DNA of 63,580 bases, the filler included, from a bacterium (GTDB lineage: Bacteria > UBA9089 > CG2-30-40-21 > SBAY01): the NCBI GenBank assembly GCA_040757115.1. It is 15 parts of 15 records of this genome, joined end to end, with 100 filler letters (N's around TTAATTAATTAA, not from the genome) between each part and the next. Parts side by side here need not be neighbours in the genome. Positions count along the whole stretch, not along the records: positions 31,590 to 32,874 come from JBFLYA010000446.1; 14 more parts are not named here. The stretch is one strand, 5' to 3'. Within the stretch, counting starts at the first letter, position 1. Each line of letters opens with the position of its first letter. Shown one piece after another: positions 1-63,580 of the stretch. The position numbers and the translations under genes are program-made. The notes beneath the pieces were generated by a model that saw only the letters and a list, made by a program, of their open reading frames with translations, ran no database searches and was not told the DNA's origin.

Positions 1-35
1 ATTTTAACCCAAAGGTATGGGTTTATGGGAATTAG
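1..35 (+). CDS. 3' end of a coiled-coil PD-(D/E)XK-like gene (upstream copy, partial)
   Basis: Identical to 11642-11676, the end of the 10969-11676 gene (..FNPKVWVYGN*). Confidence 0.85.
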   Translation, partial: FNPKVWVYGN

Positions 36-316
36 TGAATTAGAGAATATATAATCTGTGTTATCTGTTCATCTGTGTTCCAAAAATTAATAGGACGCAG
101 ATTTTCGCAGATTATCAGGATTAAAATTAAAATAAATATAATTTTTTCACTAAAAGTTATTCGTGTCTTTCGTTTATTCGTGCCCTTTGTATGCAAATAT
201 TTTGGAACACGAAGAACACAAATGGACAAATACCACGAATGAAGGAAAGGAAAACTATCAAAAATTCTGTAAATCTGCCTTCATCTGCGTCCCAAAAATT
301 CCTCTGCGTCCCCAAA

Positions 317-3300
317 TTACCTGATGATGGCGAGCTTGCCTATCTTCTTTTTCCCATCGTCAGTAGTCAACACATAAATATACACACCACTATCTACCTT
401 CTTCCCATAATTATCCCGAACATCCCAAATCCAGGTGGCGCGTTTGCCTTCTTCGTCTCTGAGTAAACTACCTGAGATGTCGTAGATACGAATCTGGGTA
501 TTCTCTGGTAATCCCTCAAAAACGATATTTTCATCCCCGCGGCTTGGCTTGAACGGATTCGGATAGACCACCACCGCATCAAAACCCGCCGGTATCCCTT
601 CCCCAATCAAAATAAATGTCCCAAAATGCGGTATATTGCCATAGATAAAATTACTTCCGACTAAAACCTGTGCATTGGCTACCTCCACCCACTTCGATTC
701 AATTGATTCCTCATCCAGGATGTATAATTTCAATGTCTCCTCGGCTATATTCTTTGGTGGCTCAGGGTAATAAATCGTCACTCTGGTCGTTCGTGTCCCA
801 AAATCACCCTCTATCGGTTTTTTATCTCCATCTTTAGCTACTATGCGGATAATGGTGTCAGTTAGCAGACAAAATCCCGGGTTATAATGATTCATCCGCA
901 AATTCGCTATCTTAATCTCATCCTCATCCAGACCTGGTTTATCTATCTTTAGGTAATAATCTTTACTTACACTATGAGGCTTAATGTCTATCTTCAAGTC
1001 TCCCTCTTCAACCTTTACATTACTTGCGTCATCGTATAACACCGCAAAATTATTACTCTGAGACTCTATTACCTCGTCTCTAAGACTGATACGGACATCA
1101 GGTCCTGCCTTGTTAGTCTCAATCATTACTGTGCCGGTAGATATACCGTTTTTGAAGGTAATAAAGGCAGGTTTTATTTGACCAAAGTTAGTTGTAAGAG
1201 AACCTGTCTGGTTGTAATCACTTGCCAGATTGCCATACCTATCCCGGGCAGTTACTTTAATCCCAAACTTCGTGTTGATAATCTGATGGTTAATCGGGTC
1301 AAACTCAAATCGACTCACTCTACCAGACCTGACAGTTATGCTGGCTGTTCCAATTATCTCCTCTGAAAATCGGGACTCGGGGCTCGGGGCTCGGGACTCG
1401 GGACTCGGGACTCGGGGCTCGGGGAGATTATTTCTTTCCTCCCCCTTAATCCACATCCCGAGGGGGACAGATTCATTTGTGAGATGAAGGTTCATAACCG
1501 CTTCTCTTACTGTGTAGGTAAGTGTTCCTTTGCCTGGTTTTGTCCCGGCGACAAAAGTCGTGTTTGTGCCAATAACATTGGTCAACTCGCCCAGTTCACT
1601 TCCTACTTCCCATTTCCCATTTCCTACCTCTTTCTCATTCCCATATTTGTCATATCCATAAGCGGTAAATGTGGAAGTCCCGGCTACCTCTACCACCACC
1701 TCTTTGGGCAGAATGGTTATCTTTGCCAGTTTTCCTGGCACAATTCGGATATTAGCCGTGCCAATGACCCCTTCTGCACTTACCTTGATGATGCCTGATG
1801 TTGCCTTTGTGCCAGCAGTAAATGTGGTCATTGTGCCGAAAATATTACTCAAACTCCCTATCTCATTTCCTACTTCCCATTTCCCATTTCCCACTTCTTT
1901 CTCATTCCCATAACCATCATAGCCTCTGGTGGTGAATAATTGTGATTCATCAGGCAGCAAGGTTACACTTCCTGGTATAACCTCAATCAAGGAAAGACTG
2001 CCAGCCTGGACTAAAAATGGATTGCTTGTGCCTGTTTTTCCCTGGTAACCTGCCGTAATCGAGGTTGTACCTACTCTGGTGATAGAACCAATGCCATCCC
2101 AGATACCTGCCATAAAGTTGGTGGTTATCTTCGGATTCAAGGTCAGCGAGGTATCCTCTAACTGGACTTTATCACTAAAGTTAAGCATAGTGTTACCGTA
2201 AGAATCTTGTGCCATAATCTTGATGGGAAAATGGACACCCGCAAGACAATTGCTAATAGTCCCAATCAGGAAATGGTCAAGGCGGTTATGACTAACTAAG
2301 AATGGATTGCTTGTGCCTGTTTTTCCCTGGTAACCTGCAGTAATCGCGGTTGTGCCTGCTCTGGTAATAGAACCAATGCCAGCCCAGATACCTGCCATAA
2401 AGTTGGTGGTTATCTTCGGATTTAAGCTCAGCGAGCTATCCTCTAACTGGACTTTATCACTAAAGTTAAGCACCGTGTTACCATAGGCATCCCGGGCTAT
2501 AATGGTTATGGGAAAAGCAACGCCTGCAACACAATTGCTCATAGTCCCAATCAGGAAATGGGCAAGGGTGTTATGGCTAACTAAGAAGGGATTGCTTGTG
2601 CCTGTCTTTCCCTGGTAACTTGCCGTAATCGCACTCGTGCCTGCTCTGGTAATAGAGCCAATACTATCCCAGATACCTGCCATAAAGTTGGTGGTTATCT
2701 TTGGATTCAATGTCAGGCTGGTATCTTCCAATTGCACCTTATCGGTAAAGCTGGTTACTGTATTGTTGTAGGCATCTTTGGCGGTGATAACAACAAAGAA
2801 GTCTATCCCGGCAGTTTGATTGGTGATAGTGCCGATTAAGAAATGGTTGAGGCTACTGGGGATGATAAAGAAGGGATTGCTTGTGCCTGTTTTCCCCTGG
2901 TAACTTGCCGTAATCGCGGTCGTGCCTGCTCTGGTGATACTAACTGTGCCATCCCAGATGCCCAGGCTAAAGTTTGTGGTTTTAGTCGGGCTAATGGTGC
3001 GGCTGGTATCAGTTAGTGTGGCGGATGAGTTAAACATATCAGCGATATTTCTCCAGCGGTCATAGGCCTTGATGCTGACTGGAAAACTAATACCTGCGGT
3101 TTGAGTAGTTATGCTGCTAATGACAAAATACTCTACCTCGCCGCCACAGACCCAGAAGGGGTTACTTGTGCCTCGAATATCCCCATAAATGGCAGTAATA
3201 CTGGTAGTCCCTCTTACTGTGATAGAGCCAAATCCATCCCACATACCATTTATAAATGAAGTAGTTTGAGTAGGTTTAAGGCTGTTACTTAAGTCAATTA

Positions 3301-6300
3301 GCGTTACTGTCATGGTAAAAGGAATAGGATTTTCGTAGGCATCTTTGGCGGTGATTTTAATCGGGAAATTCATCCCCGCAGTCTGGGTAGCAATAGTATC
3401 GAAGGTGAACATTGCTAATTCGCCAGAAGTGGTAGTAATAGTGCCGGAGGTAGCAGGTGGTAGAGTAGATAGGAGTTTTATCCTGACTTTATCATTGGCA
3501 TTAGGTGAAACCCAGTAGGTAATCGTGCCTATCTGACCTGCAGAATTAGTAGTTACCGTAGTGGTAGATAATATGCCTTCTGTGCCTGTGATAACCTCTA
3601 TCCCTATATTGCAGATTATCCCTGATGAACCCACCGGATTATTGTAGGCATCAGTCAATTGGGCAGTGACGCTTACTGAACCCCCTGCCAGGATGTAGAT
3701 AGGATTTTCAGGATAGACGATGAATTTAAATGGCTCGCCTGCTCGGACATAAAAAGGATTGCTTGTGCCTGTTTTACTCTGGTAGCCTGCCGTAATCGCG
3801 GTTGTGCCTGCTCTGGTGATGCTAACTGTGCCATCCCAGATGCCACCAGTGAAGTTAGAGGTGATAGTAGGTTGGATGGTTTGAGAAAGGTCAGAGAGTC
3901 CGACTTTATCTTTGAAATTTAGCACTACATCACCAAATTCATCATAAGCAGTCATCTTTATTTGAAATCCTGTCCCTGCTATTTGAGGAGAGGAAATTGT
4001 GCCAAACAGAAAATATTCTACGCCAGTGATATAGAAGGACGCCCTTGCCTCATATCCTGAAATAAGTCCATAGGCAGTAATGGTTATCGTGCCAAATCCC
4101 TGGTCATTAACGGTAAAGGTAGTAGTAAAAGAACCACCAACAGAGGTAGATAGAGCAATAGTGGTAGTATTGCCAAATTCTATGCGAATGGTTTCTGTTG
4201 GGTAGAAATTGCACCCGCTAATAGTCACCCGCTTACCTACTACACCTCTTGTAGGTGAAATCCGGGTAATCATTGCTGGAGAGAGTGTTTTCTCAACCGC
4301 GATATTGGAAAGTGGGGAGAGATTGAAGTCATCATCCCTGGCGCGAATACAAAAGTAGTAGGTGGTAGTTGGGCAGAGGTTAGTTACGGTAAAAGATTCA
4401 GGAGAGCCAGCATCTTTGGGAACAATAGTGGATGTAGATTTATTAGTCAGGTGCCAGTTTTGTGGGGTAATGGTAAAGGTAGCGTAGCGGATGTAGTAGC
4501 AGGTAGAAGAGCCTTTATCTTTGTCATCACCAGGTGCAGTCCAGTTCAACTCAATAGAGGTAGGTTTGGGATTAAGAGCCTTAAGGTCAGTTATGCGAGA
4601 AGGGGGGACAATATCTGTATTATAGCAATTAGTCCGGCGCATATCGTGATTTGCCATCGGCCATTCCAGTGCACCTGGCGTACAACTACCCCAGTAGTCC
4701 CAGGCATATACCTTACTTAATGCCCAACTAATCTCTTTGAATTCCTCTCCACCGCAGACTATTTCTATATCGCCATCTAAATCCATATCTCCAACTACAA
4801 AAGGTGATGTCCTTTTATCACCTGGTTTTAAAAACAGGTCTATCTGCTTACTCCCATCACTATTCCAGATAGTAACCGTTCCCTTCATATCATTCCTGCT
4901 TTCTATAATCTCTAAGGATTTATCCTCATCCACATCTGCAATTACTGGATAAGATGGTCCTCTTTGTTGTAGTCCTCCTCCTTTGGGCCAACCAGGTACA
5001 TCACTACCATCAGGATTTAATACATATATAGAATATATACAATCAATAATTATTTCCATTTCTTTATCATTGTCAATATCTCCAGAGGTAACTGAATATG
5101 GATAGTTATAATCCATTCCTCCTACCTGTTTCGGATAGCCGATAATATCTGTTCCATCAGGATTTAAGGCGTGCAAAAATATCTTTGGTGAATCTTTTGT
5201 CACAATGAGAATCTCTAATTCATCATCATTATCAATATTACCTATAGCCAATCCATTAGAAGATATATTCCCTGAGATACTCTTAGGCCATTGTCCAGGG
5301 ATTAAGTTACCTTCGCTATTAAAGACATATATCTTATCAGAAAGGACAATAATTTCAAGATTACCATCTCTATCCAAATCTGCTATCATCGGGTGATACT
5401 CACGACGGGGAAGGGCTATATCCTTAGGCCAGGCCCCTTTTACTATTTCTCCTGTATGATGGAAGGCATAGAATTTATTGTTCATCCCTATAACAATCTC
5501 TAAATCCCCATCTCCATCTATATCCCCAAGTGCAGAGGAAGTTGCATCTGTTCCTGATACTGGAAATCCGGGGAGATTACTACCATCAGACTTGAAGATG
5601 TATGAGCCAGCTATATCAGTTAATATAACCTCTAACCTGCTATCATTATCCACCTCGGCTAAAATAGGAGAACATGCTGGATGACCAGGAATTGTCTTAT
5701 TCCAATTATCCATGAATTTGCCATTATGATGCCAGATATACGCACCTTCTCCTGGAGAAGCGGCTACTTCTAAATCTCCATCCCCATTTATATCCCCTAT
5801 GGCAGGGGATGACTCTATACGCATGTTTAGTGGCTCAGGGATAACAGGATAGCCCTCTTGATAGAAATTTATCTCTATAGATTTACAGGTGGTATTATTG
5901 ATTGTTCCTGCTTCTAAAATGGTATTATAAGGGTTGACTACTACATAGATTGGGTATTCTCCTATGGGTAGGCTTTGTTTCCAATCTATGGCGGTTGTTT
6001 CTTCTTCTTTACCCTTGATAACAGGAATAGTATTAGAGCCTATTTCTATGCCACCCTCACCAGGTTTGCCAAGGAAGAATTTTACTAATACATCTTTTGC
6101 ATCTATATCCCCGAGATTATGGATAATTGTAGAGATATTTGTCTGCTGGCCAGGTTTAGGAGATTGAGGAATAAGCTTGATATCAATTGGCTCAACGCAT
6201 AACTCTGCCTTACCTGGTTCTAATGCCACCCTTGAAATGGTCACTGCAGGGTCACCTAATAAATTGAACTCATTGTACCAGGTTTGAATATATGGATTCA

Positions 6301-8209
6301 TAAGTATAAGTTCTCCTATGGAAAATTCAGAGGATTGAAATTCACCGATAAATTGTAATGCCTTTATTATGTGTGGGTTACCAATGCCTGTCCTAGAAGA
6401 AGCGCCCCAATAGGCGATAGCACCACCTCCCTCTTTCTTCACAAAAGCCTCACCTATACAATTATCAAGTGGCTCTCCATAATCCCATAAGAAATCACCT
6501 GTTTCACAAGTATCAGCAAAGATTACCGGTAATTTATCTCCATTAGAAAGTTCATTGACATGGTAATAACTAAAACCATTCCCCTGAAGTATCCAGAGAG
6601 GCTGACTTCCGTGACCAGAATAGGTAACCAGAAGTTTTCCCGCATTGATAGCGTCAGATACCATATCTGGGCCAACATTCTGATTTCCTCCTAATCTAAT
6701 AGATGTAAATCCTACTGGCAAGAGATAATTATCTATTATGGGAGTAAAATCAACGCCATTTGAACCTTCTACAAACAAGAGGGTATTGTGCCATTCGCCT
6801 AAAACAGAGGTGCTTTCATAGCGGATTATCTTATCCACCATTGTTTTGGCATCGGTACCGGTTTCTACCGGTAACCGACCAATCATTAGATCTACGGTCC
6901 AATACACATACTCAGGGGCAGGAAGCCCTTCGTCATTAATACAGACATACCAGGAATCAGCTACTGGATTTTCGCCAGTAAAGACTTGATGAATTTCGCT
7001 AACGGGTTTACAAGGGATATAAGCGTCATATTTCTCTTCTCCATCGCCAAAGAGTAACACAAACCCAGGATGGTCATCCGCCATAGATGGGGCAGACCAA
7101 TTATTATAGACATATCGGATGAACTCCTTAATAGACGATGTAGGTGTGGCCATTGGGAATTCGTTATATATATCAGCAGTATTAACCACGGCTACATCAA
7201 AACCATTATATTGAGCGCGATGAGTAGTCAGGCTTCCTACATCCAAATTATGATAATAAGCAGAAGCGGTAATAATCAAGTAATCGGCAGAATTATTGGG
7301 AGATTTAAGGATGCTGGGGTAGGTCACTGTGCCTATCCTTTTAGGTGCTGGCTCACGGGATAAAACAGGAGGTTTGTAATTCAAGACAGATTTGCTCAAT
7401 GCATTAGCAAAAGGGGCTGCCATCGGTGGTGATTTCAGTGAAATACCTCTCCCTTTCGTAGGGATGTATTTCACCTCTATCCTCAGGTTAGAATAAATCT
7501 GAAGCTGGTTCTTAGCAGGGTTAAACTGGATAGGATAAATCCTGAGATAAAGTATCCTCTGGTCGCGCAGATAACTGGTATGATAAGTGATAATCTTATC
7601 CTCTGCAGGATACCAGATGTCTTGCGTGTAGAATTCTTTATCAATACAAAACTCCTCGCCAATATATTCATAGCCGTCCGGGGTTTTCTTTATTACTTGC
7701 TTTGGTACAGGGGAGATTAAGTAATTTTGGATTGCGGATTGCGGATTGCGGATTGCGGATTGCGGAACTAAAAACAGATTAATCTCTACACCATCGGGGA
7801 TAGCGAGTTGAACTGAGATAACGGGTAGTTTGGGTTTTCCAACCTCCTGAGTAAAGCTATATTCGTAGCCGGGAATGGTTAGCAGCGAAAATCGGGACTC
7901 GGGACTCGGGACTCGGGACTCGGGGCTCGAGAGTTGGGATTCGGGACCTGGGGTTTGGGATTCGGGAGTTGTCCCCCGCTGGAGGGGGGTAGGGGGAGGA
8001 ATCTGTCCTCTGCCTTCTGTCTTCTCTTCCACATTCATGCCAAAGATAGTTGCTTCTAATACAATCCCAGCGCTATCTTCTTTTAGTATTTTAAACTCTG
8101 GTTTGGTAGGGACCTGGACACCGTTAAATGGCACCCAGGTGTTTGCGGCGTAAGTCAGAGAATGAATAGAAAGTAGAATGATGACGAAACTAATTATCTT
8201 TTCTTTCAT
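317..8209 (-). CDS. Giant secreted C25 (gingipain-family) cysteine peptidase with CARDB, FG-GAP/VCBS, FN3, Ig-like repeats and a T9SS-like/FlgD-Ig CTD
   Basis: Start placed at MKEKII (ATG 8209, signal peptide). Motifs: propeptide EVGKPKLP, ADYLII, IGRLPV, catalytic YSGHG and ADTCETG, GDIxGDGDLE repeats, LNWTAPGDD, ~95-aa GKTGTSNPF repeats, YPNPFKP..SGVYIY. Confidence 0.88.
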   Translation of the reverse strand: MKEKIISFVIILLSIHSLTYAANTWVPFNGVQVPTKPEFKILKEDSAGIVLEATIFGMNVEEKTEGRGQIPPPTPLQRGTTPESQTPGPESQLSSPESRVPSPESRFSLLTIPGYEYSFTQEVGKPKLPVISVQLAIPDGVEINLFLVPQSAIRNPQSAIQNYLISPVPKQVIKKTPDGYEYIGEEFCIDKEFYTQDIWYPAEDKIITYHTSYLRDQRILYLRIYPIQFNPAKNQLQIYSNLRIEVKYIPTKGRGISLKSPPMAAPFANALSKSVLNYKPPVLSREPAPKRIGTVTYPSILKSPNNSADYLIITASAYYHNLDVGSLTTHRAQYNGFDVAVVNTADIYNEFPMATPTSSIKEFIRYVYNNWSAPSMADDHPGFVLLFGDGEEKYDAYIPCKPVSEIHQVFTGENPVADSWYVCINDEGLPAPEYVYWTVDLMIGRLPVETGTDAKTMVDKIIRYESTSVLGEWHNTLLFVEGSNGVDFTPIIDNYLLPVGFTSIRLGGNQNVGPDMVSDAINAGKLLVTYSGHGSQPLWILQGNGFSYYHVNELSNGDKLPVIFADTCETGDFLWDYGEPLDNCIGEAFVKKEGGGAIAYWGASSRTGIGNPHIIKALQFIGEFQSSEFSIGELILMNPYIQTWYNEFNLLGDPAVTISRVALEPGKAELCVEPIDIKLIPQSPKPGQQTNISTIIHNLGDIDAKDVLVKFFLGKPGEGGIEIGSNTIPVIKGKEEETTAIDWKQSLPIGEYPIYVVVNPYNTILEAGTINNTTCKSIEINFYQEGYPVIPEPLNMRIESSPAIGDINGDGDLEVAASPGEGAYIWHHNGKFMDNWNKTIPGHPACSPILAEVDNDSRLEVILTDIAGSYIFKSDGSNLPGFPVSGTDATSSALGDIDGDGDLEIVIGMNNKFYAFHHTGEIVKGAWPKDIALPRREYHPMIADLDRDGNLEIIVLSDKIYVFNSEGNLIPGQWPKSISGNISSNGLAIGNIDNDDELEILIVTKDSPKIFLHALNPDGTDIIGYPKQVGGMDYNYPYSVTSGDIDNDKEMEIIIDCIYSIYVLNPDGSDVPGWPKGGGLQQRGPSYPVIADVDEDKSLEIIESRNDMKGTVTIWNSDGSKQIDLFLKPGDKRTSPFVVGDMDLDGDIEIVCGGEEFKEISWALSKVYAWDYWGSCTPGALEWPMANHDMRRTNCYNTDIVPPSRITDLKALNPKPTSIELNWTAPGDDKDKGSSTCYYIRYATFTITPQNWHLTNKSTSTIVPKDAGSPESFTVTNLCPTTTYYFCIRARDDDFNLSPLSNIAVEKTLSPAMITRISPTRGVVGKRVTISGCNFYPTETIRIEFGNTTTIALSTSVGGSFTTTFTVNDQGFGTITITAYGLISGYEARASFYITGVEYFLFGTISSPQIAGTGFQIKMTAYDEFGDVVLNFKDKVGLSDLSQTIQPTITSNFTGGIWDGTVSITRAGTTAITAGYQSKTGTSNPFYVRAGEPFKFIVYPENPIYILAGGSVSVTAQLTDAYNNPVGSSGIICNIGIEVITGTEGILSTTTVTTNSAGQIGTITYWVSPNANDKVRIKLLSTLPPATSGTITTTSGELAMFTFDTIATQTAGMNFPIKITAKDAYENPIPFTMTVTLIDLSNSLKPTQTTSFINGMWDGFGSITVRGTTSITAIYGDIRGTSNPFWVCGGEVEYFVISSITTQTAGISFPVSIKAYDRWRNIADMFNSSATLTDTSRTISPTKTTNFSLGIWDGTVSITRAGTTAITASYQGKTGTSNPFFIIPSSLNHFLIGTITNQTAGIDFFVVITAKDAYNNTVTSFTDKVQLEDTSLTLNPKITTNFMAGIWDSIGSITRAGTSAITASYQGKTGTSNPFLVSHNTLAHFLIGTMSNCVAGVAFPITIIARDAYGNTVLNFSDKVQLEDSSLSLNPKITTNFMAGIWAGIGSITRAGTTAITAGYQGKTGTSNPFLVSHNRLDHFLIGTISNCLAGVHFPIKIMAQDSYGNTMLNFSDKVQLEDTSLTLNPKITTNFMAGIWDGIGSITRVGTTSITAGYQGKTGTSNPFLVQAGSLSLIEVIPGSVTLLPDESQLFTTRGYDGYGNEKEVGNGKWEVGNEIGSLSNIFGTMTTFTAGTKATSGIIKVSAEGVIGTANIRIVPGKLAKITILPKEVVVEVAGTSTFTAYGYDKYGNEKEVGNGKWEVGSELGELTNVIGTNTTFVAGTKPGKGTLTYTVREAVMNLHLTNESVPLGMWIKGEERNNLPEPRVPSPESRAPSPESRFSEEIIGTASITVRSGRVSRFEFDPINHQIINTKFGIKVTARDRYGNLASDYNQTGSLTTNFGQIKPAFITFKNGISTGTVMIETNKAGPDVRISLRDEVIESQSNNFAVLYDDASNVKVEEGDLKIDIKPHSVSKDYYLKIDKPGLDEDEIKIANLRMNHYNPGFCLLTDTIIRIVAKDGDKKPIEGDFGTRTTRVTIYYPEPPKNIAEETLKLYILDEESIESKWVEVANAQVLVGSNFIYGNIPHFGTFILIGEGIPAGFDAVVVYPNPFKPSRGDENIVFEGLPENTQIRIYDISGSLLRDEEGKRATWIWDVRDNYGKKVDSGVYIYVLTTDDGKKKIGKLAIIR

Positions 8210-8254
8210 ATCATAAATTATAACACAAAATTCATTATAATACAAGTAATTATT

Positions 8255-8611
8255 GTAACTATTCACCACGAAGGACACGAAGAAAATTATAAGACATATC
8301 TTTTCGACCTGTGAAATAGGTTTAAATAAAATGCAAGAAACAGCGAAATACTACAAACAGATTGCTCCTACGGAGCTTTATTCATATTAGCTCCAGAGGA
8401 GCGATATGTTTGTAGAAAAATTATTTCCCTCATAACAAATTAGCTCCATCGGAGCGAGCTGTTTATTCTTTTTCTCACCCTAATTGGGGGATATTTGTAG
8501 CCCTATTTCACAGGTTGAAAAAAATTTGTAGTTATTGTCAGACACTACCGAAAATTACAAGACATTAAATTCCATTTCGTGTCCTTCGTGTTCTTCGTGG
8601 TGAATAGTTAC
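8255..8611. mobile_element. Composite miniature element (GTAACTATTCAC ends) with a nested CGACCTGTGAAATAGG element and GCTCC..GGAGC palindromes
   Basis: 19-bp perfect terminal inverted repeat (TIR) GTAACTATTCACCACGAAG; inner inverted pair at 8305-8320 and 8502-8517. Confidence 0.75.
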
Positions 8612-8651
8612 GAAAAAGGAAAATAGAATAGCAGAACGATTATCAAAAAGG

Positions 8652-8690
8652 AAAGAGAGACCCATCCCTTTCCGAACAGGTCTCTCTTCA
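8652..8690 (-). terminator. Probable intrinsic terminator
   Basis: GAGAGACC..GGTCTCTC stem just downstream of the 8728-9369 gene; a related stem lies at 20088-20135. Confidence 0.5.
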
Positions 8691-8727
8691 TTCATTCTAC
8701 ATCGCTACTCCTATAACTTTGATACAC

Positions 8728-9369
8728 CTATGGTGTCCTTACACGGAAATCGAGGTAGAATTCATCCTTGTATTCGGGGCCTGCTGGAGTATCCTGTTTT
8801 GGTGTAACCCTTGCCCATAGATCCTGATTATAGTTTACAGGGGAACCATTGACGATTGAAATTGGAGTGTTTGGGAAATTGCCATTGAAGGCAGGTGCAA
8901 GTGTAAACGAACCTGGCTTTGGGTGTCCAGCACCTGGTGTTACCAACGCATAGTATGTTGTGATAGTCGCTCCATCAGATCTCGCTATATGGTCACAACC
9001 TGACGCTGCTATTTCCAGCTGATATGTCGACCCGGGAGCTATTGCCCAGGCCCAGATATTCGTCCACATAATCATATAATCATTTTCACCTGGGATAGAT
9101 TCCCATACCAGGTGGTCATCGTCAATATCTACAATTATGTATGGTTCCTTACCGTAGTAAAAAGCATGGGTCATAGTAGCTGTTACGCGTGTTGATGTGC
9201 CTGCATAAGTAAATTTTGTGTTCACTCCTGTCCCCCAGGCGTAGTCAGTAGCAGGTTTATCAGTCTGCGTAAAATGAGCTGTAGTATCTTCTGCGTTTGC
9301 AGTAGTTGTATATCCGCCGACGATGAGTAACGCGAGTGTAATTAGACTGAGTGTAATTATCTTCTTCAT
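8728..9369 (-). CDS. Secreted hypothetical protein (beta-rich)
   Basis: Signal peptide MKKIITLSLITLALL..ANA; GGAGG RBS; paralog at 20175-20831. Confidence 0.85.
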   Translation of the reverse strand: MKKIITLSLITLALLIVGGYTTTANAEDTTAHFTQTDKPATDYAWGTGVNTKFTYAGTSTRVTATMTHAFYYGKEPYIIVDIDDDHLVWESIPGENDYMIMWTNIWAWAIAPGSTYQLEIAASGCDHIARSDGATITTYYALVTPGAGHPKPGSFTLAPAFNGNFPNTPISIVNGSPVNYNQDLWARVTPKQDTPAGPEYKDEFYLDFRVRTP

Positions 9370-9557
9370 CTTTATTCACCTCCTTTCGTTTTTAGATTTT
9401 TATATGTAAACTCTTCCAAAGCATTGTAGGGACTCACCACCTCCTTTTTTGCTTTTGAAGAAGGAATGGGACACAGATTTACACAGATGCACACAGATAA
9501 ATTATTTCCTAAAATTTGTGTTATCCGTGTTTATCCGTGTCCTAATATTATTTTCTT

Positions 9558-10463
9558 CTAAAACTTTATCCCCATCGACACGCGATTCATCTTTGTTGCT
9601 CCATCCATTTTGCCACTGGCGACATTGGCGAAGTCAGTTCGCAGGCTAAAGCCTGCGGCTATCACCTTAAAGCCAAAGCCATAGGTTAGACCACTTACTT
9701 CCCTCCCTTTATTGAGATAGCCTATTCGGACAGCAAGGATGTTATAGGTGTATTCCAAACCTACATTTGTCCCCAGTTTAGAGTTGTAAAGAGGCTGGTT
9801 CAGGTCTATTGTTCCGGTAAGATTTTCTATGGGACAATATGCTAGCCCTACGCGTAAATTTAGTGGTAGTTCATCACCTTCTATCTTCGTCCCAAGATTC
9901 TCTAAGCAAGCACCTAAGGTTAAATCAGGTAGTTGGGGATAGTAAAGCACGCCTAAATCCAGAGCAAATCCTTTGGCTTTGACCTTCTTTAAATCTCGCT
10001 GAATATACTTTAGATTACCACCGATAGATAGATTATCGGTGTAGGGTCTGGCATAAGCGAAGAGTAAAGCAAATTCATTCGGATTCAGGTTACCGGTAAA
10101 TTGATTTTGGTTATTGCGCGTCTCTATTTCACCCAGGTCTTGATAGATAATCCCACAAGCAAATACGCCTGCTTCATCTTCATCTTCCAATGGCTGGCAA
10201 TAGGTAAGTAATGTGCGGGCAGTATCCTCTCGTTTATCGCCATACATTGCAGAGACCTCTTTTTGTTTCAGGCGTGCTAATCCTGCCGGATTGTAATAAA
10301 TAGAGTCAACACTATCTGCCACAGCACAAAATGCCTCTCCCATTGCAGATGCCCTTGCTCCTACGCCCAGCTTTAAGAAATCAGCGCCGGTATCAGAAGC
10401 CGCCTGACAAATTATGGGAAAAGTTAGTATTGTTAGAATTAACGAAATAGTTTTGTTTAACAT
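9558..10463 (-). CDS. PorV/PorQ-family (UPF0164) outer-membrane beta-barrel
   Basis: FLKLGVGARASAMGEAF and YYNPAGLA motifs; C-terminal aromatic residue (F). Confidence 0.85.
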   Translation of the reverse strand: MLNKTISLILTILTFPIICQAASDTGADFLKLGVGARASAMGEAFCAVADSVDSIYYNPAGLARLKQKEVSAMYGDKREDTARTLLTYCQPLEDEDEAGVFACGIIYQDLGEIETRNNQNQFTGNLNPNEFALLFAYARPYTDNLSIGGNLKYIQRDLKKVKAKGFALDLGVLYYPQLPDLTLGACLENLGTKIEGDELPLNLRVGLAYCPIENLTGTIDLNQPLYNSKLGTNVGLEYTYNILAVRIGYLNKGREVSGLTYGFGFKVIAAGFSLRTDFANVASGKMDGATKMNRVSMGIKF

Positions 10464-10554
10464 TTTATTTTACCTCCTTTTTTGGGACGCAGATTTTCGC
10501 AGATTATTAGGATAATATTTTTTAAAAATCCTGTAAATCCTGTACATCTGCGTC

Positions 10555-10888
10555 CTATTTTATTACTAATATCTTCTTAGTCCCAACTACACTTCCACCA
10601 ATATGTAATTGATAGAAATAGACGCCTGATGAGACTATATCACCATCATCGTTTCTACCATTCCATAGGGTAGTAATATTTGACCCGGCAAGTTTATCTT
10701 CCTCTAATGTCTTGACTAATTCTCCAGCAATGTTGTAAATCTTAATGACTATATGAGCATTCACGGTTAAATCATACGGAATCTTTGTTTCTTCCTGATT
10801 GGGATTGAATGGATTTGGGTAATTCTGGTAAAGTTTATTGGTAGTTGGTAGTGGAATAAGTGACTGTGCTAAAGTTTTAATGAACCAA
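10555..10888 (-). pseudogene. Headless T9SS-like/FlgD-Ig C-terminal domain
   Basis: Open frame ..LYQNYPNPFNP..KIYNIAGELVK..WNGRND..SGVYFY; in-frame TAA upstream with no start ahead of the domain. Confidence 0.7.
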
Positions 10889-10899
10889 AAAAAAATTTA

Positions 10900-10928
10900 T
10901 TGACAGAAGGGGTAAAATAATGTAAAAT
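10900..10928 (+). promoter_or_regulatory. Sigma70-type promoter
   Basis: TTGACA-17 bp-TAAAAT; repeated at about 22552-22580. Confidence 0.6.
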
Positions 10929-10968
10929 AATAAATGTTAAAAAATAGAATGTGAAGAGGTGATTAAAA

Positions 10969-11676
10969 ATGACTAAAGCGGAACTTAGGGATGTAGATAG
11001 AAGGATAGAGCGGCTTTTAAAGAGTCAGGAAGAGTTTAGAAAGAGTCAGGAAGAGGAATTTAGAAAGAGTCAGGAGGAATTTAGAAAGGGCAATGAGGAG
11101 CTTAGAGAGGCTCAGAAAAAGACCGATGAGCAACTTAAAAAAACCGATGAAGAATTAAGGGCTATGTTCAAAAAGAGAGAGGAGGAACAAAAGAAAGTTG
11201 ATAAACAAATAGAAAATCTGCTTAAATCCGTAGATGGTGTAACCAAAGGGATAGGAAGAATCCCCGAAGGATTAGCCTTTGCTTCTTTTAAAAGAATATT
11301 CAAAGGATTAGGGATGTCTATTGAATGGACCAATCCAAACCTGAGAAGAAGATGCAATGGAAAAGAGATGGAAATAGACATATTGAGTTTGGTGAAGAAG
11401 GATAACCAGAATTTCATTATCTCTATTGAAGCAAAGGTATATCTAACTATAAAAGATGTTGGTGATCTTTTAGAAGACATTAAGAACTTCTATAACTTTT
11501 TCCCTGAATACAGAGATATTCCTCTTATTGCTGGCTTGGCATTTACAAATTATGCAGAGAATGCAAAAGTATATGCAGAGAAGAAAGGCATTTACCTTCT
11601 CTCTCTATCTGATGACACAATGACCCTTGCCAACAGCAAAGATTTTAACCCAAAGGTATGGGTTTATGGGAATTAG
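10969..11676 (+). CDS. Coiled-coil + PD-(D/E)XK nuclease-like protein (DUF3782-like)
   Basis: N-terminal KSQEEFR repeats; EIDIL..IEAK motif; YAEKKGIYLL..F.PKVW tail. Confidence 0.75.
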   Translation: MTKAELRDVDRRIERLLKSQEEFRKSQEEEFRKSQEEFRKGNEELREAQKKTDEQLKKTDEELRAMFKKREEEQKKVDKQIENLLKSVDGVTKGIGRIPEGLAFASFKRIFKGLGMSIEWTNPNLRRRCNGKEMEIDILSLVKKDNQNFIISIEAKVYLTIKDVGDLLEDIKNFYNFFPEYRDIPLIAGLAFTNYAENAKVYAEKKGIYLLSLSDDTMTLANSKDFNPKVWVYGN

Positions 11677-11760
11677 TGAATTAGCGAATTAAAGATTTAG
11701 GACGCAGATTTTCGCAGATTATCAGGATTAAAATTAAAATAAATATAATTTTTTCTATCT

Positions 11761-11912
11761 GTAGTGAGCATCTTTAGATGCGCTCCCCTTTTTAATGCAA
11801 ACTTTCCATGAAACTACATTTCTATCCATGAAACGGGTCTAAAGACCCTCACTACATTTCTATCCATGAAACGGGTCTAAAGACCCTCACTACATTTCCT
11901 TACCTACATTTC
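11761..11912. repeat. REP-like GTAG palindromes including a 38-bp tandem duplication
   Basis: GTAGTGAGCATCTTTAGATGC, and two copies of CCATGAAACGGGTCTAAAGACCCTCACTACATTTC. Confidence 0.6.
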
Positions 11913-11913
11913 C

Positions 11914-14900
11914 TTACCTGATAATCGCAATCTTGCCTGTCTTCTTCTTCCCATCACCAGTGGTCAACACATAGATGTATACCCCACTATCTATCTTCTT
12001 CCCATAATTATTCCGAACATCCCAAATCCAGGTGGCGCGTTTGCCTTCTTCATCTTTGACTAAACTACCTGAGATGTCGTAGATGCGGATTTGGGTATCT
12101 TCTGGTAACCCTTCAAAAACGATATTTTCATCCCCGCGGCTGGGCTTGAACGGATTCGGATAGACCACAACCCCATCAAAACCCGCCGCTATCCCTTCCC
12201 CAATCAAGATAAATGTCCCAAAATGCGGGACATCGCCATAGACAAAATTATTTCCGACTAAGACCTGTGCATTGGCTACCTCCACCCACCTCGATTCAAT
12301 TGATTCCTCATCCAGAATGTATAATTTCAATGTCTCCTCGGCTACATTCTTGGGTGGCTGATGGTAATAAATTATCATTCTGGTCGTTCGTGTCCCAAAA
12401 TCACCTTCTATCGGTCTCTTATCCCCATCTTTAGCTACTATGCGGATAATGGTGTCAGTTAGCAGACAAAATCCCGGGTTATAATGATTCATCCGCAAAT
12501 TCGCTATCTTAATCTCATCCTCATCCAGACCTGGTTTATCTATCTTTAGGTAATAATCTTTACTTACACTATGAGACTTAATGTCTATCTTCAAGCCTCC
12601 CTCTTCAACCTTTACATTACTTGCGTCATCGTATAACACAGCAAAATCGTTACTTTGAGACTCTATGCTCTCGGCTCTAATACTAATATGGACATCAGGT
12701 GCGGCTCGGTTAGTCTCAATTGTTACCGTGCCTATCTCTATGCCGTTATAGAAGGTGATACGGGCAGGTTTTATCTGACCAAAGTTAGTTGTAAGAGAAC
12801 CAGTGTGGTTGTAATCACTTGCCAGATTGCCATACCTGTCCAGGGCAGTTACTTTAATGCCAAACTTCGTATTGATAATCTGATGGTTAATCGGGTCAAA
12901 GTCAAATCGATTCACTCTACCAGATCTGACAGTTATGCTGGCACTGCCTTGTATCTGTTCTACTCTGCAGGTAAGTATCCCTTCCCCTGACTTTGTCCCG
13001 GCGACAAAAGTCGTGTTTGTGCCAATAACATTGGTCAACTCGCCCAGTTCACTTCCTACTTCCCATTTCCCATTTCCTACCTCTTTCTCATTCCCATATT
13101 TGTCATATCCATAAGCGGTAAATGTGGAAGTCCCGGCTACCTCTACCACCACCTCTTTGGGCAGAATGGTTATCTTTGCCAGTTTTCCTGGCACAATTCG
13201 GATATTAGCCGTGCCAATAACTTCTTCTGCACTTACCTTGATGATGCCTGATGCCGCCTTTGTGCCAGCAGTAAATGTGGTCATTGTGCCGAAAATATTA
13301 CTCAAATTCCCTATCTCATTTCCCACTTCCCATTTCCCATTTTCTACTTCTTTCTCATTCCCATTGCCATCATAGCCTCTGCTGGTGAATAATTGTGATT
13401 CATCAGGCATCAATGTTACACTTTCTGGCATAACCTCAATCAAGGAAAGACTGCCAGCCTGAACTAAAAATGGATTGCTTGTGCCTGTTTTTCCCTGGTA
13501 TCCTGCCGTAATCGCGCTCGTGCCTGTTCTGGTAATAGAGCCGATGCCAGCCCAGATACCTGCCACAAAGCTGGTGGTTAGCTTCGGATTTAAGCTCAGC
13601 GAGGTATCCTCTAACTGGACTTTATCACTAAAGTTAAGCATAGTGTTACCGTAAGAATCTTGTGCCATAATGGTGATGGGAAAAGGAATGCCCGCAAGAC
13701 AATTGCTAATAGTCCCAATCAGAAAATGGTCAAGGCGGTTATGGCTAACTAAAAAGGGATTACTTGTGCCTGTTTTTTCTTGGTAACCTGCCGTAATCGC
13801 GGTCGTGCCTGCTCTGGTGATAGAGCCAATGCCATCCCAGATACCTGCCACAAAGTTGGTGGTTAACTTTGGATTCAAGCTCAGCGAGGTATCCTCTAAC
13901 TGGACTTTATCACTAAAGTTAAGCATCGTGTTACCGTAAGAATCTTGTGCCATAATGGTTATGGGAAAAGGAACGCCTGCAACACAATTGCTAATAGTCC
14001 CAATCAGGAAATGGGCAAGGCTGTTATGGCTAACTAAAAAGGGATTGCTTGTGCCTGTTTTACCTTGATAGCCTGCCATAATCGCAGTAGTGCCTGCTCT
14101 GGTAATAGAGCCAATGCCATCCCAGATACCTGCCATAAAGTTGGTGGTTAGCTTTGGATTCAATGTCAGGCTGGTATCTTCCAATTGCACCTTATCGGTA
14201 AAGCTGGTTACCGTATTGTTGTAGGTATCTTTTGCAGTGATGACAACAGAGAAGTCTATCCCGGCAGTTTGATTGGTGATAGTGCCGATTAAGAAATGGT
14301 CGAGGCTACTGGGGATGATAAAGAAGGGATTGCTTGTGCCTGTTTTACCCTGGTAACTTGCCGTAATCGCGCTCGTGCCTGCTCTGGTGATACTAACTGT
14401 ACCATCCCAGATGCCCAGGCTAAAGTTTGTGGTTTTAGGCGGACTAATGGTGCGGCTGGTATCAGTTAGTGTGGCGGATGAGTTAAACATATCAGCGATA
14501 TTTCTCCAGCGGTCATAGGCATTGATGCTGACTGGGAAACTAATACCTGCGGTTTGAGTAGTTATGCTGCTAATGACAAAATACTCTACTTCACCCCCAC
14601 AGACCCAGAAGGTGTTACTTGTACCTCGAATATCCCCATAAATAACAGTAATACTGGTAGTGCCTCTTACGGTGATAGAGCCAGATCCATTCCACATACC
14701 ATCTATAAATGAAGTAGTCTGAGTAGGTTTAAGGCTGTTACTCAAGTCAATTAGAGTTACTGTCCTGGTAAAAGGAATAGGATTTTCGTAGGCATCTCTG
14801 GCGGTGATTTTAATCGGGAAATTCATCCCCGCAGTCTGGGTAGCAATAGTATCAAAGGTGAACATTGCTAATTCGCCAGAACTGGTAGTAATAGTGCCGG

Positions 14901-17900
14901 AGATAGCAGGTGGTAGAGTAGATAGGAGTTTTATCCTAACTTTATCGTTGGCATTAGGTGAAACCCAGTAGGTAATAGTGGCTATCTGACCGGTATTGGT
15001 AGTCGTAGTAGTGGTGGCGGATAGTGTTCCTGCTTTACCAGAAAGCACCACTACCTCTAAATTACAACTAATCCCTGCAGACCCAACCGCATTACCATAA
15101 ACATCGCTTAATTGGGCAGTGATGCTTACTGAACCACCCGCCAGGATGTAAACAGGATTTTCAGGATAGACGAGGAACTTAAATGGCTCGCCTGGCTGGA
15201 CATAAAATGGATTGCTTGTGCCTGTCTTACTCTGGTAACCTGCCGTAATTGCGGTTGTGCCTGCTCTGGTGATGCTAACTGTGCCATCCCAGATGCCACC
15301 AGTGAAGTTAGAGGTGATAGTAGGTTGGATGGTTTGAGAAAGGTCAGAGAGTCCAACTTTATCTTTGAAATTTAGCACTACATCACCAAATTCATCATAA
15401 GCAGTCATCTTTATTTGAAATCCTGTCCCTGCTATTTGGGGAGAGGAAATTGTGCCAAACAGGAAATATTCTACGCCAGTGATATAGAAGGACGCCCTTG
15501 CCTCATATCCTGAAATAAGTCCATAGGCAGTAATGGTTATCGTGCCAAATCCCTGGTCATTAACGGTAAAGGTAGTAGTAAAAGAACCGCCAACACAGGT
15601 AGATAGAGCAATAGTGGTAGTATTGCCAAATTCTATGCGAATGGTTTCTGTCGGGTAGAAATTGCACCCGCTAATAGTGACCTGCTTACCTACTACACCT
15701 CTTGTAGGTGAAACCAGGATAATCATCGCCGGTGAGAGTGTTGTCGCAAAGGTGATATTGGAAAGTGGGGAGAGATTGAAATCATCATCCCTGGCGCGAA
15801 TACAGAAGTAGTAGGTGGTAGTTGGGCAGAGGTTAGGGACGGTAAAAGATTCAGGAGAGCCAGCATCTTTGGGAACAATAGTGGATGTAGCTTTATTAGT
15901 CAAGTGCCAGTTTTGTGGGGTAATGGTGAAGGTAGCGCAGCGGATGTAGTAGCAGGTAGAAGAGCCTTTATCTTTGTCATCACCAGGTGCAGTCCAGGTT
16001 AAGGAAATAGAGGTAGGTTTGGGATTAAGAGCCTTAAGGTCAGTTATGCGAGAAGGGGGAACAATATCTGTATTATAGCAATTAGTCCGCCTTATGTCGT
16101 GATTTGCCATCGGCCATTCCAACGCACCCTTTTCACATTTACCTTCATAGTCCCAGATGTAGACTTTAGGTATTGCCCAGGCAATATGCATAAATTCTTC
16201 ACCTGCACAAATTACCTCTACATCCCCATCTAAATCAATATCGGCGATGACAAGAGGTGAAGTTCTTCTATCCTCTGGTTTCATAAGTAGATTTAACTTC
16301 TGCGTCCCATCGTTATTCCAGATAGTTATAGTGCCCTTTTTCATATAATATATACTTTCTATAACCTCAAACTGATTATCATTATCCATATCTGAGATTA
16401 ATGGATGAGATGGACCTCTTTGACTACCCGCTTTAGGCCAACCAGTTACATTACTCCCATCATGATTTAAGACATACAGGTAGTTACAAGTATCAATAAT
16501 CACCTCCATATCTCCATTATTATCGATATCTCCAAGAATAACTGAGTATGAGACATTGTAATCATTACCTCCTACTTGTTTTGGATAACCAAATACATCA
16601 CTACCATCGTAATTTAAGGCGTATAAAAATATCTTTGGTGACTGGTATGAGGCAATGATAATCTCTAACTCATCGTCACTATCAATATTTCCAACAGCAA
16701 ATACATCAGGAAAACCATCTGGATAGGGTATAGTTTTGGGCCATTGACCCGGAGCTAATTCACCATCACTTTGTAAAACATAGACCTTACCTTCTGTTGA
16801 GAAGGCTATAATCTCATGATTTCCATCTTTATCAATATCAGCAATAATAGGGTGATAGCCACCTTGTAGATTTATCTCTTTAGGCCAATCCCCATCTACT
16901 AATGTTCCGTTATGATGCCAGGTATAGAGCTTATCGTTCATCTCCACCACAATCTCAAGGTCTCCATCATTATCTATATCACCTATGGCAGGTGAGTTTG
17001 AATTCGTCCCCTCCTTAGGAAAACCAGGTACATTGCTACCATCATGATTCAGGACATAAAACCTTTTTCTACCACTTATGATAATCTCCAACTTATTATC
17101 ATTATCCATATCAGCTAAGATAGGTGTCCCTGCTATATCACCATTTTCTTCTACTGTTATTAGTTTAGGCCAGTTATCTACAAAGTCACCATTATGATGC
17201 CAGATATATAGATAATTCCCAGTAACTGCACTTACGACCTCTAAATCCCCATCACCATCTATATCTCCCACTGCTGGTGATACTTGTATCCTAAATGAAA
17301 GAGGTTGAGGTATTTTAGTCCAGCCCTGCTGATAGATATTCACCTCTATTGATTTATATGCAGTATTGTTAATAGTCTCTGCCTCTGGAATAGTATCATA
17401 AGGGTCTATGACTACATAAATCTTATACTCACCTATTGGTAAATCAGGAATCCAGTTTATCTCTGTTGTTTCTCTTCCTTTAGCATAAATTGTAGTTATT
17501 GTCTTAGACCCTATCTCTACACCATTTACTGGGTCTCCAAGGAAGAATTTAATCAATACATCTGCTGCATCTGTATCACCAAGATTATGAATAATGGCAG
17601 AGATTTTTGTTTTTTCATTTGGTCGTGGGAAGTTAGGATTAAAATTAATATCAATTGGTTCAATCTCTAATTCTGGCTTATTTTGTTCTAATCCTGCCCT
17701 TGAAATAGTCAATGCTGGGTCTCCTAACATATTCCATTCATGCTGCCAGAGGTAATTATATGAATTAAGTGTTAATTCACCGAGAGAGAAACTGTTATAA
17801 CTATACTCTGCCATAAATTGATATGCCTTTATAGGATAAATAATACCATCAGTTGTTCCTGCAGATGCTCCCCAATAAGCAATAGCACCACCATTTTCTT

Positions 17901-19725
17901 TCTTAAGGAAAGCCTCTGCAAGACAATCAGGAAACTTACTGTCATCCCATAAAAAATCAGCCGTATCACAAGCAGCGCCAAAGACAACAGGCAATTTATC
18001 ACTATTATAAAGGCTATTTACCTGTCTAACTGAAAACGGTGATTCCGTATTCATCGCCCACCCTAAAGGATGTCCATGTCCATTATAGGTTACTAATAAG
18101 TGACCATCATTAATTGCTTCAACAACTATTCCACCTGTACCTGTTTCTTCGATCTTAGTTACTTCAAACCCCCCAGGTAAGAGATAATAATTTATTAAGG
18201 CATCAAAGTCACCACCAAAACCTTTTCCATCTACCATTAAAACTTTATTCCGCCACTTTCCTGGTATAGGATTTTTTTCATATTCGATTATCTTGTTAAC
18301 CATCACCTTTGTGTCTGTTCCAGATTCTACAGGCAGTCGACCTATCATTATATCCATTGTCCAGTATTCCCAAGATAGACTTTCATCATTGATACAGACA
18401 TACCAAGTATCAGCTACTGGTTCACCTATATAGGGATATATCTCTCTAAGAAACTTTGGAGGTACATAGGAAAAATACTGTTTCTCACCATCTCCAAAGA
18501 TAACTACATAGCCAAGATGGTTATCTTCCATAGAAGGAGCAGACCAATTGTTATAGACATATTTGATAAAATCTTTGATAGAAGTAGTCGTTCCTTTCTC
18601 AGTAATAGGGAATTCGTTGTAGATAGCGGTGGTATTGACTATTGCGACATTGAAGCCGTTGTATTCTGCCCGATGCTCGGCTAATCTTCTTAAATCTTCG
18701 TTATTGTAGAATCCCTCAGAGGTAATAATCAGATAATCCGCAGAGTTTGCTGGGTCTTTCAGGTTGGTGATGTAGCTTAATGTTCCTGTTCTTTTAGTGG
18801 TAAGTGGTAAGTGGCGAGTGGTAAGTGGTTTGTAGTTTAAGAGTGTGTGTTTTAATACATTGGCAAAAGGTGAAGCCATCTCTGGTTGTTTTAGTGATAG
18901 AGGTACTCCCTTTTTACGCAGGTAGTTTATTTCTATCTTCAGGTTAGGATAGATTCTGAGTTCTTTTTTTGCAGGGTTGAATTGGATGGGATATATTTCT
19001 AACCTTAAGATGCGCTGGTCACGGATGTAGCCGATGGAAGCAATCTTACAAGGGTAATTGGGTAATTGGGTAATTGGGTAATTGTGCTTCGCAACACTCT
19101 TCGAATTGGGTAACTTCTTTGATTCTTCAGATTTTTCTCCCAGATAAATCTGGGAGTCCGGAGTCCTCAATTTATTGAGGGTTTCTCGATTCTTCAGTCC
19201 TTCAGTCTCCATAGGATACCAGATGTCCTGCTTGTAAAACTCTTCATCTATGAAAAATTCTTCAGCAACATATTTGTAGCCCTCTGGGGTGGTTTTTACT
19301 ACTTGCTTGGGGACAGGAAATATGACAATGGGTGAATGGGAGAATGGGTGAATGGGTGATGGGGAAGTAGAAGAGATTGAAATCTCTACGCCATCCGGGA
19401 TGGCAAGCATTAACTGGATTACGGGTAGTTTAGGTTTGCCGACTTCCTGAGTAAATCTGTATTCATGCCCTGGAATACTCAAAATCTGAAATGTCTCTGT
19501 TCCTTCACTCCGAGCTCCGAGCTCCAAGCTCCGAGCTTGCTTCACATTCACACCAAACACATTCGCTTCGAGCGTAATGCCTGAGCTATCATCCTTGACT
19601 ACCTCAATCTCTGGCGGAGTAGGAGAAGATACACCTTCTTTAAATGGCAGCCAGGTGCTTGCATAGGTGATACTTGAAAAGAGTATTAAGTTAATGCATG
19701 CAATAATTATCGTTTTATATATCAT
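11914..19725 (-). CDS. Giant secreted C25 cysteine peptidase, paralog of 317-8209
   Basis: Same architecture; catalytic YNGHG and AACDTAD; C-terminal part nearly identical to copy 1. Confidence 0.88.
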   Translation of the reverse strand: MIYKTIIIACINLILFSSITYASTWLPFKEGVSSPTPPEIEVVKDDSSGITLEANVFGVNVKQARSLELGARSEGTETFQILSIPGHEYRFTQEVGKPKLPVIQLMLAIPDGVEISISSTSPSPIHPFSHSPIVIFPVPKQVVKTTPEGYKYVAEEFFIDEEFYKQDIWYPMETEGLKNRETLNKLRTPDSQIYLGEKSEESKKLPNSKSVAKHNYPITQLPNYPCKIASIGYIRDQRILRLEIYPIQFNPAKKELRIYPNLKIEINYLRKKGVPLSLKQPEMASPFANVLKHTLLNYKPLTTRHLPLTTKRTGTLSYITNLKDPANSADYLIITSEGFYNNEDLRRLAEHRAEYNGFNVAIVNTTAIYNEFPITEKGTTTSIKDFIKYVYNNWSAPSMEDNHLGYVVIFGDGEKQYFSYVPPKFLREIYPYIGEPVADTWYVCINDESLSWEYWTMDIMIGRLPVESGTDTKVMVNKIIEYEKNPIPGKWRNKVLMVDGKGFGGDFDALINYYLLPGGFEVTKIEETGTGGIVVEAINDGHLLVTYNGHGHPLGWAMNTESPFSVRQVNSLYNSDKLPVVFGAACDTADFLWDDSKFPDCLAEAFLKKENGGAIAYWGASAGTTDGIIYPIKAYQFMAEYSYNSFSLGELTLNSYNYLWQHEWNMLGDPALTISRAGLEQNKPELEIEPIDINFNPNFPRPNEKTKISAIIHNLGDTDAADVLIKFFLGDPVNGVEIGSKTITTIYAKGRETTEINWIPDLPIGEYKIYVVIDPYDTIPEAETINNTAYKSIEVNIYQQGWTKIPQPLSFRIQVSPAVGDIDGDGDLEVVSAVTGNYLYIWHHNGDFVDNWPKLITVEENGDIAGTPILADMDNDNKLEIIISGRKRFYVLNHDGSNVPGFPKEGTNSNSPAIGDIDNDGDLEIVVEMNDKLYTWHHNGTLVDGDWPKEINLQGGYHPIIADIDKDGNHEIIAFSTEGKVYVLQSDGELAPGQWPKTIPYPDGFPDVFAVGNIDSDDELEIIIASYQSPKIFLYALNYDGSDVFGYPKQVGGNDYNVSYSVILGDIDNNGDMEVIIDTCNYLYVLNHDGSNVTGWPKAGSQRGPSHPLISDMDNDNQFEVIESIYYMKKGTITIWNNDGTQKLNLLMKPEDRRTSPLVIADIDLDGDVEVICAGEEFMHIAWAIPKVYIWDYEGKCEKGALEWPMANHDIRRTNCYNTDIVPPSRITDLKALNPKPTSISLTWTAPGDDKDKGSSTCYYIRCATFTITPQNWHLTNKATSTIVPKDAGSPESFTVPNLCPTTTYYFCIRARDDDFNLSPLSNITFATTLSPAMIILVSPTRGVVGKQVTISGCNFYPTETIRIEFGNTTTIALSTCVGGSFTTTFTVNDQGFGTITITAYGLISGYEARASFYITGVEYFLFGTISSPQIAGTGFQIKMTAYDEFGDVVLNFKDKVGLSDLSQTIQPTITSNFTGGIWDGTVSITRAGTTAITAGYQSKTGTSNPFYVQPGEPFKFLVYPENPVYILAGGSVSITAQLSDVYGNAVGSAGISCNLEVVVLSGKAGTLSATTTTTTNTGQIATITYWVSPNANDKVRIKLLSTLPPAISGTITTSSGELAMFTFDTIATQTAGMNFPIKITARDAYENPIPFTRTVTLIDLSNSLKPTQTTSFIDGMWNGSGSITVRGTTSITVIYGDIRGTSNTFWVCGGEVEYFVISSITTQTAGISFPVSINAYDRWRNIADMFNSSATLTDTSRTISPPKTTNFSLGIWDGTVSITRAGTSAITASYQGKTGTSNPFFIIPSSLDHFLIGTITNQTAGIDFSVVITAKDTYNNTVTSFTDKVQLEDTSLTLNPKLTTNFMAGIWDGIGSITRAGTTAIMAGYQGKTGTSNPFLVSHNSLAHFLIGTISNCVAGVPFPITIMAQDSYGNTMLNFSDKVQLEDTSLSLNPKLTTNFVAGIWDGIGSITRAGTTAITAGYQEKTGTSNPFLVSHNRLDHFLIGTISNCLAGIPFPITIMAQDSYGNTMLNFSDKVQLEDTSLSLNPKLTTSFVAGIWAGIGSITRTGTSAITAGYQGKTGTSNPFLVQAGSLSLIEVMPESVTLMPDESQLFTSRGYDGNGNEKEVENGKWEVGNEIGNLSNIFGTMTTFTAGTKAASGIIKVSAEEVIGTANIRIVPGKLAKITILPKEVVVEVAGTSTFTAYGYDKYGNEKEVGNGKWEVGSELGELTNVIGTNTTFVAGTKSGEGILTCRVEQIQGSASITVRSGRVNRFDFDPINHQIINTKFGIKVTALDRYGNLASDYNHTGSLTTNFGQIKPARITFYNGIEIGTVTIETNRAAPDVHISIRAESIESQSNDFAVLYDDASNVKVEEGGLKIDIKSHSVSKDYYLKIDKPGLDEDEIKIANLRMNHYNPGFCLLTDTIIRIVAKDGDKRPIEGDFGTRTTRMIIYYHQPPKNVAEETLKLYILDEESIESRWVEVANAQVLVGNNFVYGDVPHFGTFILIGEGIAAGFDGVVVYPNPFKPSRGDENIVFEGLPEDTQIRIYDISGSLVKDEEGKRATWIWDVRNNYGKKIDSGVYIYVLTTGDGKKKTGKIAIIR

Positions 19726-20087
19726 AATGGAATTTAAATTGAAATATAATTAAAATACGATTGAAATATATTGTTTTTTTTCTGCCAAATTCCATCTATT
19801 TCTACATATTTCTATTATATTTCCACCAATAAATATACCATAAAATAATACAGAAGTCAATTAGAAAAGCAACTAAAGGATTAAGAAACTGAAGGACTGA
19901 ACAAGAAAAATCGCCACGAAGACACAAAGGCACAAAGGAAACACAAAAAAACATAGTTTTAATCTTCGTGTATTAGTAACTTAGTGGCAATATTACAAAC
20001 AACCCTCAATAAATCTGTTCCTGACAGAGCCTGCTCCTGATAGGTTTCAGAAGTTCAGGAATTGAGGATTCCGAAACCATAGATAAA

Positions 20088-20135
20088 AAGAAAGACCTGA
20101 TTCTTTCCGGCCGAAAAAGAAATCAGGTCTCTCTT
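20088..20135 (-). terminator. Probable intrinsic terminator
   Basis: AGACCTGATT..AATCAGGTCT stem downstream of 20175-20831. Confidence 0.5.
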
Positions 20136-20174
20136 GTTTAATTAGGATACTCCTAGCTATTTTTATTCATACAT

Positions 20175-20831
20175 TTATGGTGTGGGTATGAATGAAAGTG
20201 TAATGTAGAATACATCCTCGTATATATCCATTGGGTCATTCTCTCTAATAACAATTCTTGCCCATAGGTCTTGGTTATACTTTACTCGCTTTCCATCCAC
20301 ACATGGTAATGGAGTTCCTGGCATATCACCATTAAAAGCTGGTGCAAGTGTAAATGAACCTTTACTTGGTTCTCTCCCACTTGGAGTTGCCATCGCATAG
20401 TATGTTGTAAGTGTCGCATTATCCGCATGGTTTCTCTTTACATGGTCACACCCTGATACTGCTATCTTTAGAGAGTGTGTACTTGTTGCAATTGCTGATA
20501 CATGGATATTCGTCCAGTTAATCATATAATCGTTACCTGGTATCATTCTCCCGTCCCACTCAAGATGGTCATCATCAATATCTACATACATACATGCTCT
20601 TCCATTAAAAGTATGCGTCATAGTTGCTACCCATGGTCCTGCACATTCCTTTTCATATGGAGTATTTTCACCTTTACCCCAAGCATAGGGATAAGCTGAT
20701 TGAGGTGGTGGAGTGTATCCGTCTTCTGGTGTAAAGAATGCTGCAGTAGCTTCTGCATAAACTGTAGTTGTGTATCCTCCTGTAATCAACACGCTAAGAG
20801 TAATTAGAGTAATAGCTAATAGATTCTTCAT
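20175..20831 (-). CDS. Secreted hypothetical protein, paralog of 8728-9369
   Basis: Shared motifs VDIDDDHL.W, NDYMI.WTNI, SGCDH, GSFTLAPAFNG, YNQDLWAR. Confidence 0.85.
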   Translation of the reverse strand: MKNLLAITLITLSVLITGGYTTTVYAEATAAFFTPEDGYTPPPQSAYPYAWGKGENTPYEKECAGPWVATMTHTFNGRACMYVDIDDDHLEWDGRMIPGNDYMINWTNIHVSAIATSTHSLKIAVSGCDHVKRNHADNATLTTYYAMATPSGREPSKGSFTLAPAFNGDMPGTPLPCVDGKRVKYNQDLWARIVIRENDPMDIYEDVFYITLSFIPTP

Positions 20832-20965
20832 TTTTCTTCACCTCCTTTTGTTTTAGATTTTTATGTTAACTCTTCGCCAGCGTTGAAATATCTCACCACC
20901 TCCTTTTTTGCTTTTGAAGAGAGAAGTTTTTCGTAATTGTTCACCGCAGAGACGCAGAGAATTTT

Positions 20966-21143
20966 CCACCTGTGCGGTTAAATGTAAAATGGATAATGTA
21001 AAATGAGAAATGTAAAATGTATAACTGAAAGGTAATGAGTCTTGTGAAGTACTAAAATTCCCCATTTTTCATTTCCTATTTTACATTTTACATTTATTTT
21101 TCCTTTGCGTCTCTGCGATGAATTAATCTAATCGCACAGGTGG
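20966..21143. mobile_element. Miniature element with C(C/G)ACCTGTGCG ends and inverted AAAATGT/ACATTTT arrays
   Basis: Terminal inverted repeats; near-identical copy at 52603-52786. Confidence 0.75.
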
Positions 21144-21193
21144 AAATTTACTCTTCAGAACTGACCCGAGCTACGCAGGATACAAGCCTGCGG

Positions 21194-22114
21194 CTACCAA
21201 CTCACGGAGAGGGATATGCGGTTCATGTCTTCTGCACCATCCATTTCTCCACTTGATACATTGGCAAAATCAAGCTGATAGACTTTGTAGTTTATTCCAA
21301 ACCCATAAGTTAAACCATCTACCTTCCTGCCTTTGTCAAGATAGCCGAGCCTTATCGCCAGAATATTGTAGGTATACTCAATGCCTGCGTTTATAGCCAG
21401 CTTAGAATTATAAAAATGCTTGTTTAAGTCCAGTGATAGGAGAAGATTATTCATTGGTTGGTAGGCAAGCCCGGTTCGTAGATTTAGTGGTAATTCATCT
21501 CCTTTTATCTTACTACCGAGATTTTCTATGCACGCACCAAGGGTTAAATTTGGTATTTGAGTCTTGCACAAAACCCCAAAATCAATACCAAATCCCTTCC
21601 CTTTCATTTCCTTCAGGTTACGCTGGATGTATTTCAGGCTTCCACCTAAGGATACATTTTCATAATAGAGTTTGCTGTATGAGAGGATGAGGGCAAATTC
21701 AGATGGACTGATGTCTCCTGTGGGTGCATTAGCCTTGTTCCTGGTTTCTATCTTGCCTAAATCCTGATGTATTATGCTTATACCCATTACTCCATCTCCT
21801 TCCCATTCTTCAATCGGTTGGGCATAGCCTAAGAAGGTTCGCGAAGTATCCTCTCGCTTATCGCCATACATCGCCCAGACCTCTTTTTTAGTCAGATAGG
21901 CTAATCCAGCAGGGTTAAAGTAGATAGATTCTACACCATCTGCTACTCCACAAAATGCCTCTCCCATTGCAGATGCCCTTGCTCCTACGCCCAGCTTTAA
22001 GAAATCAGCGGCGGTATCCGCCCCTGCCTCGGCATTAGGGAGTAGAAAGTAGAGAGTAGAGAGTAAAGAAAGAAATAGAGTTATACTTACCTGTTGTACC
22101 TTTTTGTTTAACAT
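21194..22114 (-). CDS. PorV/PorQ-family outer-membrane beta-barrel
   Basis: Same motifs as 9558-10463; ends in W. Confidence 0.85.
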   Translation of the reverse strand: MLNKKVQQVSITLFLSLLSTLYFLLPNAEAGADTAADFLKLGVGARASAMGEAFCGVADGVESIYFNPAGLAYLTKKEVWAMYGDKREDTSRTFLGYAQPIEEWEGDGVMGISIIHQDLGKIETRNKANAPTGDISPSEFALILSYSKLYYENVSLGGSLKYIQRNLKEMKGKGFGIDFGVLCKTQIPNLTLGACIENLGSKIKGDELPLNLRTGLAYQPMNNLLLSLDLNKHFYNSKLAINAGIEYTYNILAIRLGYLDKGRKVDGLTYGFGINYKVYQLDFANVSSGEMDGAEDMNRISLSVSW

Positions 22115-22206
22115 TTTATTTTACCTCCTTTTTTCGGGACGCAGATTTTCGCAGATTATTAGGATAATATTTTTTAAAAATCCTGTAAATCCTGTACATC
22201 TGCGTC

Positions 22207-22540
22207 CTATTTTATTACTAATATCTTCTTAGTCCCAACTACACTTCCACCAATATGTAATTGATAGAAATAGACGCCGTTGGAGACGATGTCATTATCA
22301 TCATTTCTACCATCCCAGATAGCTTCGTAAGAGCCTGCTGAAATTCGACTTTCCTCAATTCTCCTGGTTAGCTCGCCGGCGATGTTGAATATCTTAATCT
22401 CTATCCTGGCACTATCTGTCAGGTCATACGGAATCTTTGTTACTTCCTGATTGGGATTGAATGGATTTGGGTAATTCTGGTAAAGTTTATTGGTAGTTGG
22501 TAGTGGAATAAGTGACTGTGCTAAAGTTTTGATGAACCAA
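22207..22540 (-). pseudogene. Headless T9SS-like/FlgD-Ig C-terminal domain, copy 2
   Basis: Manual translation ..LYQNYPNPFNPNQEVTKIPYDL..KIFNIAGEL..WDGRND..NGVYFYQL; no start codon. Confidence 0.7.
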
Positions 22541-22620
22541 AAAAAAATTTATTGACAGAAGGGGTAAAATAATATAAAATAATAAATGTTAAAAAATGGA
22601 ATATGAAGAGGTGATTAAAA

Positions 22621-23071
22621 ATGACTAAAGCGGAACTTAGGGATGTAGATAGAAGAATAGAGTGGCTTTTAAAGAGTCAGGAAGAGTTTAGAAAGAGTCA
22701 GGAAGAGGAATTTACAAAGAGCCAGGAAGAATTTAGAAAGGGCAATGAGGAGCTTAGAGAAGCTCAGAAAAAGACCGATGAGCAACTTAAAAAAACCGAT
22801 GAAGAATTAAGGGCTATGTTCAAAAAAACCGATAAGGAGATAGAGAAACTGATTAAATCTGTAGATGGTGTAACCAAAGGGATAGGAAGAATCCCCGAGG
22901 GATTAGCCTTTGCTTCTTTTAAGAGAATATTCAAAAGATTAGGAATGTCTATTGAATGGACCAATCCAAACCTGAGAAGAAGATGCAATGGAAAAGAGAT
23001 GGAAATAGACATATTGAGTTTGGTGAAGAAGGATAACCAGAATTTCATTATCTCTATTGAAGCAAAGGTAT
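22621..23071 (+). CDS. Coiled-coil PD-(D/E)XK-like protein, third copy (cut by contig end)
   Basis: Near-identical to 10969-11676. Confidence 0.8.
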
Positions 23072-23171
23072 NNNNNNNNNNNNNNNNNNNNNNNNNNNNN
23101 NNNNNNNNNNNNNNNTTAATTAATTAANNNNNNNNNNNNNNNNNNNNNNNNNNNNNNNNNNNNNNNNNNNN
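23072..23171. other. Artificial contig linker (first of 14)
   Basis: N44-TTAATTAATTAA-N44. Others start at 24515, 25921, 27320, 28712, 30101, 31490, 32875, 34257, 35637, 58781, 60055, 61242 and 62415. Confidence 0.97.
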
Positions 23172-24514
23172 TAATATACAAATAAGCAAAACAAAAAAAT
23201 GGGAGAAAGTCAAGAAAAAAGTTGAGAGAGCTCTTATTTGGAAGAGGGGTGAGACTGAAAGGCAAAGGAATGTCCCTTAAGAGGAGTGATGGTAAAAGTT
23301 TGGTGCAATTTTTAGAAATGCTCAATATTTACGGTATTAAAGCCGATTATCTGAACAAGTTTTTAGAAGCGATTAATAAAGAAGAGGTAGAATTTGAAAC
23401 AATTGAAATACCAGTTATACCGCAACATGAGGAAAAATGGAAAAGCCTTTATACACTTACAAAAGATGAGAAAAAGAGATTTGAAGAAAAGGAAATTCTA
23501 AGATTAGAACTTGATGATAAAATTTCTCCCACAATAGACCTTTTACTAAAGATATCAACATATCTGGCTAAAGAAAGAAAAGAAGAAGGCATCAAGATAG
23601 AGCAAATTAGAGCTGAAGTTAAAAAGGAAAAGATACCAGGAGACATAATAGATTTATTTGACTGGGATAAAATTTGGGAAGAGATTTGCGATTTTAGAAT
23701 TGCAAGAAGATATTAGAATTTAATTTTGGAAAGAGAGAGATTAAAAGATTTGCTTTTATCGGGTAGATATGAAATTCTGGCATTGCCTGAGATTCTAAAG
23801 GTAAAAACTCAGGATGATGTAATGCGGTTAGAGGATATAGCGATTCTTGTTATCAAGAAATACACAGATCTGTTTTATAGGAAATATGCAAAGCGTTTTG
23901 AGACAGGAAACTTGAATTATAATAATGTAGGTAAGCAAATGGTGCTTCCTTTTGTTTCAGAAAAAGGCGAGAAATATGTTTTACAAATAAAGAAAAAAGA
24001 TGAAAAAGGAAAACCTATAAACAGAGATTTAATTAACAAAATTAAGGAATTAAAAAGAAACCTTAATAAACTCCTGAAAGAAGAGTCAGAAGAATTGCCG
24101 AGAGTTTATTTGGACTCTCATCTTTATCTTCCTATACTTGTTCAAAGCACGAAGATAGATAAAATCTCTCCAGAAGAATTAGTAGAAAGTGAAGCAGATT
24201 TTGTTAAAGAATTAAAGGAGTATTTAAAAAGAAACAAAGAAAGGTTCAGAAATTATAAGATATATCTTTTACGCAATTTCCCCAAAATTGGAGTGGGGTT
24301 TCAGTTACAATGGTCAGGTTTCTATCCTGATTTTATTATGTGGATAACAAATGGCAAAAAGCAAATTATGGTCTTTGTCGACCCAAAGGGATTAGTGCAT
24401 ACAAAAGGATTGGACGATGAAAAAGTAGTCTTTGCAGGATTTAAGTCAAGCGATTCCGATGCAATCACCATTAAAGATATAGAGAAAAAACTCGGTAAAG
24501 AAAATGTAGTATTA
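23172..24514 (+). pseudogene. Type III restriction Res-like subunit, C-terminal fragment with an internal stop
   Basis: LFGRGVRL helicase motif and FYPDFIMW..FVDPKG nuclease motif in one frame, split by TAG at 23714-23716. Confidence 0.7.
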
Positions 24515-24614
24515 NNNNNNNNNNNNNNNNNNNNNNNNNNNNNNNNNNNNNNNNNNNNTTAATTAATTAANNNNNNNNNNNNNNNNNNNNNNNNNNNNNN
24601 NNNNNNNNNNNNNN

Positions 24615-24735
24615 TCCACAATCAATTTCTACCTATTTCTATAAATTTCAATCTATTTCTATTATCTTATCTCCATATCACTCTTATCTCCTTATCCCCT
24701 TTCTTACACTTTTGATATATAGCCTGAACGGTTAC
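24615..24735. repeat. High-copy ~120-bp element arm ending CTGAACGGTTAC
   Basis: Copies also at 27198-27319, 27420-27539, 29974-30100, 35737-35863 and 60155-60274, all at contig ends. Confidence 0.9.
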
Positions 24736-24891
24736 GGAATTTTGAATTTTGGTCATTGGAACTTATTTGTATTTTGGAATTTGTGATTTGGAATTTTGTA
24801 ATTTAGTCCGCTCTCCAGCATGACCATATTTGTCCAGTAAAACTTGTGGGACAGAATAAGGCAAAATATAGGATGTGTCCTTAGGTTTTCC

Positions 24892-25566
24892 TTATTGTCT
24901 AACAGTAATATCTTCCCGCAATATTCTTCTTTGTCCACCATCCCTATCTACAAACCAATTTTTTGGTGGAAGTATTTCTTCAATCTGGTCGAGTTGATTA
25001 AGTTTTGTTAGCCGTTCATAGATGAGTTGCCAACCACAATCCATTTCTTTATTGACTTCACATTTACCATTCTGGCTACCGCCGCAGGGACCATTAAGTA
25101 ATCCTTTTGAACATCGGGCAATTGGACAGATACCTCCAAACTTACCTAATTCACAACTACCACAGCCACGGCAGGTTTCCAGCCATAATCCATGTTCTAT
25201 GGGCATACCCATAAATGTAGTGTTCAAGGCTGGATAAACAGGTTTATCCCCAAATTGTTCAGATAGTGCTTGCACTCCCACACCGCAAGCAGAAGAAAGC
25301 ACGGCGTCAGATTGTTCCACTTTTCCTTTTAACTCATCAACAAATTCCCACTCACATTGCCGCTGAATACAAACCTCACTAATATCAGGTTCTTTTCCAT
25401 CCAATTTAAGTGCCATTCGCAGGCAGGTGGCAATAATACCAACCTCTTTTTCACCACCAGCCATACAAACCGTAACACAGGTTCCACAACCAACTACCAA
25501 TATCTTCTGGTAGTTTGCTATCATTGCCTTTATTTCCTGGATTGGTTTTTGTTCTGCAATAATCAT
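24892..25566 (-). CDS. metV: Methylene-THF reductase small (Zn/FeS) subunit, MetV-type
   Basis: GCGTCVTVC.AGGEKEV; C.GCG.C.L...GGICPIARCSKGLLNGPCGG. Confidence 0.85.
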   Translation of the reverse strand: MIIAEQKPIQEIKAMIANYQKILVVGCGTCVTVCMAGGEKEVGIIATCLRMALKLDGKEPDISEVCIQRQCEWEFVDELKGKVEQSDAVLSSACGVGVQALSEQFGDKPVYPALNTTFMGMPIEHGLWLETCRGCGSCELGKFGGICPIARCSKGLLNGPCGGSQNGKCEVNKEMDCGWQLIYERLTKLNQLDQIEEILPPKNWFVDRDGGQRRILREDITVRQ

Positions 25567-26038
25567 TTATTTTTTCTCCTTATTTCTGTGATATATCTCC
25601 GTGAACTCGGTGTCTCTGTGGTGATAAAAATCACAAAATTATAAATATATCATATTGTAATAAATTTATGTAATTTTGTCAACAAAAAATTCTTGAAATT
25701 TTTAAACTTTAAAAAAATTTTTTCTTGACTTTTCAGTATAGATTATGATAAACTTCTTTTAATTAATAGAGGGTAGTCAAATTCTCTATCTACTATAGCA
25801 GTTATTAGTCAAAATTTTACTCAGAGTGGATAAGGAAAAAATCCCAAATCCCAAGCACCAAATCTCAAATAAGCACCAAATTCCACATACCAAAAAGCGA
25901 ATTAGAGATTAGTGAATTAGNNNNNNNNNNNNNNNNNNNNNNNNNNNNNNNNNNNNNNNNNNNNTTAATTAATTAANNNNNNNNNNNNNNNNNNNNNNNN
26001 NNNNNNNNNNNNNNNNNNNNAGTTACAATAGTTTTTTA

Positions 26039-26067
26039 TTGACAATCTGGCAAGGATAAAGTATAAT
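26039..26067 (+). promoter_or_regulatory. Consensus sigma70 promoter
   Basis: TTGACA-17 bp-TATAAT upstream of cheW. Confidence 0.7.
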
Positions 26068-26076
26068 AATAAAACA

Positions 26077-26535
26077 ATGCTTAAAGTAGATAAAAAAACA
26101 GATAAATCTGAAGAAGAAATAAACACTATCCAAATAGTGAGTTTTTTAATAGATAATGCTCTGTATGGAATGGATATTAGTAATGTTCGAGAAATTATAA
26201 AGGTTGGTAAAATTACTTATGTGCCGGGCAGCGCTGAATACATCACAGGCGTTATGAATCTCCGCGGAATGGTCATCGCTGTTGTTGATACGGGTAATTT
26301 ACTTGGATTCTCTAAAATTGTCTTTTCTGACCAGACACGAATTATCATTACAGAAATACAAAATCAAACTCTAGTTGGATTTCTGGTGGATGAAATTATT
26401 AATATTGTCAATGTGTCACCAGATAAAATTGAACCTCCACCTGCTACTCTCGAAAAAACCAGGGCTAAATATATCAAAGGTGAAGTTCAAATGGACGGTG
26501 AATTAATGGCAATATTAGATCTGGCAGAGATATAA
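26077..26535 (+). CDS. cheW: Chemotaxis adaptor CheW
   Basis: YGMDI..VREII, VPG..EYITGVMNLRG, VGFLVD, IEPPP. Confidence 0.9.
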   Translation: MLKVDKKTDKSEEEINTIQIVSFLIDNALYGMDISNVREIIKVGKITYVPGSAEYITGVMNLRGMVIAVVDTGNLLGFSKIVFSDQTRIIITEIQNQTLVGFLVDEIINIVNVSPDKIEPPPATLEKTRAKYIKGEVQMDGELMAILDLAEI

Positions 26536-26538
26536 ATC

Positions 26539-26792
26539 GTAACCGTTCAGGTGGTAATTCACCGCACAGACGCAGAGGAACAGAGAAGACATGGAAATAA
26601 ATCAGATAACAGAAAAGATTATTGAGGTAATCTTTGTAATACATAGGACATCAAAACCAAATTTGTTAATCAATCATGATATGTCGGTCCTCAAAAGCTT
26701 GCACTGATGAAAATCCGTGATGGAATTCTGCGTCTGGTAAATAGTTTTTAATTTTTTCTCTGCGTCTCTGTGTCTCTGCGGTGAACGGTTAC
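26539..26792. mobile_element. MITE with 8-bp target duplication carrying an internally deleted GxxExxY remnant
   Basis: TIR GTAACCGTTCA; TATAAATC on both flanks; MEINQITEKII at 26591 and LLIN..DGILRLVNSF* ending at 26751. Confidence 0.85.
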
Positions 26793-26811
26793 TATAAATC
26801 CAGGTGATTTT

Positions 26812-27201
26812 ATGGAAATCGAATTAGCCCTTTTTAGATTACAAAATCAACAATTTGGTATTGAAGTTAAATCCATAAATAGAATTCTTACCTCATCTTT
26901 AAATAAGAAAACCCAAAAGATTCATTTTGAAGATGTTGAAATTCCAACAATAGATTTAACCCGTGAATTTAATCTAAATAATCACAAAAAAAGGCAAAAA
27001 AAAGAAATTATCCTTGTTGAATTCGATGGGATTAAAAAAGGATTATTAGTTGATGAAGTCTTAAGGATTTTAAAAGTAAATTTAGATAAGGTTAAGGTCA
27101 TCCCTTCCTTGATAAAAACTACTGCCCCAAAAGACCATTTCTGGGCAGTAGCACAAGTTGAAGAGGAGCTTATTTTATTATTAGATATCCGTAAATTGTA
27201 A
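26812..27201 (+). CDS. CheW-like protein
   Basis: FGIEV..I..IL, GLLVDEV, LILLLD; its stop codon lies in the adjacent element end. Confidence 0.75.
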   Translation: MEIELALFRLQNQQFGIEVKSINRILTSSLNKKTQKIHFEDVEIPTIDLTREFNLNNHKKRQKKEIILVEFDGIKKGLLVDEVLRILKVNLDKVKVIPSLIKTTAPKDHFWAVAQVEEELILLLDIRKL

Positions 27202-27649
27202 CCGTTCAGGCTATATATCAAAAGTGTAAGAAAGGGGATAAGGAGATAAGAGTGATATGGAGATAAGATAATAGAAATAGATTGAAATTTATAGAAATAG
27301 GTAGAAATTGATTGTGGAANNNNNNNNNNNNNNNNNNNNNNNNNNNNNNNNNNNNNNNNNNNNTTAATTAATTAANNNNNNNNNNNNNNNNNNNNNNNNN
27401 NNNNNNNNNNNNNNNNNNNCCACAATCAATTTCTACCTATTTCTATAAATTTCAATCTATTTCTATTATCTTATCTCCATATCACTCTTATCTCCTTATC
27501 CCCTTTCTTACACTTTTGATATATAGCCTGAACGGTTACAAAAAAGGTTTGGGAGAATTACTTCAATGCTGGAGGGTAAAAGAATAATAACAAATCTTCA
27601 AAAGGAAATATTGTCTCTATTTTCTCAAATTCCTGACTATGAAAATTTT

Positions 27650-28045
27650 CGACCTGTGCAGTTAAGATAAACCACGAAGGGCACGAAGACCACGAAGAAA
27701 AAATATGGTAACTATTCAGTAATTATTCAGCCACAGATTAACACGGATAAATAGCAGATAGTAGAGGACAAGAGGTAGGATGCAAGGGGCGAGAGAGCAG
27801 AGGGTAGAGATAGATGTCCCCCGCTGGCGGGGGATTAAGGGGGTGGAAGTTAGAAGGAGAAAAGCCCTTCAGCCTTCAGCCTGATTACAGACACGGATAC
27901 CGGAGATGCCTCACGGATTTTTCCGTGTTTCATCCGTGTCCATCTGTGGCTGAATAGTTACGATTTGGTTTATAATTCTTCGTGCCCTTCGTGTTCTTCG
28001 TGGTTTTAAAAGATGTGAGGAAGGTTAATCTAACCGCACAGGTGG
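27650..28045. mobile_element. CGACCTGTGC-ended element containing a nested GTAACTATTCAG element (27708-27961)
   Basis: Two nested inverted-end pairs; flanks AAAATTTT/AAAAATTT. Confidence 0.7.
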
Positions 28046-28305
28046 AAAAATTTATTCTCTCAAAAATCTTTGACTCTTTTGTGAGACTCTGTGTGATCTT
28101 TGTGGTAAAAAAATTGTAGTTATTGTCAGACACTACCGAAAATTACAAGACATTAAATTCCATTTCGTGTCCTTCGTGCTCTTCGTGGTGAATAGTTACT
28201 TTTTTCCCTTATTTCCCTCTGCGTTCTTTGCGTGCTTGGCGTGAAACTTCCTTTCTCCTGAAAATCGGGGCTCGGGACTCGGGAAGGCTGGTAACCACAG
28301 GCTTT

Positions 28306-28487
28306 TAGCGGTTATTAACTGGAAGTTTACATAGGATAATACCCATAAATAAGGCATAAAAATAATCGTTCCGTTAGGAACATAATATCGGTAGGAATAG
28401 ATAGACAAATCAATCAGTTCCGTAGGAACGATATATTGGTAGAAAATTTATGGAAAGCCATTTACCGATATATTGTCCCTATGGGAC
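28306..28487. repeat. REP-like cluster (GTTCCGT(T)AGGAAC, GTCCCTATGGGAC)
   Basis: Near-identical to 39277-39457. Confidence 0.75.
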
Positions 28488-28569
28488 TGTTTAAGAATAT
28501 AGATAGTTAAAAGAAATTTAGGTAAAAGTTTTTGACATTACCTTCAGTTTTTAGAGGAGGTTATAAAAT

Positions 28570-28711
28570 ATGAGTGGACATAAATACTCATCTATTACTT
28601 ATGACCCAAGGGTAAATCTTCTTTTTGGCATTAGGAATCAGCAGAATAAGGCTGTAAAGAAGATAAACTTACTTAAGAGTCAAATTGAAGGATTACTCCA
28701 ACACATTGAAG
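28570..28711 (+). CDS. Hypothetical protein (partial)
   Basis: GAGGAGG RBS and ATG; runs into the gap. Confidence 0.5.
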
Positions 28712-28811
28712 NNNNNNNNNNNNNNNNNNNNNNNNNNNNNNNNNNNNNNNNNNNNTTAATTAATTAANNNNNNNNNNNNNNNNNNNNNNNNNNNNNNNNN
28801 NNNNNNNNNNN

Positions 28812-28935
28812 TTTGGCTTCAGTTATTACCTTGCACCAAAACAATGAACAAGATAATTGGATTAAGAAGAGGCAGATACTCTTTGAGCTAAAAAAGGCTG
28901 CATAAATAAAAAGGATAGACCTATTTCACAGGTCG
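28812..28935 (+). mobile_element. Possible transposase C-terminus followed by the CCTATTTCACAGGTCG element end
   Basis: Frame LASVITLHQNNEQDNWIKKRQILFELKKAA* ends about 15 bp before the same terminal repeat seen at 8502 and 32584. Confidence 0.4.
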
Positions 28936-29281
28936 AAATTTTGCATGTAAAAACTGGTAACCGTTCTCACCGCAGAGACACAGAGACGCAGAGAAAGAAT
29001 TAAAATCTATTCACCAGAGACAGAAATTTTCTTTTTTTTTGTGCATTTCGGGTCTTTCGTTGTTTATTAATCTTTTAATACTTAGTTTTGACTAACTGTT
29101 TTTAAGCCTTTTTTAACACCGAAAAACGCGAAAAAAAAGATATTTTCCTCTCTGCGAACTCTTGCGTCTCTGCGGTAAAGGATTACCTCTTATGAACCAC
29201 ATCCTATTAATAAAAAAAATTTATCCCCATATAAATTTTTAACATTTGACCTCTAAAAATATTTATGCTAATATTATTAGT

Positions 29282-29731
29282 CTATAGTTTCGTGATTTTT
29301 AGAAGATTGAAATCCCCTGAAAACACAAGGAAGAGGAATTATTGCAAGGTTATGGCTAAACCATGAGTTGCAAAAAATAGTGAGTGAATTACAAAATTCC
29401 AAATCACAAATTCCAAATTACAAATAAATTCCAATAACCAAAAATCAAAATTCCAAACAAAAGAAGGAGAAGTGCTTTTCAATGAGGCAATAGAATTAAA
29501 GAAGAGTTATATTCCCCTCTTGAGAGGGGTTAGAGGTGTGTCCTTCAATTATTGAAAAACCTAAATCTGACATTATTGAGCAAAATATTCAACTCCCTTT
29601 AACAAAATTGATAAAGCAATAGGTTTTGGAATTTGGTGCTTGGAATTTATTTGGAATTTGGAATTTGTGATTTGGAATTTATATTGCAAGGTTATGGTTA
29701 AACCATGATGAATAAATTCACGAAACTCCAG
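29282..29731. mobile_element. Miniature element with inverted AAATTCC/GGAATTT arrays
   Basis: Ends CTATAGTTTCGTGA / TCACGAAACTCCAG; TTAGT on both flanks; internal direct repeat TATTGCAAGGTTATGG.TAAACCATGA. Confidence 0.6.
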
Positions 29732-29775
29732 TTAGTCTAACTATGGATAAAAGTCCAAGATTTTTGGAATGAGAA

Positions 29776-29967
29776 ATGGAGATAAAGGAAACAAATATTT
29801 TGCTTACACCAGAAGAAATTATAGAATTAATTGGTATTTGTGAAGATGGTGATAAGGATAAGGCGATAGTTTTTTTAAAGAATCTGCAGAAAAAAGTAGC
29901 AAAGATTCAGAGTGGTTTTCGGTCTTCGTATCAGCGCGGTGGACATATCGGAGTGGCAAAATATTAA
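29776..29967 (+). CDS. Small hypothetical protein
   Basis: 63-aa ORF with plausible composition. Confidence 0.55.
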   Translation: MEIKETNILLTPEEIIELIGICEDGDKDKAIVFLKNLQKKVAKIQSGFRSSYQRGGHIGVAKY

Positions 29968-30368
29968 TTGTGAGTAACTGTTCAGGCTATATATCAAAAG
30001 TGTAAGAAAGGGGATAAGGAGATAAGAGTGATATGGAGATAAGATAATAGAAATAGATTGAAATTTATAGAAATAGGTAGAAATTGATTGTGGAAAACAA
30101 NNNNNNNNNNNNNNNNNNNNNNNNNNNNNNNNNNNNNNNNNNNNTTAATTAATTAANNNNNNNNNNNNNNNNNNNNNNNNNNNNNNNNNNNNNNNNNNNN
30201 GGGAAACCATCCTCAAAACTTCACTCCCTAAATTTTTCCTAAGCCTTACCTACAGAAGTATAAGCAGGTCTCCCAAGCCTTCATTCTTCTGCAATTTCTG
30301 CCCGCTTTAGTCTGAGGTCTGATGTCTATAGTCTACTGTCTGAATTACAGAAGTTTCAAAGAAAATTA

Positions 30369-31489
30369 TTGACAGAATTAACCAAATATGATAAATTAAA
30401 AGAGATTAAAATGAATCTAATTAGAACCAGAGAAGAAAATTATATAAATCTTAATCCTTTACAAACTGGCGGTAGAACGAATGCGGCGGTAAGAGTGACT
30501 GCATCGGCTTATGTTGATGGGTATTCAGTTTGTGATTATTGTAAAGGGGTACTTCATCTAATTGAATCCCCACCTATCTGTGATTTAACCCGAACATTAG
30601 CCGAATTTCTGGGAATGGATGAGGCGCGAACAACACTTGGTGCTCGTGAGGGGAAATTTGCGGTGATGCATACCTTACTTTCACCTGGAGATTCAATCGT
30701 CATTGATTCTAATAAACATTATACTACCTATGTGGCGGCTGAAAAATCCTGTGCAAAAATATATGAAGTGCCCAATACCGGCTACCCCAAATATGAAATA
30801 ATTCCAGAATCTTACAAAGAAACTTTTGAACTGGTGATAAAAGAAACTGGTCTTGTTCCAAAACTTGCCCTTCTGACGCATGTCGATGGCGAATACGGCA
30901 ATCTGGTAGATGCCTATGAGGTAGGTAAGATATGTCAAGAATATGGTGTGCCGTTTCTTCTTAATACCGCATATACCGCAGGTCGAATGGAGGTTAATGG
31001 AAAAGAATTATTGGCTGACTTTATTGTTGCTTCGGCTCATAAAGGATTTGGTGTTCCGGGAACGATTGGCGTTCTGGCAACAACTGAAAAATGGGCTGAC
31101 AAATTATTCAGGAAATCTACTCGCTATCCTAAAAAGGAAATTGAACTTTTGGGGTGCACCGCCCGTTCACAAGCTATTGCCTCTCTTATCACTGCATTTC
31201 CGTATGTCAAAGAAAGAGTGAAACACTGGGATGAGGAGGTAGAGAAAAGTCGCTGGCTTGTAACACAAATGGAAGCACTGGGAGAGATTGAACAACTGGG
31301 AATAAAACCAACAAGGCATGATTTGATTCGCCTCAAAACCCCTCTATTTGATAAAATTGCTCAAAAACATCGCAAAAAGGGTTATTTCCTCTATTCTAAA
31401 CTCGAAAAACGGGGAATAATTGGAATAAAACCAGGTCAAACTCAATGGTTTAAACTCTCTACCTATGGCTTGACATGGGAACAAGTCAA
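30369..31489 (+). CDS. pscS: O-phosphoseryl-tRNA:Cys-tRNA synthase (SepCysS), 3' truncated
   Basis: INLNPLQTGG, DGYSVCDYC, GAREGKFAVMH, HVDGEYGN, PLP-lysine SAHK, ELLGCTAR, GIKPGQT..FKLSTYGL. Confidence 0.92.
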
Positions 31490-31589
31490 NNNNNNNNNNN
31501 NNNNNNNNNNNNNNNNNNNNNNNNNNNNNNNNNTTAATTAATTAANNNNNNNNNNNNNNNNNNNNNNNNNNNNNNNNNNNNNNNNNNNN

Positions 31590-31660
31590 ATAGTTTTGAG
31601 AATTTCTCCTGATAAATCAAATGAATTTGGTTTTGGACCACGTGGATATCTTTTTTGCAT
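31590..31660 (-). CDS. Hypothetical protein N-terminus (partial)
   Basis: GGAGG RBS then MQKRYPRGPKPNSF.. running into the gap. Confidence 0.45.
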
Positions 31661-32069
31661 AATTCTTTCCTCCTTAAAATTTCTATGCCCACGTGGAATT
31701 ATCGTCATTTTATCAGCAAAACTTTAGAAAAAACTGTGAAAAAATTTACTTAACACAGTACTAGACTGGACACCAAATGAACAAAAGTTGCTATTGTTGG
31801 TTTAAAGCAAGATATTTCATGATGGGACTCCTTTTATTTTAGATTTTGTTATATCAGTATAACATACCTGTCAATCTATTAAAGGATGCCCGTCTTTACA
31901 TATTATCAATTTCCTAGCAGTTAAAAATGTTATTTCCTTAGTGGATGAGTGCGGAGTGTGGATTGGTATATTAATCATGCAGAATTATCCTATTTTCTGT
32001 ATATCATGTAAAAAGTAATGATAACCAGTTAGAATTATACAGAATTTATTTGTTTTTGTCAAATTTTTT

Positions 32070-32599
32070 CGACCTGGGAAAACAAAATTATACTCCACTG
32101 CTTGGTGTAAGAAAAGGAGATAGGGAGATTAAGGAGATAAGGGGATATTATTCTAATTCCACTCTTCTAAAATCTACCTTTTCTTTAGCAAAGTTTACAA
32201 GAATAGCCATCTTTACACCTGTAGCTTTTAAATATGAGCGAACCTGAGCATAATGAGCTTTGCTTAATTCCTCCACCGTTTTTAATTCTACTATTACCTT
32301 GCTTTCTACAAGAATATCCAATCTGTGTTTCCCAATTTCTTCTCCTTCGTAGTAGATTAGTATTTCTTTCTCTGTCTCAACTCTCAATCCCTGTTTTGTA
32401 AGTTCAATTACCATTGCCCTGCGGTAAATACTTTCCAGAAAACCTGGATCCAGTGTCTGGTGTACCTTAATAATACATTGAATTATTATCTCAGTAAGTA
32501 AATTTTCTTGATATTCTTTTGATATCTCCATATCTCCTTTATCCCCTTATCCCCCTTCTTATACTAACCACGATCAAAATATTCCTATTTCACAGGTCG
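32070..32599. mobile_element. Non-autonomous element carrying an intact GxxExxY gene
   Basis: Ends CGACCTGGGAAA / TTTCACAGGTCG; AATTTTTT on both flanks (32062-32069, 32600-32607); inverted GGAGATAAG arrays on both sides of the gene. Confidence 0.75.
32148..32531 (-). CDS. GxxExxY protein (PD-(D/E)XK-like)
   Basis: VH..L.PGFLESIY, RLDILVE.KVIVELK, AQVRSYLKAT..LVNF. Confidence 0.92.
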   Translation of the reverse strand: MEISKEYQENLLTEIIIQCIIKVHQTLDPGFLESIYRRAMVIELTKQGLRVETEKEILIYYEGEEIGKHRLDILVESKVIVELKTVEELSKAHYAQVRSYLKATGVKMAILVNFAKEKVDFRRVELE

Positions 32600-32608
32600 A
32601 ATTTTTTC

Positions 32609-32637
32609 TTGACCTTTTGAGGCTATTGTGTTAAAAT
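32609..32637 (+). promoter_or_regulatory. Sigma70-type promoter upstream of the 27/28-nt array
   Basis: TTGACC-17 bp-TAAAAT. Confidence 0.5.
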
Positions 32638-32670
32638 ACAGAAAACTATATAATAACTTGTTAGCCCGCT

Positions 32671-32874
32671 GCGAAGAAACAGACTCAGAACGTAAGTGGC
32701 GAAGAAGTAGCTTGGAACAGGAGCAATGAAGAAGTGGTTCGGAGAGGAAGTGGCGAAGAAGTAGAGTGGAGCAGAAGCATCGAAGAAATGGACTCGGAAC
32801 GGAAGTGGTGAAGAAGTATCCTGGAGCAGAAATAGCGAAGAAGTAGCTTGGAAGAGGAGCAGCGAAGAACCAGA
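32671..32874 (+). repeat. Degenerate tandem array, period 27-28 nt, at least 7.5 units (cut by contig end)
   Basis: Invariant GAAGAA in units starting at 32671, 32699, 32726, 32753, 32780, 32808, 32835 and 32862. Confidence 0.9.
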
Positions 32875-32974
32875 NNNNNNNNNNNNNNNNNNNNNNNNNN
32901 NNNNNNNNNNNNNNNNNNTTAATTAATTAANNNNNNNNNNNNNNNNNNNNNNNNNNNNNNNNNNNNNNNNNNNN

Positions 32975-33259
32975 TTTAACTCAATACAGGAAGAAGGAAA
33001 AACACAATCACCGGTTATATTGAAAAACTGGTTTCGGATGGCTTATGCCAATTATTTACTACTTTCTTCTACATTAAAAGAAAATAAGGAAACCTTTATT
33101 GCGGACAGGGAACTCAAAAGGTTGTTTAGTACCACTTATGGCTATTTAGGAACTGAATCGCCTTATGGTGAAATGATTCCGCCAAATCTAAAATTATTTA
33201 AAGAGAATGCGAATAAAATTAGCGAAGGGATAAGTAAGATTTATCCAGAAATTAGATAG
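32975..33259 (+). CDS. Hypothetical protein, C-terminal fragment
   Basis: Open frame from the gap to TAG at 33259, upstream of the kinase. Confidence 0.5.
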   Translation, partial: FNSIQEEGKTQSPVILKNWFRMAYANYLLLSSTLKENKETFIADRELKRLFSTTYGYLGTESPYGEMIPPNLKLFKENANKISEGISKIYPEIR

Positions 33260-33293
33260 AAAATAGAGTTAGCGGAAGATAAGGAAAGTTAAA

Positions 33294-34256
33294 ATGAAAA
33301 TAAAACACATCCGAACTAAATTAATCTCTTTTATTATCCTGTTAATAGTTGTTTTGACGACTATCAACAACTGGTATTTTCTTTCAAGTTACTCAAAATT
33401 GTTATATGATGAATTGAAGAAGAGAGGAATAGAGATTGCCAATAATCTTGCCTATACCAGCCGCGAAGGAATTTTGACTGGCAACCTTTTTAGTGAGCTA
33501 ACACCATTGGTAGAATCTGTGAAGATAGAGCCGGATGTTGCCTTTGTAACCATAGTGAATAAAACTGGTTTGGTATTAGCTCATAGCAACCCCAAAGAAA
33601 TAGGGAAAGTTTATGAAGATGAATTGACTAAAAAAGCCCTTTTATTTAAAAATCTTATTGAGATACAAAAAAACAAACAGATAATTATATTTGGGAGCAA
33701 GGTTAGAGTAATTGGGGAAGGTATCTTAGAAAAGACGCAAGAGTTGGAAGGTAAAAAACCAGAAACAATTGGTGCGGTGATAATCGGTGTTTCATTAAAA
33801 AATCTCCATCTCAAAATGAACCACATCTTTACGATAAACCTGATAATAACAGTGGGAATGGCAATATTGGGGGTTATTTTCACCTTTCTGTTTTCTACCA
33901 GTATTACCAAACCTATCAGGTCACTAACTGAAGTTGCTCATGCCATTAGCCAGGGGGAGATATGGAGACGGGCAAATGTTAAAACCGCAGATGAAGTTGG
34001 TGAATTGGCAAATTCTTTTAACCAGATGACCACAGATTTGATAAACTCAAGAGAGGAAGTTCAAAAGGCAAAAGAACACCTGGAAGAACGGGTGGAGGAG
34101 GCAACAAAAGAGATTAAAAAAACTAATCTGGACCTCACCACAAGATCAAAAGAGTTGGAAAAGGTAAATCTTGAACTTGACAGGTTCACCTACACCGTTT
34201 CACATGACCTTAAAGAACCATTAAGAAGCATTGAGACCTTTACTAATTTTCTATTA
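33294..34256 (+). CDS. Membrane sensor histidine kinase (HAMP + HisKA), partial
   Basis: Two TM segments, HAMP (PIRSL..DEVGELA.SFNQM), H-box TVSHDLKEPL. Confidence 0.9.
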
Positions 34257-34577
34257 NNNNNNNNNNNNNNNNNNNNNNNNNNNNNNNNNNNNNNNNNNNN
34301 TTAATTAATTAANNNNNNNNNNNNNNNNNNNNNNNNNNNNNNNNNNNNNNNNNNNNAAAGGAAAGAGATAATTTTACATTTTGATATGTAATTTTTATAT
34401 TTGCTTTTTGCATTTTGCTCTTTGGAGGAAATCCCTTTTGGACACCAAATCTGCATAGATTTCACTATTAGAGTTATTTTCAGACACTACCGAAAATAGA
34501 GGATAGAAGTCAGATTTTATAAGGTTCCTTAATATCTGTCTTCTAATTTCTGTCCTTTGACTTCTGATAAATAGACT

Positions 34578-35009
34578 ATGGAAGACAAAATATACCGAAT
34601 TATTGATGCCAATATAAATCGAGCAAAAGAAGGAATAAGAGTTGTAGAAGATGTATGTCGATTTGTTTTAGAAGATGAAGAACTAACCTCAAAACTAAAA
34701 AAAATCCGTCATCAAATCGGAAAATTAACACATAAGTTAGTCAATTATTCCTCACTTTTAACCTCAAGGGATAGCGAATGTGACCCAGGGTTATCCATCT
34801 CCGCCCAAAATAAGGGAAAAAGAAAGGATTATGTGGATTTAGTTATTTCAAATATGTGTCGTGCTGAGGAGTCCTGTCGTGTTCTGGAAGAAATTAGTAA
34901 ACTCAAAGACGAAAATCTAAGCTTTGAATTCGAGAAAATCCGCTATGCTCTGTATTTATTAGAAAAAGAGGTAGTTAAAATAATTGAAAGGTCTGTATGC
35001 AATTGTTGA
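34578..35009 (+). CDS. ThiE-associated helical domain (ThiD2-like)
   Basis: RIIDANINRAKEGIRVVED..RF; N..RAEES.RVLEE. Confidence 0.8.
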   Translation: MEDKIYRIIDANINRAKEGIRVVEDVCRFVLEDEELTSKLKKIRHQIGKLTHKLVNYSSLLTSRDSECDPGLSISAQNKGKRKDYVDLVISNMCRAEESCRVLEEISKLKDENLSFEFEKIRYALYLLEKEVVKIIERSVCNC

Positions 35010-35553
35010 TTATGAATTATTTGGAGAAAAAATGGACGAAGTTACCCAACAGATAATTGCGGCTGGGGTAAAAATAATTCAATTTAGGGCTAAAAATCTG
35101 ACCGATAGAGAATTTATCAATCACGCCTTAAAACTCCGCAAATTAACTCAAGGGATAACCTTCATCATTAATGACCGTGTAGATATTGCCTTAGCCGTAG
35201 AGGCAGATGGTGTCCATCTTGGCCAGGATGATATGCCTATTTCTTTGGCTCGTCCGTTACTCAAAAATAAAATAATCGGTCTATCAACTCATAATTTTGA
35301 GCAAGCAATTAAAGCCACTAAAGAGAAAATAGATTATCTTGCCATTGGACCTATCTATCAAACCACCACGAAAAAAAATGCAATAAAACCTATTGGTCCT
35401 GAAATAATCCAGAAAATTAAACAGATAACCTCAATACCTGTTGTTGCTATTGGCGGTATTAATGAAGGAAATATTGAGGGAGTAATTAAAGCAGGAGCAG
35501 ATGTCATTGCCATTGCCTCGGGATTATTAAACAAAAATTCCCTATTAAGGTGA
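34984..35553 (+). CDS. thiE: Thiamine-phosphate synthase
   Basis: QFRAK, IINDRVDIA, GVHLGQDD, GLSTH, T.TK, VAIGGI. Confidence 0.92.
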   Translation: MKGLYAIVDYELFGEKMDEVTQQIIAAGVKIIQFRAKNLTDREFINHALKLRKLTQGITFIINDRVDIALAVEADGVHLGQDDMPISLARPLLKNKIIGLSTHNFEQAIKATKEKIDYLAIGPIYQTTTKKNAIKPIGPEIIQKIKQITSIPVVAIGGINEGNIEGVIKAGADVIAIASGLLNKNSLLR

Positions 35554-35949
35554 GCCATAGCCCTCTGTCACGGGCCTTATCTTTACCCATAAGTTTTACT
35601 GGACGATGTTACATTCATTCACAATTCGCAATTCACNNNNNNNNNNNNNNNNNNNNNNNNNNNNNNNNNNNNNNNNNNNNTTAATTAATTAANNNNNNNN
35701 NNNNNNNNNNNNNNNNNNNNNNNNNNNNNNNNNNNNGTTGTTTTCCACAATCAATTTCTACCTATTTCTATAAATTTCAATCTATTTCTATTATCTTATC
35801 TCCATATCACTTTTATCTCCTTATCCCCTTTCTTACACTTTTGATATATAGCCTGAACGGTTAAAAAAATTTGTAGTTATTGTCAGACACTACCGAATTT
35901 TTGGTGGTGTCTTAATCTAGCATAAAGGTTGAAATAGTGTCCGAAAAGG

Positions 35950-36189
35950 GTAACCGTTCAGGATATAGCCACAGAGTCACAGAGAACACAGAGGAAATAT
36001 ATAACCACGAATGAACACAAATACAAAAAGATTTGTAGTGCGAGGCTTTGGCCTCGCTTCTGGCAAGCCAAAAGGCGAACCTAAAGGTTCGCACTACATT
36101 TATGGGATGTCAGAGGTTAATTCGTGTGCATTTGTGGCTAATTTCCTTAATTCTCTGTGAACTCTGTGCCTCTGTGGCTGAACGCTTAC
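35950..36189. mobile_element. 240-bp MITE with an internal REP doublet
   Basis: TIR GTAACCGTTCAG; target duplication CGAAAAGG; homologous to 55381-55622 and 58057-58298. Confidence 0.9.
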
Positions 36190-36692
36190 CGAAAAGGAGA
36201 TATGGGGATTATGGAGATAAGGAGATAAATTCATTCTAAAATTTTGCAAATTACAATGAATAATCTCCATATCTCCCTTTATCTCCTTATCCCCTTTTGG
36301 ACACCAAATCTGCATAGATTTCACTATTAGCGTTATTTTCAGCCACCACCCAAAAATTCAGGGTGTGAGGTTTTGAGCAAGGCTTCTCGAATGCCGCTAA
36401 TTTCCTGCATAAATAGAGTCTATAGTCTTGTGTCTGATGTCCAGTGTCTGAATCACAGAATTTCCAACATAAAACTTGACAAACTAATGGTTATTTGCTA
36501 AAGTATACCCAAATAAATTGAGTTTGCAAATATTTTGCTCTAAAAAGGGATCAAGGATTCGAGGGGTCAAGGATTCAAGGGAGATGAAAAATAAGGTGCT
36601 CACTCGACCCCTGGAGCCCTTGACCCCTTGAATCCTTTCAAGAAAGTTTTTGCAAACCTGTTTTCTTTGAGTATATAATCTGGAGGGAAGTT

Positions 36693-37445
36693 ATGCTTTT
36701 AGCCATTGATATTGGGAATACAACGATTGTTTTTGGCGTTTATGACTATGATGAATTGAAATACCACTTTAAAATTGGTACAGATAAGAAAAAGACCGCA
36801 GATGAATATGGGAAAATTATCTCTGGTATGATTAAAACGAATATCTCTGCCGTTATAATCTCCTGTGTTGTCCCACCATTAATTCCCATATTTACGCAGA
36901 TGGTCAAAGATTATTTTCAAACTGAGCCAGTGTTTGTTGAAGGAACAAAGGTTAAATTTCCTGTTCTTTATGATAATCCAGAAGAGGTCGGAGCAGATAG
37001 AATCGTTAATGCTATTGCTGGGTTTAGACTTTATGGAGGACCGATAATTATTGTTGATTTTGGGACAGCAACTACCTTTGATGTTGTCTCTCAAAATGGT
37101 GAATATTTAGGCGGAGCAATTGCCCCGGGCATTGCGATTTCCATTGAGGCATTGTGGACTAAAACCGCTTTACTTCCCAGAGTAGAATTGATAAAACCAG
37201 AAACTGTTATTGGTAAAACGACAATTAAAAGCATGCAGGCAGGAATATTCTATGGATTTGTTGGACAGGTAGATGAGATAATAACAAAGATTAAGCAAGA
37301 ACTTGAATTAGAACCAAAGATAGTCGCTACCGGTGGCTTAGCCAAATTAATCAGTCAGGAATTAAGGTATATTCAATCAGTGAATCCTTTATTGACATTG
37401 GAAGGATTAAAGATTATTTATGAAGAGGGATTAATGAATGAGTGA
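36693..37445 (+). CDS. coaX: Type III pantothenate kinase
   Basis: [30 protein letters not shown]. Confidence 0.95.
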
Positions 37446-39219
37446 TTATGAGATAATCGTTGTTGGAGGTGGACATGCGGGTTGTGAGGCAAGTTTAGCC
37501 GCCAGCCGAATGGGTTGTAAGGTAGCTTTGATGACAATGCAAAAGGATACCATTGCCCAGATGTCCTGCAATCCAGCAATTGGCGGTCTGGCTAAAGGAC
37601 AACTTGTTCGGGAAATAGATGCCCTTGGCGGCGAAATGGCGAAGGTGATTGATAAAACCGGCATTCAATTCCGCATGCTCAATACTAAAAAAGGTCCTGC
37701 AGTCAGGTCTCCGCGAGCCCAGGCCGATAGACAGGCTTATCAACAAACTATGCAAAAGATAGTCGAACATCAGACAAATCTTGAGATTATTGAAGATGTG
37801 ATTGAAAAGATATTAGTAAAAAAAAATAAAGTGGTTGGAGTAGTCACAAGCCAGGGCGAGATATATTCAGCAAAAGCAGTTATTATAACGACTGGAACAT
37901 TTTTAAATGGACTTATTCATATTGGACTCGAGTCTTATGAAGGTGGCAGAATTGGCGAAAAAGCCGCTTATGGATTATCCAGTTCATTAAAAGAGATTGG
38001 ATTTGAATTGGGTAGATTGAAAACCGGCACAAGCCCACGAATTGACCGTGCAACCATTGATACCTCTAATTTAATCCAACAGGATGGGGATAAATTCCCT
38101 CAACCATTTTCTTTTTCTACTTCAAAGATTGAGATTGAACAAATCCCCTGTTATTTGACCTACACAAATCAAACTACCCATAATATAATCCAGAATAACC
38201 TTGACCGCTCGCCTTTGTATTTGGGTAAGATTAAAGGCACTGGAGTTCGATATTGTCCGTCTATTGAAGATAAAATTGTCAGGTTTGCTGAAAAAGATAG
38301 ACACCAAATATTTATCGAACCAGAAGGTAGAACCTCTAATATCGTTTATTTGAATGGTGTTTCGACAAGTTTGCCAATGGATGTTCAAGAAAAGATGATT
38401 AAAACTATTCCGGGATTAGAAAATGCAAAAATCCTACGGTATGGCTATGGAGTTGAATATGACTTTGCCCCACCAACCCAATTAAAACCTACCCTTGAAA
38501 CGAAACTCGTGGAAAATCTTTACTTTGCCGGACAGATTAATGGTACCTCAGGCTATGAAGAAGCCGCGGCTCAAGGCATTATGGCAGGAATAAATGCCGT
38601 GCTTAAATTAAAAAAGAAAGAACCATTCATTCTCAATCGTGCACAGGCATACATTGGCGTTTTGATTGATGACTTAGTCACAAAAGGCACCCAGGAGCCT
38701 TACCGAATGTTCACCTCACGGGCAGAATATCGCTTAATTCTGCGTCAGGATAATGCAGACTTAAGATTGATGCATTACGGACATAAATTTAACTTGATTG
38801 CGGATGCCCAATATGATAAACTCTTAAATAAGAAAAAACAGATTGAGAATGAAGTTTATAGATTAAATCATACCCGGATAAAAGGAACACCTTTAGCCCA
38901 GCTTTTGAGAAGAGATGAATCTCTGGATTGGGACACAGGTCTCCTGCCTGAGGTTATAGAGCAGGTAAAGATAGAAATTAAATATGAAGGCTATATCAAA
39001 AGGCAGATGGGACAGGTAGAGCAGTTCAAAAAAATGGAAAACTGGAAGATACCAATGAATTTTGATTATTCTGCCATTACCGGGCTTTCTAATGAAACAA
39101 GAGATAAACTTTCAAAAATCAGACCATTATCCCTTGGTCAGGCATCTCGAATCTCCGGCATCCGACCAGCAGATATATCAATATTAATGGTCTGGTTAAA
39201 AGCAAGTAAGCAGGAATAA
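37438..39219 (+). CDS. mnmG: tRNA U34 modification enzyme MnmG (GidA)
   Basis: [41 protein letters not shown]. Confidence 0.97.
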
Positions 39220-39230
39220 AAGTAGAAGAG

Positions 39231-39717
39231 ATAACTGTTCAGCCACGGATTAACACAGATTGACACGGATAAAATATAGCGGCTATTAACTGGAAGTTTA
39301 CATAGGATAATACCCATAAATAAGGCATGAGAATAATCGTTCCGTTAGGAACATAATATCGGTAGGAATAGATAGACAAATCAATCAGTTCCGTAGGAAC
39401 GATATATTGGTAGAAAATTTATGGAAAGCCATTTACCGATATGTTGTCCCTATGGGATATTAAATGAAGGATGAGGTAGAATTTTCACATTCTATTTTTT
39501 TCCATTTTATCATAAGAAATGAGAGAAGGCAAGCCAAATGGACATAATTGTCTAAAAATATAGAGAGTTATAGCACTAATTTGACATAGTGTAGTAATGG
39601 TTCACGCATAACTTGTTAATTCACTACGAGTAGTTACGAGTATTTAATTCTAAGTAAAGTTTTGAATAATAACTGCTATAGAATGGGTTTAGTGTTTATC
39701 TGTGGCTGAATAGTTGC
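39231..39717. mobile_element. Composite element: (G/A)TAACT.TTCAG shell with a nested TATAGC..GCTATA element (39275-39680)
   Basis: Imperfect inverted end pairs; contains the REP-like cluster shared with 28306. Confidence 0.6.
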
Positions 39718-39771
39718 ATTGTTTTTGCTTGACAGAAGTTAAATAATAGGATATAGTTAGGGGTATGACCA

Positions 39772-40461
39772 ATGAACGAAACTAAATCTTTTACTATTCA
39801 TGACCTGCCGATTTCTGAAAGGCCACGCGAGCGATTACAGAAATTTGGCTCGGAGGCACTTTCTTCACAGGAGCTTTTAGCCTTGATTTTAGGAAGAGGA
39901 ATTGCTGGAGAATCGGTAATGGTTACCGCTCAAAGGTTATTAACTACCTTTGGCAATGTTAAGGCAATCTCCGAAGCCTCGCTTGAAGAATTGGCAAAGG
40001 TGCGGGGGATAGGGCAAGCCAAAGCCTCCCAAATCAAAGCCGCATTTGAGCTGGCAAAAAGAAGCGATGAGGAAGTAGGAGAAAGGGTTTCTATAAAATC
40101 CTCAGAGGATGTAGCTAAATTAGTCAGACCAAGACTTAAAGATAAGAAGAAGGAATATTTTTTAATCTTATCATTAGATACAAGGAACAATCTAACCAAA
40201 ATTAGCGAAATATCCATTGGCAGCCTGAATGCCAATTTAGTCCATCCCCGCGAGGTTTTCAAAGAGGCAATTCAATCCATCGCCAATTCGGTAATCTTAG
40301 TTCACAATCACCCCTCGGGAAATCCAGAACCATCAGAGGATGACCTTGAAATTACCAAACGGCTCATTGAAGCAAGTAAAATTTTAGGCATAGAAATCCT
40401 TGACCACATCATCATCGCTAAAACAGGATTCTATAGTTTTAAGGAGAAAAGGCTGATTTAA
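39772..40461 (+). CDS. radC: RadC/JAB-domain protein
   Basis: [35 protein letters not shown]-17-TATAGT promoter at 39729-39757. Confidence 0.93.
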
Positions 40462-40477
40462 AAGTAGGAGCAACTAT

Positions 40478-42040
40478 ATGGCAAGAAATCATATTGCAGA
40501 ACTGGAAAAACGGTTGTGGGATGTAGCAGATGAATTGCGGGCTAATTCTGATTTAAAATCATCTGAATACTCCCCACCGGTTTTAGGACTCATCTTTTTG
40601 AAATATGCGGATTATCGGTTTACTAAACAGGAGAAAATACTTTCTGAATCCCTGATTAAATCAGGGACAAGTACTCGCCGCAAGATTGGTAAAACAGATT
40701 ATCAGGCCGCTGGTGTTATGTTCTTGCCAACTGAGGCAAGATTTTCTTACCTGTTAAACCTTCCTGAAGGTGCTGACATTGGTAGAGCAATAAATGAAGC
40801 AATGGAGTCAATTGAGCGTGAAAACGAAGGCCTTGTGCTACCAAAAACCTATCACAGATTTAAAAACAACCTGCTGGTTGAATTGATAAAGCTTATGTCA
40901 TCAATTCCAGAGGATATAGAAGGAGATGCCTTTGGTAAGATTTATGAGTATTTCCTTGGGAAATTTGCTATGACTGAAGGTTCAAAAGGAGGAGAATTTT
41001 TTACTCCAACTTCTATTGTTAAATTGATTGTCTCTGTAATTCAACCGTTTCATGGAAAGATACTTGATCCTGCCTGCGGTTCAGGCGGTATGTTTGTTCA
41101 GAGCGCTGAGTTCGTTGAAGAACACAAAAAGCGGGCAATTGATGTGATTAGCATTTATGGACAGGAAAAAACAAGAGAAACAGTTAACCTTTGCAAGATG
41201 AACCTTGCTGTTCATGGTCTTTCAGGTGATGTTTTACAGGCTAATTCTTACTATGATGACCTGCACGATATGGTAGGCAAGTTTGATTTTGTAATGGCTA
41301 ATCCCCCATTCAATGTAAACCGGATTGATAAAGAGCGTATTAAAAATGATAGAAGGCGTTTTCCCTATGGTATGCCTTCAGTGGACAATGGTAATTATCT
41401 CTGGATTCAGCTTTTTTACAGTGCTTTAAATGAAAAAGGACGGGCAGGATTTGTTATGGCTAATTGTGCAAGCGATGCCCGGGCAAGTGAATTGGAGTTA
41501 CGGAAAAAGTTGCTTCAGGACAGAGTCGTTGATATAATGATTGCAGTTGGTTCTAACTTCTTTTATACGGTCACCCTGCCTTGCACATTATGGTTCTTGG
41601 ATAAAGGTAAACACAATACAGATTGTAAGGATAAGGTGCTTTTTATTGATGCAAGAAAAATCTATCAGCAGATAGACCGAGCACATCGTGAATTTTTACC
41701 AGAGCAGATAGAGTTTATTGCTAATATCGTTCGCTTATATCGGGGAGAGGATATTGAAATAACACATGGCAGTGAGAAACTGACAAAAGCAACATTCCCA
41801 AAGGGCAGGTATCAAGATGTCGCTGGTTTGTGTAAAGTTGCTACATTAAAAGAGATTGAAGAACAAGGTTGGAGCTTAAACCCTGGACGATATGTAGGCG
41901 TAGTTGAAGAGGAAGTAGAGGATTTTGATTTTAAGGAACGGCTTGAAGAATTGAATGAAGAGCTGGAAGTTTTAAATACAGAAGCAAAAGAGTTGGAAGA
42001 GCAAATATCAGAAAATGTTGCAAAGATTCTGGAGAAGTAA
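40478..42040 (+). CDS. hsdM: Type I restriction-modification methyltransferase
   Basis: [18 protein letters not shown]. Confidence 0.95.
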
Positions 42041-42042
42041 AA

Positions 42043-43425
42043 ATGGTTAAAACACATCCACCTGAATCAGAAAATATAGAATATAAATCAAATTGGAATG
42101 ATGATTGCTTAAAAGTTGTTTCTGCTTTTGCCAATACCAGCGGTGGAGAATTAATTATTGGCATAGATGATAATAAAAATATATTGGGTGTCCTTGATGC
42201 TAAAAAATTACTTGTTGATATTCCTAATAAAATAAAAGACAAACTTGGTATTATTCCTATTGTGAAGATAGAGAAAAAGAAAGGGAAAGAAATAGTTATG
42301 GTAAAAATAGAAGTATCTTCAGTGCCAATATCTTATGATGGAAGATACTATATAAGAAGCGGAAGCACAACTCAACAATTACAAGGGCAATTGCTTACTG
42401 ACTTTTTAATCAGAAAATCAGGAAAAACATGGGATGAATTTATTGAAGAAAGTTTTACTCTTAGTGATATAAATTTTGAGACTGTTAAAGAGTTTAAAAG
42501 AAAAGCTGTTGATAGGATTCCATCAATTGTTAAAGAGGATGAAATAAAAGTAATTCTTGAGAAATTACATCTTATAGAAAATGAAAAATTGAATCGGGCA
42601 GCAGTTCTACTTTTTGGTAAAGACCCTCAACGGGTTTATCGGCAATCAATCGTAAAAATAGGCAAATTCTTAACTGAAACAGAGATTCAATTCACGGATA
42701 TTGTCAAAGGGAATCTTTTTGAACAAATAGAAAACGCTCTTGAAATTCTCAGGTCAAAATATCTTGTAAGTGAAATTAAATATGAAGGTATTCACCGAAG
42801 GGATATTCTTGAATATCCTTATGAATCGTTAAGAGAAGCAATTATCAATGCGTTAATTCATAGAGATTATCTCGGCAGTTCCAATATTCAGATAAGGGTT
42901 TATTCCGACAAACTTATCATTATGAATGAAGGAAAACTTCCTCCTGAAGTGCCTGTGGACAAACTAAAAACCGAGCATTTGTCAAAACCGAGAAATAGAT
43001 TGCTTGCTGAAATTTTTTATTATGCAGGTTTGATAGAATCCTGGGGCAGAGGAACAATCAAGATTGTGGATAATTGTTTGCAGCAAGAATTACCTGAACC
43101 TGATTTTGTTGAAGAATATGGCGTTATGAAAGTAGTATTTTACAAAGATAAATGGGCCGAGGAAAATCTTAAGAAAATGGGATTAAATGAAAGACAAATA
43201 AAGGCAGTGATGTATGTAAAAGAAAAAGGTAAGATTACGAATAAGGAATATAGAGAGATTTGTAATACATCTGAACGAACCGCAACGAGAGATTTAGCCA
43301 GTTTAGTTTCCTTAGAAATATTTGAACAAATAGGCATTACTGGCAAGGGGACCGAGTATATTTTAAGACGCCATAAAGACGCCAAAGATGCCATAAAGAC
43401 GCCTAAAAGACGCCAAGATGAATAA
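42043..43425 (+). CDS. AlbA_2 (Schlafen-like) + HATPase_c_4 + winged-HTH protein
   Basis: ENIEYK..SAFANT.GG.LIIG; REAIINALIHRDY; ESWGRG; C-terminal ITNKEY..TATRDL. Confidence 0.85.
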   Translation: MVKTHPPESENIEYKSNWNDDCLKVVSAFANTSGGELIIGIDDNKNILGVLDAKKLLVDIPNKIKDKLGIIPIVKIEKKKGKEIVMVKIEVSSVPISYDGRYYIRSGSTTQQLQGQLLTDFLIRKSGKTWDEFIEESFTLSDINFETVKEFKRKAVDRIPSIVKEDEIKVILEKLHLIENEKLNRAAVLLFGKDPQRVYRQSIVKIGKFLTETEIQFTDIVKGNLFEQIENALEILRSKYLVSEIKYEGIHRRDILEYPYESLREAIINALIHRDYLGSSNIQIRVYSDKLIIMNEGKLPPEVPVDKLKTEHLSKPRNRLLAEIFYYAGLIESWGRGTIKIVDNCLQQELPEPDFVEEYGVMKVVFYKDKWAEENLKKMGLNERQIKAVMYVKEKGKITNKEYREICNTSERTATRDLASLVSLEIFEQIGITGKGTEYILRRHKDAKDAIKTPKRRQDE

Positions 43426-43525
43426 AAAGGTTTAAAGAAATGAAAAATAGTGCAACATTTCGTTGCACGAATTGTGGGAATAAAATATCAGAAAATGTGG
43501 CAAAGATTCTGGAGGTGAAATAAAC

Positions 43526-43963
43526 ATGGAGGATAAAAATAATCTTAAAGAATATATGTTGAAGGAGATTGATATAGTTCAGGATATTATAAAGAGAATG
43601 GCTCACAATTCCTTTATGATAAAAGGATGGGCGATAACTCTGGTTGTTGCTACTCTCCTATTGAAAGGCACAAAATATCAAGCTCTAATTGCTTTTATTC
43701 CGTTGTTAGTTTTCTGGTTTTTGGATGCGTATTTCTTGTGGCAAGAGAGAATGTATAGAAAACTACATAACTGGATTATCAGTAATAGATTGAATACCGA
43801 CGAACATTTATTTAATATGAACGCTTACCGATTTAAAAATGAGGTTCAGTCAAAATTCAGAATTATGTTTTCAATAACTTTAGGATGGTTCTATGGTTCA
43901 ATAGCAATTCTGACGGTAATTTATACCATTATTCTATTTTTAACTCAAAATGGAGGTAATTGA
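43526..43963 (+). CDS. Small multi-TM protein, putative effector of the TIR pair
   Basis: RMAHNSFMIKGWAITL, FWFLDAYFL.QERMYR; about 3 hydrophobic segments. Confidence 0.75.
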   Translation: MEDKNNLKEYMLKEIDIVQDIIKRMAHNSFMIKGWAITLVVATLLLKGTKYQALIAFIPLLVFWFLDAYFLWQERMYRKLHNWIISNRLNTDEHLFNMNAYRFKNEVQSKFRIMFSITLGWFYGSIAILTVIYTIILFLTQNGGN

Positions 43964-43964
43964 A

Positions 43965-44339
43965 ATGGCGAAAAAGAGAGTATTTGTTAGTTTTGATTTT
44001 GATAACGACAAGAGTTTGAAAGATTTTATTATTGGTCAGTCAAGATTACCAGATTCTCCATTTGAAGTTGTTGATACTTCAATGAAAGAAGCCTCTCCAG
44101 AAAAAGATTGGCTGGATAGGGCTGAGACAAAAATTAAAGGTTCTGATATGGTTCTTGTTATGGTAGGGCCGAAAACACATAAAGCCCCTGGAGTTCTTAA
44201 AGAGATAGCACTTGCGAGAAAATGGAATATACCGATTGCTCAAGTCATCGGCTATAAAGACGGTAATTATACACCGGTTCCAGACGCTGGGCGACTCTAT
44301 TCCTGGAATTGGGACAATTTAAAAAAACTATTGAGTTAG
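43965..44339 (+). CDS. TIR-like domain protein (MTH538/DUF1863)
   Basis: KRVFVSFDFDND; LVMVG..T.KAPGVLKEI; start after GGAGG at ATG 43965. Confidence 0.8.
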   Translation: MAKKRVFVSFDFDNDKSLKDFIIGQSRLPDSPFEVVDTSMKEASPEKDWLDRAETKIKGSDMVLVMVGPKTHKAPGVLKEIALARKWNIPIAQVIGYKDGNYTPVPDAGRLYSWNWDNLKKLLS

Positions 44340-44351
44340 GAGAAAAATTAA

Positions 44352-44825
44352 ATGGCAAGAAGAGTTTATTTTGCATTTCACTATCAAAGAGATATCTGGA
44401 GAGTAAATCAGGTTAGACATGCTTGGGTTACAAAAGAAGATATAGAAGAAGCAGGTTATATTGATGCTGCTGAATTTGAAAAAGTTGAAAGACAAGGTGA
44501 GGAAGCAATCAAACGATGGATTGACAAACAATTAGAAGGGACATCTGTTACGGTTGTTTTGATTGGTTCTAAAACGGCAGAGAGAGAATATGTCCAATAC
44601 GAAATCAATAAAAGTTGGAATAGGGGCAATGGACTTATAGGAATTTATATTCATGATCTTAAAGACCAGAATGGGAACACAGATTATAAAGGTGCCGACC
44701 CTTTTGTCAAATTGGGTTACAAAGGTATTAGGACATACGATTGGATTTCCGATAACGGATACAATAATTTAAGTGAATGGATTGAAGCAGCGTATCAGCG
44801 CGCTCAAAACAGACAAAAACAATAG
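44352..44825 (+). CDS. TIR-like domain protein (ThsB/DUF1863-like)
   Basis: MARRVYFAFHY..D.WRVNQVR, GTSVTVVLIG..T..R.YVQYEI, GNGLIGI.IH. Confidence 0.85.
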   Translation: MARRVYFAFHYQRDIWRVNQVRHAWVTKEDIEEAGYIDAAEFEKVERQGEEAIKRWIDKQLEGTSVTVVLIGSKTAEREYVQYEINKSWNRGNGLIGIYIHDLKDQNGNTDYKGADPFVKLGYKGIRTYDWISDNGYNNLSEWIEAAYQRAQNRQKQ

Positions 44826-44837
44826 GAAGTTAAACTT

Positions 44838-46010
44838 ATGCAAAAGGTGAAGATAAAAGATTTAGGAAAAATTATTACTGGAAAAACACCATCCACAAAG
44901 AAACCAGAGTTATTTGGTTATGATTATCCTTTTATCACACCTTCGGATATTAACACATACGAGGTTTACTATGTTCAAGATACAGAACGTGGTCTTTCAA
45001 AAGAAGGATATTTGACTCAAAAGAGTAAATTGCTCCCACCAAAAACAGTCTGTTATGTTTGTATCGGTTCAACCATTGGAAAAATATGTTTGACGAAAAA
45101 ACCAAGTTTTACAAATCAGCAATTGAATAATATTATAGTTGACCAGTCACGCTATGTCCCAGAATATATTTACTATCGCTTGAGATATGAAACTCCAAAA
45201 ATTCAATCAATATCTGGTGGAACGGGTTCAGGGAAAGCCATCTATAATAAAACAGCATTTGAAGAATTTCAGTTTGAAATCCATGATTTACCTTTACAGC
45301 ACAAAATCTCTTCCATCCTCTCCACCTACGATGACCTTATTGAAAACAACACCCGACGGATACAAATACTTGAAGAAATGGCACAGAGGATTTATCGGGA
45401 GTGGTTTGTTGATTTCCGATTTCCAGGACACGAAAAAGTGAAGTTTGTAGATTCAGAAATGGGAAAGATTCCCGAAGGATGGGAAGTCAAAAGACTAGGG
45501 GATGCCATTGAGCTAGCCTATGGAAAGGGATTAAAAGCTTCGGAACGAAAAAGTGGAAGCGTACCAGTTTTTGGCTCAGGTGGAATTGTAGGATACCATA
45601 ATCAAAGCTTGGTTAAAGGGCCAGGAATTATTGTGGGAAGAAAGGGAAATGTTGGTTCTATTTTTTGGTCAGATCGTGACTTTTTTCCCATTGATACTGT
45701 ATTTTATGTAAGAACTACAATATGCTTACATTACGTCTATTATTATCTGCGGCAGATGAATTTTATAAATAGCGATGCAGCAGTTCCAGGGTTGAATAGG
45801 AATCAAGCCTATTTATTGCCATTTTTAATTCCTTCAGAAGAATTAGTGGATGTATTTCAAGAAAGGATTTGTTCAAATTTTAAGCTTGTTACGGTCTTGA
45901 AATCAAAGTGTGAGATATTACGGACAAGTAGAGATATTCTCCTCCCCAAACTCATCTCAGGGGAACTTGATGTGTCGGATTTAGATATTGCTATAAGGGA
46001 GCAGGAATAA
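44838..46010 (+). CDS. hsdS: Type I restriction-modification specificity subunit
   Basis: Two recognition domains; conserved YDDLIENN.RRI..LEEMA and RD.LLPKLISGE. Confidence 0.93.
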   Translation: MQKVKIKDLGKIITGKTPSTKKPELFGYDYPFITPSDINTYEVYYVQDTERGLSKEGYLTQKSKLLPPKTVCYVCIGSTIGKICLTKKPSFTNQQLNNIIVDQSRYVPEYIYYRLRYETPKIQSISGGTGSGKAIYNKTAFEEFQFEIHDLPLQHKISSILSTYDDLIENNTRRIQILEEMAQRIYREWFVDFRFPGHEKVKFVDSEMGKIPEGWEVKRLGDAIELAYGKGLKASERKSGSVPVFGSGGIVGYHNQSLVKGPGIIVGRKGNVGSIFWSDRDFFPIDTVFYVRTTICLHYVYYYLRQMNFINSDAAVPGLNRNQAYLLPFLIPSEELVDVFQERICSNFKLVTVLKSKCEILRTSRDILLPKLISGELDVSDLDIAIREQE

Positions 46011-46990
46011 TGAAAGGACAAACAGAATCTAAAGGACAAATTGTTTTATACAAGAACCGGCTTGAGGTCAGATTAGAACAGGATACTGTATGGTTAAATT
46101 TAAATCAAATCGCCAAACTTTTTGAAAGAGACAAATCTGTAATTTCACGTCATTTGGATAATATATATAAAACAAATGAGTTAAAGCGAACTTCAACTGT
46201 TGCATTTTTTGCAACAGTTCAAAATGAAGGAGGACGACTTATAGAGCGTAAGATTGAATTTTTTAATTTAGATGCAATAATTTCTGTTGGCTATCGGGTA
46301 AATTCAAAAAGAGGTACGCAGTTTCGCATTTGGGCAACAAATGTCTTAAAGAAACATCTTGTTGACGGATATACCATCAATGAAAAACGACTTAAGGTTG
46401 CCGAGCATAAATATAATGAATTACAGAACTCATTACGGTTATTAAGCAATGTTCTTGCTCTTGACGAAGTTTCTGACGAGACCAAAGGTTTGATTCAAGT
46501 TATAACTGAGTATTCCCGTGCACTTGACATTCTGGATGAGTATGACAATAACAGATTACCTATCCCAAAAGGGACAACTCAGTTAAAATATAGACTTACT
46601 TACCAGGAAGCGAGGATAATTATAGATGAGATGAGGGAAAAATTTAAAACCGCATCTCTTTTTGGACAGGAAAAGGATAAAAGTTTTGAAAGTTCGCTTA
46701 AAACAATTTATCAGACTTATGATGGTAAAGAGCTTTATCCTACAATAGAAGAAAAATCGGCAAACCTATTATATTTTGTTGTCAAAAATCATAGTTTTGT
46801 GGACGGCAATAAAAGAATTGCCGCAGCGCTTTTTATCTGTTTTCTACAAAAGAATGGAATTTTAACTCGTAAAGATGGAACGAGATGTATTGACAATAAC
46901 TCTTTGGTTGCCTTAACACTGATGATTGCTATAAGCAAGCCATCAGAGAAAGATGCGATGATAAAAGTAATATTAAATTTATTGGTATAA
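46010..46990 (+). CDS. RhuM-like N-terminus + Fic/Doc domain protein
   Basis: NLDAIISVGYRVNS.RGTQFR.WAT; H.FVDGNKR. Confidence 0.88.
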   Translation: MKGQTESKGQIVLYKNRLEVRLEQDTVWLNLNQIAKLFERDKSVISRHLDNIYKTNELKRTSTVAFFATVQNEGGRLIERKIEFFNLDAIISVGYRVNSKRGTQFRIWATNVLKKHLVDGYTINEKRLKVAEHKYNELQNSLRLLSNVLALDEVSDETKGLIQVITEYSRALDILDEYDNNRLPIPKGTTQLKYRLTYQEARIIIDEMREKFKTASLFGQEKDKSFESSLKTIYQTYDGKELYPTIEEKSANLLYFVVKNHSFVDGNKRIAAALFICFLQKNGILTRKDGTRCIDNNSLVALTLMIAISKPSEKDAMIKVILNLLV

Positions 46991-46993
46991 ATT

Positions 46994-49900
46994 ATGACAT
47001 CAAAAGATAACAAGTATTCAGAATCTGCATTAGTAGAAAGACCAGCAATGGACTTATTCAGCCAATTAGGCTGGTCTGTTCAGAACTGTTTCTATGAATT
47101 TGACGAGAATGGCAAAAGTTTTCTCAGCAGAGAAACAAAGGCAGATGTTGTTTTGGTTTCAAAACTTAAACCTGCTTTGCAAAAACTCAATCCATCTCTT
47201 TCTGAAACAGTTCTTGATGAGGCAATAAAAATACTTACCTCGGATAGAAGTTTGATGGGGATGGTATCTGCAAACCGTGAGGTATTTGATTTTCTTAAAA
47301 ATGGAATTCTTGTTTCCTATCTGAATAATAAAAATGAGCAAGTTTCTGAACGAGTCCAAATTGTTGACTGGATAAATATAGAAAACAACGATTTCTTTCT
47401 GGCTTCACAGTTTTGGATTTCAGGCGAAATGTATACCAGGAGAGTTGACCTTTTAGGGTTTGTTAATGGTATTCCGCTTCTTTTTATGGAACTTAAAGCA
47501 TCTCATCGCAACCTTAAAAAAGCCTATGATGAGAATTTAAGGGATTATAAGTCAACCATTCCGCAATTATTCTGGTTTAACGGAGTGATTATCCTTTCTA
47601 ATAGTAGTCAAAGTAGGGTTGGAACGCTATCTGCTGAATGGGACCATTTTAGCGAATGGAAAAGGATTAACAATGAAGGTGAAAAAGGTATTGTTTCACT
47701 TGACACAGTTATAAAAGGTGTTTGTGAAAAATCCCGATTTATGGATATTCTTGAAAACTATACTTTATTTAAGGAAGAGAAAAACGGGACTATAAAAATT
47801 ATTGCCAAGAATCACCAGTATTTAGGGGTTGAGAAGTCAATCAAAGCATTTCTTCAAGTGAATCAGAATAAAGGGCGGCTTGGTGTTTTCTGGCATACCC
47901 AGGGTTCAGGAAAAACAGAATCAATGATTTTCTTTTCACAGAAGATTTTAAGAAAAATACCGGGCAACTGGACATTTGTAGTTGTAACCGATAGAAACGA
48001 ACTGGATGAACAGACCTATAAACGGTTTGTGCGTTCAGGGGTTATTCAGGGAAAACAGGAATGGGCTCAAAACACTGAGGATTTAAGACGATTGCTAAAA
48101 GAAGACCACCGATATGTCTTTACAACTATTCAGAAATTCAGGACAGAAAAAGGAGCAAAGCACCCTGTTATTTCTGACCGTTCTGATATAGTTGTTATAA
48201 CGGATGAGGCACACAGAACCCAGTATGATATATTTGCTATGAATATGCGCAATGCTTTGCCGAACGCAGGGTTCATTGCCTTTACCGGCACACCGCTTAT
48301 TGTTGGTGAAGAGAAGACAAAGGAGGTCTTTGGTGATTATGTCAGTATTTACAATTTTAAACAGGCAACTGATGATAAAGCAACTGTTCCACTTTATTAT
48401 GAGAACCGAAAACCCAAAGTCCAGTTGGTAAACTTAAGTCTGAATGAAGATATTCAGCGCATTTTAGAAGATGCAGAACTGGATTCTGCACAAGAACAAA
48501 AGTTTGAAAGAGAATTCTCTAAAGAATACCAACTCATTACCCGTGAAGACCGACTTGAAGACATTGCTCAGGATATCGTTTTGCATTTTATGAACAGGGG
48601 TTTTATGGGTAAGGCAATGGTGGTTTCCATTGACAAGGCTACAGCGGTAAAGATGTACGATAAGGTGAAGAAATATTGGGATAGATACGCTGATAAATTA
48701 CAAAAAGATTATAAGCATGCAACAGATGTTGTCAAAGAAGAAATCGGCAATAAACTGATTGATATGCATCAAACCGATATGGCAGTTGTGGTTTCGCAAT
48801 CCCAGAATGAGGTTGAGGATTTAAAAGCAAAGGGAGTGGATATCACACCGCATCGCATTAGAATGAACAACGAACACCTTGACGAAAAATTTAAGGATGC
48901 AGATGACCCATTAAGGATTGTTTTTGTCTGTGCTATGTGGATGACAGGTTTTGATGTGCCTTCTTGTTCCACAATCTATCTTGATAAGCCAATGAAAAAC
49001 CATACCCTTATGCAGACCATTGCAAGAGTAAACAGGGTTTTTGGCGAGAATAAAGTTGTAGGACTAATCGTTGATTATATCGGTGTGCTTCATAATTTGA
49101 ATCAGGCACTGGCTATTTATGCTGCTCCTGTTGGAGAAGGTGGCGTTGAGACACCAATTATTGAAAAATCCGAATTGATAGAACAACTCCGTAAAGATAT
49201 TCAGGAAATGATGGAGCTGTTAGATGGATGGGAAATATCTTTGCCAAAAATAATGGCATCTGAAGGATTAAAATGCGTCAGTCTGATAGATGATGCAGTT
49301 GAATGCATATTAGAGAGTGAAGAACGGCAGTCTATATTTAAAGAAAAGAATGCAATTATTCAAAAGACATACAAAGCAATATTACCGGATACTTCTGCCA
49401 GTGAATTCCAGTCAGTTGTGAAGACATTACAGGTTTTAGCAGACAAATTAGCTCCAATATCGGGAGCGGTTGATATTTCTGATGTGCTTAGGAGGGTTTC
49501 AGAATTATTGGATAAATCAGTGAAGGTTGAAGCAATGTATGTTGCAGAGACACCCGACGAATACAACGCAGGCAAAATACTGGATTTGACTAAAATTGAC
49601 ATTGATAAATTGCAGAAAGAGTTTAATAAAGGCCGTAGACGAATACTGGCAGAGCAGTTAAGAAAAGCAATTGAGGTTAGATTGCGTGCTTTATATATGC
49701 TTAATAAATCTCGGATGAATTATATGGAAAGATTCCAGCAATTAATTGATGAATACAATGCCGGGTCAATGAATGTGGAAGAGTATTACAGACGATTACT
49801 TGAGTTTGTTAAAAATCTGGATGATGAAGAGAAACGGGCGATGAAAGAATCTCTATCAGAAGAGGAACTTGCAATCTATGACTTGCTGGTGAATCCGCCG

Positions 49901-50167
49901 ATTAAAATGACGCAGAAAGAGATTCTGGCAGTAAAAAAAGTAGCACACGACCTTCTGGAAAAACTGAAATCAGAAAAACTTGTCCTTGACTGGCGAAAAA
50001 AACAGCAGGCAAGGGCATCAGTTAAGTTATGCATTGAAGAAATACTCGAAAATCTACCACCAATATTCTCAACTGAAATCTATCATCAGAAGTGTGGTTT
50101 AATTTATCAGCATATCTATGAGTCATACTATGGAAGTGGTATGAGCGTATATGCACATCAAATTTGA
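46994..50167 (+). CDS. hsdR: Type I restriction endonuclease subunit R
   Basis: VNGIPL..MELK, HTQGSGKT, DEAHR, FTGTP, QTIARVNR. Confidence 0.95.
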   Translation: MTSKDNKYSESALVERPAMDLFSQLGWSVQNCFYEFDENGKSFLSRETKADVVLVSKLKPALQKLNPSLSETVLDEAIKILTSDRSLMGMVSANREVFDFLKNGILVSYLNNKNEQVSERVQIVDWINIENNDFFLASQFWISGEMYTRRVDLLGFVNGIPLLFMELKASHRNLKKAYDENLRDYKSTIPQLFWFNGVIILSNSSQSRVGTLSAEWDHFSEWKRINNEGEKGIVSLDTVIKGVCEKSRFMDILENYTLFKEEKNGTIKIIAKNHQYLGVEKSIKAFLQVNQNKGRLGVFWHTQGSGKTESMIFFSQKILRKIPGNWTFVVVTDRNELDEQTYKRFVRSGVIQGKQEWAQNTEDLRRLLKEDHRYVFTTIQKFRTEKGAKHPVISDRSDIVVITDEAHRTQYDIFAMNMRNALPNAGFIAFTGTPLIVGEEKTKEVFGDYVSIYNFKQATDDKATVPLYYENRKPKVQLVNLSLNEDIQRILEDAELDSAQEQKFEREFSKEYQLITREDRLEDIAQDIVLHFMNRGFMGKAMVVSIDKATAVKMYDKVKKYWDRYADKLQKDYKHATDVVKEEIGNKLIDMHQTDMAVVVSQSQNEVEDLKAKGVDITPHRIRMNNEHLDEKFKDADDPLRIVFVCAMWMTGFDVPSCSTIYLDKPMKNHTLMQTIARVNRVFGENKVVGLIVDYIGVLHNLNQALAIYAAPVGEGGVETPIIEKSELIEQLRKDIQEMMELLDGWEISLPKIMASEGLKCVSLIDDAVECILESEERQSIFKEKNAIIQKTYKAILPDTSASEFQSVVKTLQVLADKLAPISGAVDISDVLRRVSELLDKSVKVEAMYVAETPDEYNAGKILDLTKIDIDKLQKEFNKGRRRILAEQLRKAIEVRLRALYMLNKSRMNYMERFQQLIDEYNAGSMNVEEYYRRLLEFVKNLDDEEKRAMKESLSEEELAIYDLLVNPPIKMTQKEILAVKKVAHDLLEKLKSEKLVLDWRKKQQARASVKLCIEEILENLPPIFSTEIYHQKCGLIYQHIYESYYGSGMSVYAHQI

Positions 50168-50207
50168 AGAAAATGCAAAGCCATATTTGGAATCGGCAAA
50201 AATAAAA

Positions 50208-50371
50208 GTAACTATTCAGCCACTGATTAACACGGATTAGCACGGATAAATACAGAAGGCAGAGGGCAGAAGGCAGAAGACAACAGGAAGAAAAACCTTC
50301 AGCCTAATTATACGGACACGGATTACGAATTTTCAGTGTTTCATCCGTGTCCATCTGTGGCTGAATAATAC
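50208..50371. mobile_element. GTAACTATTCAGCCAC miniature element
   Basis: Inverted ends, CACGGAT and GGCAGA arrays; related to 57598-58021 and 27708-27961. Confidence 0.7.
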
Positions 50372-50385
50372 AAATAGGAAAAACA

Positions 50386-50799
50386 ATGAAAATGAACCGT
50401 CTTAATAAAATCTTTTTAAAAGCAAAGAGAAATAACGGTTTTACCCTTATCGAGGTGATAGTGGCAATAACCATTTTTGCCGTGAGTGTCCTTGCCATTC
50501 TTAATTTATTCTCCACAATACTTAAATCAACTACACAGATTCGTCATTATACCATCGGACTTATCCTGGCTCAATCTAAAATGGCAGAGATTAAAAGTGG
50601 TTTAGAAATAGAATCAGCTGGAATTTTCAAGGAAGATGATATTGAGTATGAATGGTCAGTTCATACAAATCCAACAGAAATTAAAAACATAGAAGAAATC
50701 AGACTTCAGGTGACATGGAAAGGTCAAAAGGCGAAAAAAAATATCGAATTAGTTGGGTATCGAGTTATTGAATCAAGAAAAGACAGGGAAGAAAAATGA
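50386..50799 (+). CDS. Prepilin-type protein (GspI/PilV-like)
   Basis: Class III signal NG|FTLIEV. Confidence 0.8.
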   Translation: MKMNRLNKIFLKAKRNNGFTLIEVIVAITIFAVSVLAILNLFSTILKSTTQIRHYTIGLILAQSKMAEIKSGLEIESAGIFKEDDIEYEWSVHTNPTEIKNIEEIRLQVTWKGQKAKKNIELVGYRVIESRKDREEK

Positions 50800-50859
50800 A
50801 CTGGTAACTAATTACCATTCACCAGTTACCATTTACTAAAGATAAGGAAGGGAAAAAGA

Positions 50860-51456
50860 GTGAAGAGGCAATCAGGATTTACTCTAATCGAAATTTTAAT
50901 TACTTTATTAATTATCAGTATTACTGTAGTTCTAATTGCCAGTTCTTTTAGTTTGAGTTTAAAATCCTGGTCTTCTGTCTCTGCAAAGGTAGAGGTCTAT
51001 CAACGGGTCAGGGTCTGTCTGGATATGATGAGTTCAAGAATCCGTAATGCGGTTATTTTCCCGTTAAATAAAAATTTAACCTTTAAAGGAGATAGATATT
51101 CCTTAAGTTTTATTACCACCTCATCAGATTTTGAAGGTTGGACAAAGGTAGATTTTGGAATAAAAAAGGAGGAAGAATTCTTATGGTTGGAAAAAGAAGA
51201 AGAATTGGCTAAAGGAGAAAAGATATTCTTAGGTAAAGGTATAGAATCAATAGAATTTATGTATTATGACTTTCAAGATGGGCAGTGGAAAGAGAGCTGG
51301 GATTCTTCTGAAACTGGACGACTACCATTTGCAGTTAAGATTTTCATTACCTTTGCAATAAGCAATGATAAGGTAGAAAAAATTACTATTCCGGAGGTAG
51401 TAATTATGATTCCGGCGGCAATGGAATCTATCAAGGAGTCGGAAAAGGTAAGTTAG
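50860..51456 (+). CDS. Prepilin-type protein (GspJ-like)
   Basis: SG|FTLIEI; C-terminal W.ESWD....LP.AVKI. Confidence 0.8.
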   Translation: MKRQSGFTLIEILITLLIISITVVLIASSFSLSLKSWSSVSAKVEVYQRVRVCLDMMSSRIRNAVIFPLNKNLTFKGDRYSLSFITTSSDFEGWTKVDFGIKKEEEFLWLEKEEELAKGEKIFLGKGIESIEFMYYDFQDGQWKESWDSSETGRLPFAVKIFITFAISNDKVEKITIPEVVIMIPAAMESIKESEKVS

Positions 51457-51458
51457 AC

Positions 51459-51680
51459 GTAACTATTCACCATTCACCATTCACAATTTCTTCCCTAAAT
51501 TTCCTTAATAATGGTAAATGGTGAATTGTCAATTGTGAATTGTGAATTATCACTCTTCACGGTGTCAAGCAAACCTGGCCCAAGAGTTCGATGCACCGCT
51601 ATAGCGCATCCAATGACTCTATTCGATAATTCATCAAATTTCACTTCGTGCTCTCCGTACCCTTCGTGGTGAATAGTTAC
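51459..51680. mobile_element. GTAACTATTCACCA element with a GxxExxY 5' remnant
   Basis: 14-bp TIR; the minus strand from 51644 reads VKFDELSNRVIGCAIAVHRTLGPGLL. Confidence 0.75.
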
Positions 51681-51855
51681 TTCGCAGATTAAACGCGAAG
51701 GGAGAGGTGAGCCGGGATAAATGGGAACTTCGAGGTAGAAGAACCCTAATCCTTAAAGATAAGTTTCACAAAAAAACTGTTGACAGGAAAGAAGAGTTAT
51801 GCTATGATAAGAATGTTTCCTGAAAGAGATTTCTAAAATTGACTAAAGAGGAGAG

Positions 51856-52356
51856 ATGAATATGGCTACATATACCTTGCCTCGAGCAACATATGATTTA
51901 TTAACAGAGGCATTAGGAGAAAAGCAAAGAGCAGAGACTTTTGCTAAGGCAATGGAGTCAGTAATTGAGGCAATTGATAATCGGGCAAAAGAGGGAATAG
52001 TAGAAAAAAAGAGCCAGATAAAGACGGAATTAAGAGATGAATTAAGAAATGAACTGGTAACAAGAGAATTATTTGAAGAAAGATTTAAGGTTGTAGATGA
52101 AAGATTTAAGACTCTTGATAACAAAATGGAGGAAAGATTTAAGACCCTTGAAAATGAGATGAACGGGAGATTTAAAATACTTGAAAATGAGATGAATGAA
52201 AGATTTAATGTTGTTGATGAAAGATTTAATGTTGTTGATGAAAAGTTCAAGAGCCTTAATTTTAGGCTTAATATCTTTATCGCCATTGCCCTTATTGCCC
52301 TAACCTTTGCTAATCCTACCTTTGTGAAATTAATAGAAAAGGTCTTTGGGATTTAA
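51856..52356 (+). CDS. Coiled-coil protein with a C-terminal TM helix (DUF1640/CCDC90-like)
   Basis: ERF.VVD repeats, ELVTRE motif, terminal TM; TTGACA-17-TATGAT promoter at 51780-51808. Confidence 0.7.
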   Translation: MNMATYTLPRATYDLLTEALGEKQRAETFAKAMESVIEAIDNRAKEGIVEKKSQIKTELRDELRNELVTRELFEERFKVVDERFKTLDNKMEERFKTLENEMNGRFKILENEMNERFNVVDERFNVVDEKFKSLNFRLNIFIAIALIALTFANPTFVKLIEKVFGI

Positions 52357-52602
52357 GAAAGAACACGAATTGGACGAATTAACGAATATCACGAATTTGG
52401 AACGCAGATGAACGCAGATTTTCAAGATTTTAAATATAAAATTATTGTAAACGTTCAGCCATAGAGGCACAGAGTTCACAGAGAATTAGGGGAATTAACC
52501 ACATAAGGGAAAAATTTTGTAACCGTTCAGGGCTATACATTAGAAGTGTAAACAAGGAGAAATGGGGAAAAAGGAGAATTGGAGAAATGGCTCAAACTTT
52601 TT

Positions 52603-52786
52603 CGACCTGTGCGGTTAAATGTAAAATGGATAATGTAAAATGAGAAATGTAAAATGAAAATGTATAACCGAAAGGTAATGAGTCTTGCGAAGTCCTAAAA
52701 TTTCCCATTTTTCATTTCCTATTTTACATTTTACATTTATTTTTCCTTTGCATCTCTGCGATGAATTAGTCTAATCGCACAGGTGG
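52603..52786. mobile_element. CGACCTGTGCG element inside a dense repeat cluster (52360-53140)
   Basis: Copy of 20966-21143; flanks AACTTTTT/AATTTTTT. Confidence 0.75.
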
Positions 52787-53142
52787 AATTTTTTTGTAAG
52801 CTGATTAAACAGATTACATTTTTTTATTGTAAGCGGATTGAACGGATTGAGCGGATTTTTTTTATTTCTTTTTCCGCTAAATCCGTTAAATTCGCTTACT
52901 AAATCCACCCGCTTACTATTAAAAATCTACTTCCTTAATTTTCTACCTGCACAGGTCGAAAAATTTCTCATAGAACAGATATAGCAACAGGGTTGATAGT
53001 TTATAGTTGATAGTTTCATAGACTATCAACCATCAACTATCAACAATACTTTTGTTGTGTTTGAAGTGGTTTCGCACTAAATCAGTACCATTCATTTGTG
53101 CTCTCTGACCACGCTAAACAGGGACGGTTCGGCTGAATCTAT

Positions 53143-55347
53143 TTAACCAGTTACCAGTTCTGTTATAAATCTTCGCACCTCTTTATAATCATAGATATTA
53201 TATCTGGCAAAGGAGGATGAAATCCCAACCTTGACAGAATATGCCTTTTGAGGAAGAACTTTAAACATATCCTCATCTGTGGCATCATCACCAATGGCTA
53301 AAATAAATTCATAATTCTTGTTCGAGATAAAATGCGTGGCTATTACCCCTTTATTTATACCAGCACTTTTAATCTCGATGACCTTCTCTCCTGATAAAAT
53401 CTGGACATCGATATTTGCGGTTAAGGAGATTAAATCATCTATTAACTCTTTGGCTCGAATAGAGGCAAGTTCAGGGTCTGATTTGCGGTAATGCCACACT
53501 AATGAAAATTCCTTTTCTTCGATAAACGAGGCAGGTAACCTATCTACGGTTAATTTAAGTAACGGGTAAAGTTTAGATTTCCAGTCAGCAGATACAGGTT
53601 TTAGCAGTAACCAGTCTTTATTTTTTTCTTTTAGCCAAACGCCATGTTCTGCGGATAAAGAAATATCTAATCGACCAAACCACTTCTTTACTGTAGATTT
53701 ATCTCGACCACTAACAAGCACCACCTCTGTATCTGGATATTCGGATAGGATCCTGATAAGTTTTAATAGGCTATTATCCGGTTTAGAGCTCTGGGGTCTG
53801 TCTGTAAGCGGGACTAATGTTCCATCGTAATCTAAAAAGATAATTCTTGAATTAGAGGTTTGAAAATCTTTTATTATCTCTTCTTTTTCCAGATGAGATA
53901 AAAGTTTTGTCATTCGGAGCATCTTTTGTTTATTCAAGTCTAAAAGTTCGGAGATAAAATCACCTGCCCACCGAATAACATCATAATCACTCAGTCTTTT
54001 CTGCATAATCTTAATTCTTCTTGTTTGTTCTTTTATGGACATTGATAAGGCATCTTTTATGGCTTGAGCAATTTCTTGTTTATGGTTTGGGTTGATGATA
54101 ATTGCCTCGCCAAGTTCCTTAGCCGCACCAGCCATCTCGCTTAAGATTAAAACCCCTTTTTTATCTGATTGTGAGGCAATATACTCCTTTGCTACCAGAT
54201 TCATCCCATCCCTCAAAGGGCTGATTAAGGCAATATCCGCAACATTATACAAGGCAACTAATTGTTTAAACGGAATATGTTTATATTGATACTGGATGGG
54301 TGTCCAGCCGACATTTCCAAACCGACCATTGATTTTTCCGATAAATTCATCAATCTTGATTTTTATCCGTTGATAGCGTTCTACTCCGATTCGAGATGGA
54401 ACAACGATTAACAAAAGAGTGATTTTATTATGCCAGTGTGGATTTTCTTCAAGGAATAATTCATAGCCTTCCAGACGATTGATAATCCCCTTGGTATAAT
54501 CAAGTCTATCTACGGAGAGTATAGTTTTTGTATTCATTAAGATTCTGGCAAACTCATCTTTTTCTTTCTGGACATCAGGGTCAGCAGCCGCCGCATAAAA
54601 CTTTTTATAGTGAATACCCATAGGAAAGGTATCGGCACGAAGAATCCTATTATTTAAAGTTAGACTTCCAAGATTATGTTCTAATCCTGAAATCCGTAAA
54701 ACACATCTCAGGAAACTCTGGGTATAATCAATTGTATGAAATCCAATTAAATCTGCTCCTAAAAGTCCCTCTAATATCTCTGTGCGCCATTTTTTAGGTA
54801 AAAGGCGATATATTTCATAAGGTGGGAATGGGATGTGCAGGAAAAAGCCAATAAGTGATTCTGGCCTTTTTTCGCGGATGAGTTTTGGAAGTAACAAAAG
54901 ATGATAATCATGTATCCATAAAATATCATCTGACTTTAAAATTTTACAAATTGCCTCACAAAAGAATTCATTTACCTGTTTATAATAATTCCATAAATTT
55001 TCGTTAAATTCAGCATAGATAGGAAAACAATGAAACAATGGCCAGATAGTTTTGTTGCAAAATCCATGGTAGAAATTATCCATCTCTTTTTCCGGGATAA
55101 ATACAGGTGAACAGTTATATTCCTTAATGGTTTTCCTTCTTAAGGCAGGTTGATATTTTTCTTTCACGGTTACCCCGGGCCACCCAATCCAGAGATGCTC
55201 AAGTGGTGTAAATGAAGAATCTTTCAAGGAATCAAGGTAGTCACTTAATCCAGTAACAAGTCCACCCGAACTTTTTACTAATTCCAGTGCCCCTTCTTTT
55301 TCTATAACCGTAAATGGTAATCTGTTAGAAACGATGAGTAATCTCAT
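53143..55347 (-). CDS. otsA: Bifunctional trehalose-6-phosphate synthase/phosphatase
   Basis: Start MRLLIVSNRLP (ATG 55347); WIHDYHL, DRLDYTKG, RDGMNLVAKE, HAD motif FLDYDGTL, GDD.TDED. Confidence 0.93.
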   Translation of the reverse strand: MRLLIVSNRLPFTVIEKEGALELVKSSGGLVTGLSDYLDSLKDSSFTPLEHLWIGWPGVTVKEKYQPALRRKTIKEYNCSPVFIPEKEMDNFYHGFCNKTIWPLFHCFPIYAEFNENLWNYYKQVNEFFCEAICKILKSDDILWIHDYHLLLLPKLIREKRPESLIGFFLHIPFPPYEIYRLLPKKWRTEILEGLLGADLIGFHTIDYTQSFLRCVLRISGLEHNLGSLTLNNRILRADTFPMGIHYKKFYAAAADPDVQKEKDEFARILMNTKTILSVDRLDYTKGIINRLEGYELFLEENPHWHNKITLLLIVVPSRIGVERYQRIKIKIDEFIGKINGRFGNVGWTPIQYQYKHIPFKQLVALYNVADIALISPLRDGMNLVAKEYIASQSDKKGVLILSEMAGAAKELGEAIIINPNHKQEIAQAIKDALSMSIKEQTRRIKIMQKRLSDYDVIRWAGDFISELLDLNKQKMLRMTKLLSHLEKEEIIKDFQTSNSRIIFLDYDGTLVPLTDRPQSSKPDNSLLKLIRILSEYPDTEVVLVSGRDKSTVKKWFGRLDISLSAEHGVWLKEKNKDWLLLKPVSADWKSKLYPLLKLTVDRLPASFIEEKEFSLVWHYRKSDPELASIRAKELIDDLISLTANIDVQILSGEKVIEIKSAGINKGVIATHFISNKNYEFILAIGDDATDEDMFKVLPQKAYSVKVGISSSFARYNIYDYKEVRRFITELVTG

Positions 55348-55380
55348 TAAATTTACACCCAATGTTATTTTAGATTTTAG

Positions 55381-55622
55381 GTAACCGTTCAGGGATATAG
55401 CCACAGAGTCACAGAGAACACAGAGGGAATATATAACTACGAATGAACACGAATAATAAAAAGATTTGTAGTGCGAGGCTTTAGCCTCGCTTCTGGCAAA
55501 CAGGAAAGCGAACCTAAATGTTCGCACTACATTTATCGAATGTCACAGGTTAATTCGTGTCCATTTGTGGCTAATTTCTCTAATTCTCTGTGAACTCTGT
55601 GCCTCTGTGGCTAAACGGTTAC
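55381..55622. mobile_element. 242-bp MITE with an internal REP doublet
   Basis: TIR GTAACCGTT; target duplication GATTTTAG. Confidence 0.9.
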
Positions 55623-55699
55623 GATTTTAGATTGCTGATTTTTGATTGAAAAATAAATCCAAAATCCGTAATCGAAAATCCAAAATTTATTTGATACCC

Positions 55700-56920
55700 C
55701 TACAGATATACAATATCCCCTTCATAAAACATCGATAAAAACAACAAGAGATAATCCTGGATATGTCTTGTAATCAAGAAATTATTTTTGATATGTTCTC
55801 GACCATTTTCGCCCAGTTTTTTTGCGTATTCAGGTTCATTAATAAGTCGTTTTATCCAATAAACAGTTCCTTCGATAGAGCGGGTTAAAACACCAGAATA
55901 TTTATGAGTGATTTGAAGGGGTATGCCGCCAACTGCACCAGCGATAACCGGTTTTGCCTTCCAGAGTGCCTCTGCCACAGTTAAACCAAATCCTTCTTTC
56001 AACGATTTTTGTAAAACTACGCTCGAGGCTCGTTGTAAGGCATTTATTTCAATATCGCTTGCTGGTGGAAGGAATAAAACAAAAATATCCCTATCCTTTT
56101 CTGCCTCATTTCTAACTTTGTTCAAAACCTCCATCCCTTCAGGGTCATCTGTTGCTCCGCCGCCGGCTAAAATCAGTTGACAATCAACATACTTCTTTAC
56201 CTCAAAATATGCCTCAATTACACCTAAAGGGTCTTTCAAATAATCAAATCTGGAGATTTGAGTAATAATCGGACGATTTTTATCAATCCCGTATCTTTCT
56301 AAAATAGAATCTATTACATCTTCCGGTATCTCTTTATTTTTATCACTTAACGGGTCAATTGACGGAGAAATAAGAACCTGCGGTATGCTAAGTTCCCTGG
56401 AAAAGGCTGGTGCTGAAAAGACAGCTGTATCATACTGGTTAATATATTGTTTTAAAAACTCCCAGATGTCTTTTTGTGGAGTTGAGAAATCTATATGGCA
56501 ACGCCAGAGCCATTTTTTATCAAGATTCTTCTTTTCCTCAACTAAGGCAATTGGTTGAGAATCATGAACAAAAATAATATCACCAATAAGATTTAACTCC
56601 TGGGCATTGTTACGATTTATTTCGATAAAATATTCTAACTCTTCATCTGGAAACTCGGTTTTTACCCCATGTAAGGCATTATGAATCTTTTTGGTTATCA
56701 CAAAAAACCTTTCATTCCCTTTAATAACATCCCATCTAAAATCTATTCCTAACTGTTGAATTAAAGGTAACATCCTGGTCAGGATTTCAGCCACACCACC
56801 GCCAACCGCGGTTGAGTTTATATTCTGGATAACCTTTCCTTTGAGACAGTTAGCTAAAAAGTACAGGTCATCTATTACCTCTTGACCAACAATCTTTGTA
56901 TAATCATTAATATTTTGCAT
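55700..56920 (-). CDS. treT: Trehalose synthase TreT-like GT4 glycosyltransferase
   Basis: NSTAVGGGVAEIL, WRCHID, SRFD..KDPLGVI, EGFGLTVAEALWK. Confidence 0.85.
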   Translation of the reverse strand: MQNINDYTKIVGQEVIDDLYFLANCLKGKVIQNINSTAVGGGVAEILTRMLPLIQQLGIDFRWDVIKGNERFFVITKKIHNALHGVKTEFPDEELEYFIEINRNNAQELNLIGDIIFVHDSQPIALVEEKKNLDKKWLWRCHIDFSTPQKDIWEFLKQYINQYDTAVFSAPAFSRELSIPQVLISPSIDPLSDKNKEIPEDVIDSILERYGIDKNRPIITQISRFDYLKDPLGVIEAYFEVKKYVDCQLILAGGGATDDPEGMEVLNKVRNEAEKDRDIFVLFLPPASDIEINALQRASSVVLQKSLKEGFGLTVAEALWKAKPVIAGAVGGIPLQITHKYSGVLTRSIEGTVYWIKRLINEPEYAKKLGENGREHIKNNFLITRHIQDYLLLFLSMFYEGDIVYL

Positions 56921-57548
56921 ATTTTTCCACCAGCGAGATAATTTTTCCCCTTAAACTTTCGAGGGTATAAGCATAAGGATCTAAATTTGCCATTTTGTTA
57001 GCCAGTTGAGCATAACCAGCATCCCTGAACCATAAAGAGAAATCGTTATCTTCCTTTTTCAGTCTTAACCTTGCCTCAAAGATATGGAAATACAAGGAAT
57101 CAGCACTTATTTTTTTGACTATATCCTTAAATTCGCTGAGATTGTTTGCCACATAAGGAGTTTTTAAGATAAAACTTTTTGAAGATACAAAATAAAACGC
57201 CTCATCTTCAGGACACTGGACATTCCGAGCGTCTTTTAAAAGGTGTTGTTCGATTATTTCCACAAATTTTTTCCTTATCTCTTCAATCCAATGAAACTGG
57301 ATGATATTAATACTGAACAATTTTTCACCCAGTAGTTTCTCATTCAAGACATTATTAACCCAGTAGGCAAAATCGTTTGGAGGTTCTGGAACAAGATATT
57401 GATATTGTTGTAAAAACCTGTGAGTATGATGATAGATTGATGAGCCGGGAACTGTTTTTATCCCGGCTAATAATTCTTTTAAATCCCTTGCTTTTTTACC
57501 TAAGAGTATGGTTTGATTAAATCTGGTATAAAATAAAAATGGTTCCAT
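56907..57548 (-). CDS. DUF5752-like protein (TreT-associated)
   Basis: Duplicated SIY.H..(R)..NDF..W modules; start MEPF at 57548. Confidence 0.75.
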   Translation of the reverse strand: MEPFLFYTRFNQTILLGKKARDLKELLAGIKTVPGSSIYHHTHRFLQQYQYLVPEPPNDFAYWVNNVLNEKLLGEKLFSINIIQFHWIEEIRKKFVEIIEQHLLKDARNVQCPEDEAFYFVSSKSFILKTPYVANNLSEFKDIVKKISADSLYFHIFEARLRLKKEDNDFSLWFRDAGYAQLANKMANLDPYAYTLESLRGKIISLVEKYAKY

Positions 57549-57597
57549 AATAAATATTATATTCAGCATCCTATCAGATGTCAACTTTTATTTTCTT

Positions 57598-58021
57598 GTA
57601 ACTATAGCAGTTATTAGTCAAAACTTTACTCAGAGTGGATAAGTAAAAAAATCCCAAATCCCAAACACCAAATCTCAAATAAACACCAAATTTCAAATCC
57701 TAAATACAAACTATGGGGGTAATGTTTTGAATTTTGGTTATTTGAATTTATTTGGAATTTGGAATTTGTGATTTGGAATTTCATAGCCATATCTATGTCA
57801 AATTTCGATTAATAAGTGTTATATTCAGCCACAGATGGACACGGATGAAACACTGAAAATTCGTAAATCGTGTCCGTAATTAGGCTGATGGCTGAAAATT
57901 TAGGTATAGTGCCTCGTGTCTCCTCTCCTTCTCCGTTTCTCCCTTTCTCCGTTTCTCATCTGTCTTCTGACCTCTGTATTTATCCGTGCTAATCCATATT
58001 AATCAGTGGCTGAATAGTTAC
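57598..58021. mobile_element. GTAACTATTCAG MITE (8-bp duplication ATTTTCTT) whose left end is split by a TA-targeting element (57605-57821)
   Basis: Removing 57605-57823 restores GTAACTATTCAGCCAC; the inner element start recurs at 25794. Confidence 0.85.
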
Positions 58022-58056
58022 ATTTTCTTCCAGTTCTGAAGAGTAAAAAATCTTCG

Positions 58057-58298
58057 GTAACCGTTTAGCCACAGAGGCACAGAGTTCACAGAGAATTAGA
58101 GAAATTAGCCACAAATGGACACGAATTAACCTGTGACATTCGATAAATGTAGTGCGAACCTTTAGGTTCGCTTTCCTGCTTGTCAGAAGCGAGGCTAAAG
58201 TCTCGCACTACAAATCTTTTTATTATTCGTGTTCATTCGTGGTTATATATTCCCTCTGTGTTCTCTGTGACTCTGTGGCTATATCCTTGAACGGTTAC
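58057..58298. mobile_element. 242-bp MITE with an internal REP doublet (inverted copy)
   Basis: Reverse complement of 55381-55622 with few differences; target duplication AATCTTCG. Confidence 0.9.
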
Positions 58299-58956
58299 AA
58301 TCTTCGCACAAAAACTCCTTGAAATAATCCAATTTTTTATCCCCCAAAAATTTTTTTTAAAAAAAATATTTATATTTTTACACTTTTTAAGGATATTTTC
58401 CACGCACCAAATTTTGTTTATTATTTGAGAACTTGTATGCAGGGAAACCCGTATTTGATTTATAAGGGAGAAGGGGAAAAACAGGGAAAAATGGGAAAAG
58501 AAAAAATGGAATCACTTTTACCCTTTTCCCCAGTTTTCCATTTTCCCTTTATTACACACTGTTCACTTACAAAATCTTAATTTATGCCGTTGTTGAGTAT
58601 AATTCTGATGTCAACATTTTTCAAAAAATAATTATTGACATTTGTTTAACCTAAAATCGGCAAGTAGCTGAGTAAAAAGGGGAGAGGGGGGTGAAAAAGA
58701 AGGTTATTTTGACAAATTTGGAAGGGAATTAAGGAGAAGATGAAGGGAATTAGATAACGGATAGAAAAGAGATGGGATTANNNNNNNNNNNNNNNNNNNN
58801 NNNNNNNNNNNNNNNNNNNNNNNNTTAATTAATTAANNNNNNNNNNNNNNNNNNNNNNNNNNNNNNNNNNNNNNNNNNNNTTTTTTCTTTACATTTATCT
58901 ACAAAATATGGTATAATAAATTCCGAACTTTGGAACTTAACGGATGGAGGTGAATT

Positions 58957-59721
58957 ATGTGCAGAATTATAGCCATTGCTAATCAAAAAGGTGGTTGTGG
59001 AAAAACGACCACAGCCGTAAATCTGGCGACGGCGTTAGCTAATCTTAACCGGAAGGTATTACTTATTGACTTTGACCCGCAGGGAAACGCATCACTTCAC
59101 ATGGGAATTAAAATTTATGACTTACAAAAATCAATGTATGATGTTTTAGTTGACCCGGAGAAAACAGTAAAAGATGTCGTTATGCCTACGGAAATTAAAG
59201 GATTGGATATAGCTCCGGCAAATATTGAACTATCCGGGGCAGAGATAGAATTGGTCAATGTTATTGGTCGTGAATCGGCACTTAAAGATAGTATGGATAA
59301 CATAGATAAAGACTATGATTATATCCTTCTCGATTGTCCACCTTCTTTGGGACTTTTAACCTTAAATGCCTTTACGACCGCTCAAGAAGTGCTCATCCCG
59401 GTTCAAACAGAATATTTTGCATTAGAGGGAATGAAAAAGTTATTAAAAACAATTGATGTCGTGACTAAAAGACTAAATCATACCTTAAAAATATGTGGTG
59501 TCCTTGCCACGCTGTATGATTCTCGAACAAATCTAAGTGAGGCTATTTATAAAAAAATCAAAGAACATTTTAAAGATATGGTGTTTAATACAAAAATCCG
59601 TAAGAATGTCCGATTAGCCGAGGCGCCATCTTTTGGTCTCCCGATTGAAAAATATGCTCCTAATTCCTTTGGAGCACAAGATTATCATAAATTAGCAAAA
59701 GAGGTGATTAGTTATGAGTAA
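58957..59721 (+). CDS. parA: ParA/Soj ATPase
   Basis: NQKGGCGKTTT, DFDPQGN, DCPPSLG, LAEAPS.G. Confidence 0.93.
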   Translation: MCRIIAIANQKGGCGKTTTAVNLATALANLNRKVLLIDFDPQGNASLHMGIKIYDLQKSMYDVLVDPEKTVKDVVMPTEIKGLDIAPANIELSGAEIELVNVIGRESALKDSMDNIDKDYDYILLDCPPSLGLLTLNAFTTAQEVLIPVQTEYFALEGMKKLLKTIDVVTKRLNHTLKICGVLATLYDSRTNLSEAIYKKIKEHFKDMVFNTKIRKNVRLAEAPSFGLPIEKYAPNSFGAQDYHKLAKEVISYE

Positions 59722-60054
59722 AAGAGCTGTTTTAGGTAAAGGAGCAGAATCTATATTTGAAATTACAACATTTGAAAAGAAAGAACCACATCTTAAATCT
59801 GTTAGATTGCCTAAATTTAAAACCTTTGAAGTAAAATTGTCTATCTTGCTTCGAACAGACCAATTAGAATTTCTGACAGAATTAGAGCGAAAAATAATGA
59901 GAAATCGCTCCACACAGAATAAAAAAGAAAGAATAACTAAAAACTCAATTCTCAGAGCTTATATTGATGTTTTAAGCAGTGTCGAGATAGATAAGTCAGA
60001 AATACGAGATGAGGCAGAATTGTTACGCAGGTTAAAAAGCAAATTGCAAGTGGT
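59714..60054 (+). CDS. Small ParA partner protein (runs into the gap)
   Basis: Overlaps the parA stop; N-terminal KRAVLGKG peptide. Confidence 0.7.
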
Positions 60055-60283
60055 NNNNNNNNNNNNNNNNNNNNNNNNNNNNNNNNNNNNNNNNNNNNTT
60101 AATTAATTAANNNNNNNNNNNNNNNNNNNNNNNNNNNNNNNNNNNNNNNNNNNNCCACAATCAATTTCTACCTATTTCTATAAATTTCAATCTATTTCTA
60201 TTATCTTATCTCCATATCACTCTTATCTCCTTATCCCCTTTCTTACACTTTTGATATATAGCCTGAACGGTTACAATTTTTTT

Positions 60284-60763
60284 TTAAAAGAGCTCTTGTT
60301 CTTCATCCTCTGCCTCAGGATGACGAGGACGAGGTTTTAAACTACTTAACTTTAAATAATGTAGAAGGTTGTATATCCCTGAAAGAGAATAGAAACTATT
60401 AAATTCTTCCTTTAAAATCACACCTATTTGTTGACCACTCCAGGTAATTACTCCATCTTTATCTGGGATAGGTCCACGGATGATCCTTTCTCTAAAACCT
60501 TCTATATCCTTTAGCTTCATTGGCGCACCACTGCGAGGTTTATCCTGTAATCCATTAATACCCTCCCTATTGTATCTTTCTATCCAATCAGGGATAGATC
60601 TAACACTCACTCCTAATGCTTCAGCAACATATCTCTGTGGTTTCCCCTGAGCAAGCAAAACTATTGCTTGAATCTTTATTCGAACTCGTCCATCTCTCAT
60701 TTTTTTTGCTATCTTGGCTAATTCTTCAACTGAAACATCACTTCGCACTCTTTGCCATCCCAT
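60284..60763 (-). mobile_element. IS630-family transposase, N-terminal ORF only
   Basis: HTH, W..RYN..G..GL.D.PRSGAP, L..L.LS..KPRPRH; ends at a T4A9 slippery run. Confidence 0.85.
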
Positions 60764-60835
60764 ATAGTTCACCTCCTTAGAACTATATATCGGCAAAAAG
60801 ATGCAAAAACTTTATAGAATTGATATTATTTGTCG

Positions 60836-61114
60836 TCATCCAGAGATAGCAAAGGAGCAAAGAGAAGAGCGTCAAGAGGATATGGCTGAGATAGAGAAGG
60901 AATTGGAGGAATTAAAGGGAGAGGTAGACAAACAGAAAAGACCTTCTTTAAAGAAGATAGTTAAGAGGGTTGAAGATATTTTATCTTTTCGACATGGTTA
61001 TGGTTTGTATAAGTATAAATTAGATGAGAAGAATAAAAGTTTTGAATATTTCAGGAAAGAAGAAGGGATAAGATTAGAGAATGAATTGGATGGGGTGTAT
61101 ATTTTACGGACTTA
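60836..61114 (+). pseudogene. IS1634-like transposase internal fragment
   Basis: IICRHP..A..QR, E..LDGVYILRT; bounded by other IS ends. Confidence 0.65.
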
Positions 61115-61215
61115 TGTCAATGGCAATTGAAAACTGAGCCATTTTTGGCAATTGAAAATTGACCCAGGGGGCTCCAATAATCCATCAAATTTGGCAATGA
61201 AAATTGACCCACCCC
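61115..61215. mobile_element. IS21-like terminal region
   Basis: TGTCAA start with three GGCAAT(T)GAAAA.TGA.CCA internal repeats. Confidence 0.65.
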
Positions 61216-61341
61216 CAAACGCATTTGTGTTACGAAATTTCNNNNNNNNNNNNNNNNNNNNNNNNNNNNNNNNNNNNNNNNNNNNTTAATTAATTAANNN
61301 NNNNNNNNNNNNNNNNNNNNNNNNNNNNNNNNNNNNNNNNN

Positions 61342-62414
61342 CCTGATTTCCTTTCCATTGTTTTCGCTATGCATTCATCAAGTGTAACATATCCTGTTTT
61401 TACTGAAAAGAGTTTATCAAATGCCTCATTTAATCGTTTTTTCTCTTTCTCATCTGGATTGGATTTATATGCCGTAAGTTCTTTGTAGTAATCCCATATC
61501 TTGTGTCTGAATCCTTCCACCAAATCCTTATGTGCCTTAAACACTGGTATCAGCTTTGCATAATGTCGATCTTCATGTACCCAGCATAATGCATTAAGTT
61601 CTGTTATACCCCCAAATTGTTTGGCAGCATCACTAAAGGAGTATCTTTATCTTTTCACTTAAGTTCTGCTCCTGATACCATGCCACTGCTGATGCTTCGA
61701 GGATAATATCTCTATATCGAGTTTTTATCTTTCTATATACCTGCTCAAGTTTATTTATAAATTCTTTCTTGCTCATACCAGATGACCATACTGCTCCAGC
61801 AATTGCTCTTCTGATATGCTCTGGCACATTCTTTTGCTTAAGGTATTTCATGGTTGCCTCATTTATGGTGTAGTGTAACTCTTTGGCCTGACTTAATATC
61901 CCTAATACTGTCAGTCTACTTTTTTGCGGATTGATAAAGAATGCACTGTAGTACTCATTGCATAATACTGAAAAATACTGACTGGTTCCCATCACTCGTG
62001 CTCCAGTATCATCTATGTGTTGGTAACTGGTGCTGGATATTCCTGCCTCAATTATCTTACTTTTTCCCTGGTGAAATTTATCCTTGTCCTTAATCAGGAT
62101 ATTCGATATATGTCCGGCTGATATCTTTATCCCAATATCCTTTAACTTCTGCTCAGTCTTATCCTCTGTTATCCGATAATCATAATACCATGTTAATATC
62201 CATGACTTTAAACTCGGGTCATATCCATCACTTAAATGTTCTGGAAGATTCGCCTCATAAAGATTACCTGTTGATTTTGAATAGAAACGCTCTAATCTAT
62301 ATTCGGTATTGTAAGGCTCTATTTTAATCCCCTGGATTACTACTGAACGATATCCTTTATGCCGTGCATCATCAGGCAAATCTCCTTTATACCTTACTAC
62401 TTGCTGGTTATGAA
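61342..62414 (-). pseudogene. IS66-like transposase, frameshifted fragment
   Basis: HIDDTGAR; after a frame change near 61635 it continues SDAAKQF..LCWVHE.RHY.KL. Confidence 0.75.
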
Positions 62415-62514
62415 NNNNNNNNNNNNNNNNNNNNNNNNNNNNNNNNNNNNNNNNNNNNTTAATTAATTAANNNNNNNNNNNNNNNNNNNNNNNNNNNNNN
62501 NNNNNNNNNNNNNN

Positions 62515-63580
62515 TATAGTTTCTAATAAATTTCTTGACATAATTTAATATTTATGCTATACTATTGTCTGGAGGTGACAATAGTATGGCTGATATACCA
62601 AGTCGTTATGTTCGTAAATTGACAGTAAAAGAAAAACAGGAAATAGACCGTTTATGTCGCAAAGGAGCATCAGGAATTTCGTTAAGAGCATTTATTATTC
62701 GATTGTCTTCACAGAAAGTACCAATCCCAGAAATATGCAGATTGACAGGGCTTTCTCGTCAAACTGTCTACTTCTGGTTAAATCGTTTCGACGATTTTGG
62801 GGTTTCTGGTTTGGAAGACGAACCTCGTTCTGGCCGTCCTATAAAGTTCAACCATGCAACTTGCAAAAGAATCGTGCGAATTGCTACTTCCAAGCCAAAA
62901 GATATAGGACTGCATTTCACAAATTGGACTTTACCAAAATTGAAAAATTATCTTATCAAATCAAAAACAGTTCCTTATATCTGCATAGAAAGTTTACGCA
63001 CTTGTTTACGTAAAGGTGGTCTAACTCTGAAAACTGCTCAGAAGTGGATGATATCAAGAGATCCGCAGTTCAATATAAAAAAAACGAATTGAGCGCCTTT
63101 TGGATTACCGTCCTCCAAAATCTCGTGTCATTTGTTTTGATGAAAAAGGAACTATTGTTATCAAAGCATATCCTGGCAGAAGTTGGAGTAAAAAAACCCC
63201 TAAAATCCCTGCGAAACAATCTATTAAAGGTAAAACGGAACTTCTTGGTGCCTATGACTTCCACAATGGGAAACTTTGGGTTCGTTTCTTTAAGAAAAAA
63301 ACCGCTAAGGAAATTATATTGGTACTTGAGTTCTTGCGTAAACGATATAAAGGATATCGTCTCTATATTATCCTCGATTGCTGGAGAGCACATTGTTCTA
63401 AATTACTCAAAGAATATGTCAATCATCAATCCATTACTCTGGTGGAGCTACCTACTAATGCTTCTTGGCTTAATCCCATTGAGCGAATATTCTCTGAAAT
63501 CCAAAATCAAGTGCTGGCAAATTCAAACTTTCAATCTGTATCCGAAACAAAACAATCTATCAGAAAATATGTTAGAAAAG
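62515..63580 (+). mobile_element. IS630-family element; transposase (ATG 62586) split at an A8 slippery site
   Basis: TATAG left end; TTGACA-17-TATACT promoter; HTH ORF A; A-run 63077-63084; the -1 frame has FDEKG, ILDCW.AH and SWLNPIE. Confidence 0.88.

Follow-up and report, generated by a model that had tools for sequence, protein, structure and literature searches.

The 530 bp between positions 32070 and 32599 of the window, by which is meant the whole stretch of DNA that was analysed (63,580 nucleotides, filler included), are confirmed as a real and recent insertion into the DNA of this groundwater bacterium. The inserted unit is quite probably a non-autonomous element of the MITE or mobile-insertion-cassette (MIC) type, with a GxxExxY nuclease gene within inverted GGRGAT-type arrays as its passenger. 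New in this analysis are empty sites, target duplications and the link to IS66. The preliminary description had proposed an intact GxxExxY gene as sole cargo between inverted arrays, inside CGACCTG..CAGGTCG ends, with AATTTTTT on both flanks and no transposase, and each of these parts was found in its place:

32034..32062, minus strand: promoter-like site directed away from the element, 12/12 by consensus match only; its -35 box lies directly against the target 8-mer
32062..32069, no strand: left copy of the target-site duplication, AATTTTTT, read directly
32070..32599, no strand: inserted element of 530 bp, bounded by terminal inverted repeats (TIRs), without a transposase, the GxxExxY gene being its only ORF
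32070..32083, plus strand: left terminal repeat, CGACCTGGGAAAAC, a degenerate form of the family end
32110..32147, plus strand: array of ~4.6 GGAGATA-type 8-nt words immediately 3' of the stop codon, ATCYCC on the gene strand
32148..32531, minus strand: GxxExxY / PDDEXK_3 gene, 127 aa
32522..32557, plus strand: array of opposite orientation, 3-4 words (GGRGAT on the gene strand), over the start codon and just upstream of it
32584..32599, plus strand: right terminal repeat, CCTATTTCACAGGTCG; in a lineage-specific MITE family this is the 16-bp TIR
32600..32607, no strand: right copy of the target-site duplication, AATTTTTT
32609..32637, plus strand: promoter-like site on the other side, directed away from the element, 10/12 with TG, by consensus match only

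The ends CGACCTG (32070-32076) and CAGGTCG (32593-32599) lie within 14-nt arms that are 93% complementary, and the arrays form inverted arms as well (32113-32148 and 32522-32557, 36 nt, 81% complementary). The array at 32110-32147 has a period of 8 and 4.6 copies and the one at 32523-32557 a period of 8-9 and 3-4 copies, both being short and degenerate with TRF scores of 33-46, under the usual threshold of 50. Besides the GxxExxY gene no transposase-like ORF of at least 40 aa was found inside the 530 bp, and a consensus scan revealed no promoter-like site upstream of the gene within the element. The site itself is intergenic, between two divergent promoter-like sites, and no Rfam match was obtained in the contig of the element at E up to 1; an intervening sequence of 23S rRNA would lie in helix 9, 25 or 45 of that rRNA.

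The genome-wide counts given here were made in the nearest genome, G001, a MAG of 770 contigs in which IS copies collapse. On its contig C220 the left flank, a single 8-mer and the right flank follow directly on each other, reading ATTTTTTT, and in the sequencing run X1 a metagenome contig with a depth of 454 joins position 32061 to 32600 and skips 538 bases, representing an element-free allele. In a second run, X2, three contigs join both flanks without the element, so that the empty site with a single 8-mer, which the preliminary description had asked for, is present in all three data sets. Two more copies of the element, 95-96% identical, were found in G001 (contigs C101 and C32). The filled junction is known only from the window's own contig, which is 1285 bp long and consists largely of dispersed repeats; none of the listed Logan contigs bridges the filled junctions, those contigs bridging the empty form only, an absence that we regard as uninformative. 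The left end in the window is without the outer 17 nt that are found in the G001 copies on C101 and C734, and the window copy may therefore no longer be mobile.

In G001 the 16-mer right end was counted 45 times and the reversed control twice, an excess of about 20-fold, and 34 of 37 distinct 16-mer ends abut an 8-mer beginning with AA. The target of the family is an AAANNTTT-type sequence, duplicated over 8 bp and strongly preferred. Among nine complete or near-complete copies, perfect 8-bp duplications that differ in sequence were found at five (AAATTTTG, AAAAATTT, AAAGATTT, AAATATTT and AATTTTTT), and the remaining four comprise two with a 7/8 duplication match and two with none. Sister copies carry a perfect 16-bp TIR, and in most copies the 16-mer end together with TCG is able to form a 6-bp hairpin. 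The contents between CGACCTG-type ends vary among copies, and the window holds one further member:

8305..8517, no strand: gene-less member of 213 bp with CGACCTGTGAAATAGG ends, unrelated contents and no clear duplication

One internal deletion of 188 bp is common to two G001 loci and a contig of X1, and in nine copies of an L001-type element only codons ~38-51 to 115 of the gene are left, five of the nine having perfect and distinct 8-bp duplications. Since such gene-dead copies have fresh duplications the gene is not needed in cis for movement, and since the deletion copies have transposed too and the same ends hold other contents, the GxxExxY gene is cargo and not the transposase. The mobile cassette of the preliminary description is borne out as far as the mobile unit goes, since alleles with and without the element, target duplications of 8 bp and numerous copies exist, but its CGACCTG ends are those of a distinct MITE family, most members of which have other contents.

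A transposase with CGACCTGTGAAATAGG ends was found neither in G001 nor by a contig-wide 16-mer scan nor among the ORFs beside unpaired ends. The scan, of 596 Gb, revealed 96 loci, mostly single matches and by estimate about the number expected by chance, and beyond G001 several matches in just one MAG, which is unclassified. The neighbours of unpaired ends are heterogeneous and none of them recurs: one ORF is a Y1_Tnp, one a DDE_3 fragment and one lacks a Pfam match, and two more we take from their translations to be diaminopimelate-decarboxylase-like and pantoate-ligase-like. No TnpC was found in the 63.5-kb window.

A second type of end leads to an identified insertion sequence. The sequence GGTAAGCGTTCAGG (at most one mismatch) occurs 301 times against 1 for the control, and 20 of 46 complete GTAA-type elements have perfect 8-bp duplications. 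Two such elements lie in the window:

35950..36189, no strand: gene-less GTAA-type element of 240 bp, duplication CGAAAAGG
55381..55622, no strand: gene-less element of 242 bp; its ends are of the GTAACCGTTCAGG type, it has CACAGAG arrays and it is flanked by the 8-bp duplication GATTTTAG

The site orthologous to the latter is empty in G001 (C334). Right after the former, at ~36190-36300, a small GGAGATA-array hairpin is situated. In the genome G005 an IS of 1505 bp with GTAACCGTTCACA ends harbours a single ORF, a 468-aa IS66 TnpC, and shows no clear duplication of its own, while in G001 the IS66 TnpC is represented by fragments only, with one partial contig having the similar but non-identical end GTAATTGTTTACC. 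Inverted repeats of IS66 begin with GTAAGCG and 8-bp direct repeats are made, according to the passages cited here (PMC11946415). Some cassettes of G001 bear GTAAGCG-type ends matching the IS66-family IS of a relative, and at locus L272 a GTAA-type element flanked by the duplication CTTGACTT encloses an intact gene of the window type. A periodicity metric for arrays was also applied to the GTAA-type elements, but with 1/52 at threshold and known arrays missed too it was uninformative, since the array words are degenerate.

The encoded protein matches TIGR04256 over positions 2-115 of 116 (E 4.7e-40, 136.6 bits, cut-off 35) and PF13366 PDDEXK_3 (E 8.5e-39, 133 bits, cut-off 22). The residues G30, E33, Y36, D72, E82 and K84 are intact and invariant across 18 paralogues, and dN/dS values of 0.06-0.22 show purifying selection on the gene. 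The structure model (pLDDT 94.3) has its best match in Cas4 SSO0001 (PDB 4ic1, chain 4ic1_G; Z 10.2, rmsd 3.2 Å, 99 residues), and many other PD-(D/E)XK chains match it at Z 6-8, by which the protein is predicted to have the restriction-endonuclease-like PD-(D/E)XK fold. As restriction-enzyme-like proteins and the Hjc resolvase are nearly as good (Z 7.6-8.0), no specific activity is inferable. A PDB sequence search with the single protein gave no match and a profile search a best E of 0.15; Pfam, PADLOC and PHROGs gave weak Cas4-like matches only, and the Atlas search GxxExxY clusters only. No intron or intein context was found around the gene, such as is usual for homing endonuclease genes, which sit in the recognition site of their own product. 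Neither GxxExxY cassettes themselves nor the arrays and mobility of these cassettes are described in the main texts of the literature searched, and GxxExxY, PF13366 or PDDEXK_3 are near-absent from it, appearing where examined as a list entry or in passing. GxxExxY (PDDEXK_3) and the four-helix-bundle "23S IVS protein" are both very large families of tiny genes, and we know of no function for either.

When the surroundings of other genes were analysed, inverted arrays with locus-specific words were found at all 17 intact GxxExxY genes of G001 and also at 16/16 intact four-helix-bundle ("23S IVS protein", TIGR02436) genes examined in the same genome. The inverted-repeat score exceeded the 95th percentile of the control (20, n=171) at 18/18 GxxExxY loci of G001 and the window, at 16/16 four-helix-bundle loci and at 22/27 GxxExxY loci in 14 other genomes, which bears out the expectation that other GxxExxY genes have inverted arrays. 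Defined TIR ends, expected as a general property of GxxExxY loci, are not one: recognisable TIR ends were found at only 7/18 loci of G001 and the window, and both GTAA-type ends at 3/27 in the 14 other genomes. A recognisable TIR chassis is lacking at 11/18 GxxExxY and 13/16 four-helix-bundle loci, and since most intact cassettes are thus without one, these transposons do not explain the spread of the array-plus-gene module. The module is present in two distinct TIR chassis and also without chassis, and the same arms surround unrelated short loops as well. The array 16-mer has 164 occurrences in G001 against 21 for the control, and no intact cognate gene for these 164 GGAGATA-array matches was found in that genome.

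The words themselves follow the protein. At genes of the window type, with a CDS GC of 0.29-0.60, the number of GGRGAT/ATCYCC words is 0-10 per locus and at least 5 in 10/14, against 0-1 at 14 loci of other GxxExxY subfamilies, and the array word is conserved where dS is 0.7 to above 2. Strict alignments of the arms at 50 loci gave 59 sense-G:U, 55 antisense-G:U and 189 other mismatches, near the random 1:1:4. A crude duplex comparison had suggested a sense-strand G:U bias (261 vs 142 pairs, the sense strand being favoured at 24/34 loci), but given the 59 vs 55 of the strict alignments this bias was rejected as a composition artefact. As the word tracks the protein subfamily across host GC and G:U mismatches are not in excess, the behaviour of the arms is that of sequence-specific DNA sites. 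The tracking also lends indirect support to the suggestion of the preliminary description that the protein may bind or cut the arrays. That word and protein are inherited together could also reflect descent of the whole cassette under any constraint on the arms.

The element entered an AAANNTTT-type 8-mer that lies between the divergent promoter-like sites, and duplicated this 8-mer. In the explanation that we prefer, it would have been transposed in trans by a DDE-type transposase whose gene is located elsewhere; for the GTAA-type sister elements this transposase would be the IS66-family TnpC. The arrays would serve as sequence-specific DNA sites in inverted orientation and not merely as an RNA stem, and the encoded nuclease would be their most likely ligand. 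The nuclease would then act on the arms of its own cassette, whether to maintain, to copy or to process the module, without being the transposase. A bolder and rather doubtful proposal is that GxxExxY may be a word-specific nuclease of its own inverted arms, comparable to an iteron protein, and the module a selfish unit which recognises itself and makes copies of itself in those cognate array hairpins that lack a gene, the arms being both recognition sites and homology arms, and hitch-hikes on the MITE chassis of these hairpins; the ORF-bearing intervening sequences (IVS) of 23S rRNA would be one landing place of a much larger class.

A role of the arms at the RNA level, in which they pair in the transcript, RNase III cuts the stem, the ORF is excised or insulated as in the IVS of 23S rRNA and selection maintains the stem, is compatible with the preferred transposition in trans, since it bears on the function of the arms once the element is in place, but we consider it unlikely. 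In the predicted fold of the sense RNA (32062-32608) a long-range stem encloses the whole ORF (MFE -135.7 kcal/mol, z -4.0, equalled by 0/100 shuffles), and the Coxiella IVS of 428 nt, likewise with an ORF, has a 28-bp stem of inverted ends that is cut by RNase III according to the cited passages (PMC4990558). The sense-strand preference at 24/34 loci, which pointed the same way, is superseded by the strict arm alignments, whose 59/55/189 counts show no wobble excess at the non-Watson-Crick positions. Moreover, the word sequence itself is conserved across hosts beyond mere complementarity, neither of the divergent promoter-like sites reads into the intergenic element, and the 23S rRNA of G001 has group I introns but no such cassette.

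That the GxxExxY protein recognises and cuts the inverted arrays and in this way drives its own transposition or homing, the gene-less hairpins being targets or non-autonomous derivatives, seems distinctly unlikely. Such a self-mobilising nuclease would agree with a PD-(D/E)XK site that is intact and under selection, with an array word that is subfamily-specific across hosts of GC 0.29-0.60 and kept at dS 0.7 to above 2, with arm mismatches resembling the divergence of a DNA site and not of an RNA stem, and with the module occurring in two TIR chassis and chassis-free and the same arms around unrelated short loops. Yet the 8-bp staggered duplications and TIRs are common to elements without such a gene or arrays, gene-dead copies have fresh duplications, the 164 cognate arm matches in G001 come with no intact cognate gene, gene-less hairpins far outnumber filled copies, and the unrelated four-helix-bundle protein in the same architecture is hard to reconcile with a mechanism specific to the nuclease. 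Finally, chance or an assembly artefact, i.e. short ends and a coincidental low-complexity 8-mer or a repeat chimera, might be suspected from a short contig of mostly dispersed repeats and from listed Logan contigs that bridge the empty form alone, but is highly improbable, as both joints of a chimera would have to fall at one and the same 8-mer and the flanks are collinear with the empty site in the independent genome G001, and as the empty sites in G001 and two runs, the end and array 16-mers above their controls (the former 20-fold) and the different 8-bp duplications of sister copies indicate more than chance.

Among known systems, the model shares its core fold and the E...D...ExK site with Cas4 and RecB-like nucleases such as SSO0001, but is of 127 aa versus ~200 aa, is without CRISPR context and has only the core fold in common with Cas4. 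In REP/REPIN-RAYT systems a Y1 transposase (RAYT) moves palindromic REP units and is not known to make target duplications, and in spite of a 6-bp hairpin-capable end and one adjacent Y1_Tnp the copies of the element family differ from these systems by their 8-bp direct duplications. MITEs and MICs are, in the passages cited here, transposase-less, have IS-type inverted repeats and are moved in trans by a cognate transposase (PMC3129680), and the element resembles them in its TIRs, 8-bp duplication, missing internal transposase, many copies, deletion derivatives and filled and empty sites, to which the GTAA-type sisters add an IS with matching ends in the related genome G005. It differs in that its passenger is a nuclease gene of an uncharacterised family with conserved inverted word-arrays of its own, and in that this passenger module, although present in two or more unrelated TIR chassis, more often has no recognisable one. 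With IS66 and the passenger-carrying tIS66, as far as these are covered by the cited passages (PMC11946415, PMC12888890), the sister elements share ends starting with GTAAGCG or GTAACCG and 8-bp duplications, and the window element its 8-bp direct repeats; unlike IS66, however, the latter has CGACCTGTGAAATAGG-type ends starting with CGACCTG, a strong AAANNTTT target preference and no TnpC in the unit.

The heptamer repeats known from Xanthomonas and Nostoc (Rehm et al. 2015, PMC4692102) are likewise abundant intergenic tandem G-rich words. In the cited passages they are 7-nt, GGGNATC-type, preferentially located between convergent or co-oriented ORF ends and variable in unit number, and are there treated as G-quadruplex-forming simple repeats with no link to inverted arms, enclosed genes, TIRs or duplications. 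The ORF-bearing IVS of 23S rRNA (Coxiella burnetii, Leptospira; S23p) are, in the passages cited (PMC4990558), similar in their ~0.4-0.5 kb, one small ORF, stem-forming inverted repeats and sporadic occurrence, and in G001 the S23p family (TIGR02436) of these IVS shows the same array architecture. The element differs by being located outside rRNA, by a PD-(D/E)XK ORF, by arms made of tandem words, by showing no wobble-type covariation and by direct evidence of DNA transposition, which is lacking in the cited part of the IVS literature (PMC4990558). According to the same source the origin of ORF-bearing rRNA IVS, proposed to be remnants of transposition or mobile elements with an ORF that aids mobility, has been debated since the early 1990s.

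The locus represents an unusually clean natural experiment, as it combines an intact cassette and its duplication with element-free alleles from the same habitat, with dead derivatives which have nevertheless moved and with IS66-type sisters. GxxExxY cassettes are thereby seen to travel by ordinary transposition, which would be of the DDE type and in trans, and this links a widespread, unexplained family of mini-genes to cut-and-paste transposition. The subfamily-specific word, kept across host GC, makes the role of the protein testable at the bench, by binding or cleavage of a defined array of 8-nt words.

The unit at 32070–32599 is an insertion carrying a GxxExxY (PDDEXK_3) gene. The gene, the inverted arrays, the inverted ends and the flanking AATTTTTT, all part of the preliminary description, were recovered from the sequence:

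32062–32069 and 32600–32607: flanking repeat AATTTTTT, on both sides of the unit
32068–32081 / 32588–32601: terminal arms, 14 nt, 93% complementary, an outward continuation of the inverted similarity
32070–32599: element proper, 530 bp
32110–32147: array of ~4.6 eight-base words, immediately past the ORF stop codon
32113–32148 / 32522–32557: inverted arms, 36 nt, 81% complementary
32148–32531, minus strand: GxxExxY/PDDEXK_3 ORF, 127 aa, a clear family member
32523–32557: inverted array, over and upstream of the ORF start codon

An empty site with one 8-mer, for which the preliminary description proposed a check, is present in contig C220 of G001, where the left flank runs through a single ATTTTTTT into the right flank with no element between. 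G001 (4.7 Mb, 770 contigs) is the closest genome available for genome-wide counts and has 40% of sampled 31-mers in common with the window, with aligned stretches at 94–98% identity. Logan contigs of three sequencing runs were also compared to the stretch: in X1 the sole left-flank contig listed (depth 454) connects 32061 to 32600, skipping 538 bases (530 + 8), in X2 three contigs omit 538, 538 and 562 bases, and in X3 no contig was found on the stretch. These empty-form contigs together with the C220 site indicate that filled and empty alleles coexist in the habitat or in close relatives; the DNA runs containing the stretch are labelled groundwater metagenome. Filled junctions were seen in the window contig alone, but a chimeric contig would have to be joined at the identical 8-mer on both sides and is for that reason highly improbable. 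Two promoter-like -35 boxes (consensus matches only) stand back to back and read outwards, with the target exactly in the gap between them.

The window is 15 contigs strung together, with N's around a TTAATTAATTAA linker at each junction, and is not one DNA piece; the element is on a contig of 1285 bp (31590–32874). This contig is mostly a repeat mosaic, since 31762–31927 is another dispersed repeat (88–99% identity to stretches in G001 C312, C412, C211 and C279). Beginning ~25 nt past a promoter-like site, a purine-rich GCGAAGAAG-type tandem array (32659–32874; periods 27, 55 and 109; maximum TRF score 254) runs past the contig end; it is also found in G001 C171 (L031) and C492, extends ~300 nt in G001, contains stop codons and matched no Rfam family. 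Six contig ends (~24668, 27265, 27472, 30041, 35797 and 60207) lie inside copies of a GGAGATA-array mini element, whose repeats are the cause of assembly breaks in the window.

The right end of the element, CCTATTTCACAGGTCG, is a 16-bp terminal repeat; G001 has 45 copies of it, compared with 2 of the reversed control. Eight complete elements have CCTATTTCACAGGTCG on both sides (213–547 bp) with very different contents, one being a sister of the window element and the others unrelated hairpins or nested elements. Among nine copies including the window, five have perfect 8-bp direct duplications of differing sequence, two match at 7 of 8 and two have none. The family has a strong target preference, 34 of 37 distinct ends adjoining an 8-mer that begins with AA (consensus AAANNTTT). 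On the left, the window copy is missing the outer 17 nt that the C101 and C734 copies in G001 carry. When one genome per species was scanned, several copies of the 16-mer were found in just one other, unclassified MAG, and the family is therefore lineage-specific. No transposase with CCTATTTCACAGGTCG-type ends was found among the ORFs near family ends. One CGACCTG-type end, in G001 C108 (L072), has as its neighbour an IS200-like Y1 transposase gene (1748–2209; PF01797, E 8e-23). Because GCTCCTACGGAGC palindromes abound inside that element, such elements may have a separate, REP/RAYT-like system nested in them. In C327 a GxxExxY element (L001) disrupts a paralogue of a 288-aa ORF lacking a Pfam match, with ~80 codons lost and no duplication, and C80 (L067) has an intact copy of that ORF, 46 nt inward of a CGACCTG-type end.

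The constant part of the cassettes is the arrays plus the gene. Inverted arms surround the ORF in all 18 intact GxxExxY loci of G001 and the window, with scores of 25–58 from 160-nt flanks, the control 95th percentile being 20 with 130-nt flanks (n = 171); at 130-nt flanks 15 of the 18 score at least 30. Elsewhere in the phylum (14 genomes), 22 of 27 GxxExxY loci score above the control threshold, so inverted arrays are not confined to the window gene. The same holds for the four-helix-bundle genes (TIGR02436, "23S IVS protein"), where 16 of 16 loci examined, of 38 matches, have arms (scores 30–85). The word differs by locus, e.g. CGCAGAG, CACGAAG, CACAGAT, CACAAAG, ACAGGAT, GTAAGTC and GGGAGTTTA. 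The bounded TIR element holds for the window unit but not as a general GxxExxY trait. Within G001 and the window, a recognisable TIR chassis was found at only 7 of 18 GxxExxY loci and at 3 of the 16 four-helix-bundle loci; in the other genomes, 3 of the 27 GxxExxY loci have GTAA-type ends on both sides, none of the three with a duplication. G001 stands out from its phylum, with 32 strong GxxExxY matches versus 0–5 in the 23 other genomes, and also carries hundreds of MITE ends; this fits amplification following capture by MITE chassis.

The GxxExxY gene does not drive movement of the element. Both window-type copies in G001 (C101 and C32) have an identical 188-bp deletion within the gene, the C101 copy bears its own duplication, and the deletion junction is also seen in an X1 contig. 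One identical derivative of another GxxExxY element, with only the last ~65–78 codons left, is found at nine G001 loci, five with perfect, distinct 8-bp duplications. The GGAGATA-array 16-mer has 164 matches in G001 (control 21), where no intact cognate gene was found. Altogether 75 GxxExxY matches in G001 comprise 17 full-length, open copies and 58 partial ones, a birth-and-death pattern.

Many G001 cassettes and gene-less hairpins terminate in GGTAAGCGTTCAGG or GGTAACCGTTCAGG (301 matches at ≤1 mismatch, control 1). Among 46 complete GTAA-type elements from extracted loci (117–798 bp; one invalid, spanning an N linker), 20 have perfect 8-bp duplications and two more match at 7 of 8. The window has one at 55381–55622 (duplication GATTTTAG), and the corresponding site in G001 C334 is empty. 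IS66-family inverted repeats begin GTAAGCG and yield 8-bp direct repeats (PMC11946415). A 1505-bp IS in G005, of the same order, encodes a 468-aa IS66-family TnpC within perfect 13-bp ends GTAACCGTTCACA, which recur in G011, and in G001 a contig that starts with GTAATTGTTTACC encodes part of a TnpC. Matching ends and duplication length make this TnpC family a candidate transposase for the GTAA-type elements. In metagenome contig L272, a GTAA-type element with duplication CTTGACTT encloses an intact gene of the window type (85% identity), placing the arms-plus-gene module in two unrelated chassis.

Other elements were found in G001 C334. At ~17190–17400 (L264), opposite window ~55690, a member of a further hairpin class ends in AATGGGTCA, carries AGTAGGAA-type arrays and is flanked by ACCTCTACAG as a 10-bp duplication; the orthologous window site lacks it. 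At 18652–20177 (L264/L265), opposite ~56930, a 1.5-kb insertion not in the window has two ORFs (253 and 200 aa), which judging by eye from their translations look like an AbiEii/AbiEi-type nucleotidyltransferase pair, and adjoining TTACCAG-type arrays. Hairpin elements are nested Russian-doll fashion at many loci (e.g. L025, L073, L088 and window 55381–55622), with outer arrays, inner arrays of a different word and a central hairpin; newer elements with 8-bp duplications sit in the loops of older ones.

The GxxExxY gene has a dN/dS of 0.06–0.22, and G30, E33, Y36, D72, E82 and K84 are invariant across 18 paralogues. AlphaFold modelled the protein with high confidence (pLDDT 94.3), and the top solved match is Cas4 SSO0001 (Z 10.2, rmsd 3.2 Å, 99 residues) followed by restriction-enzyme-like domains and Hjc resolvase (Z 7.6–8.0). 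The predicted fold is a generic PD-(D/E)XK core, pointing to no specific activity; PADLOC defence models gave no match save weak Cas4 similarity.

When folded, the sense RNA has a long-range stem closing the ORF (z -4.0), resembling rRNA intervening sequences (PMC4990558). Strict arm alignments of 50 loci gave 59 sense G:U-type, 55 antisense G:U-type and 189 other non-complementary positions, the spectrum expected from random mismatches. Selection for an RNA stem would be expected to leave many wobble pairs. Even at loci with heavy synonymous divergence (dS 0.7 to above 2), the word is kept. In metagenomes and phylum genomes, relatives of the window protein (56–85% identity, coding GC 0.29 to 0.60) have GGRGAT upstream and its complement downstream of the gene, with counts in 14 of them of 7, 5, 5, 9, 3, 0, 5, 8, 2, 9, 1, 10, 7 and 8; contig ends truncate the three lowest-information loci. 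At 14 loci of other subfamilies the counts are 0–1. Since there is no wobble excess, the word is conserved and the counts follow the subfamily, the arms appear to behave as sequence-specific DNA sites linked to the protein subfamily. The GxxExxY protein itself may bind its own arms, to which we give slightly less than an even chance; alternatively, whole cassettes co-descend under some other constraint on the arms.

As a mobile unit the window element is a MITE or mobile insertion cassette, as defined in PMC3129680. Its array-plus-gene passenger is like ORF-bearing rRNA intervening sequences but lacks their defining location. In G001 the 23S rRNA gene extends over two contigs, C83 and C77 (L261, L262), with three Rfam group I intron matches. 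A literature search turned up no paper describing GxxExxY cassettes or the arrays or mobility of such cassettes. The window supplies an intact GxxExxY gene with a clean pair of filled and empty sites, quantified target duplications, proof of movement by gene-dead copies, IS66-type ends with a matching IS, a wobble test against an RNA-only role of the arms, and a word-to-subfamily link across GC backgrounds.

Follow-up and report, generated by a model that had tools for sequence, protein, structure and literature searches.

The window, by which we mean the whole stretch of DNA that was analysed (63,580 nucleotides, from the bacterial genome GCA_040757115.1, here G000), is a chain of short contigs whose joints take the form N44-linker-N44. 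One of these contigs, C386, occupies window positions 31590-32874 (1,285 bp; N from 32875) and carries a promoter and an array of short repeats that is cut by the contig end. The promoter lies on the plus strand at 32609..32637 and consists of TTGACC, a 17-nt spacer and TAAAAT, with TG before the -10 hexamer and 10 of 12 consensus positions kept. It is followed on the same strand by an attI core running up to the crossover point (32638..32660, ..ATAACTTG / TTAG..) and by the first 214 nt of a 341-nt gene-less cassette (32661..32874), which opens with the 10-nt head TTAGCCCGCT and continues, at 32671..32874, with units 1-7 and the first 14 nt of unit 8 of the array. Upstream of the promoter are the left half of an integron platform (31962..32070), comprising the start of intI and the region upstream of Pc, and a 538-bp insertion that splits the platform (32071..32608). 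The DNA runs that hold contig C386 are labelled as groundwater metagenome.

The units were delimited by anchoring on GAAGAA and with Tandem Repeats Finder. Anchored unit starts fall at 32671, 32699, 32726, 32753, 32780, 32808 and 32835, with the 14-nt stub at 32862, at spacings of 28, 27, 27, 27, 28, 27 and 27 nt. Tandem Repeats Finder recovered periods of 27 (6.3 copies, 64% matches, score 130), 55 (3.1 copies, score 195) and 109 (1.8 copies, score 254). A first-pass annotation of this DNA had described at least 7.5 units of mixed 27 and 28 nt, starting about 33 nt after a promoter and running into the contig end, and all of this is confirmed. Unit alignment drew on 39 units from five copies of the array, 31 of them distinct, and used the 29 of 27 or 28 nt. 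In a 28-column frame, columns 4, 6, 7, 8, 19 and 25 are invariant over these 29 distinct units, and columns 3, 5, 17 and 18 are conserved in 26-28 of them. The fixed blocks are GAAGAA and YGGA; GAAGAA, the GGA and a single A close to the end of the unit are invariant or nearly so, and this column conservation agrees with the formula proposed at first reading, nnGAAGAA-[7-8]-(G/A)GA-[4]-RARYR. That the 28-nt units might be sequencing errors was considered at that stage; they are genuine, because the identical unit-length pattern, 28-27-27-27-28-27-27-28-27-27, recurs in an independent genome of a second species in the same genus (G001). A search pattern of three units matched 12 times in G000 and 9 times in the same-genus relative, and lies beyond chance since the reversed control pattern matched 0 times across 61 genomes. 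The cassettes are 67-71% purine on the plus strand (A 0.37-0.38, G 0.29-0.34, C 0.13-0.15).

Scanning for consensus promoters does not by itself single out the promoter, as it found 3 sites against 1.8 ± 1.5 in shuffles; the call is based on homology to integron Pc regions, in particular to the Pc beside intI on another contig of the same genome, C322. Window positions 32594-32660 align with the Pc and attI of the C322 platform, and TTGAC is kept in five of the six platform-like copies in the genome. The same homology upholds the earlier description of the array as promoter-led. The attI core was delimited from this alignment and from a shared 12-nt end, which precedes different first cassettes on contigs C46, C148, C322 and C423. 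The array cassette starts exactly at the attI crossover, G32660|T32661 (G|TTAG).

Further upstream, 31962..32070 aligns at the DNA level with C322 over a stretch that begins at the intI start codon and reaches the T-rich run immediately ahead of the -35 box of Pc. Of intI itself only the first six codons remain (31961..31978, minus strand): tblastn with the C322 IntI matched residues 1-6 only, with 100% identity over 6 aa and an E value of 1.8, which is not significant alone, within DNA that is homologous. The TIGR02249 profile had no match on contig C386. As the platform in the window keeps only six intI codons, any movement of cassettes there would need an integrase encoded elsewhere. By homology, the promoter in front of the array is the Pc of a decayed integron platform, and the array is its first cassette. 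The first-pass annotation had read the array without any integron context, and that reading is superseded by the assignment of promoter, attI and cassette to an integron platform.

The 538-bp element between the intI start and Pc holds a complete GxxExxY gene on the minus strand (32148-32531; TIGR04256, 136.6 bits, cut-off 35). It has inverted ends, GACCTG[G/T]GAAA, and is flanked by a short direct target duplication of 9-13 nt, GTC[A/G]AATTTTTTC, at 32058-32070 and 32596-32608. Contigs of two public DNA runs join position 32061/32063 to 32600/32602 and omit the 538 nt, so that the element looks recently mobile, the two runs holding the empty site. The contigs of these runs are short pieces, none of which spans the stretch, and they do not extend the array.

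An intact integron integrase gene is located on C322 (G000:C322:13616-14995, minus strand, 460 residues), and the contig matches TIGR02249 with 368.6 and 372.5 bits (cut-off 265). About 140 residues N-terminal of the matched part form an extension. Further integrase fragments occur on several other contigs of G000. Adjoining the C322 integrase gene are a promoter, TTGACT-17-TAAAAT, and a site with the end ..ATAACTTG|TTAG. After attI there are eight sites on the plus strand ending TCGTTA[G/T], and an inverse core (N)TAAC precedes each of them by 38-123 nt. A four-unit version of the repeat cassette lies among them at C322:18982-19158, about 4 kb from the integrase gene. This stretch of C322 is an integron cassette array with the repeat cassette as a member.

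Searching the own assembly located the array on three further contigs of G000: C228, C31 (a complete copy of 5 units) and C322 (a complete copy of 4 units). C228 and C386 share 127 nt at their ends with 100% identity, C228 adding three units and a tail, and the complete cassette of C386 plus C228 measures 341 nt, equal in length and unit pattern to the copy on G001:C492. In G001 the array is found on at least four contigs. The long copy on G001 C171 measures 340 nt, with a 3-nt deletion and a 2-nt insertion, and the 10-unit layout with its common unit-length pattern is kept in three copies across the two species. The short forms are unit-level deletions, which removed units 1, 6, 7 and 10 in one and units 1-4 and 10 in the other. 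Two degraded copies were also seen in G001: a decayed second array copy with a truncated attC directly behind the first on C171 (locus L012, reverse strand, ~580-740), and a 3.5-unit remnant fused as leader of a two-gene cassette (locus L109, reverse strand, ~1497-1640), which may encode an antitoxin and a PIN-type toxin.

All copies in G000 begin with the same 10-nt head and end with the same 45-50-nt tail. In this tail an imperfect palindrome is bracketed by an inverse core (..GCTAAC) and a core GTTAG, the anatomy of an integron attC, and the last unit runs into this attC. The cores read ..GCTAAC and GTTAG[G/A/C]C, the inverse core fitting RYYYAAC in only five of seven positions. On the bottom strand the attC is predicted to fold into an imperfect hairpin with unpaired stretches on both arms, at -6.4 kcal/mol against -2.93 ± 1.4 for shuffles (z -2.48; 6/200 as good). 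Six further cassettes in G000 carry the same attC. The 5' junction is G|TTAGCCCGC in all seven places inspected (G000 C386, C31 and C322; G001 C171 twice, C492 and C467). Three of these junctions stand behind attI-like sequence (G000 C386, G000 C31 and G001 C171, the last being attI-like by resemblance only), and four behind the attC of different, unrelated cassettes (G000 C322, the second copy on G001 C171, C492 and C467). In five copies the attC is complete and is followed by TTAGGC, TTAGAC or TTAGCC and by different next cassettes. The first-pass annotation had assumed that any partner gene was missing beyond the contig end; this is not borne out, as complete copies close with their attC after 4, 5 or 10 units and are followed by different genes. 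The homologous arrays and neighbouring genes that it proposed looking for are present in the own genome and in the sister species, the neighbours again differing between copies.

On this evidence we regard the array as the whole cargo of a small gene-less (ORF-less) integron cassette, with a probability of roughly 0.8 that covers the identity of the cassette and its mode of movement, not the role of the repeats. Judged from its junctions, the cassette would be a discrete mobile unit. An integron integrase would excise it by recombining folded bottom-strand attC sites, and re-insertion at attI would place it right behind Pc. There it would be transcribed into a structure-poor, purine-rich RNA, which may stop at, or read through, the attC hairpin and its T-run. 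The cassette encodes no protein and requires no partner gene.

In the genomes and collections scanned, the cassette was found only within the genus. Relatives of the array were found in 0 of 59 other related genomes, the three-unit pattern having matched in 3 of 61: the own genome, the same-genus relative and a third, where the match is a chance string within a 729-nt open frame. A read-through peptide search of the phylum gave hits in 2 of 25 genomes, both of the same genus, and in none of the 23 others. In a genome contig collection 0 of 49 pattern loci were related, and in a metagenome contig collection 0 of 37, the own or near genomes being possibly outside both scans; the pattern matches in these collections were 27-nt-period coding repeats, 7-nt simple repeats and plant-like sequence. 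Pairwise identity among the three long copies is 91.5-93.6%, no different within a species than between the two, and a 4.5-kb chromosomal stretch is 79% identical between G000 and G001. Cassettes are evidently shared or exchanged between the two species. The identity of the repeat cassette alone is no sign of selection, because another gene-less cassette is 99.1% identical between them.

This second gene-less cassette, of 318 nt, was observed at G000:C322:18664-18981 and in 20 other places (21 copies), often at contig ends. It contains a hairpin, CACAAAG...CTTTGTG, and its attC is long; on C322 it lies beside the repeat cassette, and on G001:C171 in front of it. A further gene-less cassette carries a near-consensus promoter, TTGCAT-17-TATAAT, and occurs on G000:C31 (reverse, ~10,800-10,900) and on C200 (~21,650-21,760), where it ends in the short attC. 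On C31 the right-hand ~50 nt of attI stand behind it instead and lead into the repeat cassette, an arrangement that resembles an unusual junction with an attI remnant. Tandem Repeats Finder, applied to the whole of G000, found no other cassettes with a repeat body. Other elements noted in G000 were a CRISPR-like array (G000:C356:4992-6741; period 74-76 nt, 37-nt repeat), a ~355-bp non-coding element at window ~8258-8612 and a 390-codon ORF at window 30369-31541 that runs into a contig end. The ~355-bp element has inverted ends (..CACCACGAAGGACACGAAG.. / ..CTTCGTGTCCTTCGTG..) and dozens of matches in the sister genome and looks like a miniature transposon; the ORF may encode a pyridoxal-phosphate enzyme of the Sep-tRNA:Cys-tRNA synthase type.

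Two roles of the repeats appear about equally likely, that of a selfish passenger and that of a non-coding RNA driven by the promoter, and other readings share the remainder. The RNA of the array has a minimum free energy of -33.7 against -40.2 ± 3.5 kcal/mol for shuffles (z +1.86), 197 of the 200 shuffles being as stable or more so, and the bottom-strand DNA reaches -3.8 against -10.8 ± 2.7 kcal/mol (z +2.56; 200/200 shuffles at least as well). Relative to composition-matched shuffles, both strands of the array are depleted of secondary structure. A self-propagating passenger, selfish or neutral, falls somewhat short of even odds. On that account the strand-asymmetric, structure-free body would leave the attC free to fold, with no competition, and the frequent first position would merely record recent integration at attI. 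The 10-unit, 341-nt layout and its unit-length pattern, kept in three copies across two species, are harder to explain for a mere passenger. A needed function is in turn opposed by the persistence of forms with 3.5, 4 and 5 units and of one decayed copy, and a cross-species identity of 92-94% is no sign of selection. When matching units are compared, changes fall in 4 of 100 fixed-block columns and in 26 of 173 of the others (P 0.0045), a test that is partly circular because its blocks were derived from the data tested; a version that takes the blocks from one copy and counts changes between the other two gives 2 of 64 against 16 of 155 (P 0.10). These counts give a hint of constraint on the fixed blocks.

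That the Pc transcript acts as an RNA, be it as a decoy in trans or as a leader or insulator in cis, is taken jointly a tentative reading, only slightly less probable than the passenger. The less doubtful of its two forms, though still an unlikely one, keeps the cassette as described and makes the transcript a trans-acting decoy, whose ten single-stranded GAAGAA...YGGA sites would titrate a putative RNA-binding protein or the 30S subunit. The cassette stands directly behind a strong promoter in three of seven contexts, its RNA is depleted of structure, its motif is conserved and repeated ten times, and the fixed blocks change less than the remainder, all of which is consistent with a decoy. 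The number of units is not kept, ranging from 3.5 to 10, and this speaks against it, as does the lack of a CsrA or Hfq match in the genome. For Hfq, which would be needed if the array were an A-R-N repeat RNA bound by it, the profile PF17209 had 0 matches, the control having matched in five genomes, and a very divergent Hfq could escape such a search. Pairing with the ribosome was considered as well. The 16S 3' end of the genome is canonical, and about one third of the 10-nt windows can pair with it at -4.5 kcal/mol or better; this amounts to 94 windows against 96.3 ± 11.1 in composition-matched shuffles, so that an anti-Shine-Dalgarno sponge was rejected. Complementary targets longer than 19 nt were found nowhere else in the genome, the shared attC apart, which also weighs against a decoy. 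In its most specific version, an integron-borne sponge RNA of ~370 nt, unstructured and with ten GAAGAA...YGGA sites, that is made each time an integrase places the cassette behind Pc and titrates a putative single-strand RNA-binding regulator, we consider the idea improbable to a further degree, though not negligible.

Slightly less probable again is an action in cis, where the cassette is the same and the array, as a structure-free, C-poor leader or, together with a terminator-like attC, as an insulator, would tune the expression of the cassettes behind it or of intI. The attC has a terminator-like hairpin and a T-run on both strands, which would suit this role, as would the first position behind Pc in three of seven contexts; as six further cassettes bear this attC, the terminator-like feature is not special to the one with the repeats. 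Two neighbourhoods are suggestive: the 5-unit copy precedes a lone AccI-type restriction endonuclease cassette, and the truncated 3.5-unit copy is fused as leader of a two-gene cassette. The endonuclease gene directly behind the 5-unit copy (G000:C31, L003:480-1394, minus strand) matches PF09545 with 302.5 bits, and no methylase gene lies within the 1.9 kb inspected. Consensus scans, which other promoter types could escape, found no promoter-like site on either strand of the array or its attC, and ribosome-binding sites of their own can be read in the sequences of the downstream cassettes; both observations count against control in cis. Cis effects of gene-less cassettes are documented elsewhere, according to excerpts of PMC6557892.

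Gene-less cassettes as such are familiar. In an oral metagenome 13 of 63 cassettes were of this kind (PMC6557892, excerpts), and some of them carry promoters or an sRNA according to excerpts of the same paper and section 2.4.3 of PMC8876359. The ORF-less cassettes of oral Treponema, as described in the excerpted text of both papers, are likewise short, with a normal attC and no gene, lie in an integron array, are sometimes first behind Pc and occur in several copies. Those tested are described in these excerpts as acting through a functional internal promoter, whereas consensus scans gave no sign of one inside the repeat cassette; its body, moreover, is a pure array of ten 27/28-nt purine-rich units, unlike the known ORF-less cassettes covered there. 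The trans-acting sRNA-Xcc1, encoded by a Xanthomonas integron cassette (via excerpts of PMC6557892 and PMC8876359), offers a parallel in that a non-coding RNA is the cargo of a cassette. It differs in that the repeat cassette has no Rfam match and its RNA is predicted to be unstructured and repetitive; Rfam searches at E up to 10 and up to 1 returned only chance-level matches to eukaryotic families, with 16-24 bits against gathering thresholds of 50-100. A full-text search, in which few subscription journals were covered, returned no paper on an ORF-less integron cassette with tandem repeats.

A protein product is highly improbable. The array would then encode either a small, highly charged protein on the plus strand or a Ser/Leu/Phe-rich one on the minus strand, with the 28-nt units switching the frame. 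G001:C492 does have an 83-codon plus-strand ORF, which spans units 2-10 and has its stop in the inverse core of the attC, and an ORF ends at this same stop in four of five copies; it is broken by stops in the G000 long copy, however, and starts elsewhere in G001:C171. Stops occur in all three plus-strand frames in every copy, and no ORF is common to the five copies. In the long copies 93-101 codons of the minus strand can be read without a stop, simply as a consequence of its pyrimidine-rich composition. The lengths lost in the deletion forms (55, 109 or 137 nt) are not divisible by three. Synonymous changes are not enriched in any of the six frames (permutation P 0.08-0.80; 25 differences between two long copies). 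The longest ORFs matched no Pfam or NCBIfam family, and neither the 100-aa minus-strand nor the 83-aa plus-strand ORF had a match at E <= 0.001 in a set of 5.8 billion proteins (lengths 55-175 and 45-146 aa, respectively). These results bear out the original view of the array as non-coding.

ToxI-type antitoxin loci have a promoter, tandem direct repeats of a few tens of nucleotides and a hairpin. The repeat cassette resembles them in its layout of promoter, direct repeats and terminator-like hairpin, and toxin-antitoxin cassettes are common in the arrays, so that an antitoxin RNA of a type III toxin-antitoxin system had to be weighed; we consider it very improbable. The unit is shorter, the cassette is bounded by integron recombination sites, and a cassette boundary separates the array from the next gene. 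Type III systems have a conserved endoribonuclease toxin gene directly behind the array; here no fixed toxin gene lies downstream: the gene behind differs in every copy, being a 214-aa unknown protein with no family above cut-off, the AccI-type endonuclease, a gene-less cassette or other ORFs. No ToxN match was found in the genome, a weak blank given that the control matched nowhere.

Equally remote, taken jointly, are the three roles first suggested for the array, a CsrA/RsmA sponge, a processed mini-guide array of CRISPR or TIGR type and an iteron-like DNA array, in favour of which one could cite the regular period, the promoter ahead of the array and the single GGA that is invariant in each unit. 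CsrB/RsmZ-type sponge RNAs gather many GGA motifs in one RNA. Here the genome, 99.87% complete by marker genes, has 0 matches to CsrA (PF02599; the control matched in three known genomes), and the GGA motifs are not displayed in hairpin loops, because the RNA folds worse than 197 of 200 shuffles. CRISPR arrays consist of near-identical repeats, some 23-55 nt long, between which stand unique spacers of about equal size, and TIGR arrays have a 36-nt period and an adjacent Tas (Nop-domain) gene. The first-pass annotation had already set the array apart from both CRISPR and TIGR, rightly so: fixed blocks of only 6 and 3 nt and units 64-77% alike throughout are not those of a CRISPR, and a period of 27/28 nt with a GxxExxY protein, the 214-aa protein and the AccI-type endonuclease as neighbours is not that of a TIGR array. 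A mini-guide array is further opposed by variable blocks of only 4-8 nt and by the lack of an accompanying effector gene. Iterons are direct repeats in a replication origin, next to an initiator gene, and such an array does not fit a position inside an integron cassette, a 27.3-bp spacing out of phase with the DNA helix and the lack of a replication gene on the four contigs inspected (integron platform and cassettes); Rfam was blank for this group as well.

What seemed an orphan promoter-led repeat array can thus be resolved as ordinary mobile-element anatomy, in the order Pc, attI and first cassette. It provides a clear case of a gene-less integron cassette with a tandem array as its only cargo, present in two species of an uncultivated groundwater lineage. 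Gene-less cassettes are an already known kind; a body of short purine-rich repeats only is unusual. If the repeats do not act as RNA, the cassette would be a compact model of a selfish, minimal cassette. If they do, integrons would shuffle doses of regulatory RNA as well as genes. Should the sponge RNA in particular be real, the place of the cassette and its number of units (3.5 to 10) would set the dose, and it would act in a lineage in which neither CsrA nor Hfq was matched.
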